Origin: an uncultured Bacteroidales bacterium
GTDB taxonomy: Bacteria > Bacteroidota > Bacteroidia > Bacteroidales > VadinHA17
DNA length: 64,000 bases
Reading direction: 5' to 3'
Assembly (NCBI GenBank): GCA_963698535.1
Contig: CAVORD010000003.1
Span: forward strand, 627-64,626
Shown here: piece after piece, positions 1-64,000 of the stretch
How positions within the stretch are numbered: position 1 is the first letter of the stretch
Layout of the letters: each line of letters starts with the position of its first letter
Made by a program: the position numbers and the translations under genes
The notes under the pieces: model-generated
What the model was told of the DNA's origin: nothing
Database searches by the model: none
What the model saw: only the letters and a program-made list of their open reading frames with translations

Positions 1-2049
1 TTCTGTTGTACCTGTAATCGTGGCACCTGTTCCAGTGTAGGCCCAGGTATAGCTTGTTGCATTGGCTATTACCGGAACGCTGTAAGCTACAGCCGTTTGT
101 CCCTGACACACTGTAGGAGTTCCTGCAATGGCTCCTGCAGCTCCCGGAAGAGGATTAACAGTAATTGCATAATTGGCACTTACCACTCCGTTACCGCATG
201 CGTTAACACCCTGAACAGTTAGGTTACCGGATGTAGCATTTACAGCAAAGTCAATGGTAACAGCATTTGTTGTACCGGTTATTGTCGCTCCTGTTCCCGT
301 ATAACTCCAGCTATAGGTTAAGGCATTTGTTATTGCCGGTACATTAAATGCAACACCAGACTGACCCTGACAGACAGTAGGCGTTCCTGAAATTGCACCA
401 GCTGAGCCAGGCAATGGATTAACAATAATGGCAAATACCGGACTTGCTGTTCCGTTTCCGCATGCATTTACACCCTGAACAGTAAGGTTACCGGATGTAG
501 CATTAGCTGCAAAGTCAATTGTAATAGCATTTGTTGTTCCGGAAATTGTCGCTCCTGTTCCCGTATAAACCCAATTGTAACTTGTCGCATTGGCGATAGC
601 AACAACGCTGTATGCGACACTGGTCTGGCCCTGACATACAGGAGTAGGTCCTGATATTGATCCGGATGCTCCCGGCAGAGGATTGACAGTAATAGGATAG
701 TTTGCACTTATGACACCGTTTCCGCACGCATTGGTTCCTCTGACTGTAAGGTTTCCAGCTGTTGCATTTGCAGCGAAATCAATAGTTATATTCTCTGTTG
801 TGCCTGTTATTGTCGCACCTGTTCCGGAATATGCCCATGTATAACTTGTTGCATTGGCAATGGCTGGAACGCTGTACGCAACAGCACTCTGTCCCTGGCA
901 CACGGTTGGTGTACCGGCGATGGCTCCTGCCGCTCCTGGCAATGGATTCACGGTAATTGCATAACCAGCGCTTACCACACCGTTACCGCATGCGTTTACA
1001 CCCTGAACAGTAAGGTTACCGGATGTAGCATTAGCTGCAAAGTCAATGGTCACAGCATTAGTTGTACCCGTTATGGTTGCACCTGTCCCGCTATAACTCC
1101 AGCTGTAACTTACAGCATTTGTAATAGCAGGCACATTATAGGCTACTGCTGTCTGACCCTGACAAACCGTTGCAGTACCTGCAATGGCACCCGCTGCATC
1201 AGGCAGAGGGTTAATAGTTATTGCGAAGTTAGGACTTGCCACCCCGTTACCGCAAGCATTAACTCCCTGAACGGTAAGATTACCTGAAGTTGCGTTAGCA
1301 GCAAAATTGATTGTTATATTATTGGATGTACCTGAAATTGTGGCTCCGATACCCGAATAGACCCAGTTGTAACTTACCGCATTGGTAATGGGTGCAACGC
1401 TATAAGCCACATTATTTTCACCCTGACAAGCAGGAGCCGGTCCTGAGATAGAACCTGATGCTGATGGCAATGGATTAACAGCAATCGGGAAGTTGGCACT
1501 TATAACACCATTTCCGCATGCATTTACACCGCGAACAGTAAGATTGCCTGCAGTGGCATTGGCAGCAAAATCAATTGTAACATGCTTTGTTGTACCTGTT
1601 ATGGTAGCACCAGTCCCGGAATAGGCCCATGTGTAGCTTGTTGCATTGGCAATGGCCGGAACACTGTACGCTACAGCTGTTTGTCCCTGACATATAGTTG
1701 CAGAACCTGCAATTGCACCCGGTGTACCGGGTAACGGATTGACAGCAATTGCATAATTGGCACTTACAACACCATTTCCACAGGCATTTACACCGCGAAC
1801 AGTAAGATTGCCTGCAGTGGCATTGGCAGCAAAATCGATTGTAACAGCATTTGTTGTACCTGTTATGGTAGCACCTGTTCCGGAATAGGCCCAGGTGTAA
1901 CTTGTTGCATTGGTAATGGCCGGCACGGTATATGCTACACCACTCTGACCCTGACAAACTGTTGCAGTCCCGGCGATAGCCCCGGGTGTACCTGGAAGAG
2001 GATCCACAACAATTGCAAAATTCGGACTTGCGATACCATTCCCACATGG
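1..2049 (-). CDS. Giant adhesin fragment 10 (PKD-like repeats, partial, continues beyond the window)
   Basis: The frame is open to position 1 and encodes about 8 further 88-aa repeats (..NACGNGxxSxxxxIxVNPLPGxxGxIxGxxxVCQGQxxVAYSVPAIxNATSYxWxYSGTGATITGTT..). Confidence 0.7.
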
Positions 2050-2662
2050 CATTTACACCCTGAACTGTAAGATTTCCGGATGTAGCGTTAGCTGCAAAAT
2101 TTATAGTTACGGCGTTTGATGTACCAGAGATCGTTGCTCCTGTACCTGAGTAAACCCAGTTGTAGCTCGTTGCATTAGCTATCGCTGCAACACTGTAGGC
2201 AACATTGTTTTCACCCTGACAAACAGGTGTTGTACCAGAGATAAAACCGGAAGCTACTGGCAATGGATTAACCGTAATGGGATAAACGGCACTGACGACA
2301 CCATTTCCGCATGCATTAACACCATAAACCGTAAGGTTACCGGAAGTTGCGTTTACTGCAAAATCAATCGTAATATTTTCAGTTGTACCGGTTATAACTG
2401 CATTTGTACCTGTATAGGTCCAAACGTAGCTGGTTGCATTTGCAATAGCCGGAACACTGTATGCAACAGCTGTTTGTCCCTGACAAACAGTTGATGTCCC
2501 GGCAATAGCACCTGCAGCAGCCGGTAAAGGGTTAACTGTAATTGGATAATTGGCACTGACAACACCATTACCACAGGCATTAACACCATTAACGGTAAGG
2601 ATACCTGATGTTGCAATGCCCGAGAAATCGATTGTTATATTATTTGTTGTTCCAGTTAAGCG
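2045..2662 (-). CDS. Giant adhesin fragment 9 (PKD-like repeats)
   Basis: By hand translation the frame is open from about 2660 to about 2047 (..TGTTNNITIDFSGIATSGILTVNGVNACGNG...). It is lost at about 2047, where one extra base turns NACGNG into NAMWEW. Confidence 0.65.
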
Positions 2663-3536
2663 TTACTCCTGCTCCTGTGTAAACCCAATTGTAACTTACG
2701 GCATTAGCAATTGCCGGAACGCTGTATGCGACGGAAGAGGTTCCCTGACATAAAGTAGAGGTACCAACTATAGTACCTGCGTTTGCAGGAAGTGGATTCA
2801 CAGTAATTGCAACACTTCTCGGTGCACTTGTTCCGCATGAATTCGTTGCTGTAACATTTAAATTTCCGCTGGTAGCAGTTGTACTGAAATCAACAGTAAC
2901 AGAATTTCCGGATCCTATAATAGTATGACCTGACCCGGTGTATGACCAGTTGTAGGTTACACCAGGATCAAGGGGAACTGTATAAATATTTCCGCTGCTT
3001 CCCTGGCAAACCGGAGTTGGTGATGAGGTGAATGCTCCCGGAGTTGAGGCAACTACGGGGAATGAAATAATTACATCGTCTGAAACAGAACACGCAACGT
3101 TGGTAACGGTCCATCTCAATGTATAGGTCTCACCGAGTACACCTGTAAATACCGTATTGTAAAGTGTGCTGTTAACAAATGTACCACCAGTCCCGCTAAC
3201 TATAGTCCATAGTCCGGTATAAGGTGCCGGATCATTACCGGCAAGGGTTGTCCCTGAAACTCCGCATAATGATTGATCCGGTCCCGCATTTGGAGCAGGA
3301 GGATTTGCATATACATTAACCACAGTACCATCGACTACACCAGTGTTAGCTCCGTTATTATACTTAAAGCCTGTAAGCTTGTAAGCTCCGGCAACTGGGG
3401 TTGGAAGTGTGTAAGGCACCGAAGAAACTGTAACTGGAGGCTGTGCAGCTCCGTTAACTAGTATAGTTAAGGGTATAGTCGAAAGCTTATCGGTCCGAAG
3501 GATGTAAAGTTGACAGGTATGCCAGCGGTACCGCAC
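2640..3536 (-). CDS. Giant adhesin fragment 8 (Ig-like region and first PKD-like repeats)
   Basis: It carries the first CQG...NSCG repeats (TPVCQGSSGNIYTV...TATNSCGTS; TLCQGTSSVAYSVPAIANAVSYNWVYTG). The frame is lost near 2655-2665. Confidence 0.75.
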   Translation of the reverse strand: MRYRWHTCQLYILRTDKLSTIPLTILVNGAAQPPVTVSSVPYTLPTPVAGAYKLTGFKYNNGANTGVVDGTVVNVYANPPAPNAGPDQSLCGVSGTTLAGNDPAPYTGLWTIVSGTGGTFVNSTLYNTVFTGVLGETYTLRWTVTNVACSVSDDVIISFPVVASTPGAFTSSPTPVCQGSSGNIYTVPLDPGVTYNWSYTGSGHTIIGSGNSVTVDFSTTATSGNLNVTATNSCGTSAPRSVAITVNPLPANAGTIVGTSTLCQGTSSVAYSVPAIANAVSYNWVYTGAGVTLNWNNK

Positions 3537-3994
3537 ACGGGACCTGTTGGCGCCAGTGTAGCCCTTGGTATAGTGGTTGTTACACTTGCAATTGTGTAAT
3601 ACTTTGGTGCAAATGCAAGGTTTACGTTATTAACTGTTGCGACATCCCCAACGCTGCTGTTACCGGAAGTAACCGATGCCAGCTCTGTCCAGAAACCTGC
3701 ATTAAATTCAGCAACACGCATGTCGACCAAGCCATTGACAGTCATAAGAGGTGTAAGATCACTTAACGGATCCCAGGCAAGTTTAACTTTTGCAGTAGAA
3801 GCGCCTGTTGTATTGACAGCCCAATACTCCATTGTATTAGATGCCAGCAACGGAAGTGTTAACGAACCTGATGTAGGGTTGGGTGTAAAGTATTCTGCAG
3901 TCCAGAACTGCGTCACCCCTGAAGTTGAAGTGAGAGTAAAATTATGCCCTTTGGCTGTGCCCTTTCCGATAGGGAATAGGAAAGCTTCCCCCAT
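3467..3994 (-). CDS. Giant adhesin fragment 7 (fourth 'FPIG' module)
   Basis: It contains FLFPIGKGTAKGHNFTLTSTSGV...YWAVNTTG...KLAWDP. It is reached from fragment 6 by two shifts, one near 4028-4045 and one in the C5 run at 3989-3993. Confidence 0.7.
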   Translation of the reverse strand: MGEAFLFPIGKGTAKGHNFTLTSTSGVTQFWTAEYFTPNPTSGSLTLPLLASNTMEYWAVNTTGASTAKVKLAWDPLSDLTPLMTVNGLVDMRVAEFNAGFWTELASVTSGNSSVGDVATVNNVNLAFAPKYYTIASVTTTIPRATLAPTGPVCGTAGIPVNFTSFGPISFRLYP

Positions 3995-5170
3995 TTATTA
4001 TTTGCTTTGTAAGTGGTCCGTTGATAAAGGAGGTCGCAGCTACCACCTGCCGGTACTACAACGGTTGGAGATGTACTTAACAGTGTAAGAGTGTTGGCAG
4101 AAGTGGTATTTATTATACCGTTTGTCAACCTTAACTCATTGTTAATCTCAATTGCACCACCAAGACCAATTGTCATTCCGGCGGCGTTATTTATCTCAAG
4201 GTTATTAAATCTGTTAGAACCCGTGAAGTTACCGGTAGGTCCTCCAAGAGTCTGAAGAGCAGTTCCTGAAAATGAAACTGTTGCATTGGCACCCGAACCA
4301 CTGGTGAAAGCTCCGGTATTATACCGCTCCATTGTTCCCAGAATGGTTAACTTTCTGTTATTGACGCTGTTGTCAAGTGTCGGACCATCAATTACCAGTC
4401 TTTTGCATATGGTAAGGTCCTTGTTTGGAAGAACCCTTGTTCCTGTACCTGAAACAACGAGATTAGGAACACTATTATAGAGTGCCGCAATGATCGTATA
4501 ATTACCAGTTCCTCCATACTCAACAGTCCCGTTACCGGAACAATTAACAAATGAAGTATAATTTCCGGCAGGCAGGTTCCCAGCTTCCAGATAGATGGTT
4601 CCATCACCGGATACAGTTCCCAGATTATGTCCTGATGTTGGACTAACAACTCTTAGTTTGTTATTAATTGTTGTAGTGAAGGCATACACACCTCCCACAT
4701 TGGTCGTAACAACATGATCTATAATTACATTAGAACCATTTGGTCCTCCGGGAGGACATGGAGGAGAAGAGCCAACCGGTGTCCATATTGCAAGGTCTGT
4801 CCAGTTACCGTCGCTATTTGAAACGTAAGTAGCTACTTCACCGGGAATTGCCAATTCATTTCCTGCAGTATAATCACCGTTAAGGTTACTGCTTCCCAGG
4901 TAGTTAAATAACGCCTGATGATTTGTTTCATCCACATTATCGGTAGCCGCTCCGGGAGGAGCCTCATACCAGAAGTTACCCGGCAGTTCAAGACGGGCAG
5001 CAACATAGCTGCTTTCCGTACCTGCAACATCTACAGGCATATATTGAAGCAATACTGTACCTACAAATCCGGAAATACCAGAGCTTTCGATCTGCCAGAA
5101 GAATTTAAGGGCATTTAACGGATCAGTAACACTTGGATGAGTTGCATTGATCGGATTAATATTTATATGA
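3913..5170 (-). CDS. Giant adhesin fragment 6
   Basis: The frame of ORF 3913..5052 stays open upstream to about 5170 (INPINATHPSVTDPLNALKFFWQIESSG...). It joins fragment 5 after a shift near 5160-5175. Confidence 0.75.
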
Positions 5171-5449
5171 TCCTACTGTAGAACTGGCGGTTATGTTGAA
5201 TATAGCAGGTGTATACTTTCCTATAACACCTGTCGGGAATGTAAATGCCTGTGGTGTTGCAGTAAAAAATTTCCTTACACCAGTACTGCTTATTACACCA
5301 TCAGATCTGATCATTTTTGTCAATCCGAATGGTGCTCCCTGGATGGCACTGTTCTGACTTAATGTAAGTCGGTATTTATTAATATCCAGAACTCCTAATG
5401 TTAGAACCAGATCGTTCTGCAGAGATAATATCATTATTGGTCTTCGCAC
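5156..5449 (-). CDS. Giant adhesin fragment 5 (start of the third 'FPTG' module)
   Basis: It continues fragment 4 after a shift near 5421-5440 and contains FTFPTGVIGKYTPAIFNITASS. Confidence 0.65.
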   Translation of the reverse strand: MRRPIMILSLQNDLVLTLGVLDINKYRLTLSQNSAIQGAPFGLTKMIRSDGVISSTGVRKFFTATPQAFTFPTGVIGKYTPAIFNITASSTVGSYKY

Positions 5450-6611
5450 CCAACGCGTTGTTTAGCTCCAGTCGACCATAAGCACCTGTGCCTGTTATCT
5501 GCTGAAGAGCAGTACCTGACAGTGAGATACCTCCGGTTGTATTGTCATCAGAATATGATCCGTTATTGACCAGGTTCCCCAGAACAGTAACATTATTGGC
5601 TGCCAGAATAAGGTTACCTGAACCAATTGTCAGGTCCCTGTTAACAGTACTGTTATTGTTTAATGTAAGTGAAGTTACAGGCGATACGGTCAGGTCGTAG
5701 AAATTGGTCAGTGAACTACCTGTTATTGACTGTATCCCTCCATTGAAAGTGGTAAGATTAGTTCCATAATTATATGTACCATCATTATTCAGGTCACCCT
5801 TTAAGGAAACATTTATACCATTTGAATTTAGAATACTTCGATTGTTAGAAAGTGTAAGCGATCCGTTCAGAACCAGAGGACTGACATTCAGTCCCACAGT
5901 AGCATTAGCCGCTGTTGCAGCTGTCCTTCCCGTTATTGTGAGATTGTATAATGGTACATTGGCATCAAGAGTATAGCTTTGTGCGCCATTGCTGATATTA
6001 TGAGCGAAATAGATTGTTCCTCCTGTAACCGATGATGTTCCCGGTCTAAGGTAGAGGTCACCAAATGTGGTTCCGCCGCCGCGGACAATTGTAATTGTAC
6101 CTCCGGACATATTAAAAATACTGCCTGCATTAAGGACTTCAAGCTTTGCCTTTGTGACCAAAGTGTTTCGTCCATTTACAGTTACATCACCTCCACTCTG
6201 ACCATACTTCAGAGTTCCATTGGTTGTAGCAGCTGGTCTGCGTATTTGTCCATTAACTACCAGGCTACCGCCACTGACGTCAATCTCAGAGGCACCGCTA
6301 CCGGAATACTCAATATCATTATTGTTATTTGGAGATGCTATTGGACCCACATACATATTACCGTTTACAACCGTAAGCTTACCGTCCAGGAACAGATCAT
6401 TCGTGTTAGAATTGGCATTTGCAACTAGAATATTCCTGTTACCGCTGTTTGCATAATCTATATATAGCCCAGCTGTTGCAGGGATTGTGAATGGTGTTGT
6501 GGTTGAAATTGTAAAATCGGTACCGGGATCGGTACGCATATACCTGAACGTACCATTCAAGAAGGAATAACCAGTTGTTGGTCGGAGTGTTAAGTAACCC
6601 TGCAATATCAA
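5379..6611 (-). CDS. Giant adhesin fragment 4
   Basis: A 410-aa ORF that continues fragment 3 after a shift near 6601-6620 (..TLTLDI / LQGYLTLRPTTG..). Confidence 0.75.
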   Translation of the reverse strand: MILQGYLTLRPTTGYSFLNGTFRYMRTDPGTDFTISTTTPFTIPATAGLYIDYANSGNRNILVANANSNTNDLFLDGKLTVVNGNMYVGPIASPNNNNDIEYSGSGASEIDVSGGSLVVNGQIRRPAATTNGTLKYGQSGGDVTVNGRNTLVTKAKLEVLNAGSIFNMSGGTITIVRGGGTTFGDLYLRPGTSSVTGGTIYFAHNISNGAQSYTLDANVPLYNLTITGRTAATAANATVGLNVSPLVLNGSLTLSNNRSILNSNGINVSLKGDLNNDGTYNYGTNLTTFNGGIQSITGSSLTNFYDLTVSPVTSLTLNNNSTVNRDLTIGSGNLILAANNVTVLGNLVNNGSYSDDNTTGGISLSGTALQQITGTGAYGRLELNNALGAKTNNDIISAERSGSNIRSSGY

Positions 6612-9600
6612 GAGTCAATGTCGAATCCTGTGAGGTACCCTTATTTACTGTGACTGTTTGGAATGTGGTTCGTGGGGTACCTATGGTATTTGTTATACTT
6701 GCAGAGTTAGGTCCGAAGAAAGTAACAGGCAAAAGTGTAAAATCAGCCTGAGCCCTGGTACCAACGCCATTCATAAGGCCATTGGCATTGTTTATAAGGC
6801 TACCTCCTATTGATATGTTCTGGCTTGTTGCAGCACTCCATACATCCAAGGCTGAGAATTCACCAACAATAACATTGCCATGAATAACAAAATTCTGGGT
6901 AATTGCTGCATTACCATACCATATAAGGCCACCGCCCTGGATATCAAGATTACCGTTTATGGTAATCGTCTTCGGTACCCTGACAGTAGGAGCTGTTGGA
7001 TAATTGGTATTCCATGTCGGGCAAAACCATGCGTCTGCGCTGGTACCTCTTGTAATAAGGTCACCATAGATAGTAACATCCCTGTTGGCAAAGATTACGT
7101 TGGATCCGCCAATAGGTGTAAGAATCAGGTTACCATAGGTGGCAACTGTCTGAGGTAACCAGTAAGTACCTCCGGCTGCAGGGTTCGTGGTATACAGTTC
7201 GGTAGTTCCTCTGTTTACGTTAAAATCGGAGAAATCTCCACCGGGGAATATAAAAGTTGCACCGGAATTGAAATTGGTTGTAACCCTGAAATTACCATTA
7301 CCGGTTGGGTGCGAAATAACACTGTTGAAAACTGAACTGGGATTGTATCCAACGTCCAGTGCAGATCCTGTTTCTATCTGAAGTGTCGCACAGCTGACGC
7401 TTCCGGTATTGGCAACTGTCGGATTGGTTGCCAGATAGACACTATCCTGTCCTCCGATAATAACAATATCTCTGGCTCCGGGAACCAGAGCAGGAGGATT
7501 ATCTATTGTATGTCCCGTCAACGACCATGTGGCTACATTGCTCCAGAGACCACTCTGACGACTGTAATATATCTGAGGCGCTCCAAATGAAGCATCACCA
7601 GCTGTATAGTCAGCATCGAGGAAGTCAGCACTTACTGTGGGCGCTGCCCAGTCAGTAATCAGATTGGCGGCAATATCGATCGGTGGATTAGCGTTGGTTC
7701 CGCTTCTCCATGTAAAATCACTGCTTGTGTACAATGATGGTACATAGTTGGCCTCAACGCCAACTACATCACTCTGATCATATGTAAATGAATGTATTAC
7801 AGTACCAGGAGCTATTCCCGAAAATCCTGAAGATCTGACTTTCCAGAAATATGTCAGACTTTGCCCGGTAACCGTGGCATTAGGATGCTCGTAGCCAACA
7901 GGTACAACTGTCACCGTCCCGTAAGCACCGGGTGCTACACTGAATCCTATTGAGGCAGGGGTATATTTTACCGGTTGGACAGGGGTAATCGTGGGTGCAC
8001 CAACAGGGAAGGTGAAGGTAGCTGTAGAATTGTATACCTTTGATACACCACCATCTCCTGCGTTACCTGATGATTGGATATAACGGTTGGCCCCTCCGTT
8101 TACAATTGTTGCAGAAGAACCAAGAGTTAAATTATATGTCCCAATATCAAAAAGTTTGTCCTGCGAAAATGTCAGGGCTCCGTTAACTCTCATATTTGAG
8201 ATGAGACTTACGGGTGCGGAGGCTGCATTTGTATTGTTAAGTTCTACATTAGTGAAAATACCATTACCATCAACAGATTGCAGTGCAGTTCCGTTGAGCA
8301 CCAATCTGCCTGCTCCGGTGTGCAATCCTGAATTATATACGTTACCCGCTATATTTACAGTTTTTCCATTGTCATTTAGAGTACCAAGTGCTATCCTGAA
8401 ATCACTTAACACATCTATTGTGTTCTGACTACCCTGAAGGGTAACCGTTACACCTGACGGCTTATCAATGGTCAGTTTGTTAAGTGACAGGGGCGCCGCA
8501 AGATTAACCGTAAACTGTTGCCCGGTCAACCCGTTCAGTATTGTTGTGTTTGTTCCGGTGGTATAGGTTGTTCCGGCGTCGATAAGAATATTTCTGCCAA
8601 CGCTAATATCGAAATTACCTGAAGTCAGAATACCAGAGGAAAGGGAAAGGTCATTAAGTATTACCAGAGGAGTACTCAGCAAGACATCAGAGCTACTGCT
8701 GATCCTTCCAATAGTGAGGTTACCCAGTGAGGCGTTTGTAAAAATCTTATAACTGACAGCATCAGCAAGAACCGATCCTGTAACCGGAATTACTTCCAGT
8801 GTACCGCCGGTGACATTAATATTTGCTGCAGAGGCCTTAATATCAAATGCCTCTTCTTCCCCTGCCCCAACACCCGGCACATCATATACTCTTATAGTAC
8901 CTCCTGATATCGTTACGATATTGGTAGCATTTTCAAGGTTGAAACTTCCAAATCCGCTTGATATACCATTATTTGCCCTTGCTGTATTAAGCGTAGCAAA
9001 TGAAACATCGGCAAGGTCCGCTACCGTAGCATAGGCAGAGGGTGTCCTTTGGAAGCGACCTCTAAGTATCAGAAGACCACCGGTCTGCGTGTATTGTGCT
9101 GATCCGGACGATGAAAGGAATTGCTTGGTATCGACAGTTCCACCGTTTATAATGATCTGACCTGATGCAACATTGGAAGTTATTATACCTCCCGATTCCC
9201 TTGTTGAAAGGAATCCTTCGTCGACCTGCAGTTTACCATATACTATCAGAGAACTGTTACCTCCCTGGGTGATCCCTGCAGCAGCGTCACTGGGTGCTGC
9301 CACTCCGTAGGCAGTGTTCAATTCACGATAATCATCAGCAGTTGAAAGGACAACCACATCAAGTCCGTTGAATACTATTGCACCATTTGCAGGAATAAAG
9401 AAATCTGAGCTTGGAGAGCCTCCTGTGGTGCCTTCTGTCAAAGAAGGTATTATAAGTGAACCCTCAAGAGAAAGGGTTCCGTTCCTAACCCATAATGCCT
9501 TTCGCATGTTACCATTGCTGGCAGCAGTTTCGGCGGTAAGGGTATTAGCTCCGAAGAGTCTGAAGTTGGAATATGCCGATGATAAGACAGTTAGTTTATA

Positions 9601-10497
9601 GGTCTGATCTGTTCCCTTATCAACTATAAGATTGTAGAAATCAGTTGTTCCGTTGGCAGAGATAGTATTATCCGTTGCGCCGAGAAAATATACAGAGGCC
9701 GCCCCGGATGTGGCCCCGGCAACAGTCGGTGGGAATGCATTATAAACAGGGTAAGGCAGATTTGTAAACCTTACAGTACCTGCGTTGGTGAAATTCCCGT
9801 AGATGTTAACAGTATGGAAATATGTGTAATAGTTAATGTAAGGGGCCGCTCCGCCTGCAGTAACAGCACCTATAGCAGGGTTAGTAGGACCATTACCAAC
9901 AGTAATGAAGGCACCGTTATCAACAGTTACATTTCCGTTAATGGTTAAATTAAGTTTGGCTACGGAAACATCGTCATTAATTCTGAAGGTACCGGCTTTA
10001 ACATACAGGTTACCGTTAAGAGTAAGGTTACTGAGCTGTGTGCCGGTAACGGCTGGTGCATTTATCGTAAGATTATTATAGGTGGCCTGAGTTGCCGGAA
10101 GCGTAAAACCGGAAGAGTTAAAATATTCTGTCGTTCCGCCTCCTGCATTTACAAAGGTATTTACTGTGGCCACGGGAAAATTAGTGGAAGCAAGTTGAAG
10201 AGTTCCCTGCCCCGCGAGAGAGGTTAGCACATTGGTAAACTGCTTATCCTCGAGATTCAGGAATCCCCCGTCATCGATTGTAAGATCGAGGCCTGTGGTA
10301 GTTACATCGCTGGCAAGCGTTACCGTTCTGCCGGTAAGAATAACTACCTTGTCATTATTACCCGGGATACTTGTTCCAACCTGTGTTGTTCCGCTGGGGT
10401 CTGTTGTCCATGTATTGGAGGTTCCCCAGTCGCCGGTCTGATATGAATAATAGGTTCCGGGTGCACTTGCCGACCAGTATGTGCTTGTGGTCGTCAT
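6439..10497 (-). CDS. Giant adhesin fragment 3 (1,352 aa; beta-helix-like blocks plus the second 'FPVG' module)
   Basis: This is the longest intact segment. It is N/T/G-rich with periodic LxLxxG / NNxG turns, and it carries FTFPVGAPTITP...YFWKV...DFTWRSGT at about 7695-8025. Confidence 0.85.
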   Translation of the reverse strand: MTTTSTYWSASAPGTYYSYQTGDWGTSNTWTTDPSGTTQVGTSIPGNNDKVVILTGRTVTLASDVTTTGLDLTIDDGGFLNLEDKQFTNVLTSLAGQGTLQLASTNFPVATVNTFVNAGGGTTEYFNSSGFTLPATQATYNNLTINAPAVTGTQLSNLTLNGNLYVKAGTFRINDDVSVAKLNLTINGNVTVDNGAFITVGNGPTNPAIGAVTAGGAAPYINYYTYFHTVNIYGNFTNAGTVRFTNLPYPVYNAFPPTVAGATSGAASVYFLGATDNTISANGTTDFYNLIVDKGTDQTYKLTVLSSAYSNFRLFGANTLTAETAASNGNMRKALWVRNGTLSLEGSLIIPSLTEGTTGGSPSSDFFIPANGAIVFNGLDVVVLSTADDYRELNTAYGVAAPSDAAAGITQGGNSSLIVYGKLQVDEGFLSTRESGGIITSNVASGQIIINGGTVDTKQFLSSSGSAQYTQTGGLLILRGRFQRTPSAYATVADLADVSFATLNTARANNGISSGFGSFNLENATNIVTISGGTIRVYDVPGVGAGEEEAFDIKASAANINVTGGTLEVIPVTGSVLADAVSYKIFTNASLGNLTIGRISSSSDVLLSTPLVILNDLSLSSGILTSGNFDISVGRNILIDAGTTYTTGTNTTILNGLTGQQFTVNLAAPLSLNKLTIDKPSGVTVTLQGSQNTIDVLSDFRIALGTLNDNGKTVNIAGNVYNSGLHTGAGRLVLNGTALQSVDGNGIFTNVELNNTNAASAPVSLISNMRVNGALTFSQDKLFDIGTYNLTLGSSATIVNGGANRYIQSSGNAGDGGVSKVYNSTATFTFPVGAPTITPVQPVKYTPASIGFSVAPGAYGTVTVVPVGYEHPNATVTGQSLTYFWKVRSSGFSGIAPGTVIHSFTYDQSDVVGVEANYVPSLYTSSDFTWRSGTNANPPIDIAANLITDWAAPTVSADFLDADYTAGDASFGAPQIYYSRQSGLWSNVATWSLTGHTIDNPPALVPGARDIVIIGGQDSVYLATNPTVANTGSVSCATLQIETGSALDVGYNPSSVFNSVISHPTGNGNFRVTTNFNSGATFIFPGGDFSDFNVNRGTTELYTTNPAAGGTYWLPQTVATYGNLILTPIGGSNVIFANRDVTIYGDLITRGTSADAWFCPTWNTNYPTAPTVRVPKTITINGNLDIQGGGLIWYGNAAITQNFVIHGNVIVGEFSALDVWSAATSQNISIGGSLINNANGLMNGVGTRAQADFTLLPVTFFGPNSASITNTIGTPRTTFQTVTVNKGTSQDSTLTLDIAGLLNTPTNNWLFLLEWYVQVYAYRSRYRFYNFNHNTIHNPCNSWAIYRLCKQR

Positions 10498-11077
10498 ATT
10501 CGTGGTACCGGTTATGGTAAATGAGTTGGCCCCAAAAGCCAGCGGTACCAGCAGGTGTCAGCCAGCTGCCAGCCGGAGCCCTGTACCAGATGCTGTTGGG
10601 AACAACATTACGCTCAGCAACATCGTAAGTGAATGTGGCAGTTATTGTCTTACCTCCTGTTGATGTAACAACGTCCCAGTATTTTTTAAGAAAATTGAAC
10701 CCGTTCGTAAGATCCGGGACCGCAATAACCTGAATATTTCCTGTGGTGGCACTAATCGATGTAATGCTCATTGGCGAATAGTAGCCGCCGGAACCAACGG
10801 GGAACGTTATAGGAAGGACTGTTGCAGCATTCCGGATGAGCTTTCCCGTACTGTTGGTCTCAACCATTGATGAGGAACCAAATGTTCCCTGTATTGCATC
10901 TGTGGCATTATTCGAAATTGTTAGGTTCCTTGTATCGAGCCTCAGAATTCCATTCGTAAAATTCAATATGCCTGAAAGAGTGGTATTTGCCTGAAGTGAC
11001 TTTATCACCTCCTCCGGAAATTCCAATACCCTGATAGTTAACGCTGCCAAAAACGTTCTGATCACCTGCTCTGACAT
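10358..11077 (-). CDS. Giant adhesin fragment 2 (contains the first 'FPVG' module)
   Basis: The translation reads ...TLSGILNFTNGILRLDTRNLTISNN...ITFPVGSGGYYSPMSITS...WYRAPAGSW. The frame is lost in the C4A4 run at 10529-10538. Confidence 0.75.
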   Translation of the reverse strand: MSEQVIRTFLAALTIRVLEFPEEVIKSLQANTTLSGILNFTNGILRLDTRNLTISNNATDAIQGTFGSSSMVETNSTGKLIRNAATVLPITFPVGSGGYYSPMSITSISATTGNIQVIAVPDLTNGFNFLKKYWDVVTSTGGKTITATFTYDVAERNVVPNSIWYRAPAGSWLTPAGTAGFWGQLIYHNRYHEYDDHKHILVGKCTRNLLFISDRRLGNLQYMDNRPQRNNTGWNKYPG

Positions 11078-12482
11078 AATTGACAGAGCTTACCGATCCT
11101 GCAGTTGTCGTAAAGGTTGTAATAGCGTTATTAACACCATTAAGGTTCAGTTGGTGTGCAAGACCGGCTCCGGTCATCGTAATATTTCCGGTAATATCCA
11201 GCAGGTCACCTGTTACATTGACCGTCTTAGCTGCAACAGTACCAAAATTAAGAATTCCGTCAACAGTCAGATTGCCCAGGATATCAATCGTTTTAGCGGT
11301 GGTCCCGAGTCCAACGGTAACCCCGTTGTTAATGACCATGTCATTATTTACGCTTACCGGCAGGTTAAAAGTCTTGGTATTGTTACCCCCGGCGGTCAGA
11401 CTATTGAAAACAATTGACCCGGTACCTGATCCGTTAATAAACTGGGCTCCGTTTAATCCAAAAGTAAAGAGACCTGTTGTCTGATTAAAAGCATTGGCTG
11501 TGTTACTGTCGTTAGTAACGTTGGTTCCGGTGAAAGTAACATTTCCTGTTACCTCAAAAGTTGCCGGATTACTAATTAAGATATTGCCGGCAACAGATAT
11601 ATCCCCAATAACTGTTTTCTTCCCGGTCCCGGATAAGGTAATATTCCTGTATGTTGTGGGTGCAACACTCTGGTTGGCACCATTATAGTTTACGAAACCA
11701 GTACCGGCAGTGAATGTTCCGGCTCCGATGTTGAAATCACCGCCAATATTTATTATACCTGCACCGGTTACTGTAATTGCATTCTGAACTGCAGTTACCA
11801 TATTTATACCACCCGTAACATTTACTGTTCCGGTGCTTAATGATAGGGTATGAATCCTTGCCGGGTCGGCAGTTGTGACCATCGATACTGAAGCACAATT
11901 AAGTATACCAGTACCAACGGCCAGGGTCTGATCACCATTAACATTTACGCCGGGCACTGTATAGGTTACAGCTCCTGTTACATTAAGTGTCCATGCACCG
12001 CTGAAGGTCACTGACTCCAATGCAGTGTTTCCTGGTGCGAAGGTAAGAGCACCGATAGCGTTAGCAGGAGTTAAGTTCAGTGTTACCGCATGTGAGCTTC
12101 TGATATTAACGCTTCCAGTACCTGGTGCGGCACCAGGGTAGTCTCCTGCCAAACAGTTATTCCAGGCCCCTCCCGACCACACTTGCCAGACAGCATTGCT
12201 ATTCCAGTTACCTGTTGCTCTGGTCTGGTAATCACCATTTACCTGTGCGAAGGATATTGCTGCAAATAAAAAGAGTCCGGCAAGGGATAAGAATCCCCTC
12301 CTTAAATATCCTCTAACTGAGTTTACAGACCCTCCAGGGTTATTAACCTTGTTGGATTTTTTCTCTTCAGAACTCCATAAACTCGAAAAGGAATACCTTA
12401 AATATTCCGAAAATAGGCTTTTGCGTACCATATGGTCAGGTTCAATATTTATCAATAAAAATCGTATAATCTTGTACTTCAA
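10908..12482 (-). CDS. Giant adhesin, N-terminal fragment (signal peptide plus first beta-helix-like block)
   Basis: A 524-aa ORF with a hydrophobic h-region ending in AQ. It contains repeated GxxxVxxxG / NVTG-type turns. The frame is lost near 10995-11012 and continues in ORF 10358..11077. Confidence 0.8.
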   Translation of the reverse strand: MKYKIIRFLLINIEPDHMVRKSLFSEYLRYSFSSLWSSEEKKSNKVNNPGGSVNSVRGYLRRGFLSLAGLFLFAAISFAQVNGDYQTRATGNWNSNAVWQVWSGGAWNNCLAGDYPGAAPGTGSVNIRSSHAVTLNLTPANAIGALTFAPGNTALESVTFSGAWTLNVTGAVTYTVPGVNVNGDQTLAVGTGILNCASVSMVTTADPARIHTLSLSTGTVNVTGGINMVTAVQNAITVTGAGIINIGGDFNIGAGTFTAGTGFVNYNGANQSVAPTTYRNITLSGTGKKTVIGDISVAGNILISNPATFEVTGNVTFTGTNVTNDSNTANAFNQTTGLFTFGLNGAQFINGSGTGSIVFNSLTAGGNNTKTFNLPVSVNNDMVINNGVTVGLGTTAKTIDILGNLTVDGILNFGTVAAKTVNVTGDLLDITGNITMTGAGLAHQLNLNGVNNAITTFTTTAGSVSSVNYVRAGDQNVFGSVNYQGIGISGGGDKVTSGKYHSFRHIEFYEWNSEARYKEPNNFE

Positions 12483-12891
12483 TATATTAACAGCATCATC
12501 AGGAATCCCCGATTCTCAATATCGCAATTTCTGTCTTTTTATGCAATCAGCAGCTAAGATATATTTTTTTAGCATTCGCAAAACATCATAAAAACATAGG
12601 TTTCAACGGTTTTATTAAGACTTATCAACATTTTTTCTCAATAACCTTTTCTGCCACAGTAGACTTCAATAACTATAAGAATGGTTGCAGGGATGATTCA
12701 CTTTTAGCACTAATAATTCATATTTTTGATTAACGACCGGTTTTACCCTGCGAACTGTACTATTTTTTTGATTACGAAAGAAACAACTCTTTATGTGATT
12801 TAATTGCATCTATTCAGCTTTGTGGTAAGTTAAATGAGACAGTGATACAAATTTTATTACGACCATTGTTTGGTTATAAAAAAATGTAATC

Positions 12892-12899
12892 TATATTTG
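12892..12899 (+). promoter_or_regulatory. Bacteroidota-type -7 promoter element (TATATTTG) for tRNA-Val
   Basis: An exact TAnnTTTG match lies 12 nt upstream of the mature tRNA 5' end, with TTG triplets at 12864-12869. Confidence 0.55.
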
Positions 12900-12911
12900 C
12901 ATCCGATTTTA

Positions 12912-12986
12912 GGGCGATTAGCTCAGTTGGTTCAGAGCATCTGGTTTACACCCAGAGGGTCGGCGGTTCGAACCCGTCATCGCCCA
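12912..12986 (+). tRNA. tRNA-Val (anticodon TAC)
   Basis: A 75-nt cloverleaf folded by hand. The acceptor stem is GGGCGAT/ATCGCCC, the D arm GCTC..GAGC, the anticodon stem TCTGG/CCAGA with loop TTTACAC, and the T arm GGCGG-TTCGAAC-CCGTC. Confidence 0.9.
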
Positions 12987-12993
12987 CAACACA

Positions 12994-13029
12994 AAAACCG
13001 GTCACGAGAGTGGCCGGTTTTGTTTTTTT
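12994..13029 (+). terminator. Rho-independent terminator after tRNA-Val
   Basis: The stem aaaaccggtcac / gtggccggtttt has a GAGA loop and is followed by a T-run. Confidence 0.7.
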
Positions 13030-13103
13030 GGACGAGCACGGCTTGCCGTAGTGAGGACAATAAAAACAAAGACGGACCTCTGCGCAGCAGAGGGCGGTTT
13101 TTG

Positions 13104-13164
13104 TGTTGTTAGTGCCACCCTAACCGGCTCAACGAAGCGTAGCGGAGTTAACCCGTGTTCAAAA
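13104..13164. repeat. GC-rich intergenic repeat, copy 1
   Basis: tgttgttagtgccaccctaaccggctcaacgaagcgtagcggagttaacccg..gttcaaaa recurs 133 bp downstream. Confidence 0.85.
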
Positions 13165-13236
13165 CAAGAATCTGCGCAAATTATTAAGAGGTAAAATAAA
13201 CCGACATGACACCGAAGGTGGCATAACGGTTTGCTT

Positions 13237-13298
13237 TGTTGTTAGTGCCACCCTAACCGGCTCAACGAAGCGTAGCGGAGTTAACCCGGCGTTCAAAA
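13237..13298. repeat. GC-rich intergenic repeat, copy 2
   Basis: Near-identical to 13104..13164, with one extra base near the 3' end. Confidence 0.85.
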
Positions 13299-13326
13299 TT
13301 GCAATAGATCACTTTTGCATGATTAT

Positions 13327-13423
13327 CTAACCGGCTTCACCTGCGCCGCCACCTTCGCAAATGCTCTGGTGGCCAAAGAAGGCTTCGGTGAACGCAGTCA
13401 ACAAAGCGAAGCGGAGTTAACCC
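13327..13423. repeat. GC-rich intergenic repeat, copy 3 (split, degenerate)
   Basis: ctaaccggct (13327) and tcaacaaagcgaagcggagttaaccc (13398-13423; 2 mismatches in 26) flank a 61-bp insert. The insert contains the hairpin gccacc/ggtggc. Confidence 0.6.
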
Positions 13424-13549
13424 TATAACATTTTCAACTTCCTCGCCCTCCTAAACTTCTTAAACTTTTTTAACTAAATTCTCCTCTATTTATTTTCATT
13501 CTAAAGCCGTTTTTTACCTAACTTTAGTAGATATTAAACCCTATCCTCT

Positions 13550-14920
13550 ATGAAGTCAGGAATAAAATATTCAGCTATCATCGCCATTACCTTATCCATA
13601 ACGGCGATACTTTCCCTTTCTCTCAGACCTGAGAGCAAGTCAACGGAAGATCTGCAGGGAAAATACAAGTACAAGGATTTTGAATCTGCTAAAAAATGCC
13701 GTACATGCCATACCGGTATCTACGAACAGTGGTCACAGTCCATGATGTCGCAGGCTTACACGCATCACTGGGATGAGATAGAGTATTTCGACCTGGCTGT
13801 GGCTCACGGAGAGGTGGATCCTTTCTTTAAACCTGTGGCCGACGGTTGCAATGGGTGCCACACACCCATGGCATACATGAATGGCAGCCTGCCTCCTGCT
13901 CGTCCGGCGGAGAATACAATGGCCAACGAATCGGTATCATGCGAAGTATGCCACCTCACACGGTCGGCACAGACAGATCCCCCATTCAACTTCAGTTATC
14001 TCATTACACCGGGTTCAACAAAATATTCGTCACGTAAGGGAGGTGTTGAGTCACCTGCCCATAAGATAGTACAGAACGATTTCTTCCGTACAACCGAATT
14101 CTGTGGAAACTGCCACAATGAGAAAAATCCCTTCGACATCTGGGTAAAAAGCACCCAGCTTGAATGGAAAGAGGGTCCGTATGCAGCTGAAGGAGTAAGA
14201 TGCCAGGATTGCCACATGCCAAAAGGACCATACCAGACAGCAATTATGGGTTCCAAATATGATGATGCCCGCCTTCATCTCTTCCACGGCGCCCACGATC
14301 CGGGCAAGGTGCGAGGAGTGATAGAATTAAGGATACAGCCCGACATAAGGCTGGCTGAACCCGGGGAGACTGTAGTCTTTACCGTGGCTCTCTTTAACCA
14401 GAAAACCGGACATAAGTTCCCTACAGGATCAGTTGAAGACAGACTGGTATGGCTCGAGGTGGAAGCTGTGGATTCGAAAGGCAAAAAGTATCATCTCGAC
14501 GTAGATAAGAAAGGCTTTGAGGGTGAAGAGTACACAATTTCCGGTGATTACCTGGCTTACCAGGATATGGGTATCCCTCTCAGGATAAAGGACTTCAAAG
14601 GTGTCCAGCGCGACGGCATCCCGGCGGGTAACAGGATGTTCAGAATGCCTTACTTCGATAAGGACGGACAGATGACCATTATGCAATGGAACACCCATAA
14701 ACTGGGTACAGACTACCGAATTGGTCCGCGAGAGACAAAAGTTGAAACATTTACCTACATGTTACCATGGGATGTAGCACCCGGAGAACTGGTCGTAACA
14801 GCCCGACTGAACTACCAACTCCTCGTTAAACCGGTTGCCGATTTTCTTAAGGTACCCTCTGAAGAGTCTGATGTGCTTGAGGTAAACTACCATTCAACCA
14901 GGATTAAAATTCTACCCTGA
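13550..14920 (+). CDS. Pentaheme c-type cytochrome with a heme-free C-terminal domain of about 230 aa
   Basis: It has five CXXCH motifs (CRTCH, CNGCH, CEVCH, CGNCH, CQDCH), all within aa 50-222. The N-terminus is a hydrophobic signal or anchor. Confidence 0.85.
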   Translation: MKSGIKYSAIIAITLSITAILSLSLRPESKSTEDLQGKYKYKDFESAKKCRTCHTGIYEQWSQSMMSQAYTHHWDEIEYFDLAVAHGEVDPFFKPVADGCNGCHTPMAYMNGSLPPARPAENTMANESVSCEVCHLTRSAQTDPPFNFSYLITPGSTKYSSRKGGVESPAHKIVQNDFFRTTEFCGNCHNEKNPFDIWVKSTQLEWKEGPYAAEGVRCQDCHMPKGPYQTAIMGSKYDDARLHLFHGAHDPGKVRGVIELRIQPDIRLAEPGETVVFTVALFNQKTGHKFPTGSVEDRLVWLEVEAVDSKGKKYHLDVDKKGFEGEEYTISGDYLAYQDMGIPLRIKDFKGVQRDGIPAGNRMFRMPYFDKDGQMTIMQWNTHKLGTDYRIGPRETKVETFTYMLPWDVAPGELVVTARLNYQLLVKPVADFLKVPSEESDVLEVNYHSTRIKILP

Positions 14921-14948
14921 AATTAAACCAGTTATAATACACAACACC

Positions 14949-16139
14949 ATGAAAAAGTCCATATTACCCATTCTTATAGCAGTAATACTGCTATTCGGAA
15001 TCAATAATCATTCTTACTCAATCCCTGCCTTCGCCAGAAAATATCAGATATCATGTCAGGTGTGCCATGCACCAGCCATGCCGCGACTTAAGGCGTTCGG
15101 TGAAGAGTTTGCCGGAAACGGGTTCAGATTAGCAGAATACGAATCACCACGATATTTCATGCCTGCCGGTGATGAGAAACTATCACTCTTTAGAGAAGTC
15201 CCTCTTGCATTCCGCCTCGATGGATTTGCTACATTTAACTACGGAGAGGAAGGAAAACTCGATTTTGGATCTCCGTTTGTTCTTAAGATCCTTTCAGGAG
15301 GAGAGCTATCGGAAAAACTATCATATTACTTCTATTTCCTGCTGAATGAAAGAGGCGAAATTGCAGGGGTAGAGGACGCTTTTCTTATGTACAGCGACCT
15401 TTTTAATACGGGAATAAACTTCTACATCGGACAGTTTCAGGCATCTGACCCCCTCTTTAAGGGTGAACTGCGCTATACAATGGAGCCTTACCAAATTTAT
15501 GATGCTTCACCGGGAAACTCTTCTGTCAATCTAAAGTATGAACGGGGTATTATCCTGGAGAAAGGATTTAGCACCGGAACAACCGTCGTGGCAGAGATAG
15601 TTAACGGGAGCGGACTTGGAGCGGCCGGAGAAAGTTTTGTTTTCGACAAGGACAAGTATAAAAACTTCATGCTCCGCCTATCGCAGTCTATAGGCGACAA
15701 GGTGAGTATCGGAGTCTTCGGCTACAGTGGCAATGAGGATCTCGAAAACACAACCGGTACCTTTGTCAGCAGGATAACTATGATGGGCCCCGATCTCAAG
15801 ATAAACCTCGATGATAAACTGATCCTGAACCTTCAGTATTTAAGACGCACAGACTCCGATGTTTTCCTCGAATCTGACGGTTCAATGAACAGTGACATAA
15901 TGACCCACGGTGGATTTGCGGAGGTCATCTTCGCACCTAAAGGTGATAATAGCTCATGGTACCTGACGGGTCTTGTAAACTGGATCGAATCGGATATCGA
16001 CGACCTTGATTATATGTCGGCAACGATGCATGCCGGATACCTTCTCAGAAGAAACGTGAGGCTGGTATCAGAATATACAAGGGTTCTTTCCGGTAACCAG
16101 TACGGTAAAGCAAGCATTGGCTTCGTTTCCGCCTTTTAA
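14949..16139 (+). CDS. Fused monoheme cytochrome / outer-membrane beta-barrel (Cyc2-like cytochrome-porin)
   Basis: A signal peptide is followed by a single CXXCH (SCQVCH, aa 35-40), about 12 aa into the mature protein. The remaining 350 aa or so show alternating-hydrophobic beta-strand patterning and end in a C-terminal ...GFVSAF. The gene starts 28 bp after the pentaheme gene. Confidence 0.65.
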   Translation: MKKSILPILIAVILLFGINNHSYSIPAFARKYQISCQVCHAPAMPRLKAFGEEFAGNGFRLAEYESPRYFMPAGDEKLSLFREVPLAFRLDGFATFNYGEEGKLDFGSPFVLKILSGGELSEKLSYYFYFLLNERGEIAGVEDAFLMYSDLFNTGINFYIGQFQASDPLFKGELRYTMEPYQIYDASPGNSSVNLKYERGIILEKGFSTGTTVVAEIVNGSGLGAAGESFVFDKDKYKNFMLRLSQSIGDKVSIGVFGYSGNEDLENTTGTFVSRITMMGPDLKINLDDKLILNLQYLRRTDSDVFLESDGSMNSDIMTHGGFAEVIFAPKGDNSSWYLTGLVNWIESDIDDLDYMSATMHAGYLLRRNVRLVSEYTRVLSGNQYGKASIGFVSAF

Positions 16140-16229
16140 CGATCCCTGAATAAAGAGAGATCTTTCAGCGGATTCTATACTGATTAGAGGAAATATTCTT
16201 CTGCGAGGACAACCCCCGCGGTTTTGTAT

Positions 16230-16237
16230 TACTTTTG
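16230..16237 (+). promoter_or_regulatory. -7 promoter element (TACTTTTG) upstream of kup
   Basis: A TAnnTTTG match lies 27 nt upstream of the ATG at 16265. Confidence 0.4.
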
Positions 16238-16264
16238 CCGTCAGAATATGACACTCCAACTCTA

Positions 16265-18211
16265 ATGAGAAAGGCCGCAAACCCTAGCAGGATAAGCAAG
16301 TTAAGTACCGCAGGCGTACTCATCTCTCTGGGAATTGTATTCGGTGATATTGGCACATCCCCGTTGTATGTTATGAATGCTATCATTGGCAGCAGTAACA
16401 ATATCAGGGAAGAGCTCATAATCGGAGCACTTTCCTGCATTATCTGGACCCTCACCCTTCAGACAACAATTAAGTATGTTATAATTACCCTGAGGGCTGA
16501 CAACCGGGGTGAAGGTGGAATATTTTCACTCTTTGCACTTATCAGGAGGAGGTTTAAGTGGGCCTATGTTCTGGCAATTGCAGGTGGAGCAACTCTTCTT
16601 GCCGATGGCATAATAACCCCTTCTATTACTGTCGTTTCGGCCGTGGAAGGACTAAAGCTAATTAACCCATCGGTTCCTGTCATACCAATTGCACTGGGTA
16701 TCTTAATGACACTCTTCTTTGTGCAGCATCTTGGCACCAGCAATATTGGCAAGGCCTTCGGACCGATAATGGTAATCTGGTTCCTTTTCCTCGGTGTGAC
16801 AGGAATGTTCCAGTTGATATCAAATCCAATAGTCTTAAAAGCCTTCAATCCTTTCTACGCTGTCAAACTTATTGTAACTGCTCCTGAGGCCCTTCTTATT
16901 CTTGGAGCAGTATTTCTTGCAACTACGGGTGCTGAGGCACTCTATTCAGATCTCGGTCACTGCGGCCTTAAGAACATTAGGGCAGCATGGATCTTTGTCA
17001 AGACCATGCTTATTTTAAACTACCTTGGGCAGAGTGCATGGATACTAAAACAGGCCCCCTCAATTCAGGAGTTGCAGAATCCTTTCTTTGGCATGCTCCC
17101 TCTGTGGCTGGTCGGCCCTGCTATAATCCTTGCCACCAGTGCTGCCATAATAGCAAGTCAGGCCCTTATCAGCGGCTCATTTACCCTCGTTAGTGAGGCT
17201 ATGCAGCTTAACCTGTGGCCAAAAATGAAGAGACTATACCCATCCCAGATAAAGGGCCAGGTTTATATCCCTGTAATCAACTGGTTTCTTTTCTTCAGCA
17301 GCTCATCCGTTATTCTCATCTTCAGGGAATCGACCGCCATGGAAGCTGCCTACGGACTCTCAATTACCATCACGATGCTGATGACCACACTCCTGATGAC
17401 CTACTACCTCAGGCTCAAGCATGTACCTACTCCTTTTATTGTGGTCTTTGCCCTTATGTTTTTGTCTATCGAGGTTACCTTCCTTTATGCTAACCTTCTT
17501 AAATTTTTTAACGGAGGATGGATCACCATTGCAATTGCATCAGCACTGTTTCTCCTTATGTATGGCTGGTATAATGCAAGGCAACTCCGTAACAGGTTTA
17601 TGGTGTTTGTCAAGTTTAAAGATTACATGGAGCCTCTGCGCAAGATGAGCCAGGATAAGGATATTCCAAAGTATGCCACTAATCTGGTATATATCACACA
17701 TACTGATATGGATGATGAAATTGAGCGTAAGATCATATTTTCACTCTTCAACAAGAGACCTAAAAGAGCCGATGTTTACTGGTTCCTGCATGTCGACATA
17801 ATAGATACCCCTTATACTTTTGAATATAATGTTGTTCCTCTTATCGATGGTATAGCCTTCAAGATCAATTTCAGACTTGGATTCAAGGTCGAGCCGAGAA
17901 TAAACCTCTATTTTAATCAGGTTGTGGAGGATATGCAGAGATCAAATGAGATAGATCAACTGAGTAAGTACAAATCACTCCGCCCGTTCAATATTGCAGC
18001 CGACTATCAGTTTATAATAATTGAACGCATACCGAATGCCGATCACGCTAAAACATTCCACGACAAGATGGTCCTGTCAATATATAATTTCGCCAAATTG
18101 ATTGCCACCACCGATGTCAGGAATTTCAATCTCGACACAAGCCTCGTTGTAACAGAGCAGGTTCCTCTCGGTCTTGAAAAACCTATAAGTCAGAAGTTAA
18201 AGCGGGTATAG
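16265..18211 (+). CDS. kup: KUP/HAK/KT-family potassium uptake transporter
   Basis: It carries the GDIGTSPLY motif and is polytopic, with a C-terminal cytoplasmic domain. The start was taken at the first ATG (MRKAANPS). Confidence 0.9.
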   Translation: MRKAANPSRISKLSTAGVLISLGIVFGDIGTSPLYVMNAIIGSSNNIREELIIGALSCIIWTLTLQTTIKYVIITLRADNRGEGGIFSLFALIRRRFKWAYVLAIAGGATLLADGIITPSITVVSAVEGLKLINPSVPVIPIALGILMTLFFVQHLGTSNIGKAFGPIMVIWFLFLGVTGMFQLISNPIVLKAFNPFYAVKLIVTAPEALLILGAVFLATTGAEALYSDLGHCGLKNIRAAWIFVKTMLILNYLGQSAWILKQAPSIQELQNPFFGMLPLWLVGPAIILATSAAIIASQALISGSFTLVSEAMQLNLWPKMKRLYPSQIKGQVYIPVINWFLFFSSSSVILIFRESTAMEAAYGLSITITMLMTTLLMTYYLRLKHVPTPFIVVFALMFLSIEVTFLYANLLKFFNGGWITIAIASALFLLMYGWYNARQLRNRFMVFVKFKDYMEPLRKMSQDKDIPKYATNLVYITHTDMDDEIERKIIFSLFNKRPKRADVYWFLHVDIIDTPYTFEYNVVPLIDGIAFKINFRLGFKVEPRINLYFNQVVEDMQRSNEIDQLSKYKSLRPFNIAADYQFIIIERIPNADHAKTFHDKMVLSIYNFAKLIATTDVRNFNLDTSLVVTEQVPLGLEKPISQKLKRV

Positions 18212-18339
18212 CTCCCAGAGCATTCATAACTCTCCCTTTTAAAGACAAACCTTTGTGCTGAAGAGATTATTTCTCCTCCAATATTCTGTTTTTGGCAACA
18301 ACTGCTATCTCATTTTGTTACTATAGAAAATATAGTGCT

Positions 18340-20369
18340 ATGACCGATCGCCATACGAACAGACTAATTAAGGAAACCAGCCCATATCTTCTGCAACATG
18401 CCCATAACCCGGTCGACTGGCATGCATGGAACGAAGAGACCCTTGAAAAGGCAAAGAGGGAAAACAAACCATTGCTGGTAAGCATAGGATATTCGTCCTG
18501 TCACTGGTGTCATGTAATGGAGGCAGAAAGCTTCGAAGATGAAGCTACGGCTGCCATTATGAATGAAAATTATATCCCGGTAAAGATAGACAGAGAGGAG
18601 AGACCCGATCTGGATCACATCTACATGACTGCCGTACAGCTGATTACGCGTTCCGGCGGATGGCCACTGAATGTGATAGCCCTCCCCGATGGCACACCTG
18701 TATGGGGTGGCACTTACTTCCCTAATGAAAAGTGGAAATCTGTCCTGATGGAGATAGCAGGAATGTTCAGAGAGAAACCGGATGAGATCAGTGACTATGC
18801 AAAAAACCTTGCCCGGGGAATCGTTGATTCATCACTCGTCCCTGATACTTATTTTGAGGCGGCCGATATCGGACTTTTAAAGGAAGGCCTGGAAAAATGG
18901 AAGCGTGCTTTCGACCCCGTTTACGGCGGACAAACAGGTGCACCGAAATTTCCGATGCCTGTAAACATCTCATTCCTTCTTCATTGGGGATATGAGATGA
19001 AGGATGAAACTATACTCAAACATGTTGAACTGACTCTTGAAAAAATTGCAATGGGAGGCATCTTCGACCAGGCAGGGGGAGGATTTGCACGGTACAGTGT
19101 CGACATAAAGTGGAAAGTGCCGCACTTCGAGAAGATGCTCTACGATAATGCACAGCTTATCTCCGCATACTCTAATGGTTACAGGCAATTCCGTAATCCT
19201 CTTTTCAGGGAGGTCGTTTATAAAACTTTCGAATTTCTTAACCGGGAGATGAACGACAGTTCAGGCTTTTTCTATTCAGCTCTTGATGCGGACAGTGAGG
19301 GAGAGGAAGGCAGGTTTTATACATGGACCATAAAGGAACTTGATGATCTGAAGTTACCTGATTATGAGCTGTTCAGGTCGTACTATTCAATAGATCCGGT
19401 TACATATCTGGGATAACGACCGTTACATTCTGCACCGTAATATTGATGATGCCGGCTTCCGTGAAGGAGCACGGATTAAGTGCTTCCGGTCTGGCAGAAA
19501 AGAAAGAGATATGGAGCTCGTCGTTGCTAAAATTCAGGGAGAAAAGGGTAAGACCTTCACTCGACGATAAATGTCTTGCCGGATGGAATGGACTTATGCT
19601 CACTTCTCTGGTGGAAGCATACAAAGCGTTCGGGGATGATATATTTCTGGAGGCTGCGGTTAAACTGGCCGGAAAGATATCCGCCACGATCAAACATAAT
19701 AAGGGATTAGTAAGAAGGAATCTTAAAAATGCGGATGAGAGCACTCCGGTATTTCTGGATGATTTTGCCCTTGTCGCACAAGGACTCATAGCCCTGTCTG
19801 AAGTTGATGATAACAGACAATGGTTATCCGAATCTGTCAGCCTTACAGACAAAACAACTGAACTTTTTTATGACAGTAAGGACTCAATGTTCTGCTTTAA
19901 TCCGGTTGGGTCTAAAGTTCTGGTTACCAATTATTTTGAGACATACGACAATGTTATTCCCTCATCAAATGCAACTTTGGCAGGGAACCTCTTCCGTCTG
20001 GCCCGTCTGGCATCCAATAGTACATATCTGTCAATATCTGAAAAAATGACCCGCAAGATGTGGGGCCATGCTGCAGCCAATCCAAACGGATTTGCCGAGT
20101 GGTGTAAGGTAATTCTATACCAGTCGTTACCTTTCAGCGAGATCATTATCACAGGCGGTGAAGCAGAAAAGAGACTTAAGGAGATAGCATCACTGTATAT
20201 CCCTGGATCGGCTACAGCCATTTCGAAGAAAGAGGATAGTACTCTTCTGTTTAAGGGCAGACATAAAGAAAGAAAGACACAAATATGGATTTGCGAGAAC
20301 AGCCAGTGCAAGATGCCTGTTGAAAATGTTCCGGAGGCAATTAAAATACTGACTGCAAAAAGACAATAA
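18340..20369 (+). CDS. Thioredoxin-domain (DUF255/YyaL-like) protein with an N-acylglucosamine-epimerase-like fold; two closely spaced frameshifts
   Basis: It contains [17 protein letters not shown] and [13 protein letters not shown]. The frame leaves near 19405 and returns near 19458 (ORFs 18292..19416 and 19443..20369). Confidence 0.8.
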
Positions 20370-20412
20370 CCCCTTGTCCGGAAGTTAATTCCATTATATG
20401 GCCATTCGTTTA

Positions 20413-21993
20413 CTACTCCCCTTTAATGAAGGCTGGTGCTTTCCTCGCTTTTGTTGCCTGCTCGAACCCGTAGGCTACCTCTATCAGTACCGGTTCACTC
20501 CACTCTCTGCCGAAGAATGATACACCAACAGGCAACTGGTCGATAAATCCCATGGGAATGGTAATGGCAGGGTATCCGGAGATCGCAGCCAGAGAGGAGC
20601 TCCCTCCAATGTAGTTGTCGCCGTTAATAAGGTCGGTCTTCCACGCAGGCGAACCTGTAGGCGCCATCAGAGCATCGAGTGAATAGGAACCCATCAGTCT
20701 GTCAATACCCTTACTTCTAGTCCCTTCATACATCTGCTGAAGAGCCTTTAGATACTCCGGTGAGGTGAGATCACCCTTTTCATTAGCTTTGATAAGAAGG
20801 TCCTGGTCGAAATATCTCAGTTCCACAGGGTCGGTTTTATTGAACTCGATAAGCTCTGTAACACTTTTAACCGGGGCATTGTCACCCAGCGATGCAAAGT
20901 ATTTGTTCAATCCATCCTTATATTCATAGAGCATTACGGTAAAAGAGGCACCTCCAAACGATCGTTCTGATGGTCCTTCTATCTCAATAACTTCCGCTCC
21001 GGCTTTCCGAAGCTCATCGACAGTTATTCTCATAAGTGAATCAACCCTGTGCGAGAATCCCATGGCATCCTTAAGCAGTCCGATCTTCTTGCCTTTCAGA
21101 CCGTCGGCCCTGAGAAATGGGGTATAATCAGAAAGCGCCTTGCCTTCAGATGCAAGTGTCTTACTGTCACCGGGATCAATACCTGTCAACGCACCCAGAC
21201 ATATTACGGCATCAGTTAAAGTACGTGTCATCGGTCCGGGTGTATCCTGTGAGAAAGATATCGGTATTATGCCGGAGCGGCTTATTAGTCCTACTGTTGG
21301 CTTAATACCCACAATACCATTATTATTTGACGGACAAACAATGGATCCGTTGGTTTCAGTACCTATGGCCAGGATTGTGAGATTAGCGGAGACGGCGACA
21401 CCCGATCCGGCACTCGACCCGCACGGATTGCGATCGAGAATATAAGGGTTTTTGGTCTGTCCCCCTACCCCGCTCCATCCGCTCGATGAGTAATTGGATC
21501 TGAAGTTGGCCCATTCACTGAGATTTGTTTTTCCAATGATCACGGCACCCGCCTCTCTCAGTTTCATCGCTACCCAGCTGTCGGCAGGCGGGAATGAATT
21601 GCGTAGGACCGTAGCACCGGCGGTATTGGGCATTTGATCATGAGTATCGATGTTGTCTTTTAGCAGCACGGGTATTCCATGAAGCGGCCCCCTGCTCCTC
21701 CCTTCAGCAAGCTCTTTGTCAAGCTCGCGGGCAATGGCAAGGGCATCGGGATTAATGATTATCACAGAGTTAAGGGCCGGTCCATTAACATCGATAGCCT
21801 CAATACGGTCGATATATCCCTGTACCACCTCCTCAACTGTAAATTCACCCTCCGTGTAACCCTTCTGAATGTCGGTAATGGTTATCTCTTCCAGCCAGGG
21901 GTTTGGATATTCTGTTTCAGAATGTCCATTGTTGTGGCATGACGGGAGAAGAATCAGTACCAAAATGGCGGAAACGATAGCAAGATATCTCAT
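20413..21993 (-). CDS. Secreted amidase-signature family amidase
   Basis: It has the amidase signature GGSSAGSG-like motif (CGSSAGSGVAV) and an N-terminal signal/lipobox (LLPSC). Confidence 0.85.
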   Translation of the reverse strand: MRYLAIVSAILVLILLPSCHNNGHSETEYPNPWLEEITITDIQKGYTEGEFTVEEVVQGYIDRIEAIDVNGPALNSVIIINPDALAIARELDKELAEGRSRGPLHGIPVLLKDNIDTHDQMPNTAGATVLRNSFPPADSWVAMKLREAGAVIIGKTNLSEWANFRSNYSSSGWSGVGGQTKNPYILDRNPCGSSAGSGVAVSANLTILAIGTETNGSIVCPSNNNGIVGIKPTVGLISRSGIIPISFSQDTPGPMTRTLTDAVICLGALTGIDPGDSKTLASEGKALSDYTPFLRADGLKGKKIGLLKDAMGFSHRVDSLMRITVDELRKAGAEVIEIEGPSERSFGGASFTVMLYEYKDGLNKYFASLGDNAPVKSVTELIEFNKTDPVELRYFDQDLLIKANEKGDLTSPEYLKALQQMYEGTRSKGIDRLMGSYSLDALMAPTGSPAWKTDLINGDNYIGGSSSLAAISGYPAITIPMGFIDQLPVGVSFFGREWSEPVLIEVAYGFEQATKARKAPAFIKGE

Positions 21994-22386
21994 AATTTCT
22001 ATTTAATAATTTGGAATTAAGATAAGCAAAAGAATGAATATTCTTAAGATTGGATTCGCATGCTTGCCCACTTTCACCACAAAGTACTCCACAACCTACC
22101 ATACTAAAAACCCACCCCAACCTCCCGCCGATGGCGGGACCATTCTTAGTCACGGTTCCCGTGACTTCGGAACGGCACCGCAGGCTCTCCAGGGAGGGGA
22201 ATTTATTCACTAACCCCATAACCTTATAACCTGCAACCTGTAACCTGCCTGTCCTCCGTAGTAACGCCTGGCGTTACGAAGGCGGGCAACCTGCAACCCC
22301 CTTCCTGCTCCCCAACATCAAACATTTTCTTCACACCAAAAAATTTAACTTTATCTTTATCATTGATAACCCTAAAACCGAATAGT

Positions 22387-25300
22387 ATGAAGAAGAGTTT
22401 CCTGATATTACTGATGGTTGCTGCCATAGCGATGGCAACGGTGCCGGCAAACGGGCAAAAAAGCAAGAAGGCTCCTGTTTCCAAATCTGAAACCGAACTG
22501 ATAACACCCCTCCTTTCCAACCTTACTTACCGCCATATAGGACCTTTCCGCGGAGGAAGGGCTGCAGCGGTGACAGGTGTACCCGGTGAAAGCTCAGTCT
22601 ACTATCAGGGTGCCACCGGTGGTGGTGTATGGAAGACAGTTGATGCGGGTATAACATGGAAAAACATAAGCGATGGCTTTTTCGGCGGAACGATAGGATC
22701 CATTGCCGTGGCTCCATCCGACCATAACGTTATTTACGCAGGTGGCGGTGAGGTGACGGTGAGAGGGAATGTCTCGCATGGCTACGGTATATGGAAATCG
22801 CTCGACGCAGGTGAAACATGGAAATATGTTGGTCTGAAGGAGGGGCAATATATACCGCGAATGGCTGTTCATCCGACAAACCCCGATATAGCTTATGCTG
22901 CTGTTCTGGGTCATCTCTTCGGCGATAACAGTGAAAGAGGAATTTACAGGACCAGAAACGGTGGATCCACCTGGGAGAAGGTGCTCTTCGTAAGCAATAA
23001 GGCCGGTGGTTGCGACCTTATACTCGACCCTGCCAATCCACGCATAATATACGCATCCACATGGAACATACGCCGTACCCCTTACAGCTTAGAGAGCGGT
23101 GGTGAAGGGTCGGCTCTCTGGAAATCGACCGACGGTGGTGATACATGGAAGGAGATAACCCGCAACGAAGGGCTCCCAAAGGGAACCATTGGCATTATAG
23201 GTGTGACTGTTTCCCCGCTTAACAGTAAAAGAGTATGGGCAATAGTTGAAGCAGCCGACGGAGGATTGTTCCGCAGTGAAGACGGCGGAGTAAAATGGCG
23301 CAAAGTAAGCGACGACCGTAACATTCGTCAGCGTGCCTGGTATTACTCACGCATATATGCCGATCCGGGCAACGTCGACGGGGTTTATGTCCTCAATGTA
23401 CAGTTCTTCAGATCGAAAGACGGCGGCTCATCATTCGACAGGATAAGCACACCCCACGGCGACCATCACGACCTGTGGATATCGCCTCTGAACCCTGAAA
23501 TTATGGCTATAGCCGATGATGGTGGTGCTCAGGTCTCATTTAACGGAGGTGAAAGCTGGTCGACCATGATGAACCAGCCAACAGCCCAGTTCTACAGGGT
23601 TGCAACAGACAACCATTTTCCCTATAGGATTTACGCTGCACAGCAGGACAACTCAACACTACGAATAGCCAGCCGCTCCTTCGGGAATGGCATTGGAGAA
23701 GATGACTGGGAGGAGACTGCCGGTGGTGAGAGTGGCTGGATAGCTCCCGATCCGAACGACCCGGAGATAGTTTACGGCGGATCATATGGTGGTTACCTTG
23801 AGAGAATAAATCACAGAACAGGCGAAAGAAGGATGGTCAATGTGTGGCCCGACAATCCTATGGGATGGGGAGCTGCCGACCTCAAATACAGATTCCAGTG
23901 GAACTTTCCCATACTCTTTTCCAGACACGACAACAAGGTCCTCTATGCAGCTGCCAATGTCTTGTTCACAACTGACAACGAAGGACAGTCGTGGGAAGCA
24001 ATTTCTCCCGATCTGACACGCAACGATAAATCCAAAATGGGATCATCGGGCGGACCAATAACAAAAGACAATACCAGTGTGGAGTACTATGGAACCATTT
24101 TTACGGTTGCAGAATCGGTAACAGAAAAGGGCGTTATATGGACAGGCTCCGACGACGGACTGATTTATATTACACGCGACAACGGCAAAAACTGGAGCAA
24201 TGTTACACCCCCAACTTCAATGTTACCGGAGTGGACAATGATCAATTCCATTGAACCAGATCCTTTCAATGCAGGAGGGGCTTATGTTGCAGCAACATCC
24301 TATAAATCGGATGATTACAGACCTTACCTGCTTAAGACCACCGACTATGGCAAGAACTGGAAACTGATAACGAACGGTATCGACCCAAACCCATTTTACG
24401 AGGGTCATAAGGGCCGATGCAAAGAGGAAGGGCCTCCTCTTTTGTGGTACTGAATCGGGACTTTACATAAGCTTTGACGATGGCACTAAGTGGAACTCAT
24501 TTCAGCTTAATGCTCCAATAGTACCAATAACAGACATGACCATCAGAGATAACTCACTCATTGTGGTGACCCAGGGAAGGTCGATATGGATGCTCGACAA
24601 CCTTGAGATACTTCATCAGATAAAAACCTACTGTCGCAGGAACCGCCAGCTATCTTTTCGACATCCCCGACGCATTAAGAGTGCCAGGACGAATAGGCGG
24701 TGGTGACTTCTCAGGTGAGAATCCTGCACCCGGGGCTATTAATACCCTTTCTATCTGAATTCAGAACCGGGAGATAAGGATAAGATCAAACTCGAAATTC
24801 TTACCGAGTAACGGCGAATTGATCAGGAGTTTTGAGAAAGGTGTGAAGAGAGCCGATCTGGAGAACCACAAGCCTCTTGGGGAACTGGAGGTGAAAGCAG
24901 GAATGAACCTCTTCAGCTGGGATCTCCGGTATCCGGGATCACTTGCAGGTACCGGGGATGATATTCTGGGGTGGTGGAATAGGTGGACCTACCGCTGCAC
25001 CGGGTGAATACACAGCCCGCCTGACTGTTAACGATAAAATATCTGAAAAAAGTTTCAGACTTCTGCCTAATCCGATATCATCCTCATCGGTCGGGGATAT
25101 GAAAGAGCAATTCGACCTTCTTATTGAAATCCGTGACAAACTTACAGAGACACATCAGTGCATTCTTGATATCAGGAGTATGAGGGACCAGCTGAATGAT
25201 CTTCTGGGAAAGCTCGACAAGGAGGTAAATAATGAGATAATTAAAGAGGTAAGTGCAATAAAAGATGAGCTTACTTCTATAGAGGAAAACCTCTACCAGA

Positions 25301-25545
25301 CTAAAAACAGAAGCAGCCAGGATCCGCTTAACTTCCCTATAAAACTCAACAACAAACTGGCCGGTGTTGCTTCAGTGGTATCCGCAGGTGACTGGAAACC
25401 GACGAAGCAGAGCTACGAGACCGCTGCTTACCTGACAGATCTTATCGATGCCGAACTTGCAAAATTTGCACAATTAAAAAAGGAAAGGATTGAAAAATTG
25501 AATCAGACACTTGCGGTAAATAAGATAGCGTTTATTAAAATGTAG
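22387..25545 (+). pseudogene. BNR/Asp-box (sortilin/VPS10-like) beta-propeller protein; the 3' third is broken by about 5 frameshifts
   Basis: It has at least 10 Asp-box motifs (SxDxGxTW type: STDGGDTW, SEDGGVKW, SKDGGSSF, TRDNGKNW...). The sequence continues in shifted frames from about 24388 to the frame of ORF 24943..25545. Confidence 0.8.
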
Positions 25546-25546
25546 C

Positions 25547-25572
25547 ATATCGTAGTCTGGAGACTACGATAT
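25547..25572 (+). terminator. Perfect hairpin after the BNR gene
   Basis: atatcgtagtct / agactacgatat form a 12-bp inverted repeat 2 nt after the stop codon. Confidence 0.5.
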
Positions 25573-25591
25573 ACTTACATATGAATAAAAT

Positions 25592-25651
25592 CTACATAAT
25601 TAACTACATAGTTAATTACATAATTAATTATGTAGTTAACTATATAGTTAT
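25592..25651. repeat. Five tandem AT-rich 12-mers (YTAYATARTTAA) containing an 18-bp perfect palindrome
   Basis: The units are ctacataattaa, ctacatagttaa, ttacataattaa, ttatgtagttaa and ctatatagttat. The palindrome tacataattaattatgta lies at 25617-25634. Confidence 0.85.
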
Positions 25652-25885
25652 TTCAGATCAGACTGTGGAAAGAAGTCGTTTAAGGTAGATATACTGCCGG
25701 TAGGCAAAACGTACTATACGTTTGAACGGCCTGTCACTATCAGGATTATTATGAGAGTAATCGTTATCACCTGTGTAACCAATTAATACCAAAAGAACAA
25801 ACTTCAGCATTAATAGTTCACAGCACAGATAGTTATTTAACTCTTTTTTGCACCGTCACCTTATGAGACGGTATGTTACGTTATG

Positions 25886-26704
25886 TTATTTCCCTTCCTC
25901 CCTGAACCGGGCAAGGTTCTTTATGATAAGCCTCTCTACAAGACTTGGAAAGAGAGGTTGCAGCATGAAGTTCAATTTTCCCAGTCTGGTAAGAACGGTA
26001 ATGAACTTCCTCTTTGACACATTCTTCACGACCGCTTTGGCGACCGACTCCCTTGACTCTACTCCTTTCCCTTTTCTTGGAAGGAGTGCTATCCTTGAGC
26101 CATCTGAAGCAATGGTCTCCTTCTTGCCTTCATTTTCAGTGTATCCCACATAGATGAGGCCGACATGAATATCATTTTCTTTCTCCTCTATCCGTATAGA
26201 CTCCGCTATAGCTCTCAGTGCCATCTTGGAGGAGCTGTATGCAGAAAGGAATGGCAGTCCTCTTATTCCTGCATTACTTGATATGAATACTATACTTCCT
26301 TTGGAGACTCTTAAATATTTAATTGCCGGGATGGTAGGATTAACCGCTCCCAGGATATTGCTTTCAAAAATGGTCTTATATACAACGGGATCAAGATCGG
26401 CTACTGCTCCTCTCATTGATACTCCCACATTATTAACGAGGATATCGACCCTGCCAAAAACCTTAACAGCCTCCTCAATAAGCAATGCACCTCCTTCGGG
26501 AGTAGAAACATCGGCGCATACCGAAATAACCTTAGCGCTTCTTTCACTTACCTCTTCCTCAGCAGCTTTCAGGACCACCTTGTTGCGACCGTTAAGGACT
26601 ATTGAGCATCCCTTAGCTGCAAATTCCAGGGCGATAGCCTTACCTATCCCCTTGCTTGACCCGGTTATTACTACAACTTTCCCCCTGAAATCCGGCTTAC
26701 TCAT
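25886..26704 (-). CDS. Short-chain dehydrogenase/reductase (SDR)
   Basis: It has the TGSSKGIG cofactor motif and the YSSSK catalytic motif. Confidence 0.85.
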   Translation of the reverse strand: MSKPDFRGKVVVITGSSKGIGKAIALEFAAKGCSIVLNGRNKVVLKAAEEEVSERSAKVISVCADVSTPEGGALLIEEAVKVFGRVDILVNNVGVSMRGAVADLDPVVYKTIFESNILGAVNPTIPAIKYLRVSKGSIVFISSNAGIRGLPFLSAYSSSKMALRAIAESIRIEEKENDIHVGLIYVGYTENEGKKETIASDGSRIALLPRKGKGVESRESVAKAVVKNVSKRKFITVLTRLGKLNFMLQPLFPSLVERLIIKNLARFREEGK

Positions 26705-27453
26705 TTTATGTTGTTATTGTACGACATCTCAGGGTTATGCTTCAATGCAGTAAAACTGTTTGTAAGTGCCATTGCCAAATGGACCAGAAATGCTATCCAG
26801 ATAGTTCCGGAAGCAAGGGTAAGAAGACAAAGAACCAGTCCAAGTGGTATTGCTCCGATAGTCTCCGTGAGTCCCTTGGGTATATGTGTCGCTGCATACA
26901 TTGCTATATTAACGGAGATGGCTATCCATACTCCTGCATATCCGGCCAGTGGTATCAGCAATACTCCTCTGAAGAGCATCTCATAACCAAAAAGATAGAG
27001 GGCCCAGGTCGCAATATTGATGATAGCTGTTCGTCGTGTCCACACCTTGGCCCTTATCTGTGGATAGTTAACAAGGTTTTCCGGTTTTCTGGCACTGATC
27101 ATTGCCATGGGAACCACCAGTATCCCAAGAACAACTATCCAGAAGAGTGAAAACAGATTAGTCTCACGGTCGAATGTCAGTCCATAATCGGCAAGAGAAT
27201 AATCGGGCAGGAAGATAAGGCATACCACCAGGGGAAGAACGCCCATCGAAATAAATCCGACAATCCGGTTAAAGGATATATGCAACAGAGTGGCTTCATC
27301 GTTTTCACGACCTTGGTAAAACCAGGCCTTAACCTTTTCTGATTTTGCAGTAAACCAGTAAATTACAAAGGTAATAAGTGATAAAATTATTGGCAGCCAG
27401 ATGTTAATATCTGTACTTTGCCACGACAGGTCAACGGGTAGTCCTTTAAGCAT
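26701..27453 (-). CDS. CPBP-family intramembrane metalloprotease (CAAX protease-like)
   Basis: It is polytopic, with an EMLFRG (EExxxR-type) motif and a downstream His motif. Its stop overlaps the SDR start by 4 nt. Confidence 0.75.
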   Translation of the reverse strand: MLKGLPVDLSWQSTDINIWLPIILSLITFVIYWFTAKSEKVKAWFYQGRENDEATLLHISFNRIVGFISMGVLPLVVCLIFLPDYSLADYGLTFDRETNLFSLFWIVVLGILVVPMAMISARKPENLVNYPQIRAKVWTRRTAIINIATWALYLFGYEMLFRGVLLIPLAGYAGVWIAISVNIAMYAATHIPKGLTETIGAIPLGLVLCLLTLASGTIWIAFLVHLAMALTNSFTALKHNPEMSYNNNIK

Positions 27454-27458
27454 GCTCT

Positions 27459-28443
27459 CTATTTTTTATCCAGATATCCATTATTATCAAACCATTCAAA
27501 GCAATCAGTTATACCCACTTCTATAGGGGTTTGAGGCATCTTCAGATCGGTAACAGCCGATTCTGAAGAGACATATTGTTTATCGCACGATATCCTTGCC
27601 ATAGGATATGTAAGCATCGGTTTAATACCAAAAACAGCGGATACGAGGTCTCCTGATTTTGCCAATAGATTTAACCAGCCAGTCGGGGATCAATAATGCG
27701 GGTGATGGTTTCCCCACTATCTTAGCCACTTTTGCAAAGAACTCACGATAAGTAAGATTCTCATTCCCTGCAATGTAATATTTACCCACCTCTCCCATCT
27801 CAAGGCTGTTGACAATTGCTGTCGCGACATCCTTTGCCGAGACGAAGTTGCGGCCACCACCGGTATAGAACTTAAGCTGACCCTTAGCCACAGCCTGTAT
27901 CATTCTTCCCGATCCCGGCAGTGAATCATAGGCATCGATCATATAAGTAGGGAGTATGGAGATTGCCGGTAAGCCTTTCTTTTTGGCCGCATCGAGAACC
28001 AGATTCAGTGCTTCATATTTTGAATCTATATAATCGAGTCCGTATTTTGCTCCCGGGAAAAGATACTTCCCCCCGGTTTCGCCCGGTGCATTTACCGAAC
28101 TGCCGGAGCCTATATATATAAAGCGCTTAACGTTACATCTCAATGCCTCCTCTACCATGTTCCTGGTGCCATCGATATTTATTCTCCTTACAATTTCAGA
28201 ACGGGCCGGCCACACTGAAGTGGATGCTGCTCCATGAATGACAACATCATTACCCTTCATTGCAGGAATAAGTGTCTCCGGCTCAAGGATCGATCCGGTG
28301 AATCTTTTAATATCCAAACCATCGAGGGTGCCGGAATAGGAGTTGCTGTTAATAAATACTGTAAGTTCATGACCCCTCTCCAGAAGCATTCTTGCAAGGT
28401 TGCTTCCTAGCATACCATCTGCTCCTGTAATAAAAATCTTCAT
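27459..28443 (-). CDS. NAD-dependent epimerase/dehydratase family protein (one frameshift near 27655-27665)
   Basis: It has the Rossmann motif ITGADGMLGS. ORFs 27622..28443 and 27459..27665 join as ...WLVKSIGKI/GDLVSAVFG... Confidence 0.8.
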
Positions 28444-28497
28444 ATTTCAGATACCTTCCTGCTATTCAATTATTTGGACTGGGCTATAACCCTTTCT

Positions 28498-30273
28498 TCA
28501 GGAACAATATATTTTACATCTATCTCCTTTAATCCCGTCGCCATCAGCATCTTTCATCCCGCAGAAGAACTCCTTAAGGGCAAGCCACTCTTTACCCTCT
28601 TTGAAATTATTCCCTTCCTGAGAGAAGTCGATTACAGCTTCCTTCATATCTGTCATTTCTGTTCCGTCAGCATGCTTAGGCACCACCTTGAGCAGCCCGA
28701 AGCTCATACTCTTGATTATACCCACAAACTCCAGAATATATGAATTGGCTGCTATGGAATAGAGCGTAGTGTTATCTTTTGAGAGATCAATTTGGTGAAA
28801 ATCTCCCTTCTTGTCTGCTATTTCAATACTCTTTATCTTCCTCAGGATCATCTTATCAGGATCGTAAAATACCTTAACCCCTGAATAGTAGCAATAGTTA
28901 GAAGTACTTGACCGATAAGCGATAAGCAGTACTTCAAGAATGCTTTTCAGTTCCTTGCCAGTAACATAGACCCTCGAAAGGGGGTATCCCGGCACACCGT
29001 CGGCGCCTGATCCCAGCGACATAACATTGAAAATGTCGGGAATGGTTTGAATACCGGGTTTGATCCTGTCGCGGATAACTCCTGCCGCAACAAGGCTGAT
29101 ATCCGAACCGGCCACCGTATGATTATTAACAAAGGCATGGACCGCGTCGGCAACCATAGGACCCAGATTACTCCCCTCAAGATCGGTATATTCATCGCAG
29201 ACCAGTTCATATGTGGAAAGAATGATAGGTGTGGTATATGATAATCCCAATGGCCTAAGCACCAGACTGTCGACAAGGAGAGCCTGTGCGTCGATAAGAC
29301 CAATAAATTCAGGATCGCCCGCTACGCTGTCATCAACGGGTATAAGTTTGTAGCTTACCTGACTGACTTTATCATTTTCTACCTCTACTTCCAGTCTGCC
29401 GACATAAGTAGCGTGGTATCCCGACTGAATTATAAGTGTGCCCTTAACATTCAATGGTTCTTCAATTTTAGAGTGGGTATGACCGCTGACGATAATATCT
29501 ATTCCCTTTACTCTTCTTGCCAGTTTATAATCCTCTCCTCTCCATCTTCCTTTTTTGTCCTTTGCCAGTCCGGAATGCGAAAGGCAGATAATAAGGTCAC
29601 AATCTTGACCTTTAAGCTCCTTTACCATCTTACGTGCTGCTCTCTTCTGCTTTGAGAAAGTAACCGGCGGGGCATATGGAGCAACATCATCAGCATCGAC
29701 TCCCATAAGAGAGAAGAAGCCTATTTTGAGACCATTCTTTTCAAGAATAGTGGTTCTGGTTATTAAATTATCGTTAAAAGCCGATTCAATAACATCATCG
29801 GCTATATCAACAGGATCGGTAACTGCATTACTCAGCAGGAGTGCAGGTATAGGTCCCCGCTCTGCCGACTTGTAGATTATCCGGCCCAGTGTTTCCGGAC
29901 CATAGTCAAACTCATGGTTACCAATGGCTGCTACATCATATCCCATCTTCTTCATCAGCCAGAGCTGGAAACCTGTCTGTTCCTCAATGTGGTGAAAAAG
30001 GGTACCCATCAGGAAGTCACCGCCGTCGAGTATAAGTGTCTCCTCAGGCATCTTTTCGCGTTCGCTTTTCAGGACCGTTGCCAGACGGGCAAAGCCGCCT
30101 ATTGTATGGTCGTCGCCTGTTGTCGCAGGTGAATATTGCCCTTCGGGAGCATAGCCCATCAGACGGGAGTGCATGTCGTTTGTATGCAGTATCACCAGTC
30201 GCTTTGTCTCCTGTGACATAAGGAGCGTTGTAACGACTATAAGGATCATCGAGAGAAAGCTTTTCTTGATCAT
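28498..30273 (-). CDS. Bifunctional metallophosphatase / 5'-nucleotidase
   Basis: It has the HTNDMHSR, GGDF and GNHEFD motifs, a signal peptide and a C-terminal nucleotidase domain. Confidence 0.85.
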   Translation of the reverse strand: MIKKSFLSMILIVVTTLLMSQETKRLVILHTNDMHSRLMGYAPEGQYSPATTGDDHTIGGFARLATVLKSEREKMPEETLILDGGDFLMGTLFHHIEEQTGFQLWLMKKMGYDVAAIGNHEFDYGPETLGRIIYKSAERGPIPALLLSNAVTDPVDIADDVIESAFNDNLITRTTILEKNGLKIGFFSLMGVDADDVAPYAPPVTFSKQKRAARKMVKELKGQDCDLIICLSHSGLAKDKKGRWRGEDYKLARRVKGIDIIVSGHTHSKIEEPLNVKGTLIIQSGYHATYVGRLEVEVENDKVSQVSYKLIPVDDSVAGDPEFIGLIDAQALLVDSLVLRPLGLSYTTPIILSTYELVCDEYTDLEGSNLGPMVADAVHAFVNNHTVAGSDISLVAAGVIRDRIKPGIQTIPDIFNVMSLGSGADGVPGYPLSRVYVTGKELKSILEVLLIAYRSSTSNYCYYSGVKVFYDPDKMILRKIKSIEIADKKGDFHQIDLSKDNTTLYSIAANSYILEFVGIIKSMSFGLLKVVPKHADGTEMTDMKEAVIDFSQEGNNFKEGKEWLALKEFFCGMKDADGDGIKGDRCKIYCS

Positions 30274-30341
30274 TTGATTTGTTTTAGGAATCCTAAATAT
30301 ATAAAAAGATATTCAGTTGATGCCTTATCGATTTAGGCAAA

Positions 30342-30356
30342 CCGGATAGTATCCGG
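30342..30356 (-). terminator. Hairpin downstream of folC
   Basis: ccggat-agt-atccgg is followed on the minus strand by TTTG. Confidence 0.35.
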
Positions 30357-30426
30357 GGGAAAGTTGGCAGTTGGCCTGCCTTCGCCAAAGGCTACGGCTG
30401 GTAAAAGAGTTGTCAGTAGCCTGATT

Positions 30427-31719
30427 TCACACTATCTCTGCCACCACAAAGGTACTGCCACCAATAAATACCAGATCACGGTCGGCAGCGTCTGCAGTAG
30501 CACGGTGCAAGGCATCTGCAACAGTAGCAAATGAATGTCCTCTCAATCCGTATTCTTTGGCTCTCGCCATAAGAAGATTTTCATCAAGTGCACGCGGGAG
30601 CGCTGCTCTTGTAAAATAGTATTCAGCATCAACGGGAAAAAGGGGCAGTACTGTCGAAAGATCTTTGTCGTTAACTACTCCCAGCACTATCCTGAGCTTC
30701 TCATGCTCTATAGCCTTAAGCTGACTCATAACATGTTCCAGTCCCTCCTTGTTATGCCCGGTATCGCAAATGGTAAGGGGATTGGTTCCTAGAATCTGCC
30801 ATCGTCCCAGAAGGCCGGTATTTCTCACAACATTTCGAATCCCGGAGAAGAGATGAGCATCATCAACACTAAGTGTTTTCCTGATTTGCCTTACCGACTC
30901 CATTACAGTTTGAATGTTTTTTGTCTGATAGGAACCACCAAGGGGGATAGTACCTTCAATTGCCGGGCCTTCACTCTTCTTTTCGCTGACACTGAAATCC
31001 CTTATGCCTGTCAGGTTGTCGATTTCGCCCAGGTTACACTCCCAGAGAGTGTCAGCAAAATAGAGAGGTGACTTCCTGTCACCGGCAATGGTCCTGAAAA
31101 CCTGCTCAGAAAAAGGGGCAGTCTCTCCAATTACCACAGGTATACCTTGCTTAATTATTCCACCTTTCTCTCTGGCTACATCGGAAAGTGTTGGACCGAG
31201 GAACTCCAGATGATCTGTTCCTATGTTGGTGATAACCGACAACAATGGTGTTACAATATTAGTTGAATCGAGTCGCCCGCCCATGCCAACCTCTACTACG
31301 GCAACATCTGTCTTTTCATTGGCAAAATGCGCAAACGCCATAGCAACCGTCATCTCGAAAAATGAAGGCTCATGCTTCTCCATCGCGCCCCAGTGCTCAG
31401 CAACAAAGTCCACCACTTTGTCCTCAGGTATCATTACCCCGTTTATTTTTATTCTCTCCCTGAAATCACGAAGGTGCGGTGAGGTGTAAAGTCCGGTTTT
31501 ATACCCTGCCTCGGCAAGTACGGAAGCGAGTATGTGAGCCACCGATCCCTTGCCGTTGGTGCCTGCTATATGTATGGTTTTAAATGCTTTATGAGGGTTG
31601 CCAAAATAGTCGTCGAGTGCAAGGGTAGTATCCAGATCTGCCTTATATGCCGCCTTTCCAATCCGCTGATAAGCAGGTAGTTGGCGGTAAAGAAATTCGA
31701 GGGTCTCTTTGTAGGTCAT
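30427..31719 (-). CDS. folC: Bifunctional folylpolyglutamate synthase / dihydrofolate synthase
   Basis: It has the GTNGKGS P-loop and Mur-ligase architecture. Confidence 0.9.
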   Translation of the reverse strand: MTYKETLEFLYRQLPAYQRIGKAAYKADLDTTLALDDYFGNPHKAFKTIHIAGTNGKGSVAHILASVLAEAGYKTGLYTSPHLRDFRERIKINGVMIPEDKVVDFVAEHWGAMEKHEPSFFEMTVAMAFAHFANEKTDVAVVEVGMGGRLDSTNIVTPLLSVITNIGTDHLEFLGPTLSDVAREKGGIIKQGIPVVIGETAPFSEQVFRTIAGDRKSPLYFADTLWECNLGEIDNLTGIRDFSVSEKKSEGPAIEGTIPLGGSYQTKNIQTVMESVRQIRKTLSVDDAHLFSGIRNVVRNTGLLGRWQILGTNPLTICDTGHNKEGLEHVMSQLKAIEHEKLRIVLGVVNDKDLSTVLPLFPVDAEYYFTRAALPRALDENLLMARAKEYGLRGHSFATVADALHRATADAADRDLVFIGGSTFVVAEIV

Positions 31720-31999
31720 CGGGGTAATTCAATATGCAAAAATAGAATAGTTTGGTTAAAAAATACTTTATGCGCTTAGTAAGTAAAAAAGGTTTTACCA
31801 CCAAGGTACCACTGTAAAGGTTATCAGTTCTTCGAACACCCACCCTACCTCCCGCCCAAGGCAGGACAGGCTCTCCCAAGAGGGGATCAATACAGCTGAA
31901 ACTTAGCTTTGCTCACTTTTGAATCGATTCAGGGCAGTAATCTATCTCCAAAAACTTTATCTTTAGGATTAATAGAAACCTCTGGTAAGAACAATTGCT

Positions 32000-33337
32000 A
32001 TGGCCAAGAAAAAAGTACATAAGAAGATTTTCATCCTCGATACAAATGTTCTGTTGCATGATTATAAGTGCATCTACAATTTTGAGGAGAATGATGTAAT
32101 TATACCAATCGTTGTCCTTGAGGAGCTTGACAGGTTCAAGAAGGGTAACGACCAGATAAATTTTCATGCCCGCGAATTCACACGTGAACTCGACAAACTA
32201 TCCGGCGACCTTCTTCTCTCTGCTGAGATCCCACTTGGAGAAGGACTTGGCAACCTGCACATTGAGACGGGCAAGGACTTTTCGGAAAGGGTATCACAGT
32301 CATTTCCGGAAAAGACACCCGATCACCGTATTCTGGCTATTGCCGATTATGTGTGCAATAACAGGAAGGATATTGAGATCATACTCATATCAAAAGATAT
32401 TAACCTAAGGATGAAAGCCAAGTCTCTCGGGATCATTGCACAGGACTATGAGAACGATAAGGTTGCCAATATTGACGACCTATACAAAGGCATCGAGACA
32501 ATAGAAGGCATTGAACCATCCATAATAAACCAGCTTTACGAACAGGCAGACGGTATTGAGATGCAGGAGTCGGGGTTTGGCATTGAGACAACAGGACATA
32601 AGTTCTATATCCTTAAAAACAACGGAGCCAGCGCTCTGGCACATTATAACCCGGTTTCCAAAAAGCTGAACAGGGTACTGAAACAGACTACCTATGGCAT
32701 TGATCCGCGAAATGCTGAGCAGACCTTTGCCTTTGAGGCATTAATGAATCCCGACATCCAGCTTGTGAGTCTTACAGGCAAGGCAGGAACAGGAAAGACA
32801 CTTCTTGCCCTGGCCTCAGCCTTGCAGCAACAAAAAAGATACAAGCAGGTATTTCTGGCGCGTCCCATAGTGCCCCTTGCCAACAGGGATATCGGCTTCC
32901 TTCCGGGAGATGTTAAGGAGAAGATAGAACCTTACATGCAGCCACTGTTCGACAACCTTACGGTTATCAAGCATAAGTTCAGCCACCAGAGCCCTGAGTT
33001 CATCAGGATAAACGACATGGTCAAGGAGGAGAAACTGGTTATCACACCACTTGCATTTATCAGGGGAAGGAGCCTTTCCAATATCTTTTTCATTGTTGAT
33101 GAGGCACAAAACTTAACCCCTCACGAGATAAAAACGATAATCACACGTGCCGGAGAAGGAACCAAGATGGTATTCACCGGTGATATTGAACAGATAGACT
33201 CCCCATACCTTGACACTGCATCTAATGGTCTGACCTACCTGAGCGACAAGATGAAGAATCAGGATATCTTTGCTCATGTTAACCTCATCAAGGGTGAAAG
33301 AAGTTTCCTCGCCGACCTTGCAAGCAGATTATTATAA
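32000..33337 (+). CDS. PIN-domain / PhoH-like ATPase fusion (PhoH2/YlaK type)
   Basis: It has an N-terminal PIN domain (ILDTNVLLHD) and the Walker A motif GKAGTGKT. Confidence 0.85.
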   Translation: MAKKKVHKKIFILDTNVLLHDYKCIYNFEENDVIIPIVVLEELDRFKKGNDQINFHAREFTRELDKLSGDLLLSAEIPLGEGLGNLHIETGKDFSERVSQSFPEKTPDHRILAIADYVCNNRKDIEIILISKDINLRMKAKSLGIIAQDYENDKVANIDDLYKGIETIEGIEPSIINQLYEQADGIEMQESGFGIETTGHKFYILKNNGASALAHYNPVSKKLNRVLKQTTYGIDPRNAEQTFAFEALMNPDIQLVSLTGKAGTGKTLLALASALQQQKRYKQVFLARPIVPLANRDIGFLPGDVKEKIEPYMQPLFDNLTVIKHKFSHQSPEFIRINDMVKEEKLVITPLAFIRGRSLSNIFFIVDEAQNLTPHEIKTIITRAGEGTKMVFTGDIEQIDSPYLDTASNGLTYLSDKMKNQDIFAHVNLIKGERSFLADLASRLL

Positions 33338-33346
33338 ATTATTGTT

Positions 33347-33850
33347 ATGGCACTGGAATTGGTTTTAGTTCGTCACGGCGACGCTCTCTCCGGCAAAGCC
33401 GGAATAAAGGATATCGACAGAACCTTGTCTCATCAGGGCATCATCGGATCGGTGCAGATGGCATCCAAACTTCTGCAGGAGGGATTTGACCCTGAGGCAG
33501 TTTATACAAGCCCGGCAGCAAGAGCAATGCACACGGCTATGATCTTCACAAGAACCCTCCAGAAAGGGACAAACATCATTGAGCTGGTTGATGATCTCTA
33601 TTACGGGACCTCCTCCACCATAATTGAGTGGATAACAGAGACATATGACGGAATAAAGAGCCTGGTTATTGTAGGTCATAATCCGGGTATAACCGAGATC
33701 GTCAACACCCTTTCGCAGGGCAGGTCGGCCTTTATGCCAACAAATGGAATAGCATGGTTCAAGTTCGACACTGCATCATGGGGAAAGGTGCCTGAATCGA
33801 ATCTCGCATCATTCCGGTTCTTTGCTCCCCCCGGAGATAATGATGAATGA
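33347..33850 (+). CDS. sixA: Histidine phosphatase family protein (SixA-like)
   Basis: It has the LVRHGDA (RHG) motif and is 167 aa long. Confidence 0.75.
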   Translation: MALELVLVRHGDALSGKAGIKDIDRTLSHQGIIGSVQMASKLLQEGFDPEAVYTSPAARAMHTAMIFTRTLQKGTNIIELVDDLYYGTSSTIIEWITETYDGIKSLVIVGHNPGITEIVNTLSQGRSAFMPTNGIAWFKFDTASWGKVPESNLASFRFFAPPGDNDE

Positions 33851-33873
33851 CCCATCATTTTTGGTAAAACAAC

Positions 33874-33881
33874 TATCTTTG
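33874..33881 (+). promoter_or_regulatory. -7 promoter element (TATCTTTG) upstream of mtaB
   Basis: A TAnnTTTG match lies 19 nt upstream of the ATG at 33901. Confidence 0.4.
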
Positions 33882-33900
33882 CAGCCACACTTTTTGATCT

Positions 33901-35199
33901 ATGAGCAACAGGAAGAAAATTGCATTCCACACTCTGGGCTGCAAGCTAAATTTTGCAGAGACAAGTACATTGGCCCGCTCCTTTCCGGCTGATGAATTTG
34001 AGCGTGTCGGCTATGGTGACGTTGCCGATGTATATGTTATCAATACATGCTCTGTAACCGATGCTGCCGACAAGAAGTGCCGCCAGGCCATAACAAAGGT
34101 CCTGAATCAGTCACCCAGGGCCTTTGTCGCCGTGGTAGGCTGTTATGCACAACTCAAGCCCGAAGAGATAGCAGCTATCCCGGGTGTAGACCTCGTTCTG
34201 GGATCAAATGAGAAATTCGACATATCGCTTTACACATCAACACTTAAAAAGAGAGCTGTCCCGGAAATTCATTCATGCGAGCTTAAGCCCTCTGACTCAT
34301 TCTTCCCTTCTTGGTCGGCAGGCGACAGGACACGCTCATTTCTAAAGGTACAGGATGGTTGTGATTACAGTTGCACCTATTGCACTATCCCAATGGCAAG
34401 AGGGAAAAGCCGCAACCCAAAGATAGAGGTGATCGTTAAGGAGGCTCAGGAGATAGTTGCATCAGGGGTTAAGGAGATAGTGCTTACGGGTGTCAATACC
34501 GGGGACTTCGGTAAATCAACCGGAGAGAACTTCAACGACCTGCTCAAGGCTCTTACCGAGGTTGAAGGGATGAAAAGGATAAGGGTATCATCGATAGAAC
34601 CTAACCTCATCACCGACGAGGTGATCGATCAGTTCGCATCATCCGGGGTACTGATGCCTCACTTCCATATTCCCCTTCAGAGCGGATGTAACAGGATCCT
34701 GGGACTTATGGCGCGACGTTACCGGAGAGAACTTTTTGCCGACAGGTTAAACAGGATCAGGAAACTCATTCCTCATGCCTCGGTAGGGGCAGATGTTATA
34801 GTAGGTTTCCCGGGTGAAACGGAAGAGGATTACAACGATACCTTTAACTTCCTCCTTGACCTGCCTCTTTCCTATTTGCATGTTTTTTCCTATTCATCAA
34901 GACCAGGCACAAAAGCTGAAAATATGGAGGGCAAAGTGGCAAAGGCTGATATTACCGCTCGCAGTAAATCACTCAACAAGCTATCGGCAATAAAGAAAAA
35001 AAGCTTCATGGAGGAGAACAGAGGAAGGATCGATGAGGTTCTCTTTGAAGGCAAAAGAGCAGGAGGAGTGATATCCGGCTTCACCCGCAATTATATCCGT
35101 GTGGATGTACCATGGCAGAAAGAGCTTAAAGGTAATATCGCCTCTGTGAAGCTTTTGGAAATTAACGATGAAGAAACAATGAATTGCCAGTTGTTATGA
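33901..35199 (+). CDS. mtaB: tRNA methylthiotransferase, MiaB-like (MtaB)
   Basis: It has a radical-SAM CxxxCxxC motif (CDYSCTYCTIP), an N-terminal UPF0004 Cys triad and a TRAM-like C-terminus. Confidence 0.85.
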   Translation: MSNRKKIAFHTLGCKLNFAETSTLARSFPADEFERVGYGDVADVYVINTCSVTDAADKKCRQAITKVLNQSPRAFVAVVGCYAQLKPEEIAAIPGVDLVLGSNEKFDISLYTSTLKKRAVPEIHSCELKPSDSFFPSWSAGDRTRSFLKVQDGCDYSCTYCTIPMARGKSRNPKIEVIVKEAQEIVASGVKEIVLTGVNTGDFGKSTGENFNDLLKALTEVEGMKRIRVSSIEPNLITDEVIDQFASSGVLMPHFHIPLQSGCNRILGLMARRYRRELFADRLNRIRKLIPHASVGADVIVGFPGETEEDYNDTFNFLLDLPLSYLHVFSYSSRPGTKAENMEGKVAKADITARSKSLNKLSAIKKKSFMEENRGRIDEVLFEGKRAGGVISGFTRNYIRVDVPWQKELKGNIASVKLLEINDEETMNCQLL

Positions 35200-35999
35200 C
35201 AACACCTGAACTGAAAAAAATAGTGGCATCGGTATGCACCATAGCCATGGAAGTAGGATCTCTTATCAGAAATTCCTCTTCTTCTTACTCTAAAGATTCG
35301 ATAATCACAAAAGGGCTTCACGACCTTGTGAGTGAGGTAGACCTTGCATCTGAGAAGATATTGGTGGAACGACTCTCTGAGCTCTTGCCGGAAGCAGGCA
35401 TCATGGCCGAGGAAGGATCGGGGAAATCAGACCACGAAAGATATGTATGGATCATCGACCCCCTTGACGGAACAACCAACTTCCTTCACTCTCTCCCGCC
35501 CTACTCTGTCAGCATAGGATTGACAGACAATGGTGTTCCCGTAGCCGGCGTTGTTTACGAAATTGGTAAGGATGAACTGTTCTACGCATGGCAGGGTGGC
35601 GGGGCCTGGCTCAATGGCAGGAGGATAGGCGTCACCGCTACCAGTGATCCGCAGGATACTCTTGCTGCTACAGGATTCCCCTTCAGGGATTTCAGCCGTA
35701 TGGATGGTTTCCTGAAGTGTCTGGAACATTTTTTCAGAAACACCCGAGGTGTTAGGAGAATGGGATCGGCCTCCGTTGACCTGGCCTATGTGGCGGCCGG
35801 AAGATTCGATTTCTATTTTGAATATGCCCTGAAACCATGGGACATAGCAGCAGGAATGGTAATCGTGAGTGAAGCCGGTGGCAAAGCCACAAATTTCAAC
35901 GGTGAAGAGAACGATATTTCGGGTATCGACATAATTGCCTCCAACGGGGTTATGCATAAATATGTTACAGAAATTGTAAGTAAATTTATATCCCGATAA
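35196..35999 (+). CDS. suhB: Inositol monophosphatase family protein
   Basis: It has the WIIDPLDGTTNF motif. Its ATG overlaps the mtaB stop (ATGA). Confidence 0.85.
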   Translation: MTTPELKKIVASVCTIAMEVGSLIRNSSSSYSKDSIITKGLHDLVSEVDLASEKILVERLSELLPEAGIMAEEGSGKSDHERYVWIIDPLDGTTNFLHSLPPYSVSIGLTDNGVPVAGVVYEIGKDELFYAWQGGGAWLNGRRIGVTATSDPQDTLAATGFPFRDFSRMDGFLKCLEHFFRNTRGVRRMGSASVDLAYVAAGRFDFYFEYALKPWDIAAGMVIVSEAGGKATNFNGEENDISGIDIIASNGVMHKYVTEIVSKFISR

Positions 36000-36009
36000 C
36001 CAACCTCTG

Positions 36010-36885
36010 ATGAGTGCATTTTCATTCCGTATCCTTTACTCTTTTATCTGGATAATCACTCTCCTTCCTATGAGAGTGCTTTACATTTTTTCCGGACCAG
36101 TCTATCTGATACTATATCATATAACAGGATACAGACGAAAGGTAGTTGCCGATAACCTTAAGAATGCATTCCCTGAGAAGAGCGATACAGAACTCGCTGA
36201 AATTGGCCGCAAATATTACCGTCACCTCACCGATCTCTTTCTCGAGGCGCTACGGATGACTCATATCGGAGAGAAAAGCATGAGACGACGGTACAGGGTG
36301 GTAGATAACGGCCTGCTCAAAAAACTGAAGGATGAGAAGAGAGATGTGATTCTGGTATGCGGACATTATGGCAACTGGGAGTGGCTGCCGGCATTCCCGT
36401 TATATACCGACTACAAGGTCATATCCATCTACAAACCACTGGCCGACAAGCGATTCGAGAAGGTGATAAACAGGAACAGATCAAAATTCGGGTTAAAGCT
36501 TGCTCCCATGTCAACAATTCTCAGGGAGATAATTACATACCGCAAGGAGGGGATCAACACTATCTCGGCCTTTGTTTCCGATCAGACACCTGCCAAAAGT
36601 GAGATCAACTACTGGACAACATTTCTGAATCAGGATACACCTGTTTATATTGGGGTTGAAAAAGTAGCGGAGAAGTTTGACATGGCTATTGTTTTTATGA
36701 ACATGAAGAAGGTTGGCAGAGGCTATTACGATGTGGAGCTTGAACTTTTGTTCGACCATACCGGAGGATTACCTGAGTATCATGTTACGGAAGCGCATGT
36801 GAGAAAACTGGAAGAGAAGATCCGGGAAGCACCTGAGTACTGGCTATGGAGCCATCGAAGGTGGAAACATAAAAAGGTGAAATGA
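36010..36885 (+). CDS. Lysophospholipid/lipid A acyltransferase (LpxL/HtrB family)
   Basis: It has an N-terminal TM segment and the HYGNWE (HX4-type) motif. Confidence 0.75.
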   Translation: MSAFSFRILYSFIWIITLLPMRVLYIFSGPVYLILYHITGYRRKVVADNLKNAFPEKSDTELAEIGRKYYRHLTDLFLEALRMTHIGEKSMRRRYRVVDNGLLKKLKDEKRDVILVCGHYGNWEWLPAFPLYTDYKVISIYKPLADKRFEKVINRNRSKFGLKLAPMSTILREIITYRKEGINTISAFVSDQTPAKSEINYWTTFLNQDTPVYIGVEKVAEKFDMAIVFMNMKKVGRGYYDVELELLFDHTGGLPEYHVTEAHVRKLEEKIREAPEYWLWSHRRWKHKKVK

Positions 36886-37907
36886 TGACTGAAACAGCAA
36901 TTGTCATTCTCAACTGGAACGGTATTGAATTCCTTAAAAAATACCTGCCTCTGCTGATCAGGGAGAGTTCGGAAGAAGGTGTAGCAATAGTCGTTGCCGA
37001 CAATGGGTCTGCTGATGGAAGCGTAAAATGGCTAAAGGAAAATCAGGGTGAGGTAAGGATAGTTGAAATCGGCAAAAACCTGGGATTTGCCGGCGGATAC
37101 AACTACGCTCTTCAGAGGACAGACGCAAAATATTACATTCTCATAAACTCCGACATAGAGGTTACTCCCGGTTGGATCACCCCTTTAACAAAAAGATTAA
37201 AGGCCGATCCGCTGGTGGCTGCCGTACAACCTAAAATACTGTCGCTCAATAACCGATCACAATTTGAACATGCCGGCGCCGCAGGCGGATTCATCGACCG
37301 CAATGGCTATCCCTTTTGCCGGGGAAGGATACTCTCGCACTGCGAGACAGATAATGGCCAGTATGACGACCTGTCAGAAATAACCTGGGCCAGCGGTGCA
37401 TGTATGGCTATCAGGGCTGACCTTTTCAGGAAGGCCGGTGGATTCGACGACACCTTCTTCGCACACATGGAGGAGATAGACCTTTGCTGGAGACTTAAAG
37501 GAATGGGCTATAAGATAGAATATACTTACGAGTCAGTAGTGTATCACGTTGGAGGAGGAACTTTGCCATATGACTCACCTTTCAAGGTCTATCTCAACTT
37601 CAGGAACAACCTTTTTATGCTCTTCAAAAACCTCCCTCCACGATGGTTTGGTCTGAAAATATTTTTCAGGATGAAGCTCGACGGCATCGCCGCCATCAGA
37701 TTCCTCTTTTCAGGAGAAGGGAAACTCTTTATTGCTGTGATGAAGGCACATCTTCATTTCTGGAGGTCGCTACGCAGGTTAATAAAGGACAGAAAAACCA
37801 CACAGAAACTCTTTATAAATAACAATATCAAGGTTCTGGGTAAAAGAAGCATACTCACCGCCTATTATCTTCAGGGTAAAAGAACATTTTGCGAGATAAT
37901 GCGTTAG
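36882..37907 (+). CDS. Family 2 glycosyltransferase
   Basis: IVILNWNG...VVADNGSADGS...DxD-like region. It overlaps the upstream stop by 4 nt. Confidence 0.8.
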   Translation: MMTETAIVILNWNGIEFLKKYLPLLIRESSEEGVAIVVADNGSADGSVKWLKENQGEVRIVEIGKNLGFAGGYNYALQRTDAKYYILINSDIEVTPGWITPLTKRLKADPLVAAVQPKILSLNNRSQFEHAGAAGGFIDRNGYPFCRGRILSHCETDNGQYDDLSEITWASGACMAIRADLFRKAGGFDDTFFAHMEEIDLCWRLKGMGYKIEYTYESVVYHVGGGTLPYDSPFKVYLNFRNNLFMLFKNLPPRWFGLKIFFRMKLDGIAAIRFLFSGEGKLFIAVMKAHLHFWRSLRRLIKDRKTTQKLFINNNIKVLGKRSILTAYYLQGKRTFCEIMR

Positions 37908-37913
37908 TGAGTC

Positions 37914-39068
37914 ATGAAAACAAACCAGATCCTTATATTCTTTTCAATAGTAATTGTTATTTACTCACTTGCCAACCTGTACCTCATTACAAGGGGGATC
38001 AAAGCACTTCCGGAGGGAGGTAAGAGCAGGCTGATCGTAACATTAATACTGATTTTCCTTGCCTTAACCTTCATAGCCGGCAAGATCCTGGAAAGAACCC
38101 ACTCAGGCATCTTATCCGACGGACTCAATATCATAGGAGGCTTCTATCTTGCTTTCCTTCTCTTTGGCTTCTTGTTTGTCCTTCTATTTGATATTATCCT
38201 GGTAATTAATACGATAGGGCGGTTCCTTGACCCGGATGGCGTTCAAAGATTCAGACAGATCTATATGACTGGGGCATTGGCAGTAAGTATAGTGCTCATT
38301 TTTGCAGGCTTCATCAATGCAGTTTCACCGCGCATAACAAAGTACACCGTAAATGTGGGGAAGCAACTTCAGGGGATTGAGAGCATGAAGGTCATGGCTG
38401 TTTCCGACATTCATCTAGGGAGCACCATCAGGAAGAGGAGCATGAGAAAGCTGTCTTCTATGATAAAGGAGCAGAAGCCCGACCTGCTGCTGCTTCTTGG
38501 CGATATTGTTGACGGCGAGATAGAACCTGTTCTAAGGGACGATCTGCTTAGCTACCTGGAGTGTTCGGGATGTAACTACGGGATTTATGCCATCACCGGC
38601 AACCATGAATTTATTGGTGGCGCCGACCGCACCATACCATATATTGAGAGCAAGGGCTACCGGCTGCTGAAAGATGAAGTGGTCATCACAAAAGAGGGGT
38701 TACAGATAGTTGGAAGGATCGACCGCGATGGACAGAGATTTATGGGTAAAGCCAGGATGCCTCTGTCGGATCTTATCTCCCAGACCGATCCTTCAAAGCC
38801 GGTTATACTGCTTGATCACCAGCCATACAAACTTGATGAATCGGCTAAATACGGTGTAGATCTTCATCTCTCCGGACACACCCACAATGGTCAGTTCTGG
38901 CCCTTCTCGCTCATAGTATCATCGATCTTCGAACTACCCTATGGCTATCTGAAAAAGGGAGATACCAATATTATCGTCTCCAGTGGATTTGGCGTCTGGG
39001 GACCAAGGGTACGTATAGGAAGCCGATCGGAAGTGGTACTGATCGAGATGAAATTCAGTAAAAACTAA
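37914..39068 (+). CDS. Membrane-anchored metallophosphoesterase
   Basis: It has four N-terminal TM helices followed by the DIHLG, GDIVDG, GNHE and GHTH motifs. Confidence 0.8.
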   Translation: MKTNQILIFFSIVIVIYSLANLYLITRGIKALPEGGKSRLIVTLILIFLALTFIAGKILERTHSGILSDGLNIIGGFYLAFLLFGFLFVLLFDIILVINTIGRFLDPDGVQRFRQIYMTGALAVSIVLIFAGFINAVSPRITKYTVNVGKQLQGIESMKVMAVSDIHLGSTIRKRSMRKLSSMIKEQKPDLLLLLGDIVDGEIEPVLRDDLLSYLECSGCNYGIYAITGNHEFIGGADRTIPYIESKGYRLLKDEVVITKEGLQIVGRIDRDGQRFMGKARMPLSDLISQTDPSKPVILLDHQPYKLDESAKYGVDLHLSGHTHNGQFWPFSLIVSSIFELPYGYLKKGDTNIIVSSGFGVWGPRVRIGSRSEVVLIEMKFSKN

Positions 39069-39748
39069 ACTGACTGTACAGCGTCATTAAGTGATTCAAA
39101 CCTCTTTCTGTAGTCCTCCATGGAGCGGCGGATAACCTTATGGGCCTCTTTCTTGCCATAAACATGGGTTATCTCGCAATCAGCCTTGTTACCCGGCAGA
39201 TCCTTATAGGTCAGGAAATAGTGTTTGAGCCTGTTCACTACCACCTCCGGTAACTCCGAGATATCCTCGTAATGGGCATAAACAGCGTCGTGATGCAGTA
39301 CGGCAATTAGCTTGTCATCTGCCTCATTGCCATCGATCATCCGGAATCCGCCTATCGGCTTGGCAATCACAAGGACATTCCCGTGTGCGATCTCTTTCTC
39401 GGTAAGAACGCAAATATCTATTGGGTCATTATCGCCTTTAATATCTGCTCTCCCGGTGCTTTCACGGCACAGTTGGGCTACCTTTTCGCCGCTGACGGTA
39501 AGAGGCAGAAAGCCATATGGAGCAGGTACAACATTAGAGTATTTCTGTGGCCTGTCAAGCCTGAGGTAACCTGATACCTTATCGACCTCATATTTGACGG
39601 TATCGGTCGGTACCATCTCAATAAAACAGGTTACAACCTCGGGTGCATTCTCACCAATATCAATACCATGCCATGGGTGTGACATATATCGCAGTCCCAT
39701 CAGTCGGCCTATGGGATCAAGAAGCCTGTCGTTCAAAATTCTTTTCAT
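39065..39748 (-). CDS. ppa: Inorganic pyrophosphatase (family I)
   Basis: It has the ...DNDPIDICVL... and PYGFLP motifs. The start was taken at MKRILNDR (39748), 7 nt from the murF stop. Confidence 0.8.
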   Translation of the reverse strand: MKRILNDRLLDPIGRLMGLRYMSHPWHGIDIGENAPEVVTCFIEMVPTDTVKYEVDKVSGYLRLDRPQKYSNVVPAPYGFLPLTVSGEKVAQLCRESTGRADIKGDNDPIDICVLTEKEIAHGNVLVIAKPIGGFRMIDGNEADDKLIAVLHHDAVYAHYEDISELPEVVVNRLKHYFLTYKDLPGNKADCEITHVYGKKEAHKVIRRSMEDYRKRFESLNDAVQSV

Positions 39749-39755
39749 CTTACTA

Positions 39756-41072
39756 TTATAAATATTCAAATATTTTCTCCAGTCCAACTCCTCTGCTGCC
39801 CTTAACCAGCACGAGAGAATCAACAACAGGGTTCTGCTCTAACTCCTTGGCAAGATCGAGGGTATGTGGGAACCAATTGTATCTGAAAGGCTCATTAACA
39901 TAACCAAAATGATCTCCCACAATATAGACCTTATCTATACCGAACTCCTTCAACTGGGAGAGGATAAATTCATGTTCCTGATAGGAATTTTCTCCCTGTT
40001 CCAGCATATCACCCAGTATCACAGCCTTTGTTTTTCCGTCCATCACCGAGAATGATCTCAATGTCTCGATCATACTTGTAGGGTTTGCATTATATGCGTC
40101 GCAGATTATGGTGTTTCTCTTTGTATCAAGGATCTGAGAGCGATTATTGGAAGGGACATATGACTGAATGGCGGCAATTATCTTGTCGATATCAATATCA
40201 AAGAAAATACCTACCGCAATGGCAGCCCGTATATTTTCAATATTATGTTTCCCGAAAAGACTTGTTTTCAGGTAATAAACAACGCCATGCAGAGTTACCG
40301 AAAGATTAAGATTAAGTGAGTCATCAACTGTTTTAACGACTACATCAACACCTGTAGGGTCACTGTAGGGCACAGCTTTAACCACCTTCCTGAATACCAG
40401 GTCTTTAAGAGTGGGATTAGCCTCGTTGAATATTGCTATGCCCTTGTTTGCCCTAAGCCAGTCGTAGAGTTCTCCTTTCCCCTTTATTACTCCTTCCAGT
40501 GATCCAAAGCCCTCTACATGAGCTTTGCCAATATTGGTAATTATCCCATAGTTGGGTTCTGCTATTTCACAGAGAGCTGCTATTTCTCTCTGGTGATTTG
40601 CCCCCATCTCAATAACCTGAAAGCCAGCATTGTTATCTGCCTCCAGTAATGTAAGAGGGACACCTATATGATTATTAAGGTTTCCTGTGGTGCTATGCAC
40701 CCTGAATTTTTGAGAGAGGACCCTTGCAATAAGCTCCTTGGTTGTTGTTTTTCCGTTTGATCCGGTTATTGCCAGTACCGGAACATTTAATTCCCTTCTG
40801 TGGTGACGTGCCAGTTTTTGCAAAGCCACAAGAGAATCTTTTACTATATATAAACCCACACCACTATTCGACGGATTGTCGGTTACGACAGCCGAAGCTC
40901 CTGAGGCCAATGCTTCTCTGACATATTCGTTACCATCATAATTGTCGCCCTTTATTGCAAAAAAGAGATTACCCGGTCTGATCTTTCTGGTATCGGTAGA
41001 TATTCCGGTAGACTTTTTAAACAGACGATATAATGTGATTGTATCCATAAATGAGTAAAAAAACCCCATCAT
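39756..41072 (-). CDS. murF: UDP-N-acetylmuramoyl-tripeptide--D-alanyl-D-alanine ligase
   Basis: It has the TGSNGKTTTKE P-loop and Mur-ligase domains. Confidence 0.9.
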   Translation of the reverse strand: MMGFFYSFMDTITLYRLFKKSTGISTDTRKIRPGNLFFAIKGDNYDGNEYVREALASGASAVVTDNPSNSGVGLYIVKDSLVALQKLARHHRRELNVPVLAITGSNGKTTTKELIARVLSQKFRVHSTTGNLNNHIGVPLTLLEADNNAGFQVIEMGANHQREIAALCEIAEPNYGIITNIGKAHVEGFGSLEGVIKGKGELYDWLRANKGIAIFNEANPTLKDLVFRKVVKAVPYSDPTGVDVVVKTVDDSLNLNLSVTLHGVVYYLKTSLFGKHNIENIRAAIAVGIFFDIDIDKIIAAIQSYVPSNNRSQILDTKRNTIICDAYNANPTSMIETLRSFSVMDGKTKAVILGDMLEQGENSYQEHEFILSQLKEFGIDKVYIVGDHFGYVNEPFRYNWFPHTLDLAKELEQNPVVDSLVLVKGSRGVGLEKIFEYL

Positions 41073-41109
41073 GTTGCCATAATGAGGTTATTATTTGGTT
41101 TAGATTTTC

Positions 41110-42592
41110 TTAGAAACCTGAGGGGCTACCTACTCTGATCATGGCGCATCTGAAGCCAATATCATCGCGTGAAGCTTCCTGGTCGAGGTATCTGCGTGTT
41201 GATGGGTTAAGCCAGAAAGCTCTGTCTTTCCATGAACCGCCTTTATAAACCCTGGATTTGTCATTTATCAGTGTTACATAATCACCATCGGCCTGACTGT
41301 ACATCCTCATTGATCCCGGTACGTTGTCATCTGTTACCCAGTCAACTCCCGGTGAGATGCTTGATCCAAGGTCACCGTCCCTGTAATTTCTGTAGTCGCC
41401 TTTCTGGTAGTTATATCTGTTTGCAACGTCGGCTGCTTTAACAGTATCATAAACCATACGACCGAGTTTATCTTTCTCAACGAGTTCCCCGTTGGCATCG
41501 CGTGCCAGATCAGTGAAAACATTACCTCTGAAAGGGTTGAAGGCATCAACATCTTCATATGACATAGGTCTGTAAACATCCTGTACCCACTCGTTGACGT
41601 TACCTGCCATGCAATAGAGACCGTAATCGTTAGGCCAGTATGATTTTACATCCACGGTAATACTACCATTATCGTTAAGGCTACCGGCAACACCCATAAG
41701 GTCACCACTTCCGCGAACGAAGTTAGCCATCATCTGTCCTCTGAATTTAGGGGCACTGTTTCTTACATTATGTCCGTCCCATGGGTAAATTCTTCTTTCA
41801 TATACTCTCTCTTCGAAAGTATTACCTCTGAGACCAAATGCTGCAAATTCCCATTCAGCTTCGGTAGGGAGGCGATACCTCGGAAGGATGATACCATCTT
41901 CAATAGATATCTTTCTGCCCTCTTCACCGCCTGGCACAGGCATTAGATCTTTTATAACACCCTCATATTTACCTGCGAGGAGTGCTTCTGTGTGAAAGTT
42001 GTTCTCATTCTGCTGATTTGGATCAGGCTCAAGATAACCTGAGCTGATAAGCAATTGCTCATTAACCCTGTCTGTTCTCCAGATGCAATAGTCATTAGCC
42101 TGAACCCAGTTTACACCTACAACAGGATACTCATTATATGAAGGATGCCTGAAATAGTACTGTACATAAGGTTCGTTGAATCCCAGTGGACTTCTCCATA
42201 CCAGTGTATCGGGGAGTGCTCTTCTGTATACTTCGGGATAGTCGGTGTATATCCTTCTCAACCAGAAAAGATACTCCCTGTAGTCAACGTTTCTTACTTC
42301 TGTTTCATCCATATAGAATGATGAAACGGTTACTCTTCTTGGGGTATTATTCCAATCGAACATCACGTCATCCTGAACACGGCCCATTGTAAAGGTACCA
42401 CCTTCAATAAGCACCAGGCCGGGGCCTGTTTCCTGCTCGTACGTCCATCATGACCTGAAATCCACCATTGTCCGGATTATTATATGCCCATCCTGTAGTC
42501 TGAGACTCATTGGAATTGCCCTTTTTGCCGAAGCATGATACACACAGCACTGCAGTCAGAATTACGACTGAAAAGGCCAGATATCTTCTCAT
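41110..42592 (-). CDS. gldJ: Gliding motility lipoprotein GldJ (SUMF1/FGE-type domain); one frameshift near 42445
   Basis: It has a lipobox (LCVSC), TTGWAYNNPDNGGFQV, then QETGPGLVLIEGGTFTMG in a shifted frame, with sulfatase-modifying-factor-like repeats. It lies beside porU/porV, as in Flavobacterium. Confidence 0.8.
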
Positions 42593-42677
42593 AATTTTGT
42601 TAGTTTTAATAGCTTATAACAATCACCAAATATAGAAAAAATAAGAACTCTCAATAAATTTTCTAACTCAAATATAA

Positions 42678-43643
42678 CTACAATTTAGGAAAATTTATTG
42701 TTTGCCTGTTATTTCTTTTATCAACATTATATAAACGGATGGCAATACCGGCGCTGTGGAAGGCTGTTAAAGGCAGGGAGTAACCCTTCTTCACTCCCGT
42801 ATTTAGCCGGTAACAATAACTAAATCCTATCGATTCCGATCTGAATCCAAAACCGCCCTGAACAGCCGTATGACGGTCTTTTCCGACATTCAGCCCTCCG
42901 TTGATTGAAAAATCTCCTGACTCTAAAGAAACGGTCTGGACAAAATTGTAATCATCTTTTGACAGGGCCGATGACAAAGCAGGAACAATTACCATGTTGA
43001 TAAATGAAGGAGAATACCTGTATGATGTATACCCGTAGAGGGTTCTTTTAAGCCTGTGATCAGGATTTTTCGATCCGGTCAGATCAGGTTTGTTTAGATA
43101 GTCGGCTGCCCATGAGACAAAAAAGATATCATTATAGAGTACTCCTCCGGCGCTGACATTTACGACGCTCCTCGATAATCCTGCAAACTGATCGGCCGAC
43201 TGGCCAATGGGACCGTAAACGGGGTTTATCTGATCCTGGAAGATAATTTTGCCGCCTCTCACTGCAGTATTGATCACAGAGATAGCCAGTCCCGACGATG
43301 CAAACAGGTTGCGCGCTATGCGAAAATGATAGGCATAACCGGCTCCCCCGCTCATCTGTCCGTACACATCACCAAGCTGGTTACCTAAAGCCCATGCCGA
43401 TATCCCGCCATGCAAACCGTCAAAATTCCCGCTCCACTGTGCAAAGTAAGAGCCAAGGCCAAACCCTGATGCCGGATAAACAGATGTGTAACTTATTCTT
43501 ACAACCTGACCTCCCTCCAGACCTGCAAAAGCCGGATTATGCGGTAGAATGCCCTCTGTTGTACCGGTAAAGACCAGATCCTGACCTAAAAGTGCTCCGG
43601 TCAGGTTCAAAAAGAATAATAGTGATGCAACTCTGTTAAGCAT
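42678..43643 (-). CDS. PorP/SprF-family T9SS outer-membrane protein (probable)
   Basis: It has a signal peptide, NPAFAG near the N-terminus, GYAYHF, YGYTSYRY and a C-terminal HS.GIAIRL, which is beta-barrel patterning typical of the family. Confidence 0.6.
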   Translation of the reverse strand: MLNRVASLLFFLNLTGALLGQDLVFTGTTEGILPHNPAFAGLEGGQVVRISYTSVYPASGFGLGSYFAQWSGNFDGLHGGISAWALGNQLGDVYGQMSGGAGYAYHFRIARNLFASSGLAISVINTAVRGGKIIFQDQINPVYGPIGQSADQFAGLSRSVVNVSAGGVLYNDIFFVSWAADYLNKPDLTGSKNPDHRLKRTLYGYTSYRYSPSFINMVIVPALSSALSKDDYNFVQTVSLESGDFSINGGLNVGKDRHTAVQGGFGFRSESIGFSYCYRLNTGVKKGYSLPLTAFHSAGIAIRLYNVDKRNNRQTINFPKL

Positions 43644-43740
43644 AACTTTGTTTACAACAATAGAAACGGGGTAAAAGCGTTTTATATTTTAACCTCATTG
43701 CAAAAGAAGTAATAATGCGAAACTTTTCCATAGCCTCTCC

Positions 43741-43748
43741 TATATTTG
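43741..43748 (+). promoter_or_regulatory. -7 promoter element (TATATTTG) immediately upstream of porU
   Basis: An exact TAnnTTTG match ends 7 nt before the ATG at 43756. Confidence 0.4.
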
Positions 43749-43755
43749 CATTCTT

Positions 43756-46700
43756 ATGATGAAAAGCCGATTCATATTACTTCTTCTTGCCCTGACGGCT
43801 ATGTCGGACCTATCTGGACAGGCGATAATGAGCGGGGAAGCGTTTGGTGTTAACTCAGTACTTTCGCAGGGAACATGGTACCGGATCGGATTAAAGGATG
43901 AAGGGGTTTACCGTATTGATTACAGTCAACTAAAGGATATTGGCTATAGTGGTTCCGGTGAACCAAGGATCTACGGTAACAATTTTGGTCAGCTCTCATA
44001 CTATAATGCCGACCCCAGACCTGATGATCTTGTTGAGGTTCCTGCTCAGATAGTAAGGGGTAGCGATGGGATCTTCAATGAAGGTGATTATTTGCTTTTC
44101 TATAGCCCTTCAGCCGACAGATGGACGTTCTCGGGCAAATATGAATATAAAAGGCATGCCTATTCCGATTCAGTTTTCTATTTCCTGCGATTCCTGCCCG
44201 GGACAAATCCCGGATTGTCATCCGATAACCAGCCGGCATCTGCTCCAACCAGATTTTCATCAGCGTGTGATTTCCGATTCTACCATGAAGTTGAATCGGA
44301 GAACATAATTAAATCAGGCAGAGAGTGGTACCAGCCTGTTTCTGTAAGCTCACCTCTTATCATAAGGCCGTCATTCGGCACCCTGATCCCTGCCGATTCA
44401 GTTTCCTATAGCTTCAGAGTGGCTGCAAGGGGACAGGTGCCTACAACATTCCGGATAACAGAGGGTGGTGTAACAAGGGACAACCTGTTGGTCCCGGAGG
44501 TCAATATATACAGTACTACAGGCACTTATGCCCGAACCATGGCCAGCGAAGGAAAGTTCATACCTTCCGGTCCTGACCCGGTAATTGAGGTATCGTTCCA
44601 CAGCAACGGCGACTCCTCAGGCAAAGGGATGGGTAGATAATATCATATTAACAGGAAGAAGTCTCATCAGCTACAAGGGGACCCTGCTGAAAATAACCGA
44701 CTCACGTCTTCCTGCCGATGGCTCTGTGGTTGAATACAGTGGTGAGACCGGAGGATCTTCCGGTTTACTATTGTGGAATATAACTGACCCTCTAAATCCT
44801 TCCGTTGTCTCCTACTCCACTGTTGGAAACACCATTAAGTGGAAAGTGATTTCAGACAAATTGAAAAGCTATATTCTTTTCTCAGCCTCTTCACTGCCAC
44901 ATCCGGTTATATTTAAGCAACAGGTGACGAACCAAAATCTGCACGCCACCGGTCCGGCCGACATGGTTATTGTAAGTCATCCACTCTTCCTGGACCATGC
45001 AAGAAAAATTGCCGATATACACCTGAACAACAGCGGATTAGTATCTGTTATTGTTACGCCACAGATGATTTACAATGAATACAGCGGAGGTATAGCAGAC
45101 ATTAGTGCGATAAGAAACTATCTGAGGATGATGTGGACAAGACACAGATCGTCTGACCACCCCTTGAAATACCTTCTTATCGTTGGCGACGGATCAATAG
45201 ATAACAGGACTCTGCCTCCCAAAAATCCCAACTTCGTCCCAACTTATCAGACTCAGAATTCAACAGTTATTGTCTCCTCATTCATGTCAGATGATTTCTA
45301 TGGCCTTCTTGATGAGGCAGAGGGAGAAGCTGAGGGCTACCTCGATCTTGGTATTGGACGAATGCCTGTCTATGACACAACTCAGGCAGGCATAATGGTT
45401 AGGAAAATAGAGAGATATATAAACGATCCGGAAGAGGGTGCCTGGAAGAATATAATCTCACTAATAGCCGATGATGAGGACTTTAATATACACATGAATG
45501 ATGCTGAAGGTCTTGCCTCTTTAATAGAATCAACCAATCCGTGGATAAACCTGGAGAAGGTCTATTTTGATGCTTACAGACAGATAAGCTCTGCAAGCGG
45601 ACATTCATATCCCGATGCAACGTCAGCTATTTCAGACAGGATAAATTCAGGAGCTCTTATTGTAAACTATCTGGGCCATGGCAATGAACTGGGACTTGCT
45701 CACGAAAGAGTAGTAAAGACAGAGACAATAAATTCATGGAGGAATAAGAACAGGTTGCCGCTGTTTATTACCGCGACATGTGAATTCAGTCGTTTTGATG
45801 ATGTGGAACTGAATACTGTTACAGGTGTGAGGATACCCAAAAGTTCAGCAGGAGAGATGGTGCTTCTCAACCCCGACGGAGGAGGCATTGCGCTTCTCAC
45901 CACAACAAGGATAGTCTATTCGGCACCTAACTACACCCTTAACAAGAACCTTTACAATTTTGCTTTTACCATTGACAGTACAGGCAATGCACTTCGGCTG
46001 GGCGATGTAATGAGACTGGCCAAGATAAATTCAGGAGGAGGCAGTAACAAAAGGAATTTTAGTCTGCTGGGGGATCCCGCTTTGAGGATCACATTCCCAT
46101 GGAACGGATTTGTCAAGACCGATTCGATAAACGGCAAACATATTTCACAGACTTTAGATACGATCAGGGCCCTCTCAACATTAACATTGTCGGGGCATAT
46201 TGAAGACAACTTCGGAAACATCGACAATAGCTTCACCGGACTGGTATACATTACCCTCTATGACAAGGCTGCACAGGTTAGTACACTGGCTAATGACGGC
46301 GGAACACCATTCACATTTAACGCCAGGAACAATATTCTTTTCCGTGGCAAGACCCAGGCTGTAAATGGCAAATTCAGAACATCCTTTCTTGTACCCAAGG
46401 ATATCAATTACAATTTCGGCAAAGGAAAGATCAGCTATTATGCTTCAGGCACCAGCGGTACAATGAGAGGAAGCTTTGAGGGTGCTGTCGTTGGCGGATT
46501 TAGTGATCCGGGTATATCAGACATGACCGGACCTGACATTAGACTGTTCCTTTATGATACACTCTTCAGAGAGGGGGGGATCTCTGATGAGAATCCAAGG
46601 TTGCTGGCCATAATAACAGATGAGGGTGGTATCAATACAACAGGTAATGGCATTGGCCACGACATAATAGCATGGATCGACGGTGATCAGTCAAACTCGA

Positions 46701-47180
46701 TCGTACTTAATAACTGGTTTGAGGCCGACCTCGACAGTTATAAAAGCGGCAAAGTTGTGTTTAGTCTATCCGGATTAGATCCAGGAGTGCACACCGTTAC
46801 CCTAAAGGCCTGGGATAACTTCAATAATTCAGCTACCGGAAACCTGACATTCGAAGTGAGTAGACGAAAACAGGTTTCTGATCACCGGCATTATAAATTA
46901 TCCAAACCCGTTTACGGAGGGAACCTACATTACCGCCAGCCACAACAGGCCGGAACAATCACTTGATATCACAGTGTCGCTGTATGACAATTCCGGAAGA
47001 TTAATAAGGGTGCTTAAAGAGTCAGCCTTTAGTTCCGGACTAACGGTTCCTCCTCTGTATTGGGACGGCAATGACAGCGGTGGAGCAAGAGTTAAATCAG
47101 GCATCTATCATTACCGGTTATCAATAGAGACTGTGGCTCATGAAGTGACTACAGGCTTTGGACGACTCATAATTTTGTAG
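43756..47180 (+). CDS. porU: T9SS sortase PorU (C25 gingipain-like peptidase); two frameshifts (~44620, ~46862)
   Basis: About 1,140 aa are spread over three ORFs. The central region is C25-like and the C-terminal tail reads ..NYPNPFTEGTYI... The gene lies directly upstream of porV. Confidence 0.85.
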
Positions 47181-47210
47181 TTACACAATAAGTGAAGACA
47201 TTATTTGTTT

Positions 47211-47218
47211 TATATTTG
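47211..47218 (+). promoter_or_regulatory. -7 promoter element (TATATTTG) upstream of porV
   Basis: A TAnnTTTG match lies 22 nt upstream of the ATG at 47241. Confidence 0.4.
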
Positions 47219-47240
47219 TTACCCTAATAAAAATATTTGT

Positions 47241-48410
47241 ATGACATTCAGGAACTTGTTAACAGCGTTATTACTCCTTGTTTTGACCCTCCCGGCTGAG
47301 ATAAATGCCCAGAGTAATACGGGTGAGCTCAATGCAATACACACTGTTGTACCGTTTCTCACTATTGCACCTGACTCAAGAGCTGGTGCCATGGGTGATG
47401 CAGGCGTAGCATCCTCCCCCGATATTTACAGTATGCACTGGAATCCTGCCAAGTATGCTTTCATCGATGGCAACAAGGGTTTTGCTATCTCATATTCACC
47501 CTGGCTAAGATCACTTGTTCCAGATATAAATATTGCCTATCTCACCGGATACAGGCGTATTGACAGCAGGCAGGTTATTGCCGCAAGCCTGATATACTCT
47601 TCTCTTGGCGATATTCCATTTACCGATGATTTCGGCAACCTCGAAAGGAACTTCAAACCCAATGAATTTGCTATTGATGCAGCTTACTCCAGACTTTTTT
47701 CCCAATATCTTTCAGGGAGTGTTGCATTTCGCTTTATATACTCCAACCTTACCGGAGGATCTTACTCGGGAGGTGTTGAGACAAAACCAGGTGTATCATT
47801 CGCGGCAGACATTGCAGGCTATTATGTTAAGGAGGCTGACATTATGGGAAGAGATGGTAACTACTCCTTCGGTCTTAATTTTTCGAACATTGGTGCAAAG
47901 ATGAGTTACGCCGAGTCAAGGGACCCCGACTTTATCCCGATGAATATGAAGCTGGGCACCTCAGCAGGCATGAATCTCGACAGATATAACCACATATCGT
48001 TATCACTGGATTTCAATAAGTTGCTTGTCCCCACCCCTCCTATCTACGACGCTGACATGCAGATCATTGCCGGCAAAGACCCCAACATACCGGTTCCACT
48101 GGCTATCTTCCAGAGCTTTTATGATGCTCCGGGAGGTTTCTCAGAAGAACTCCGTGAGATCACAGTTTCACTGGGTGCGGAATACTGGTACAACAATCAG
48201 TTTGCCATAAGGACAGGATATTTTCACGAAGATGCTTCCAAGGGCAACAGAAAGTACTTTACAGCGGGTGCAGGTATCAGGCTAAATGTTATTGCATTTG
48301 ATTTCAGCTATCTTATGCCACTTGCACAGAACCACCCACTGGCCAGGACACTACGTTTTTCCATTGCATTCGAATTTGATTCTCTAAAGAGTCTTAATAA
48401 AGCCAGCTAA
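47241..48410 (+). CDS. porV: T9SS outer-membrane shuttle/channel protein PorV (LptO)
   Basis: It has a signal peptide, then VPFLTIAPDSRAGAMGDAGVASSPD, which is characteristic of PorV. It has beta-barrel patterning and a C-terminal F-rich strand. Confidence 0.9.
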   Translation: MTFRNLLTALLLLVLTLPAEINAQSNTGELNAIHTVVPFLTIAPDSRAGAMGDAGVASSPDIYSMHWNPAKYAFIDGNKGFAISYSPWLRSLVPDINIAYLTGYRRIDSRQVIAASLIYSSLGDIPFTDDFGNLERNFKPNEFAIDAAYSRLFSQYLSGSVAFRFIYSNLTGGSYSGGVETKPGVSFAADIAGYYVKEADIMGRDGNYSFGLNFSNIGAKMSYAESRDPDFIPMNMKLGTSAGMNLDRYNHISLSLDFNKLLVPTPPIYDADMQIIAGKDPNIPVPLAIFQSFYDAPGGFSEELREITVSLGAEYWYNNQFAIRTGYFHEDASKGNRKYFTAGAGIRLNVIAFDFSYLMPLAQNHPLARTLRFSIAFEFDSLKSLNKAS

Positions 48411-48889
48411 TGGTTATCAGAACCGGTCAGGGAATAGATGTCCATAAGCTGGAGCCTGGCAGAGCTCTCTGGCTGGGAGGCATAAATATTCCATCGCCAC
48501 TAGGTTCAGTGGCTCATTCCGACGGAGATGTTCTTATCCATTCCATCTGCGACGCCCTCCTTGGTGCTGCAGCACAGGGTGACATAGGCAAGCATTTCCC
48601 GGATACAGATAATCGTTTTAAGGGTATCGACAGCAAATTATTGCTGAAAGAGTGCTGCAGGATAATTGGAGATCTTGGCTACACTGTCGGTAACATCGAC
48701 ACTACTATCCTTCTCGAGGCACCAAAGATCGCACCTTATGTGGGATCAATGAGAAAGACCATCTCGGAGGTTATGGGAATATCTGAAGATCAGGTTTCTA
48801 TCAAGGCCACAACAACGGAGACACTTGGGTTTACAGGAAGGAAGGAAGGGATAGCAGCCACAGCCTCCGTCCTTATCTTTAAAGATTGA
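48410..48889 (+). CDS. ispF: 2-C-methyl-D-erythritol 2,4-cyclodiphosphate synthase
   Basis: It has GQGIDVHKL and HSDGDV and is 159 aa long. Confidence 0.9.
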   Translation: MVIRTGQGIDVHKLEPGRALWLGGINIPSPLGSVAHSDGDVLIHSICDALLGAAAQGDIGKHFPDTDNRFKGIDSKLLLKECCRIIGDLGYTVGNIDTTILLEAPKIAPYVGSMRKTISEVMGISEDQVSIKATTTETLGFTGRKEGIAATASVLIFKD

Positions 48890-48935
48890 TTGTTTTTATT
48901 ACCACTTCTTTTTACATTTACAAAAACATCACACC

Positions 48936-49301
48936 ATGGATAAGAGAACCCTTGTCCTCGGCGCCAGTCCAAATCCCGACAGATTTTCATACAAGGCAAT
49001 GAGGAGTTTACAGAGGCGGAATATTGAGTTTGTTTCAGCAGGACTGAAGGAGGCAGTAACAGAGGAATTCACCATCCACAAGGGCATTCCGCCAAAATGC
49101 GGACCTATACATACTGTAACCCTTTATATGAGTGCCAAACACCAAAAGGATTACTACAAACAGATTCTTGACTTAAACCCTAAGAGGATAATTTTTAATC
49201 CCGGGACGGCCAACCCTGAGCTGGAATCGCTGGCAACAAGCAAAGGAATAAATTGTGTCAATGATTGTATGCTTATAATGTTAAGCAACGGCAACTATTG
49301 A
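48936..49301 (+). CDS. CoA-binding domain protein
   Basis: A 121-aa protein starting TLVLGASPNPDRFSY. Confidence 0.65.
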   Translation: MDKRTLVLGASPNPDRFSYKAMRSLQRRNIEFVSAGLKEAVTEEFTIHKGIPPKCGPIHTVTLYMSAKHQKDYYKQILDLNPKRIIFNPGTANPELESLATSKGINCVNDCMLIMLSNGNY

Positions 49302-49312
49302 TAGCAGGCCAG

Positions 49313-51319
49313 CTACCGGAACAGACCTTCAGTGACATTATCGTCAGTAATATTAGGAAGAGTAACTACCAGTCCGGGTGTTCTCTCCATCTCCCTTTTA
49401 ATTGCAAAGATAGCTCCATCATTACGGGCCCAGCTCCTGCGGGCTATTCCATTATTGACATCCCATAGCAGCATTGCTTCTGCCCTGCCGGCAGCCTCCG
49501 GCGACCCGTCCAGCACCAGTCCGAAGCCTCCGTTTATTACCTCTCCCCATCCTACCCCGCCACCATTGTGTATCGACACCCAGGTGGCTCCACGGAAGGA
49601 ATCACCAATAACATTTTGAACAGCCATATCGGCTGTAAAGCTTGAGCCGTCGTATATGTTGGATGTCTCCCTGAATGGTGAGTCGGTACCTGAAACGTCA
49701 TGGTGGTCGCGACCTATCACAACAGGTGCTGAGATGCGCCCGTCGGCAATGGCATCATTGAAGGCTTTTGCTACCAGAGAGCGGCCCTGAGCATCGGCAT
49801 AAAGTATACGTGCCTGAGAACCCACTACCAGTTTGTTTCTGGCAGCCTCCCTGATCCAGTATATATTATCTGACAGCTGCTGACTGATCTCTGGTGGAGA
49901 GCTGGCCATCAGTTCTGTTAAAACCATCGCTGCTATTTTGTCTGTAACCTCAAGATCGGCAGGATCATTGGAGCAGCATACCCAACGGAAGGGTCCAAAG
50001 CCATAGTCGAAACATAAAGGACCCATAATATCCTGAACATAAGAGGGGTACCTGAATCCACCCGTCCCATCCATGATATCGGCTTCAGCCCTCGAGGCCT
50101 CCAGAAGAAAGGCATTACCATAATCGAAGAAATAGGTCCCTTTTTCACAATGCCTGTTAATGGCAGTTACCTGTCGCCGCAGAGAGCGCCTTACCTCTTC
50201 CCTGAATTTTTCAGGCTCCCTTGCCATAAGCTCATTGGCTTCATCCAATGATAATCCCACCGGGTAATACCCTCCCGACCACGGATTATGAAGTGATGTC
50301 TGGTCGCTACCGAGGTCAACGAATATATCCTCATCGGCAAACCGCTCCCAAACATCAACAATATTGCCGGAATAAGCAATGGATACCACCTCCTTCTTTC
50401 CCCGGGCTTCAACGACCCGCTTTACCAGGTCATCCATCGACACTATCACCTCGTCCACCCAACCCTGACTATGACGGGTTTTGATAACCTTAGGATTAAC
50501 TTCTGCTATAACAGATATCAGTCCCACAATGTTACCGGCTTTAGGCTGTGCTCCAGACATACCACCCAACCCGGAAGAGACAAAGATCATTCCCTGCGGC
50601 TCCTTATTCCCCTCCCTCTTTCTGCAAGCATTAAGCAACGTAATAGTTGTGCCATGGACAATACCCTGTGGTCCGATGTACATATACGAACCGGCTGTCA
50701 TCTGACCGTATTGTGAGACTCCGAGTGCATTGAATTTCTCCCAGTGGTCCTGAGAGGAGTAATTTGGTATTACCATACCATTGGTAACCACCACCCTCGG
50801 CGACTCCTTACTGCTGGGGAACAGACCCAGTGGATGCCCACTGTAGACCACAAGTGTCTGGTTATCTGTCATCTCGGCAAGATATTTCATCACCAGCCTG
50901 TACTGTGCCCAGTTCTGGAAGACGGCACCATTGCCCCCATAGGTTATAAGTTCATGAGGATGCTGTGCTACCCTGTTATCGAGGTTATTGCATATCATCA
51001 GCATTATCGCTGCTGCCTGTTGTGACCTATGGGGAAAATCATCAATATGCCTGGCTCTGATCTCATAGGAAGGCTTATACCGGTACATATATATCCTACC
51101 ATATTTCAGTAGTTCATCGGCAAACTCGGCAGCAAGCACAGAGTGTAAATGAGCAGGGAAATAGCGAAGGGCATTCTTTAATGCCAGCTTCTTTTCAGCT
51201 ATGTTTAAGATATCCTTACGTACCGGGGCATGATTGGCGTTTACATCATATTCGGGCATATCGGGCAGGTAATCAGGTATACCCTCAAGGATCGCCTTCT
51301 TAAATTCTTCTCTATTCAT
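49313..51319 (-). CDS. hutU: Urocanate hydratase (long form)
   Basis: It has the GLGGMSGAQPKAG NAD-binding motif, and the family is conserved throughout the protein. The start was taken at MNREEF (51319). Confidence 0.9.
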   Translation of the reverse strand: MNREEFKKAILEGIPDYLPDMPEYDVNANHAPVRKDILNIAEKKLALKNALRYFPAHLHSVLAAEFADELLKYGRIYMYRYKPSYEIRARHIDDFPHRSQQAAAIMLMICNNLDNRVAQHPHELITYGGNGAVFQNWAQYRLVMKYLAEMTDNQTLVVYSGHPLGLFPSSKESPRVVVTNGMVIPNYSSQDHWEKFNALGVSQYGQMTAGSYMYIGPQGIVHGTTITLLNACRKREGNKEPQGMIFVSSGLGGMSGAQPKAGNIVGLISVIAEVNPKVIKTRHSQGWVDEVIVSMDDLVKRVVEARGKKEVVSIAYSGNIVDVWERFADEDIFVDLGSDQTSLHNPWSGGYYPVGLSLDEANELMAREPEKFREEVRRSLRRQVTAINRHCEKGTYFFDYGNAFLLEASRAEADIMDGTGGFRYPSYVQDIMGPLCFDYGFGPFRWVCCSNDPADLEVTDKIAAMVLTELMASSPPEISQQLSDNIYWIREAARNKLVVGSQARILYADAQGRSLVAKAFNDAIADGRISAPVVIGRDHHDVSGTDSPFRETSNIYDGSSFTADMAVQNVIGDSFRGATWVSIHNGGGVGWGEVINGGFGLVLDGSPEAAGRAEAMLLWDVNNGIARRSWARNDGAIFAIKREMERTPGLVVTLPNITDDNVTEGLFR

Positions 51320-51400
51320 TGGTTTCGATAATGGCCTTGTAAAATTAGCATAAAAAAAGAAGCCACCCCAAGTGGAGTGGCTCAAAAACTCTTATGCAGA

Positions 51401-52162
51401 TTACTCTTTTTCTTTGGTTATATCCTCATCGACAAGAATCCTGCCACAATATTCGCAAACGATTATCTTCTTGCTGGTACGGATATCCAGTTGTCTCTGT
51501 GGCGGTATCTGATTAAAACAACCACCGCACGCATCCCTCTGGATGGTAACAACGGCAAGGCCGTTTCTGGCATTCTCGCGTATCCTGTGATAGGCTGTAA
51601 GAAGCCTCTCCTCAACCATCAGGCGGTACTCCTCTGATTTCTTGGCCATTGTCTCTTCATCCTTCTGGGTATCAGCAACTATTGCCGACAGTTCACCCTG
51701 CTTGGATTCAAAGTCCTTTCTTTTTTCAACGAGAGCTGCTTCCGATTCGGCCAATGCTAATTTTTTCTCGTCAACCAGGAAGCTGAACTCCTTGATCTTC
51801 TTATTGCATAGCTCTATCTCCAGATTCTGATATTCGATCTCTTTTGACAGAGAGTCAAATTCTCTGTTGTTCCTTACGTTATTCTGCTGGTCGGTATACT
51901 TCTTAATGAGAGCTTCCGCATCAGCTATTTCAATACTCTTCTTGCCTACAGATTGTTCAAGCTCCTTTAATTCCTCACGAAGGTTTACTATCCTTGTTTC
52001 CAGACCCTCCACCTCATCTTCAAGGTCCTGGACCTCCAGCGGAAGTTCTCCTCTTAATATTTTTATGGCGTCAATCGCTGAGTCGGTTAATTGAAGATTG
52101 TAAAGTGCCCTGAGTTTCTCTTCTACAGTAGATTCGACTTCGCCAGATCTTATTTTTTCCAT
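51401..52162 (-). CDS. Coiled-coil zinc-ribbon protein (COG1579-type, Nif3 partner)
   Basis: It has a long heptad-rich region and a C-terminal CGGC...CEYCGR ribbon. It overlaps the end of nif3 by 13 nt. Confidence 0.75.
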   Translation of the reverse strand: MEKIRSGEVESTVEEKLRALYNLQLTDSAIDAIKILRGELPLEVQDLEDEVEGLETRIVNLREELKELEQSVGKKSIEIADAEALIKKYTDQQNNVRNNREFDSLSKEIEYQNLEIELCNKKIKEFSFLVDEKKLALAESEAALVEKRKDFESKQGELSAIVADTQKDEETMAKKSEEYRLMVEERLLTAYHRIRENARNGLAVVTIQRDACGGCFNQIPPQRQLDIRTSKKIIVCEYCGRILVDEDITKEKE

Positions 52163-53259
52163 TGCTGAAAGTAATTTATCGGATTGGTATTTAATTCTGA
52201 AAATAGGACTGCAAATTTAGGGAATTTTTTGATAATAAGGTCGTAAATAATTTCCACTGTGAATTTTTCACTTTCATAATGACCAATATCTGCAAGTAAA
52301 AACCTCTCTGAGGCTTCGAACCAGGCGTGATATTTTATATCTCCCGTAACGTAAGCGTCTGCTCCGGATGCCATTGCATTATTAGCGAATGATGCCCCTG
52401 ACCCTCCGCACAAAGCCACTTTATGGATCTTTTTCCCTGAAAAACCGGAATGCCTTACCGACTCTTTATTGAACAGATCCGAAAGGGTTTTAATAAAATT
52501 TTCTCTTGTCATCTCTTTTTCCAGGGTGCCAACTACTCCCAGTCCGGTGGATGGATCTTCATTTTCAAGATTAATAAGATCATAAGCCACCTCCTCATAG
52601 GGATGATTTCTGATGAGCGCATTGACGACCTTGCTTTTGAGATATCGAGGCACAATCACCTCTATTTTGATCTCTTTTTCTCTGTGAACTTTACCCTGTT
52701 CACCAACGAAAGGCTTCGTCCCTTCACCTCCGCGAAAAGTACCTGTGCCCTCTGAGCTGAAACTGCAACTGTCATAACGGCCAATGGCCCCGGCGCCTGC
52801 AGCAAAGAGTGCCTCTCTTAAGCTATCGGCTTCTCCTTGTGGAACATATGTTATAAGCTTCATCACTCCGTTTCGCATCGGAACCAGAGGTTTCATGCCT
52901 TTAAGGCCTATCAAAGATCCCATCTTCCACGAAACACCCCCCTGTACCGAATCAAGATTGGTATGGGCCGAATAGACAGAGATGCCGTTTCTCAGGGCTT
53001 TCATTAATATTCTCCCCACCCTGTCGGAGGGTGTAATGTTCTTCAATGGAGAATAGATAAGGGGATGGTGTGAAACGATAAGGTTAGCCCCTCTTTTGAT
53101 CGCTTCGTCGACAACCTCTTCAGTAACATCGATGGTAAGTAGCACCGCTTTGGCAGGTGCACTGGGATCGCCTGCCTGTAATCCGGAATTATCATAATCC
53201 TCCTGGTATGAAAGAGGTATTCGCTCATCCAGGAAGGTGATCAGATCTGAAATATTCAT
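52150..53259 (-). CDS. Nif3-like dinuclear metal centre protein
   Basis: NSGLQ...SHHPLI...AHTNLD... with a PII-like insert. Confidence 0.85.
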   Translation of the reverse strand: MNISDLITFLDERIPLSYQEDYDNSGLQAGDPSAPAKAVLLTIDVTEEVVDEAIKRGANLIVSHHPLIYSPLKNITPSDRVGRILMKALRNGISVYSAHTNLDSVQGGVSWKMGSLIGLKGMKPLVPMRNGVMKLITYVPQGEADSLREALFAAGAGAIGRYDSCSFSSEGTGTFRGGEGTKPFVGEQGKVHREKEIKIEVIVPRYLKSKVVNALIRNHPYEEVAYDLINLENEDPSTGLGVVGTLEKEMTRENFIKTLSDLFNKESVRHSGFSGKKIHKVALCGGSGASFANNAMASGADAYVTGDIKYHAWFEASERFLLADIGHYESEKFTVEIIYDLIIKKFPKFAVLFSELNTNPINYFQQWKK

Positions 53260-53269
53260 AATTGATTAT

Positions 53270-53605
53270 TCAAAGGTTATCCCTGATCTCCACAAGCATC
53301 TCTCTGATGCTCTTTAGTGATTCAAGTATTTCGTGCCTGCTCTCATCACCATCACCATGGGTTTTGAGGTATTTCCTGGCACCGGCAATCGTCATCCCGT
53401 TACCTTTTAGAAGGTGATGAATTATTTTGAGGTTCTTCATATCCTCCTGAGTAAAGAGCCGGTTTCCCTTCCTGTTCTTCTTGGGCTTGAGGATTTCAAA
53501 TTCATTCTCCCAGTATCTTACTGTTGAAACCGGGACATCCAGCAATCTGGACACTTCTCCTATGGTGAAGAAAAGTTTTTCAACCTTTTGTTCCTTGTAT
53601 GGCAT
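53270..53605 (-). CDS. MerR-family transcriptional regulator
   Basis: It has an N-terminal wHTH (FTIGEVSRLLDVPVSTVRYWE) and is 111 aa long. Confidence 0.8.
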   Translation of the reverse strand: MPYKEQKVEKLFFTIGEVSRLLDVPVSTVRYWENEFEILKPKKNRKGNRLFTQEDMKNLKIIHHLLKGNGMTIAGARKYLKTHGDGDESRHEILESLKSIREMLVEIRDNL

Positions 53606-53657
53606 AGTTTAGATAAAAGAGGTAACCAATTTATATAAAATTAATTAAAGTAAATAA

Positions 53658-55148
53658 TTAATTATCTCCCAGGCAATATAAATAGCCATCGCGTGAAGCA
53701 ACAAATATCCTTCTGCCGTAAACCACGGGGGTAGATTCAAAGATCCCGGGCCAATGAGCGAGAAGGCTAATAACCTCATCGCCGCCTACCTCATAAAGCC
53801 ATAACCCTCCATAACCTGCCACAACAAGGCGGTTATCAACAAATATTGGGGTTGCAATTGATCCTCCTGTCTTCCTCCTGGTTAATAATTCCGGTGACGG
53901 ATAGAGTGTTGTACTGTCGGGGCCTGCTACCAGGCTATCGGACAGGGCCATATGATCGACGATATATGTATAACCGTCAATCCCACAGAAGGCAGCCAGA
54001 CGAACAGCTGCTGAATCGGCATATCTGTCGTTTACACCCGCTGAACCTATCACCCCTCCTTCCCATCCGGCAAACAACTTATTACCGGTAGGCTGGAACC
54101 ATACAACTGCTTCTGCCGGTGGCTTTGCAGGGTCTAGTTTAAATACTCCGCCATTACCTTTAATATACTGTTTCTCAACTGTTACGAGGATACAACTGTC
54201 GGAAGTTACAACTGGCGACCCGTCCATATCTGACCCGATGAAAAAGTCCCAGTCGAGCTCCCCTGTATGAATATTATATCCAAAAACGTGACCTGACCCG
54301 GAGGTTATATAGATGTGGTTACGCAGAAGTGCCGGCGATGATTCGGTAACAACATTATTCTTATGATTTACAAGATCCTTGTTATTGAAGAGTTTCAACT
54401 CATTAATTATTTTTGGCTGCAACATACCTTCCGAAACAATTGCAGCTTTGGGGTCAGGATCAAGAATGGTAAAAAGAGAATTCTCCAGCGGTATATAAAC
54501 CGTGTCATTAATGATCAGGGCACTGCCATCGACATCCCTGCTGTATGAACCGGTGTACTTGACATTGAGTCGCCACAACTCCTTTCCGCTTCTTAATGAA
54601 ACTGCTCTGTAGCTGGGTATATACTTTGCGTCGAGGTAAACACCAAAACCAAGTCGCGATCCCTGCAAAATAATATACCTGTGGTCGGGGTCCACAGCTT
54701 TGCTGTTATCCCAGATGGTCCCTGTCCCTTTTACGACATCGTCAAACTTATATTGCCATACCAGATTGCCGTTAGAAGCATCGATCTTCTTCAGTGTATG
54801 GTCAAATGAGCCCTGGATCAGATAAAGAGTACTGTCTTCTTTTACCAAAAGAGGCTGGCCTGTCCATCCGGCTCCCGACCATTTCTTATTCCCGGCTTTT
54901 CTCGATATTGTTGTTTCTCCGGTACCAAGAAAATGTTTCCAGATCAAATTAAGTGAAGAGGGGGCATCGGCACCACTGTAGTTCCTTTGGCTATTACCCA
55001 GAAAGGTAGGTATTATCAGTTCCGTCTGTCCACCTGCAAGAGATGTTGCCGGGACTATATTTACAACTAATGTATCATTAACATCGGCCTGACCAAATGC
55101 TGTACCCTTAAGCAGGATAAGAAAGAAAAGGGGAAAAATATTCTTCAT
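53658..55148 (-). CDS. PQQ-like beta-propeller repeat protein, secreted
   Basis: It has a signal peptide and repeated ...G.LVW / ELW / ELDW blade motifs. Confidence 0.7.
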   Translation of the reverse strand: MKNIFPLFFLILLKGTAFGQADVNDTLVVNIVPATSLAGGQTELIIPTFLGNSQRNYSGADAPSSLNLIWKHFLGTGETTISRKAGNKKWSGAGWTGQPLLVKEDSTLYLIQGSFDHTLKKIDASNGNLVWQYKFDDVVKGTGTIWDNSKAVDPDHRYIILQGSRLGFGVYLDAKYIPSYRAVSLRSGKELWRLNVKYTGSYSRDVDGSALIINDTVYIPLENSLFTILDPDPKAAIVSEGMLQPKIINELKLFNNKDLVNHKNNVVTESSPALLRNHIYITSGSGHVFGYNIHTGELDWDFFIGSDMDGSPVVTSDSCILVTVEKQYIKGNGGVFKLDPAKPPAEAVVWFQPTGNKLFAGWEGGVIGSAGVNDRYADSAAVRLAAFCGIDGYTYIVDHMALSDSLVAGPDSTTLYPSPELLTRRKTGGSIATPIFVDNRLVVAGYGGLWLYEVGGDEVISLLAHWPGIFESTPVVYGRRIFVASRDGYLYCLGDN

Positions 55149-55155
55149 AAACTGA

Positions 55156-56127
55156 TTAGTCGAACGACTGACCACTCTTGGAAGCTATCTCAATCATGCG
55201 CTCATACTCTTCCGGAGTAAGGTCGCTGAAATAATAATCGGCAGGATCCACATTACGGCCATTGAGGAACACTTCATAGTGAAGGTGCGGAGCTGTGGAC
55301 AGACCTGTATCTCCCACGAAGCCAATGACATCACCTCTTTTCACCGTCTGGCCCTGCCGTACGTTAAATCTGTCGAGATGAGCATAGACAGTCTCATAGC
55401 CAAAACCATGATCGATAACAATGTGATTTCCCAGTCCTCTTCGTGAACTTTTAACACTTATCACTTTGCCGTCGCCTGTCGCATAGATATCAGTGCCTGT
55501 TGGTGCGGTAAAGTCCTGTCCGTAGTGGAATTTCCGTATTTTGTAAATAGGATGTATCCTGTAACCCCAGCCCGAAGATGTTCTCTTAAGATCTTTATTG
55601 CTAATTGGCTGAATAGCAGGGATACACCTTAACATCTCCTCCTTTTCGCTTGCAAGTGATATCAGGTCATCAAATGATTTGGACTGGACATACATTTTCT
55701 TCCGGATCTTGTCAAGGCGTTTTGCTGTCTCCTCAACTATCTTACTGTTATCATATCCCTCCAGTTCCGCGTACCTGTTTATACCTCCAACACCGCCTTC
55801 GCGGGCAGTACTTGGAATAGGATCCGCTTCAAAAATTGTCCTGTAAAGATTATCATCGGTCTCCTGAAGGTGGAAAAGAACTTTTTCAACCTTCTCCATT
55901 TCGCGGTTAATGATCTCATATTGCAGAGAAAGTTGTGCTATCTCTCTTTTGAGCGCTTTTTCTTCAGGAGAATCAAAAATATAAGCAAAGGCCAGACCGT
56001 ATAAAGCCGCAAGGAACACGGATCCCAGAAAGTACGCAAAGAATCTCACTAACAACTGTGAGAAACCAAGCCGTATCTTGTCAAAACTTAGAGAATCCGG
56101 ATTAAATTTATACTTAGTCTTTGGCAT
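55156..56127 (-). CDS. M23-family metallopeptidase with N-terminal TM helix and coiled coil
   Basis: HYGQDF...GNHIVIDHG...TAPHLHYEV. Confidence 0.85.
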   Translation of the reverse strand: MPKTKYKFNPDSLSFDKIRLGFSQLLVRFFAYFLGSVFLAALYGLAFAYIFDSPEEKALKREIAQLSLQYEIINREMEKVEKVLFHLQETDDNLYRTIFEADPIPSTAREGGVGGINRYAELEGYDNSKIVEETAKRLDKIRKKMYVQSKSFDDLISLASEKEEMLRCIPAIQPISNKDLKRTSSGWGYRIHPIYKIRKFHYGQDFTAPTGTDIYATGDGKVISVKSSRRGLGNHIVIDHGFGYETVYAHLDRFNVRQGQTVKRGDVIGFVGDTGLSTAPHLHYEVFLNGRNVDPADYYFSDLTPEEYERMIEIASKSGQSFD

Positions 56128-56230
56128 CTATACCCTTTGGTTTGGGGCAAATATAGTAAATTCTGAAAAACATATACCCGGGGATATTAACTATCGGGGT
56201 AAAATTATCAACCGAAATGAATGGATTTAT

Positions 56231-57191
56231 TTAATTTCCAGCGCCTTGAAGGGTCTCTATCATTGAGAAATACTCCTCATCCGTAAGATCGTCGGTGAAG
56301 TAATAAAGCGGGTTCTGATGTACTCCGTTAAAATTTATCTCATAATGCAGATGGGGGCCGCTCGATATTCCTGTACTACCGGACAATGCTATCAGATCTC
56401 CTCTCTTTAACCCTCTGACCCTGTGTTACATTAATGGAACTTAAGTGGCCATAGATGGTCTGGAAGCCGTAACCATGATCTATCTTAACAAAATTACCGA
56501 ACCCTGATGAATTCCATCCCGCATCGATGACAACTCCTGCTCCGGTAGCAAAAACATCGGTTCCGGGAGGAGCATCAAAATCCTGACCATAATGCCATCT
56601 GCTTATTCCCAGAACAGGGTGAACATCTCTGAATTTAAGCCCGTCGCCCAGTCTGATACTCATGTGGACAGGCCTGATGTAAGGAAGATGCTCCATCTCT
56701 TTCTTCCATGCCGCTGTTTTGGTAACAAGTTCATCAAAAGACTTCGACTGAAAATAGACCTGCTTCTTCAACATATCAACTCCTGCGGCGGCACTTATCA
56801 TCAAAGGACTGGTCCTGTAGCCTTCAAGGTCGCTGTTGGGTGAAATACCACCAAACCCCGGTTCCCTGTAGCTGGCAGGAAGTTCCTCCAGATTCAGCAC
56901 CGGACGATATCGCTTGGAATCGGAATCGGCAAGATCGTTAACTACAAGGAATGATTTATCCACTTTCTTATTAAGCATGGCATAATCCAGCTTCAACTCT
57001 TCCAGTTGCTGTGAAAGCAATCTTTCTTTTGGTGACCCAAATATCTTAACGAATATGGCCCCGTAGATCAAAGTAATAATAACCGAGGCAGTCAGAAACA
57101 AAAAAAACCGGAGAAATAATTCCCTGGTCGAAGGACTATACTTCCTGTACTGCAAATCCTCCTTATCGAGGATAAAACGTTTGGAAGGCAT
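56231..57191 (-). CDS. M23-family metallopeptidase paralogue (one frameshift near 56405)
   Basis: HYGQDFDAP...GNFVKIDHG... then, in a shifted frame, GDLIALSGSTGISSGPHLHYEINFNG up to the stop at 56231. Confidence 0.8.
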
Positions 57192-57297
57192 ACTACTCTA
57201 CTTTACTTTTCGTGACTAAGTTGACAAATCTAGATTAAATAAATTAATTTTACAACCCGGTAAACCAGAAATTTGATCTAACTGAATGATTATTAAG

Positions 57298-59925
57298 ATG
57301 AATGCTAAAGATCTAAGGCAATCTTTTCTCGATTTTTTTAAATCAAAGCAACACTCCATTGTACCTTCAGCTCCATTGGTCGTAAAGAATGACCCGACGC
57401 TGATGTTCACCAATGCGGGTATGAACCAGTTCAAGGATCTGTTTCTGGGCAACAGTGAACCTACATCCAAAAGGGTTGTCAACAGTCAGAAATGCCTGAG
57501 AGTATCAGGAAAACACAATGACCTTGAAGAGGTAGGACACGACACCTATCATCACACCATGTTCGAGATGCTCGGAAACTGGTCGTTCGGCGATTATTTC
57601 AAGGAAGATGCCATCAACTGGGCATGGGAATTTCTTACGGAAAGACTTGGATTGAGCCCCGATCTTCTTTATGCCACCTATTTTGAAGGTTCTCCGGCTG
57701 AGAATGTCGAAAAGGACAGCGAATCAGAAGAAATGTGGCTCAGGAAGTTCAGGAATGCTCCAAACAGAGTTCTTCCGGGTTCAAAAAAGGATAATTTCTG
57801 GGAAATGGGCGACACCGGACCATGTGGTCCGTGCAGCGAAATTCACATCGACCTTAGAGACGAGGCAGAGAGAAAGAAAATACCCGGACATGAGCTTGTA
57901 AACGCTTCACATCCGCTGGTGGTTGAAATCTGGAATCTGGTATTTATTCAATATAACAGGAAATCAGACAGTTCACTGGAACAGCTTCCGGCCAGACATG
58001 TCGATACAGGAATGGGGTTTGAGAGACTTTGCATGGCTGTTCAGGGTAAAAAGTCAAATTATGATACCGACCTTTTTCAACCTGTAATAAAGGCCATTGC
58101 CGAAATGGCAGGGAAAAGATATGGCGATGATAAAAGATCTGACATTGCCATGAGGGTAATTGCTGATCATCTTCGTGCAGTATCCTTTTCAATATCCGAC
58201 GGACAGATACCATCAAACAACAGGGCCGGCTATGTGATCAGGCGTATATTAAGAAGGGCAATAAGATACGGCTACACAAACCTTGGACTGGAAGAGCCTT
58301 TCATCCACAAACTGGTGCCTGTACTCGCCGATGTTATGGGAGATCATTTCCCGGAACTCAGGAAATCGGAATCACTAATAACAAACGTAATACACGAAGA
58401 AGAGATCTCTTTTCTTAGAACACTAGGGAAAGGTGTAAAGAAACTCGATAAAAGGATAAAAGAGATGAGCACCGGAAAGTCTAAGGTGCTTTCGGGAAAA
58501 GAGGCCTTTGAGCTATTCGACACTTATGGATTTCCACTCGACCTTACTCAACTCATCTTAAGAGAAAGCGAGATGGATGTCGATGTTGAAGGTTTTGAAA
58601 AAGAGATGTCACAGCAAAAAGAGAGATCACGCGAAGATGCGGCTACCGATACAGGCGACTGGGTAACAGTAGGAAGCGATGATAACACCATCTTCACCGG
58701 TTATGATCTGCTGGAAGATAAGATAAAGATCAACAGGTGGAGAAAAATCAAGACCAAGTCAGGGTGGATATATCAGCTGGTTTTTAATCGCACTCCATTC
58801 TACGCTGAATCGGGAGGGCAGATCGGCGATACCGGCTTCATCGAAGCTAAGGGTGAGCGAACGGAGATAACCGGTACGTTAAAAGAGAATAATCTTATTA
58901 TTCACCTTGCCTCCTCGCTGCCATCTGATACCTCCTCGGAATTCATGGCCGTGGTGAACAGAAAACCCCGGGAGGCAACCGCCAGAAACCACACAGCCAC
59001 CCACTTGCTTCATCATGCGCTCAGAAAGGTCCTTGGCTCACATGTTGAACAGAAGGGAAGCCTGGTGGAGCCGGACAGGCTAAGGTTTGACTTCAGCCAT
59101 TTTGCAAAGGTCACGGATGATGAGAAACGTGAAATTGAAAGAATAGTCAATCAGGAGATAGCAGGAAATATAAACAACAGCACCCTCGATGGGGTAAAGA
59201 TGGATGAGGCTCTTAATATGGGCGCCATGGCACTTTTCGGAGAGAAATACGGCGACGCGGTGAGGGTTGTGAAGTTCGGCGAGTCGGTTGAACTATGCGG
59301 AGGCACTCACGTCAGATCAACCGGCGAGATAGGTCTCTTCATTATCACATCGGAAGGAGCAATTGCCGCAGGAATAAGACGTATCGAAGCTCTTACCGGT
59401 GAAAAGGCAGTTGAATATGTTAATGAGAAGCTGTTGCTTATCGATCAGGTCTCCGAAAAAGTGAGAAGTACCGGCAATCTGCTTGAGACAGTTGATAAAC
59501 TTATTTCAGATAATCAGATACTTAGAAAGACAGTTGAGAAGATGCAGGCGCAGTCTGCTGCGATATTGGCCCGCCAGTTGCTTGCAGAAGCTGAGGATAT
59601 CTCTGGCATCAGATTCATTGGAAAAACTGTTGACGCAGAAACTCCTGAAACATTGAAAAACATAGCATCGATAATCAGAAGAGATGGCGACAATCTGGTA
59701 TTCGTAGCCGGAGCCTCCATCGATGGTACAGCACACCTTGTAGTTATGGTAAGCGATAATCTTGTTGCATCAAAAAGAGCATCAGCCTCCGACCTTATAA
59801 AATCTGTCTCCGCAGAGATAAAAGGCGGCGGAGGAGGACAACCCTTTCTTGCATCGGCAGGAGGTAAGAATCCGGCAGGACTTCAGAATGCCATAAATAA
59901 GGTAAGAGATATTATAAAAGGATAA
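57298..59925 (+). CDS. alaS: Alanine--tRNA ligase
   Basis: It is a full-length class II AlaRS with FTNAGMNQFK, the editing-domain HxxxH/CGGTH motifs and a C-terminal DHHA1 domain. Confidence 0.95.
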   Translation: MNAKDLRQSFLDFFKSKQHSIVPSAPLVVKNDPTLMFTNAGMNQFKDLFLGNSEPTSKRVVNSQKCLRVSGKHNDLEEVGHDTYHHTMFEMLGNWSFGDYFKEDAINWAWEFLTERLGLSPDLLYATYFEGSPAENVEKDSESEEMWLRKFRNAPNRVLPGSKKDNFWEMGDTGPCGPCSEIHIDLRDEAERKKIPGHELVNASHPLVVEIWNLVFIQYNRKSDSSLEQLPARHVDTGMGFERLCMAVQGKKSNYDTDLFQPVIKAIAEMAGKRYGDDKRSDIAMRVIADHLRAVSFSISDGQIPSNNRAGYVIRRILRRAIRYGYTNLGLEEPFIHKLVPVLADVMGDHFPELRKSESLITNVIHEEEISFLRTLGKGVKKLDKRIKEMSTGKSKVLSGKEAFELFDTYGFPLDLTQLILRESEMDVDVEGFEKEMSQQKERSREDAATDTGDWVTVGSDDNTIFTGYDLLEDKIKINRWRKIKTKSGWIYQLVFNRTPFYAESGGQIGDTGFIEAKGERTEITGTLKENNLIIHLASSLPSDTSSEFMAVVNRKPREATARNHTATHLLHHALRKVLGSHVEQKGSLVEPDRLRFDFSHFAKVTDDEKREIERIVNQEIAGNINNSTLDGVKMDEALNMGAMALFGEKYGDAVRVVKFGESVELCGGTHVRSTGEIGLFIITSEGAIAAGIRRIEALTGEKAVEYVNEKLLLIDQVSEKVRSTGNLLETVDKLISDNQILRKTVEKMQAQSAAILARQLLAEAEDISGIRFIGKTVDAETPETLKNIASIIRRDGDNLVFVAGASIDGTAHLVVMVSDNLVASKRASASDLIKSVSAEIKGGGGGQPFLASAGGKNPAGLQNAINKVRDIIKG

Positions 59926-59943
59926 TAAGTTCAAATAACAACA

Positions 59944-59977
59944 AGAATAACCGGCCTCTCCAGGATCCGGTTATTCT
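59944..59977 (+). terminator. Terminator hairpin after alaS
   Basis: agaataaccgg / ccggttattct form an 11-bp stem 19 nt after the stop codon. Confidence 0.6.
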
Positions 59978-60147
59978 GCTTAATAGACCCTTTTTATTAA
60001 TCGGTCGAAAATTCCAATCGCCACACACCGTTGTATTTTATTGACATCCTGTATCTTATCAAAGATTAGCCATTCATTTATTACAAACTATTGCATTTGT
60101 TCGAAAACTTTTATTAGAATTGCATCATTAACCAACCAATTGAAACA

Positions 60148-61923
60148 ATGGAAATAAAGCGCACATTCGATCTGATTCCCTATAATGCAGAGAAATTTCC
60201 GCGTGATGACATGTTCGCCGGGAAGGTAGACCGCGATTGGGTCAAATACTCATCGGAGCTTGTACAGCACAATGTTAATGCTGTTAGTTATGCTCTTCTG
60301 GCAATGGGGTATGGTCCGGGCGACAAGATCGCCACTATTACAGCGAATAAACCTGAGTGGAATTTCATGGACCAGGGCATGGGTCAGATCGGAATTATCC
60401 ATGTACCTATTTATCCAACAATTGGAGAAGATGAGTACGAATTTATACTTATGCATTCTGATGTAAAGGCAGTAGTGGTTGGTAATAAAGCGCTGTATCA
60501 GAAATTGAAGCCGATTATTGAGAAGACACCAGCTATCAAGGAGACCTTTTCATTTGAAAGAGTTGAAGGCCTTAAGAGCATATTCGACATCATTGAACTG
60601 GGAGAAGCCAACAAGGGCCTCCACCATGACAGGGTTGTTGAGATAAGGGATTCCATCAAGCCGGAAGATATGGTAACTATTATCTATACTTCAGGTACAA
60701 CGGGCAACTCCAAGGGAGTGATGTTATCACACTCCAACCTGATAAGTAATGCAAAGGCTGCCACCAAGGTCCATCCTTTTGGGTTTGGCGACAGGGCGAT
60801 CAGCTTTCTCCCACTATGCCATGTATATGAGAGGATGTTGAACTACCATCATCAGATGAAGGGAATAAGTGTCTATTACGTTGAGAATATGGCAGCCATT
60901 TCCGAGATGGCCAAGGAGGTAAAACCGAGTATTATGACTACGGTACCGCGCCTGATGGAGAAGATCTACGACTCAATCATTAATAAGGGGAAGAACCTTA
61001 CAGGAATTAAGAAACAGCTCTTCTTCTGGGCTGTCAACCTCGGACTAAATTACAAATTGCACAATCGGGGATTATATTATAATATCAGACTTGCGATAGC
61101 CCGTAAGCTTATTTTTTCGAAGTGGCAGGCTGCACTTGGTGGTGAGCTTGGCGTTCTTGTCTCCGGCGGCGCCGCCTTGCAACACAGGCTAGAGCGCATT
61201 TTCTGGGCAGCTGGTATACCTGTCCTCCAGGGATACGGTCTTACAGAGACATCGCCTGTTATAGCAGTAAACCCGCTGGATATAAAGAATATGAAGTTTG
61301 AAACGGTGGGCCCGGCAGTAGAAGATGTAGAGATCAGGATTGCAGAGGATGGTGAGATACTTACAAAAGGGCCACACATTATGATGGGCTATTATAAAGC
61401 CCCCGACATGACTGCAGAAGTTATTGACAAGGATGGCTGGTTCCATACAGGAGATATTGGAAGAATAGAAGATGGCAGGTTCCTCAGGATCACCGACAGG
61501 AAGAAGGAGATATTCAAGCTTTCGGCCGGAAAATATATTGCTCCGCAGCCAATAGAGAATAAGATCAAGGAATCGCTCTTCATAGAGCAGGCAATGGTTA
61601 TTGGAGAAAACGAGAAATTCGCCAGTGCGCTTATCTCACCAAATTTTGCATTTCTCCACGACTGGTGCTCCAGACATCAGATACAGTACAGGGATAATGC
61701 CGAGCTGGTAAGCCTTCCAATAGTTATTGACCGCTATAACAAGGAGATAGCCGAGGTAAACAAATCGCTTGGTGAATTTGAACAGATAAAAAGGATTCGC
61801 CTTGTTACCGAAGAGTGGAATGCCGCAACAGGCGAACTATCACCAACACTGAAACTAAAGAGGAATTATCTTACAAAACGTTACGCTTCTCTTATAGGAG
61901 AGATCTATTTCGCCAAGAAATAG
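60148..61923 (+). CDS. Long-chain fatty acid--CoA ligase (AMP-dependent synthetase)
   Basis: It has the YTSGTTGNSKGV AMP-binding motif, plus GYGLTET and TGDIG. Confidence 0.85.
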   Translation: MEIKRTFDLIPYNAEKFPRDDMFAGKVDRDWVKYSSELVQHNVNAVSYALLAMGYGPGDKIATITANKPEWNFMDQGMGQIGIIHVPIYPTIGEDEYEFILMHSDVKAVVVGNKALYQKLKPIIEKTPAIKETFSFERVEGLKSIFDIIELGEANKGLHHDRVVEIRDSIKPEDMVTIIYTSGTTGNSKGVMLSHSNLISNAKAATKVHPFGFGDRAISFLPLCHVYERMLNYHHQMKGISVYYVENMAAISEMAKEVKPSIMTTVPRLMEKIYDSIINKGKNLTGIKKQLFFWAVNLGLNYKLHNRGLYYNIRLAIARKLIFSKWQAALGGELGVLVSGGAALQHRLERIFWAAGIPVLQGYGLTETSPVIAVNPLDIKNMKFETVGPAVEDVEIRIAEDGEILTKGPHIMMGYYKAPDMTAEVIDKDGWFHTGDIGRIEDGRFLRITDRKKEIFKLSAGKYIAPQPIENKIKESLFIEQAMVIGENEKFASALISPNFAFLHDWCSRHQIQYRDNAELVSLPIVIDRYNKEIAEVNKSLGEFEQIKRIRLVTEEWNAATGELSPTLKLKRNYLTKRYASLIGEIYFAKK

Positions 61924-61953
61924 AGTTTCTCAGGGAGTATACACCCATTAACT

Positions 61954-61991
61954 AAAGAACTGTTTCAAGGTAAAACCTGAAACAGTTCTTT
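61954..61991 (+). terminator. Terminator hairpin after the acyl-CoA ligase
   Basis: A perfect 14-bp stem aaagaactgtttca / tgaaacagttcttt with T residues following. Confidence 0.75.
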
Positions 61992-62012
61992 TCGTATGTA
62001 CCATTTTGAATA

Positions 62013-62528
62013 ATGCTTATGGGGTTTAATTATTTTGTACTTTTACTGCTCGTAAATGATAAGATATTGAGAAGCCCGATAATTTATTCAACCCTCAGTC
62101 TGTTGCTGCTGGCATCCCTCTTCGGTTGCTCCCCTTCCTCCTGTTTTGAGGATACCGATGCTTACCTCAAGGGTGGCTTTTACGGTACCGGCACAGGCAA
62201 GTCACTTCCTCCCGACTCTCTCTCTGTGTCTAGTATCCCCGGCAGTAATCTCATTTTCTACAACAAAGTACTTAAGACAAGCAATGTTAACCTCATCCTT
62301 GATCCAACTGATACAGAGACTTCTTTCCTCTTTAAGATCAACGGCGTAAGTGATACAGTAACAATCAGATCGGAAAGTTATCCCTTCCTTGTATCCAAAG
62401 AGTGCGGCTTCTCATGGCACCATAAGATAATAACAGTGGTAAGCAGCCATAATATAATTGATACGATCATTTTAGGCAGTTTAAACGTAACCCTGACCAA
62501 TGAAGAGAATCTTCGTATTTTTTATTAG
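62013..62528 (+). CDS. Hypothetical lipoprotein
   Basis: It has a lipobox (LLASLFGCS). I recognised no other motif. Confidence 0.5.
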   Translation: MLMGFNYFVLLLLVNDKILRSPIIYSTLSLLLLASLFGCSPSSCFEDTDAYLKGGFYGTGTGKSLPPDSLSVSSIPGSNLIFYNKVLKTSNVNLILDPTDTETSFLFKINGVSDTVTIRSESYPFLVSKECGFSWHHKIITVVSSHNIIDTIILGSLNVTLTNEENLRIFY

Positions 62529-63216
62529 CCTGGCGCTCTTTACAGGTGCCCGTGGTCAGGTGCAGGACAGTCTGTTGTACCCTGTAGGTCTGCGTATCTC
62601 CATAGATGTTGCCGGGCCCTTGCTGAATATCTATGATCCTACATCTCTGACCATTGAAGGAAAGGCTGCTTTTGATCTTAACGGCAATCACGCTATCGCT
62701 TTTGAGGCCGGGTCGGTCAGATATCAGTATGAACAGTACAACTACAGTTACAAGAATTCGGGTCTCTTTTTCCGGTTAGGAACAGATTATAATCTTCTCT
62801 CACCCAAAAACTCCAACGGGAAGTACTTTGCCGGTATCGGCCTACGTTATGGCCTCTCTTTTTTCACCCAGGAATACCCATGGTTTCTTTATGAAAACGG
62901 ATGGGGCACGGTCCAGGGCTCTATCCTTCCCGCTACCTATTCAGCTCATTTCATTGAGGCCTCACCGGGAATGAGAGCTGAGATATTCAAGAATTTTAGT
63001 CTCGGATGGACCATCCGTATCGGCAAACTTATATACCAATCGGCCCCCGATAATATGAAGCCAGTGATAATACCCGGAATGGGGAGTATCGCAAAATCGA
63101 TAAGCTATGGCTTTAACTATTATCTTACCTGGAATATTCCTATGGGTAAAAAGATGATATACATTAAGCCTAAAAGCATCCCCGAGGAGCCGGAACCTGA
63201 ACCCGTAATAAAATAA
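62500..63216 (+). CDS. Hypothetical secreted protein with beta-barrel-like patterning
   Basis: It has a signal peptide (FISLALFTGARGQ) and alternating aromatic/hydrophobic strands. It overlaps the upstream gene by 29 nt. Confidence 0.5.
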   Translation: MKRIFVFFISLALFTGARGQVQDSLLYPVGLRISIDVAGPLLNIYDPTSLTIEGKAAFDLNGNHAIAFEAGSVRYQYEQYNYSYKNSGLFFRLGTDYNLLSPKNSNGKYFAGIGLRYGLSFFTQEYPWFLYENGWGTVQGSILPATYSAHFIEASPGMRAEIFKNFSLGWTIRIGKLIYQSAPDNMKPVIIPGMGSIAKSISYGFNYYLTWNIPMGKKMIYIKPKSIPEEPEPEPVIK

Positions 63217-64000
63217 TTACTCCTTCTGCCTCAACAAAGAGAGAGTCAGCAGCCCAATAAAGGTTATAAGACCATTTACCATAAGCAGCTCAAATCCGAA
63301 TTTATAGCCCCAGAGAAGCTGTTCTGAATATCTGTTCAAAAAGAAGCACAACAAGGGTGAAGCAATTGCTATAAGAGGCACCCATCTGTCAATGACTTTT
63401 CTCCTGGTAAATAGCCCGAAAGCGAATAAACCAAGAAGAGGGCCATATGTATATCCGGCCACAGTAAATATTGAACTTATTACACTTTGGTCGTTTATCT
63501 CTCTGAACAGCAATATAATAACAAGGGTGAGCAAAGAAAAACCAATGTGAACCCTGGTGCGCACCTTCTTCAGTACTTTCTCCTCCTTATCCCCTGCCCC
63601 CAGAATATCAACTGTAAAGGAGGTTGTAAGTGCAGTAAGTGCTGAATCGGCACTGGAATAGGCAGCGGCAATAAGGCCCAGAATAAATAGTACACTTACA
63701 ATAACTCCCATTCCGCCCTGAGTGGCAATTAACGGGAAGAGGTCATCCCTGTATGAAGGCAATGCCATACCCCTGGAATTTGCATAGACAACCAGTAAAA
63801 CACCCAGACTCATGAAGAGCAGATTAACCGGAACGAATGCCGCCCCGTAGAGATATACATTCTTCTTTGCATCCTTCAGATTTCTGCAACTCAGATTCTT
63901 CTGCATCATATCCTGATCAAGTCCTGTCATCACAATAGCAATAAACATTCCACTGAAGAACTGCTTGAAGAAAAAGCGCTTATCCCTGAAGTCATCGAAA
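63217..64000 (-). CDS. Sodium:solute symporter family protein (C-terminal part; gene continues beyond the window)
   Basis: It has multiple TM helices and the frame stays open to the window edge. Confidence 0.65.
   Translation of the reverse strand, partial: FDDFRDKRFFFKQFFSGMFIAIVMTGLDQDMMQKNLSCRNLKDAKKNVYLYGAAFVPVNLLFMSLGVLLVVYANSRGMALPSYRDDLFPLIATQGGMGVIVSVLFILGLIAAAYSSADSALTALTTSFTVDILGAGDKEEKVLKKVRTRVHIGFSLLTLVIILLFREINDQSVISSIFTVAGYTYGPLLGLFAFGLFTRRKVIDRWVPLIAIASPLLCFFLNRYSEQLLWGYKFGFELLMVNGLITFIGLLTLSLLRQKE

Follow-up and report, generated by a model that had tools for sequence, protein, structure and literature searches.

A PHC-family pentahaem cytochrome paired with a Cyc2-type cytochrome-porin in Bacteroidales and Ignavibacteria: a probable two-protein electron conduit of the outer membrane

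Here we analysed a stretch of DNA of 64,000 nucleotides (the window), in which the gene for a pentahaem c-type cytochrome is followed directly, on the same strand, by the gene for a monohaem cytochrome-porin. The features of this locus, with positions counted from the first letter of the window, are the following:

13519..13526, + strand: candidate Bacteroidetes-type -7 element TAACTTTA, with one mismatch to TAnnTTTG (low confidence)
13550..14920, + strand: pentahaem c-type cytochrome gene of the PHC family (T. tepidum c552 / ExtKL-MccSep superfamily), an open reading frame of 456 aa with an ATG start
13550..13621 (aa 1-24), + strand: export signal or signal-anchor helix without lipobox (AF2 helix at residues 2-24)
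13667..14299 (aa ~40-250), + strand: alpha-helical five-haem domain (CXXCH motifs read from the translation, helical in AF2)
13697-13711, 13847-13861, 13940-13954, 14102-14116 and 14201-14215, + strand: the five CXXCH motifs
14300..14917 (aa 251-456), + strand: haem-free Ig-like beta-sandwich (AF2 strands, pLDDT 94-98)
14408-14431 (aa 287-294), + strand: invariant GH-x-x-P-x-G-S loop of the Ig-like domain
14921..14948, + strand: intergenic spacer of 28 nt, lacking both a terminator and a promoter motif
14949..16139, + strand: Cyc2-family fused monohaem cytochrome-porin gene, an open reading frame of 396 aa
15018..15089 (aa 24-47), + strand: Cyc2 signature S-I-P-A-F-A-R-K-Y-QIS-CQVCH-APAM-PRL, read from the translation
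15204..16136 (aa 86-396), + strand: 16-strand beta-barrel with a C-terminal Phe (AF2)

The preliminary description, made from the sequence alone, had placed this unit just past a tRNA-Val and a patch of repeats and had called its neighbours functionally unrelated to it. Both remarks held: the tRNA-Val lies at 12912-12987 and a three-copy repeat at 13104-13423, and the surrounding genes (kup, a DUF255 thioredoxin-like gene, an amidase gene and an adhesin-like gene) include none that is redox-related. We regard the tRNA and repeat neighbourhood as incidental because any tRNA within 6 kb was found in only 2 of 53 related loci. A genomic island at the tRNA-Val was considered and rejected, the GC content being typical of the window and the tRNA not being adjacent in the other 51 loci, and a search for regulatory RNA in the repeat-rich leader gave nothing besides the tRNA.

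The stop codon of the pentahaem gene ends at 14920 and the porin ATG stands at 14949. No terminator-like site was detected on the + strand between the two genes, and the predicted fold of the spacer, which shows no hairpin, is not more stable than those of its shuffled versions (-3 kcal/mol, z 0.53), so that coordinates, terminator scan and folding all agree with the 28-bp gap, on one strand and with no visible terminator, that had been noted beforehand. Because a scan for sigma-70 promoters yielded no enrichment over shuffles, the TAnnTTTG motif was used instead; it is not found in the 28-nt spacer, and the candidate element ahead of the pair is located 24 nt 5' of the pentahaem start codon. 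The sole perfect non-coding TAnnTTTG nearby begins at 16230, ahead of the kup ATG at 16250, and marks the downstream boundary of the two-gene unit. A further match, at 15758, falls within the porin coding sequence. This arrangement suggests that the pentahaem and porin genes are co-transcribed.

Reading of the translation located the five CXXCH motifs of the pentahaem protein at C50-H54, C100-H104, C131-H135, C185-H189 and C218-H222, hence all within the residues 50-222 to which they had first been assigned, and they are unchanged in 20 of 20 diverse family members. Five further histidines outside the motifs (H72, H171, H243, H249 and H288) are also invariant in the clade whose genes are paired with the porin, and this number, being equal to the number of haems, is consistent with bis-His ligation of all five. 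The beginning of the protein may serve as an export signal or as a signal anchor: ignavibacterial orthologs present classical cleavage sites (A-Q followed by T or S), and a lipobox-like motif occurs in just one of 107 orthologs. No CXXCH is present between residues 223 and 456, and the AF2 model (pLDDT 88 for the protein) places strands at 258-264, 274-283, 299-307, 313-316, 396-404, 412-423 and 442-454, in agreement with the early description of the last 230 residues or so as beta-rich and lacking haem motifs. This haem-free part is an Ig-like domain such as PHC proteins typically have, and its conservation equals that of the haem domain.

The membership of the protein in the PHC family, whose members were grouped by their structural homology with ExtKL and T. 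tepidum c552 (PMC11976967), comes from sequence and structure alike. Its closest solved relative is the low-potential c552 of T. tepidum (PDB 5ZE8; Chen et al. 2019), which a single-sequence search recovered with E 4.3e-5 and a family profile with E 3.5e-28, collinear over both domains, and which was also the best Foldseek match of the AF2 model over its full length (E 2.6e-19, TM 0.61/0.72); the remaining Foldseek matches cover the Ig-like domain only, as Ig-like or CARDB-type folds. Both proteins consist of a five-haem domain and an Ig-like domain, although their structural alignment gives only 19% identity. c552 is described as a low-potential cytochrome, and sulfur metabolism has been proposed as its role (PMC11976967). 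The cable-bacteria proteins sPHC and lPHC and Geobacter Gsu2801 belong to the same proposed family, in which some cable-bacteria and Geobacter members carry truncated-haemoglobin fusions; their genes have no porin gene nearby (PMC11976967), whereas the clade of the window protein is defined by its Cyc2 partner.

Searches against profiles of multihaem families, which had been recommended at the outset, gave no clean fit to a characterised enzyme family. NrfA was rejected (PF02335, 16.1 against a cut-off of 24.1; TIGR03152 and NF008339, about 11 against 600-690), and CXXCK, the motif of the catalytic haem of NrfA type, is absent from the whole sequence. The models for HAO and TorC likewise stayed below their cut-offs, and the same was true of MtrA/DmsE (TIGR03508, 20 against 192 bits), of MtrC (14 against 209 bits) and of NapC/NirT/CymA, for which TIGR02161 scored 11.6 against 310.6 and PF03264 reached 29 bits over aa 180-230 only, a local motif match that accounts for the 'NapC/NirT' names given in some sources. 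The best NCBIfam match was the ExtKL model NF040886 (E 3.5e-17), whose equivalog cut-off of 250 bits the protein misses with 62.1 bits.

The ExtKL protein of Geobacter sulfurreducens, which is MccSep (GSU2937-2936, ExtHIJKL cluster; PDB 9WT8/9WT9), is a more distant relative than c552 (family profile, E 2e-15 against 9wt8/9wt9). It shares with the window protein the superfamily and the fold, with a five-haem cap, an Ig-like stalk and an extended hairpin, but it is a homotetrameric polysulfide reductase in which haem 2 is His/Cys-ligated (C239) and which contains a selenocysteine (U325). In our alignment MccSep C239 and C240 correspond to Val199 and Lys200 of the window protein, both invariant and in a segment without Cys; 5ZE8 carries a Cys no more than one position away from the haem-ligating Cys of MccSep, at the place of Lys200 in the window protein. 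The selenocysteine, in the DG-Sec-P (D-G-U-P) loop of MccSep, is aligned with Ser294 in the loop G-H-K-F-P-T-G-S, a residue kept in 118 of 118 paired-clade proteins, and this assignment is anchored by the GH..P.G motif, the alignment of the Sec loop being locally weak on its own. An enzyme of MccSep type was hence rejected, as the catalytic Cys and the selenocysteine are both missing.

These substitutions also bear on the broader proposal that the pentahaem protein works in the periplasm as a multihaem reductase of small inorganic or sulfur/selenium species, for which the porin would act as substrate channel or electron supply. Its appeal lies in the fold shared with MccSep, a polysulfide reductase whose gene is near the porin gene extI, as well as in the equal conservation of the two domains and in the invariance of the loop that bears Sec in MccSep (here G-H-x-F-P-x-G-S-x-E-x-R) and of K200 at the Cys-equivalent position. 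ExtI, a haem-free protein described with about 21 strands, is presumably not Cyc2-like. Against a reductase stand the loss of both catalytic residues and the low score in the ExtKL model, together with the fact that the five invariant extra histidines can satisfy five bis-His haems and that the porin's own haem would be superfluous in a plain substrate channel, and we consider this proposal improbable. The replacement of the MccSep Cys and Sec by invariant Val/Lys and Ser, taken with the five extra histidines, suggests instead that the pentahaem protein is a relay rather than an enzyme, while the invariance within the paired clade of the pocket residues G293, S294, E296, R298 and W301 around the former Sec position, and of K200, may point to a site of catalysis or ligand binding instead of a passive relay.

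The porin has no Pfam or NCBIfam family match, and among its homologs, numbering at least 3674, none carries a Pfam domain and all the names listed are 'hypothetical protein'. Its family was judged by the motif and structure criteria published in Keffer et al. 2021 (PMC8406198), and the protein belongs to the Cyc2 fused cytochrome-porins in all the features that could be compared. By reading, residues 1-24 (MKKSILPILIAVILLFGINNHSYS, followed by IPAF...) form a signal peptide, in which the N-terminus is charged, the core is hydrophobic and positions -3/-1 are occupied by small residues, and the orthologs have the cleavage site between ...SFA and IPSFARKY. There is one CXXCH (CQVCH, aa 36-40), as there is exactly one in 108 of 108 orthologs, whose consensus reads A-I-P-A-F-A-R-K-Y-x-x-S-CxxCH...PxL. 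The motif AXPXFAR[Q/K][T/Y] just 5' of CXXCH is said to be unique to Cyc2 (PMC8406198), and SIPAFARKY of the window fits eight of the nine positions of AXPXFAR[K/Q][Y/T], Ser replacing the first Ala, a residue found in 93 of 108 orthologs, in which F, R, K and Y are near-invariant. The window motif stops 3 residues short of the Cys, the paper's '5 amino acids upstream' being counted by an unclear convention (PMC8406198). PXL stands 4 residues past CXXCH (CQVCH-APAM-PRL) and is kept in the orthologs with a 1-residue register variant, and the length of 396 aa (ortholog median 399 aa) exceeds the published minimum of 365 aa. The AF2 model has a mean pLDDT of 68.5, with the barrel mostly at 64-91, two loop segments below 50 and an N-terminal domain modelled at low confidence (about 30); its best Foldseek match was OprP (2o4v, E 1e-12), followed by 16-strand general porins, and the C-terminal residue is F in 104 of 108 orthologs. 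The Cyc2 of A. ferrooxidans, Cyt572 of Leptospirillum and Cyc2PV-1 of Mariprofundus have this same set of features: a signal peptide, a lone N-terminal CXXCH, the signature, PXL, more than 365 aa and a 16-strand OprP-like barrel.

Synteny in relatives had been named in advance as a check on the pairing, and it is clear. Relatives were sought with, among others, a genome scan built on 6 sequences. A Cyc2-like gene lies directly 3' and on the same strand in 112 of the 115 loci whose pentahaem protein shares 50% identity or more with that of the window; next to relatives below 50% identity it was found in 0 of 23 loci, the contexts of these distant clades being drawn from one metagenome scan. The homolog search with a diverse profile brought, by its word pre-filter, only the clade of 57-79% identity. 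The paired loci span Bacteroidales, Marinilabiliales-type MAGs, Melioribacteraceae and Kapaibacteria, with a gap between the two genes of 24 nt in the median and some overlaps of 4-8 nt. None of the other neighbours is conserved (at most 20 of 80 loci), and with 112 of 115 the pairing goes far past what chance would give. The two proteins also diverge in step (r = 0.93, Mantel 0/999), as would be expected of any vertically co-inherited gene pair.

A pentahaem gene without porin occurs in three loci (L068, L095 and L100), showing that the protein can persist alone, and in its sister clades the gene stands alone. These cases are what speaks for two independent proteins that share only their regulation or their needs in export and haem maturation, an explanation that we group with one in which the pentahaem protein would build an extracellular AvECN-like filament, given the proposed relation of c552 to the archaeal AvECN nanowire (PMC11976967). 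Independence makes it hard to explain the pairing across two classes, the turnover of the other neighbours and the overlapping genes without a shared function. For a filament, no secretion signal was seen beyond the Sec-type N-terminus, the C-terminus is an integral Ig-like strand and lipobox-like motifs are as rare as stated above. Both explanations together appear very improbable.

The recurrence of the pair in well over 100 loci of Bacteroidales and Ignavibacteria indicates instead that the two proteins probably form an electron route of the outer membrane, and we favour, as the reading most in keeping with these data, a dedicated conduit of six haems and two proteins made from one transcript. 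A precedent is found in Geobacter, where the gene of the PHC member ExtKL likewise adjoins one for an outer-membrane porin, extI (PMC11976967). The pentahaem protein would be exported, its alpha-helical five-haem cap resting on the Ig-like stalk, and would serve the Cyc2-type monohaem porin as its dedicated redox partner in the periplasm. In the outer membrane, the lone haem of the Cyc2-like protein may exchange electrons with soluble species that reach or enter the 16-strand pore; complexes of Fe(II) or Fe(III) are the most likely ones, and humic-type quinones are possible. Docked on the periplasmic face of the porin, the pentahaem protein could then relay or buffer electrons between the porin haem and generic carriers of the periplasm or inner membrane whose genes lie elsewhere.

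The logic of such a conduit is that of MtrAB, MtoAB and PioAB, in which adjacent genes encode a periplasmic multihaem protein and a barrel that together carry electrons over the outer membrane. In those systems a decahaem wire is threaded through a haem-free barrel of 26-28 strands, with MtrA sitting inside MtrB, whereas the 16-strand barrel encoded in the window contains a haem itself, and its partner is a globular five-haem protein of unrelated fold. As the barrel already holds a haem, the pentahaem protein could not sit inside it and would have to dock from the periplasm. In the known Cyc2 systems electrons go to mono- or dihaem carriers or to rusticyanin, which are encoded in a larger operon (cyc2-cyc1-cox-rus of A. 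ferrooxidans) or elsewhere in the genome; unlike these, the window-type Cyc2 occurs in strict linkage with a pentahaem gene of PHC type.

The direction of electron flow may be approached from the hosts and from the relatives of the two proteins. Record titles place the hosts in digesters, sediments and sulfidic or iron-rich springs, and the cultured carriers of the pair are Rosettibacter primus, R. firmus and Melioribacter strains. The Bacteroidales and Ignavibacteria concerned are not known to be iron oxidisers. These habitats, the low potential of c552 and the reduction of Fe(III) by Melioribacter (PMC6137239) incline us slightly toward electron export, with anaerobes reducing soluble extracellular acceptors, over Fe(II) oxidation. 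It argues against this inclination that the three Cyc2 proteins characterised biochemically, from all three clusters tested, oxidise Fe(II) (PMC8406198).

Were the pair a canonical module of Cyc2 iron oxidation, the haem of the Cyc2-like protein would oxidise Fe(II), the pentahaem protein would replace the periplasmic acceptor of Cyc1/c4 type, and electrons would pass onward to a cytochrome-c-dependent terminal reductase, whether a cbb3 oxidase, a NosZ of clade II, a peroxidase or the like. Besides the activity of the characterised proteins, the agreement of the porin with Cyc2 in every comparable feature and the synteny that makes the pentahaem protein its dedicated partner are in favour of such a module. 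We nevertheless regard it as rather unlikely, in view of the many hosts known as MAGs of anaerobic digesters and of sediments that are sulfidic or anoxic, settings poor in oxidants, of the closest pentahaem relatives, which are a low-potential cytochrome and a reductase, and of the contexts examined, in none of which is an oxidase or reductase gene linked to the pair. Possible, though still tentative, is that the pair constitutes a distinct and very widespread EET module of anaerobic Bacteroidota and Ignavibacteriota with the Cyc2-type porin as electron outlet, or else that the Lys200/Ser294 pocket is a new catalytic haem site. As an outlet, the porin would reduce soluble Fe(III), humic or shuttle molecules and be fed by its low-potential pentahaem partner.

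Cyc2 is the main marker gene for iron oxidation in genomes and metagenomes, for example in FeGenie, but to our knowledge its periplasmic electron partner is well defined in only a few model iron oxidisers, nor do we know of an explanation for its frequency in anaerobic Bacteroidetes and Ignavibacteria. We found no literature description of Cyc2 paired with a pentahaem cytochrome, including in work on ExtKL, Melioribacter, Ignavibacteria and Bacteroidales/Bacteroidota. Our results join two families studied separately, Cyc2, frequent in those anaerobic groups (PMC6344600), and ExtKL/MccSep/c552, and they name a likely partner for the Cyc2 of Bacteroidales and Ignavibacteria, which is hard-wired to a PHC-family pentahaem cytochrome. 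What emerges is a concrete proposal of a two-protein conduit that is open to testing, directly so because cultured carriers exist. Matches to cyc2 in Bacteroidales and Ignavibacteria may accordingly not indicate iron oxidation, and if the porin does serve as an electron outlet, a gene now scored in metagenome surveys as iron-oxidation potential would mark the opposite process.

The two cytochrome genes lie on the same strand, in the following setting:

12912-12987, tRNA-Val
13104-13423, three-copy repeat
13550-14920, + strand, pentahaem gene (intact ORF, 456 aa, ATG start)
14949-16139, + strand, Cyc2-like gene (ORF, 396 aa, single CXXCH, CQVCH at aa 36-40)

Translation of the pentahaem gene gave CXXCH motifs beginning at C50, C100, C131, C185 and C218, with residues 223-456 free of such motifs, in agreement with the preliminary description, which had placed all five within aa 50-222. 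Its stop codon is separated from the Cyc2-like start by 28 nt with no terminator-like site on the + strand, as had also been described, and the folding of this spacer (-3 kcal/mol, z 0.53) is no better than that of shuffled sequence. The position just after tRNA-Val and repeats was likewise recovered: the tRNA is followed by two terminator-like hairpins, the repeat and then the pentahaem gene. The repeat comprises three copies of 26-52 nt (core TCAACGAAGCGTAGCGGAGTTAACCC, spacings 133 and 136 nt), has no further copies elsewhere in the window, gave a sub-threshold FourU (13030-13118) as the sole Rfam match of its region, and may represent a leader or some small repetitive element. None of the surrounding genes (the adhesin-like ORF, kup, an amidase gene and a thioredoxin-like gene with DUF255) is redox-related, in line with the earlier reading of the giant adhesin and kup as functionally unrelated, and the 64-kb window holds no other multihaem or clearly cytochrome-like ORF. 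Both cytochrome genes are unbroken and have the lengths of their orthologs, in contrast to the giant adhesin-like gene (6439-12482, - strand; three overlapping ORFs, 12482..10908, 11077..10358 and 10497..6439) and the DUF255/thioredoxin-like gene (18292-20369, + strand; ORFs 18292-19416 and 19443-20369, in different frames), which are frameshifts of an error-prone assembly or pseudogenes.

Pfam yielded generic multihaem matches only for the pentahaem protein, and the top NCBIfam match was the ExtKL model NF040886 (62 bits against a cut-off of 250). The NrfA, HAO, NapC/NirT, TorC and MtrA/DmsE models all scored far below their cut-offs and were rejected, leaving no clean membership of a nitrite or hydroxylamine reductase family; the 'NapC/NirT' names in databases reflect a 50-residue motif match. 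A single-sequence search of the PDB found the penta-haem cytochrome c552 of Thermochromatium tepidum (5ZE8, E 4.3e-5) in three collinear stretches. Exhaustive search of 1.84 billion representative proteins gave 2496 clusters of homologs at E<1e-3, many full length, and in an alignment of 20 diverse members all five haem motifs were kept and H288, P291, R298, W301, R390 and P406 of the haem-free half were invariant. The profile of this alignment matched 5ZE8 over both domains (E 3.5e-28) and the Geobacter multihaem selenoprotein MccSep (9WT8/9WT9, E 2e-15). The AF2 model (pLDDT 88, pTM 0.83) consists of a helical haem domain and, from about residue 251, a beta-sandwich, which bears out the beta-rich character ascribed to the C-terminal part; 5ZE8 was its sole full-length Foldseek match (E 2.6e-19, TM 0.61/0.72), the others being Ig-like or CARDB-type domains only. 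Because of these profile and structural matches and the two-domain fold, the protein belongs to the PHC family, a grouping proposed to include ExtKL, Gsu2801, T. tepidum c552 and the pentahaem cytochromes of cable bacteria (PMC11976967), and its long haem-free domain is the Ig-like domain of that family. Among 118 proteins of the paired clade (the clade in which the Cyc2-like gene accompanies the pentahaem gene), 115 have five haem motifs in total; the first is CX2CH in 86, including that of the window, and CX3CH (for example CGSACH; L067 5974-7329, L080 5974-7320) in 29.

MccSep (ExtKL, GSU2937-2936) is a homotetrameric polysulfide reductase whose active-site haem 2, with C239 as ligand, lies beside selenocysteine U325, which is carried by a D-G-U-P loop in the Ig-like domain (bioRxiv 10.1101/2025.11.18.688581). 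When the two are aligned by profile, C239/C240 of MccSep correspond to Val199/Lys200 of the window protein and U325 to Ser294 (loop G-H-K-F-P-T-G-S), all three unchanged throughout the 118 paired-clade proteins, and a MccSep-type enzyme was rejected on these replacements. Five non-motif histidines (H72, H171, H243, H249 and H288) are invariant in the same proteins, which would be enough for five bis-His haems and is therefore consistent with, although not proof of, an electron-transfer role. A catalytic role is a live alternative to electron transfer, since Lys200 and a G-S-x-E-x-R pocket are strictly conserved. Two observations concern relatives. Chain A of 5ZE8 has near residue 233 a Cys ('PLCQT') at most one alignment position from the haem-ligating C239 of MccSep, and Ala in place of Sec; T. 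tepidum c552 may thus have a His/Cys haem, which would fit its suggested sulfur role, whereas the window clade has an invariant Lys at this Cys position. In the more distant, unpaired sister-clade loci L137-L154 (45-49% identity), 6 of 17 proteins have Cys at window position 295, adjoining the Sec-equivalent Ser294, and might be catalytic relatives of a Cys type.

The Cyc2-like protein matched no Pfam or NCBIfam family, and among its homologs (at least 3674) none has a Pfam domain, all source names shown being 'hypothetical protein'. Cyc2 has been defined by a signal peptide, one CXXCH and at least 365 residues, with a motif AXPXFAR[Q/K][T/Y], stated to be unique to Cyc2, just upstream of CXXCH, a PXL motif four residues downstream of it and a 16-strand porin like OprO/OprP (Keffer et al. 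2021, PMC8406198). The window protein reads NNHSYS|IPAFARKYQIS-CQVCH-APAM-PRL, and the consensus of 108 orthologs is A-I-P-A-F-A-R-K-Y-x-x-S-CxxCH...PxL, with exactly one CXXCH in 108/108 and a C-terminal Phe in 104/108. Its AF2 model has 16 strands (mean pLDDT 68.5, with 64-91 in most barrel blocks, less than 50 in two loop segments and about 30 in the N-terminal cytochrome part), and the best structural match was OprP (2O4V, E 1e-12), with general porins of 16 strands coming next. The downstream protein agrees with Cyc2 in every feature tested (motifs, length, signal peptide and fold); it has Ser at the first motif Ala, the other motif positions fitting, and because this Ala apparently occupies position -1 of the signal-peptidase site, the Ser would be a conservative change.

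Conservation of the pair was examined in 80 loci from a genome scan (one genome per species) and another 80 from a scan of metagenomes that used more distant relatives as seeds, counting those loci whose sequence continues for at least 700 nt downstream. The Cyc2-like gene was directly downstream in 112 of the 115 loci with at least 50% identity to the window pentahaem protein, so that the synteny holds, and in 0 of the 23 below 50%, the distant clades being sampled through the single metagenome scan. The three unpaired loci above this identity were L068 (a fumarase gene downstream), L095 and L100. The genome-scan loci came from Bacteroidales MAGs, Lentimicrobiaceae, Mariniphaga/Marinilabilia/Salinivirga-type MAGs, Melioribacteraceae, Kapaibacteria and the isolate Rosettibacter primus. 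In paired loci the two genes share a strand, the gap between them has a median of 24 nt, and several pairs overlap by 4-8 nt; the next most frequent neighbour family occurred in 20/80 loci, mostly on the opposite strand, no other family was conserved, and independent gene calls with Pfam labels placed housekeeping genes on either side. The two proteins were correlated in their pairwise distances (r = 0.93; Mantel 0/999), which fits inheritance as a unit but would also be expected of any vertically co-inherited genes. Since tRNA adjacency was not conserved (2/53 related loci with any tRNA nearby, none tRNA-Val) and GC content is typical of the window, the location beside tRNA-Val and the repeat is incidental. 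Bacteroidales-like copies in contigs filed as a Chloroflexota MAG (L047, 75% identity) and an Actinomycetota MAG (P0230, 68%) most likely reflect mis-binning. In one lineage the pair stands between ferritin-like DUF2202 genes (L164 6842-7576 and 10787-11362; likewise in L165), making an iron link possible. Directly upstream of sister-clade pentahaem genes of about 30% identity without a Cyc2 partner (L119 4269-7278, L124 4145-7136, L139 3007-7278), desulfoferrodoxin/neelaredoxin-, Ni-superoxide dismutase- (HCEIPCGVYDD) and rubrerythrin/ferritin-like ORFs were seen by eye, which hints at an oxidative-stress link for that clade.

Neither a Bacteroidetes-type -7 element (TAnnTTTG) nor a hairpin was found between the two genes. 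A one-mismatch element (TAACTTTA) lies at 13519, ahead of the pentahaem gene, and a perfect one (TACTTTTG) at 16230-16237; because the latter is 20 nt 5' of ATG 16250, kup probably starts there and not at the ORF-finder TTG 16235. The placement of these elements, the empty spacer and the conserved short gaps support a predicted two-gene operon.

The pentahaem protein is most likely periplasmic. Its N-terminus is a hydrophobic helix (aa 2-24, AF2), a lipobox-like motif was found in only 1/107 orthologs, and the ignavibacterial orthologs have classical cleavable signal peptides; the Bacteroidales form may be anchored in the inner membrane. There was no sign of a type IX secretion tail, since the C-terminal end forms one of the strands of the Ig-like domain itself.

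In Mtr complexes the MtrB barrel houses MtrA. A 16-strand Cyc2-like barrel that already contains a haem domain has no room for a 45-kDa pentahaem protein in this manner. The two-gene unit with an outer-membrane haem-barrel, first said to resemble a minimal porin-cytochrome conduit, is supported, but in an arrangement other than that of MtrA in MtrB. In the most economical model, the Cyc2-like protein would be the trans-outer-membrane element, its haem reacting at or inside the pore with some soluble species, in the way that has been proposed for Fe2+ and Cyc2 (PMC8406198). The pentahaem protein, docked on the periplasmic side, would serve as its dedicated relay or electron store and link that haem to carriers encoded elsewhere. 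Geobacter extHIJKL offers a precedent for a PHC-family gene beside a gene for an outer-membrane porin (PMC11976967).

All characterised Cyc2 proteins are Fe(II) oxidisers (PMC8406198), and the pair might also be read as oxidising Fe(II). We slightly disfavour this and lean slightly towards electron export, because most hosts were found in digesters, in anoxic sediments or in springs that are sulfidic or rich in iron, Melioribacter reduces Fe(III) (PMC6137239), and the nearest pentahaem relatives are one low-potential cytochrome and one reductase. Cyc2 homologs in Bacteroidetes and Ignavibacteriaceae MAGs (PMC6344600) and the PHC family (PMC11976967) had already been reported; a full-text search and the key papers gave no description of a Cyc2-PHC gene pair. 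From its sequence features, we regard the pair as a putative electron conduit of the outer membrane that is built on Cyc2 and has a pentahaem cytochrome as its dedicated partner.
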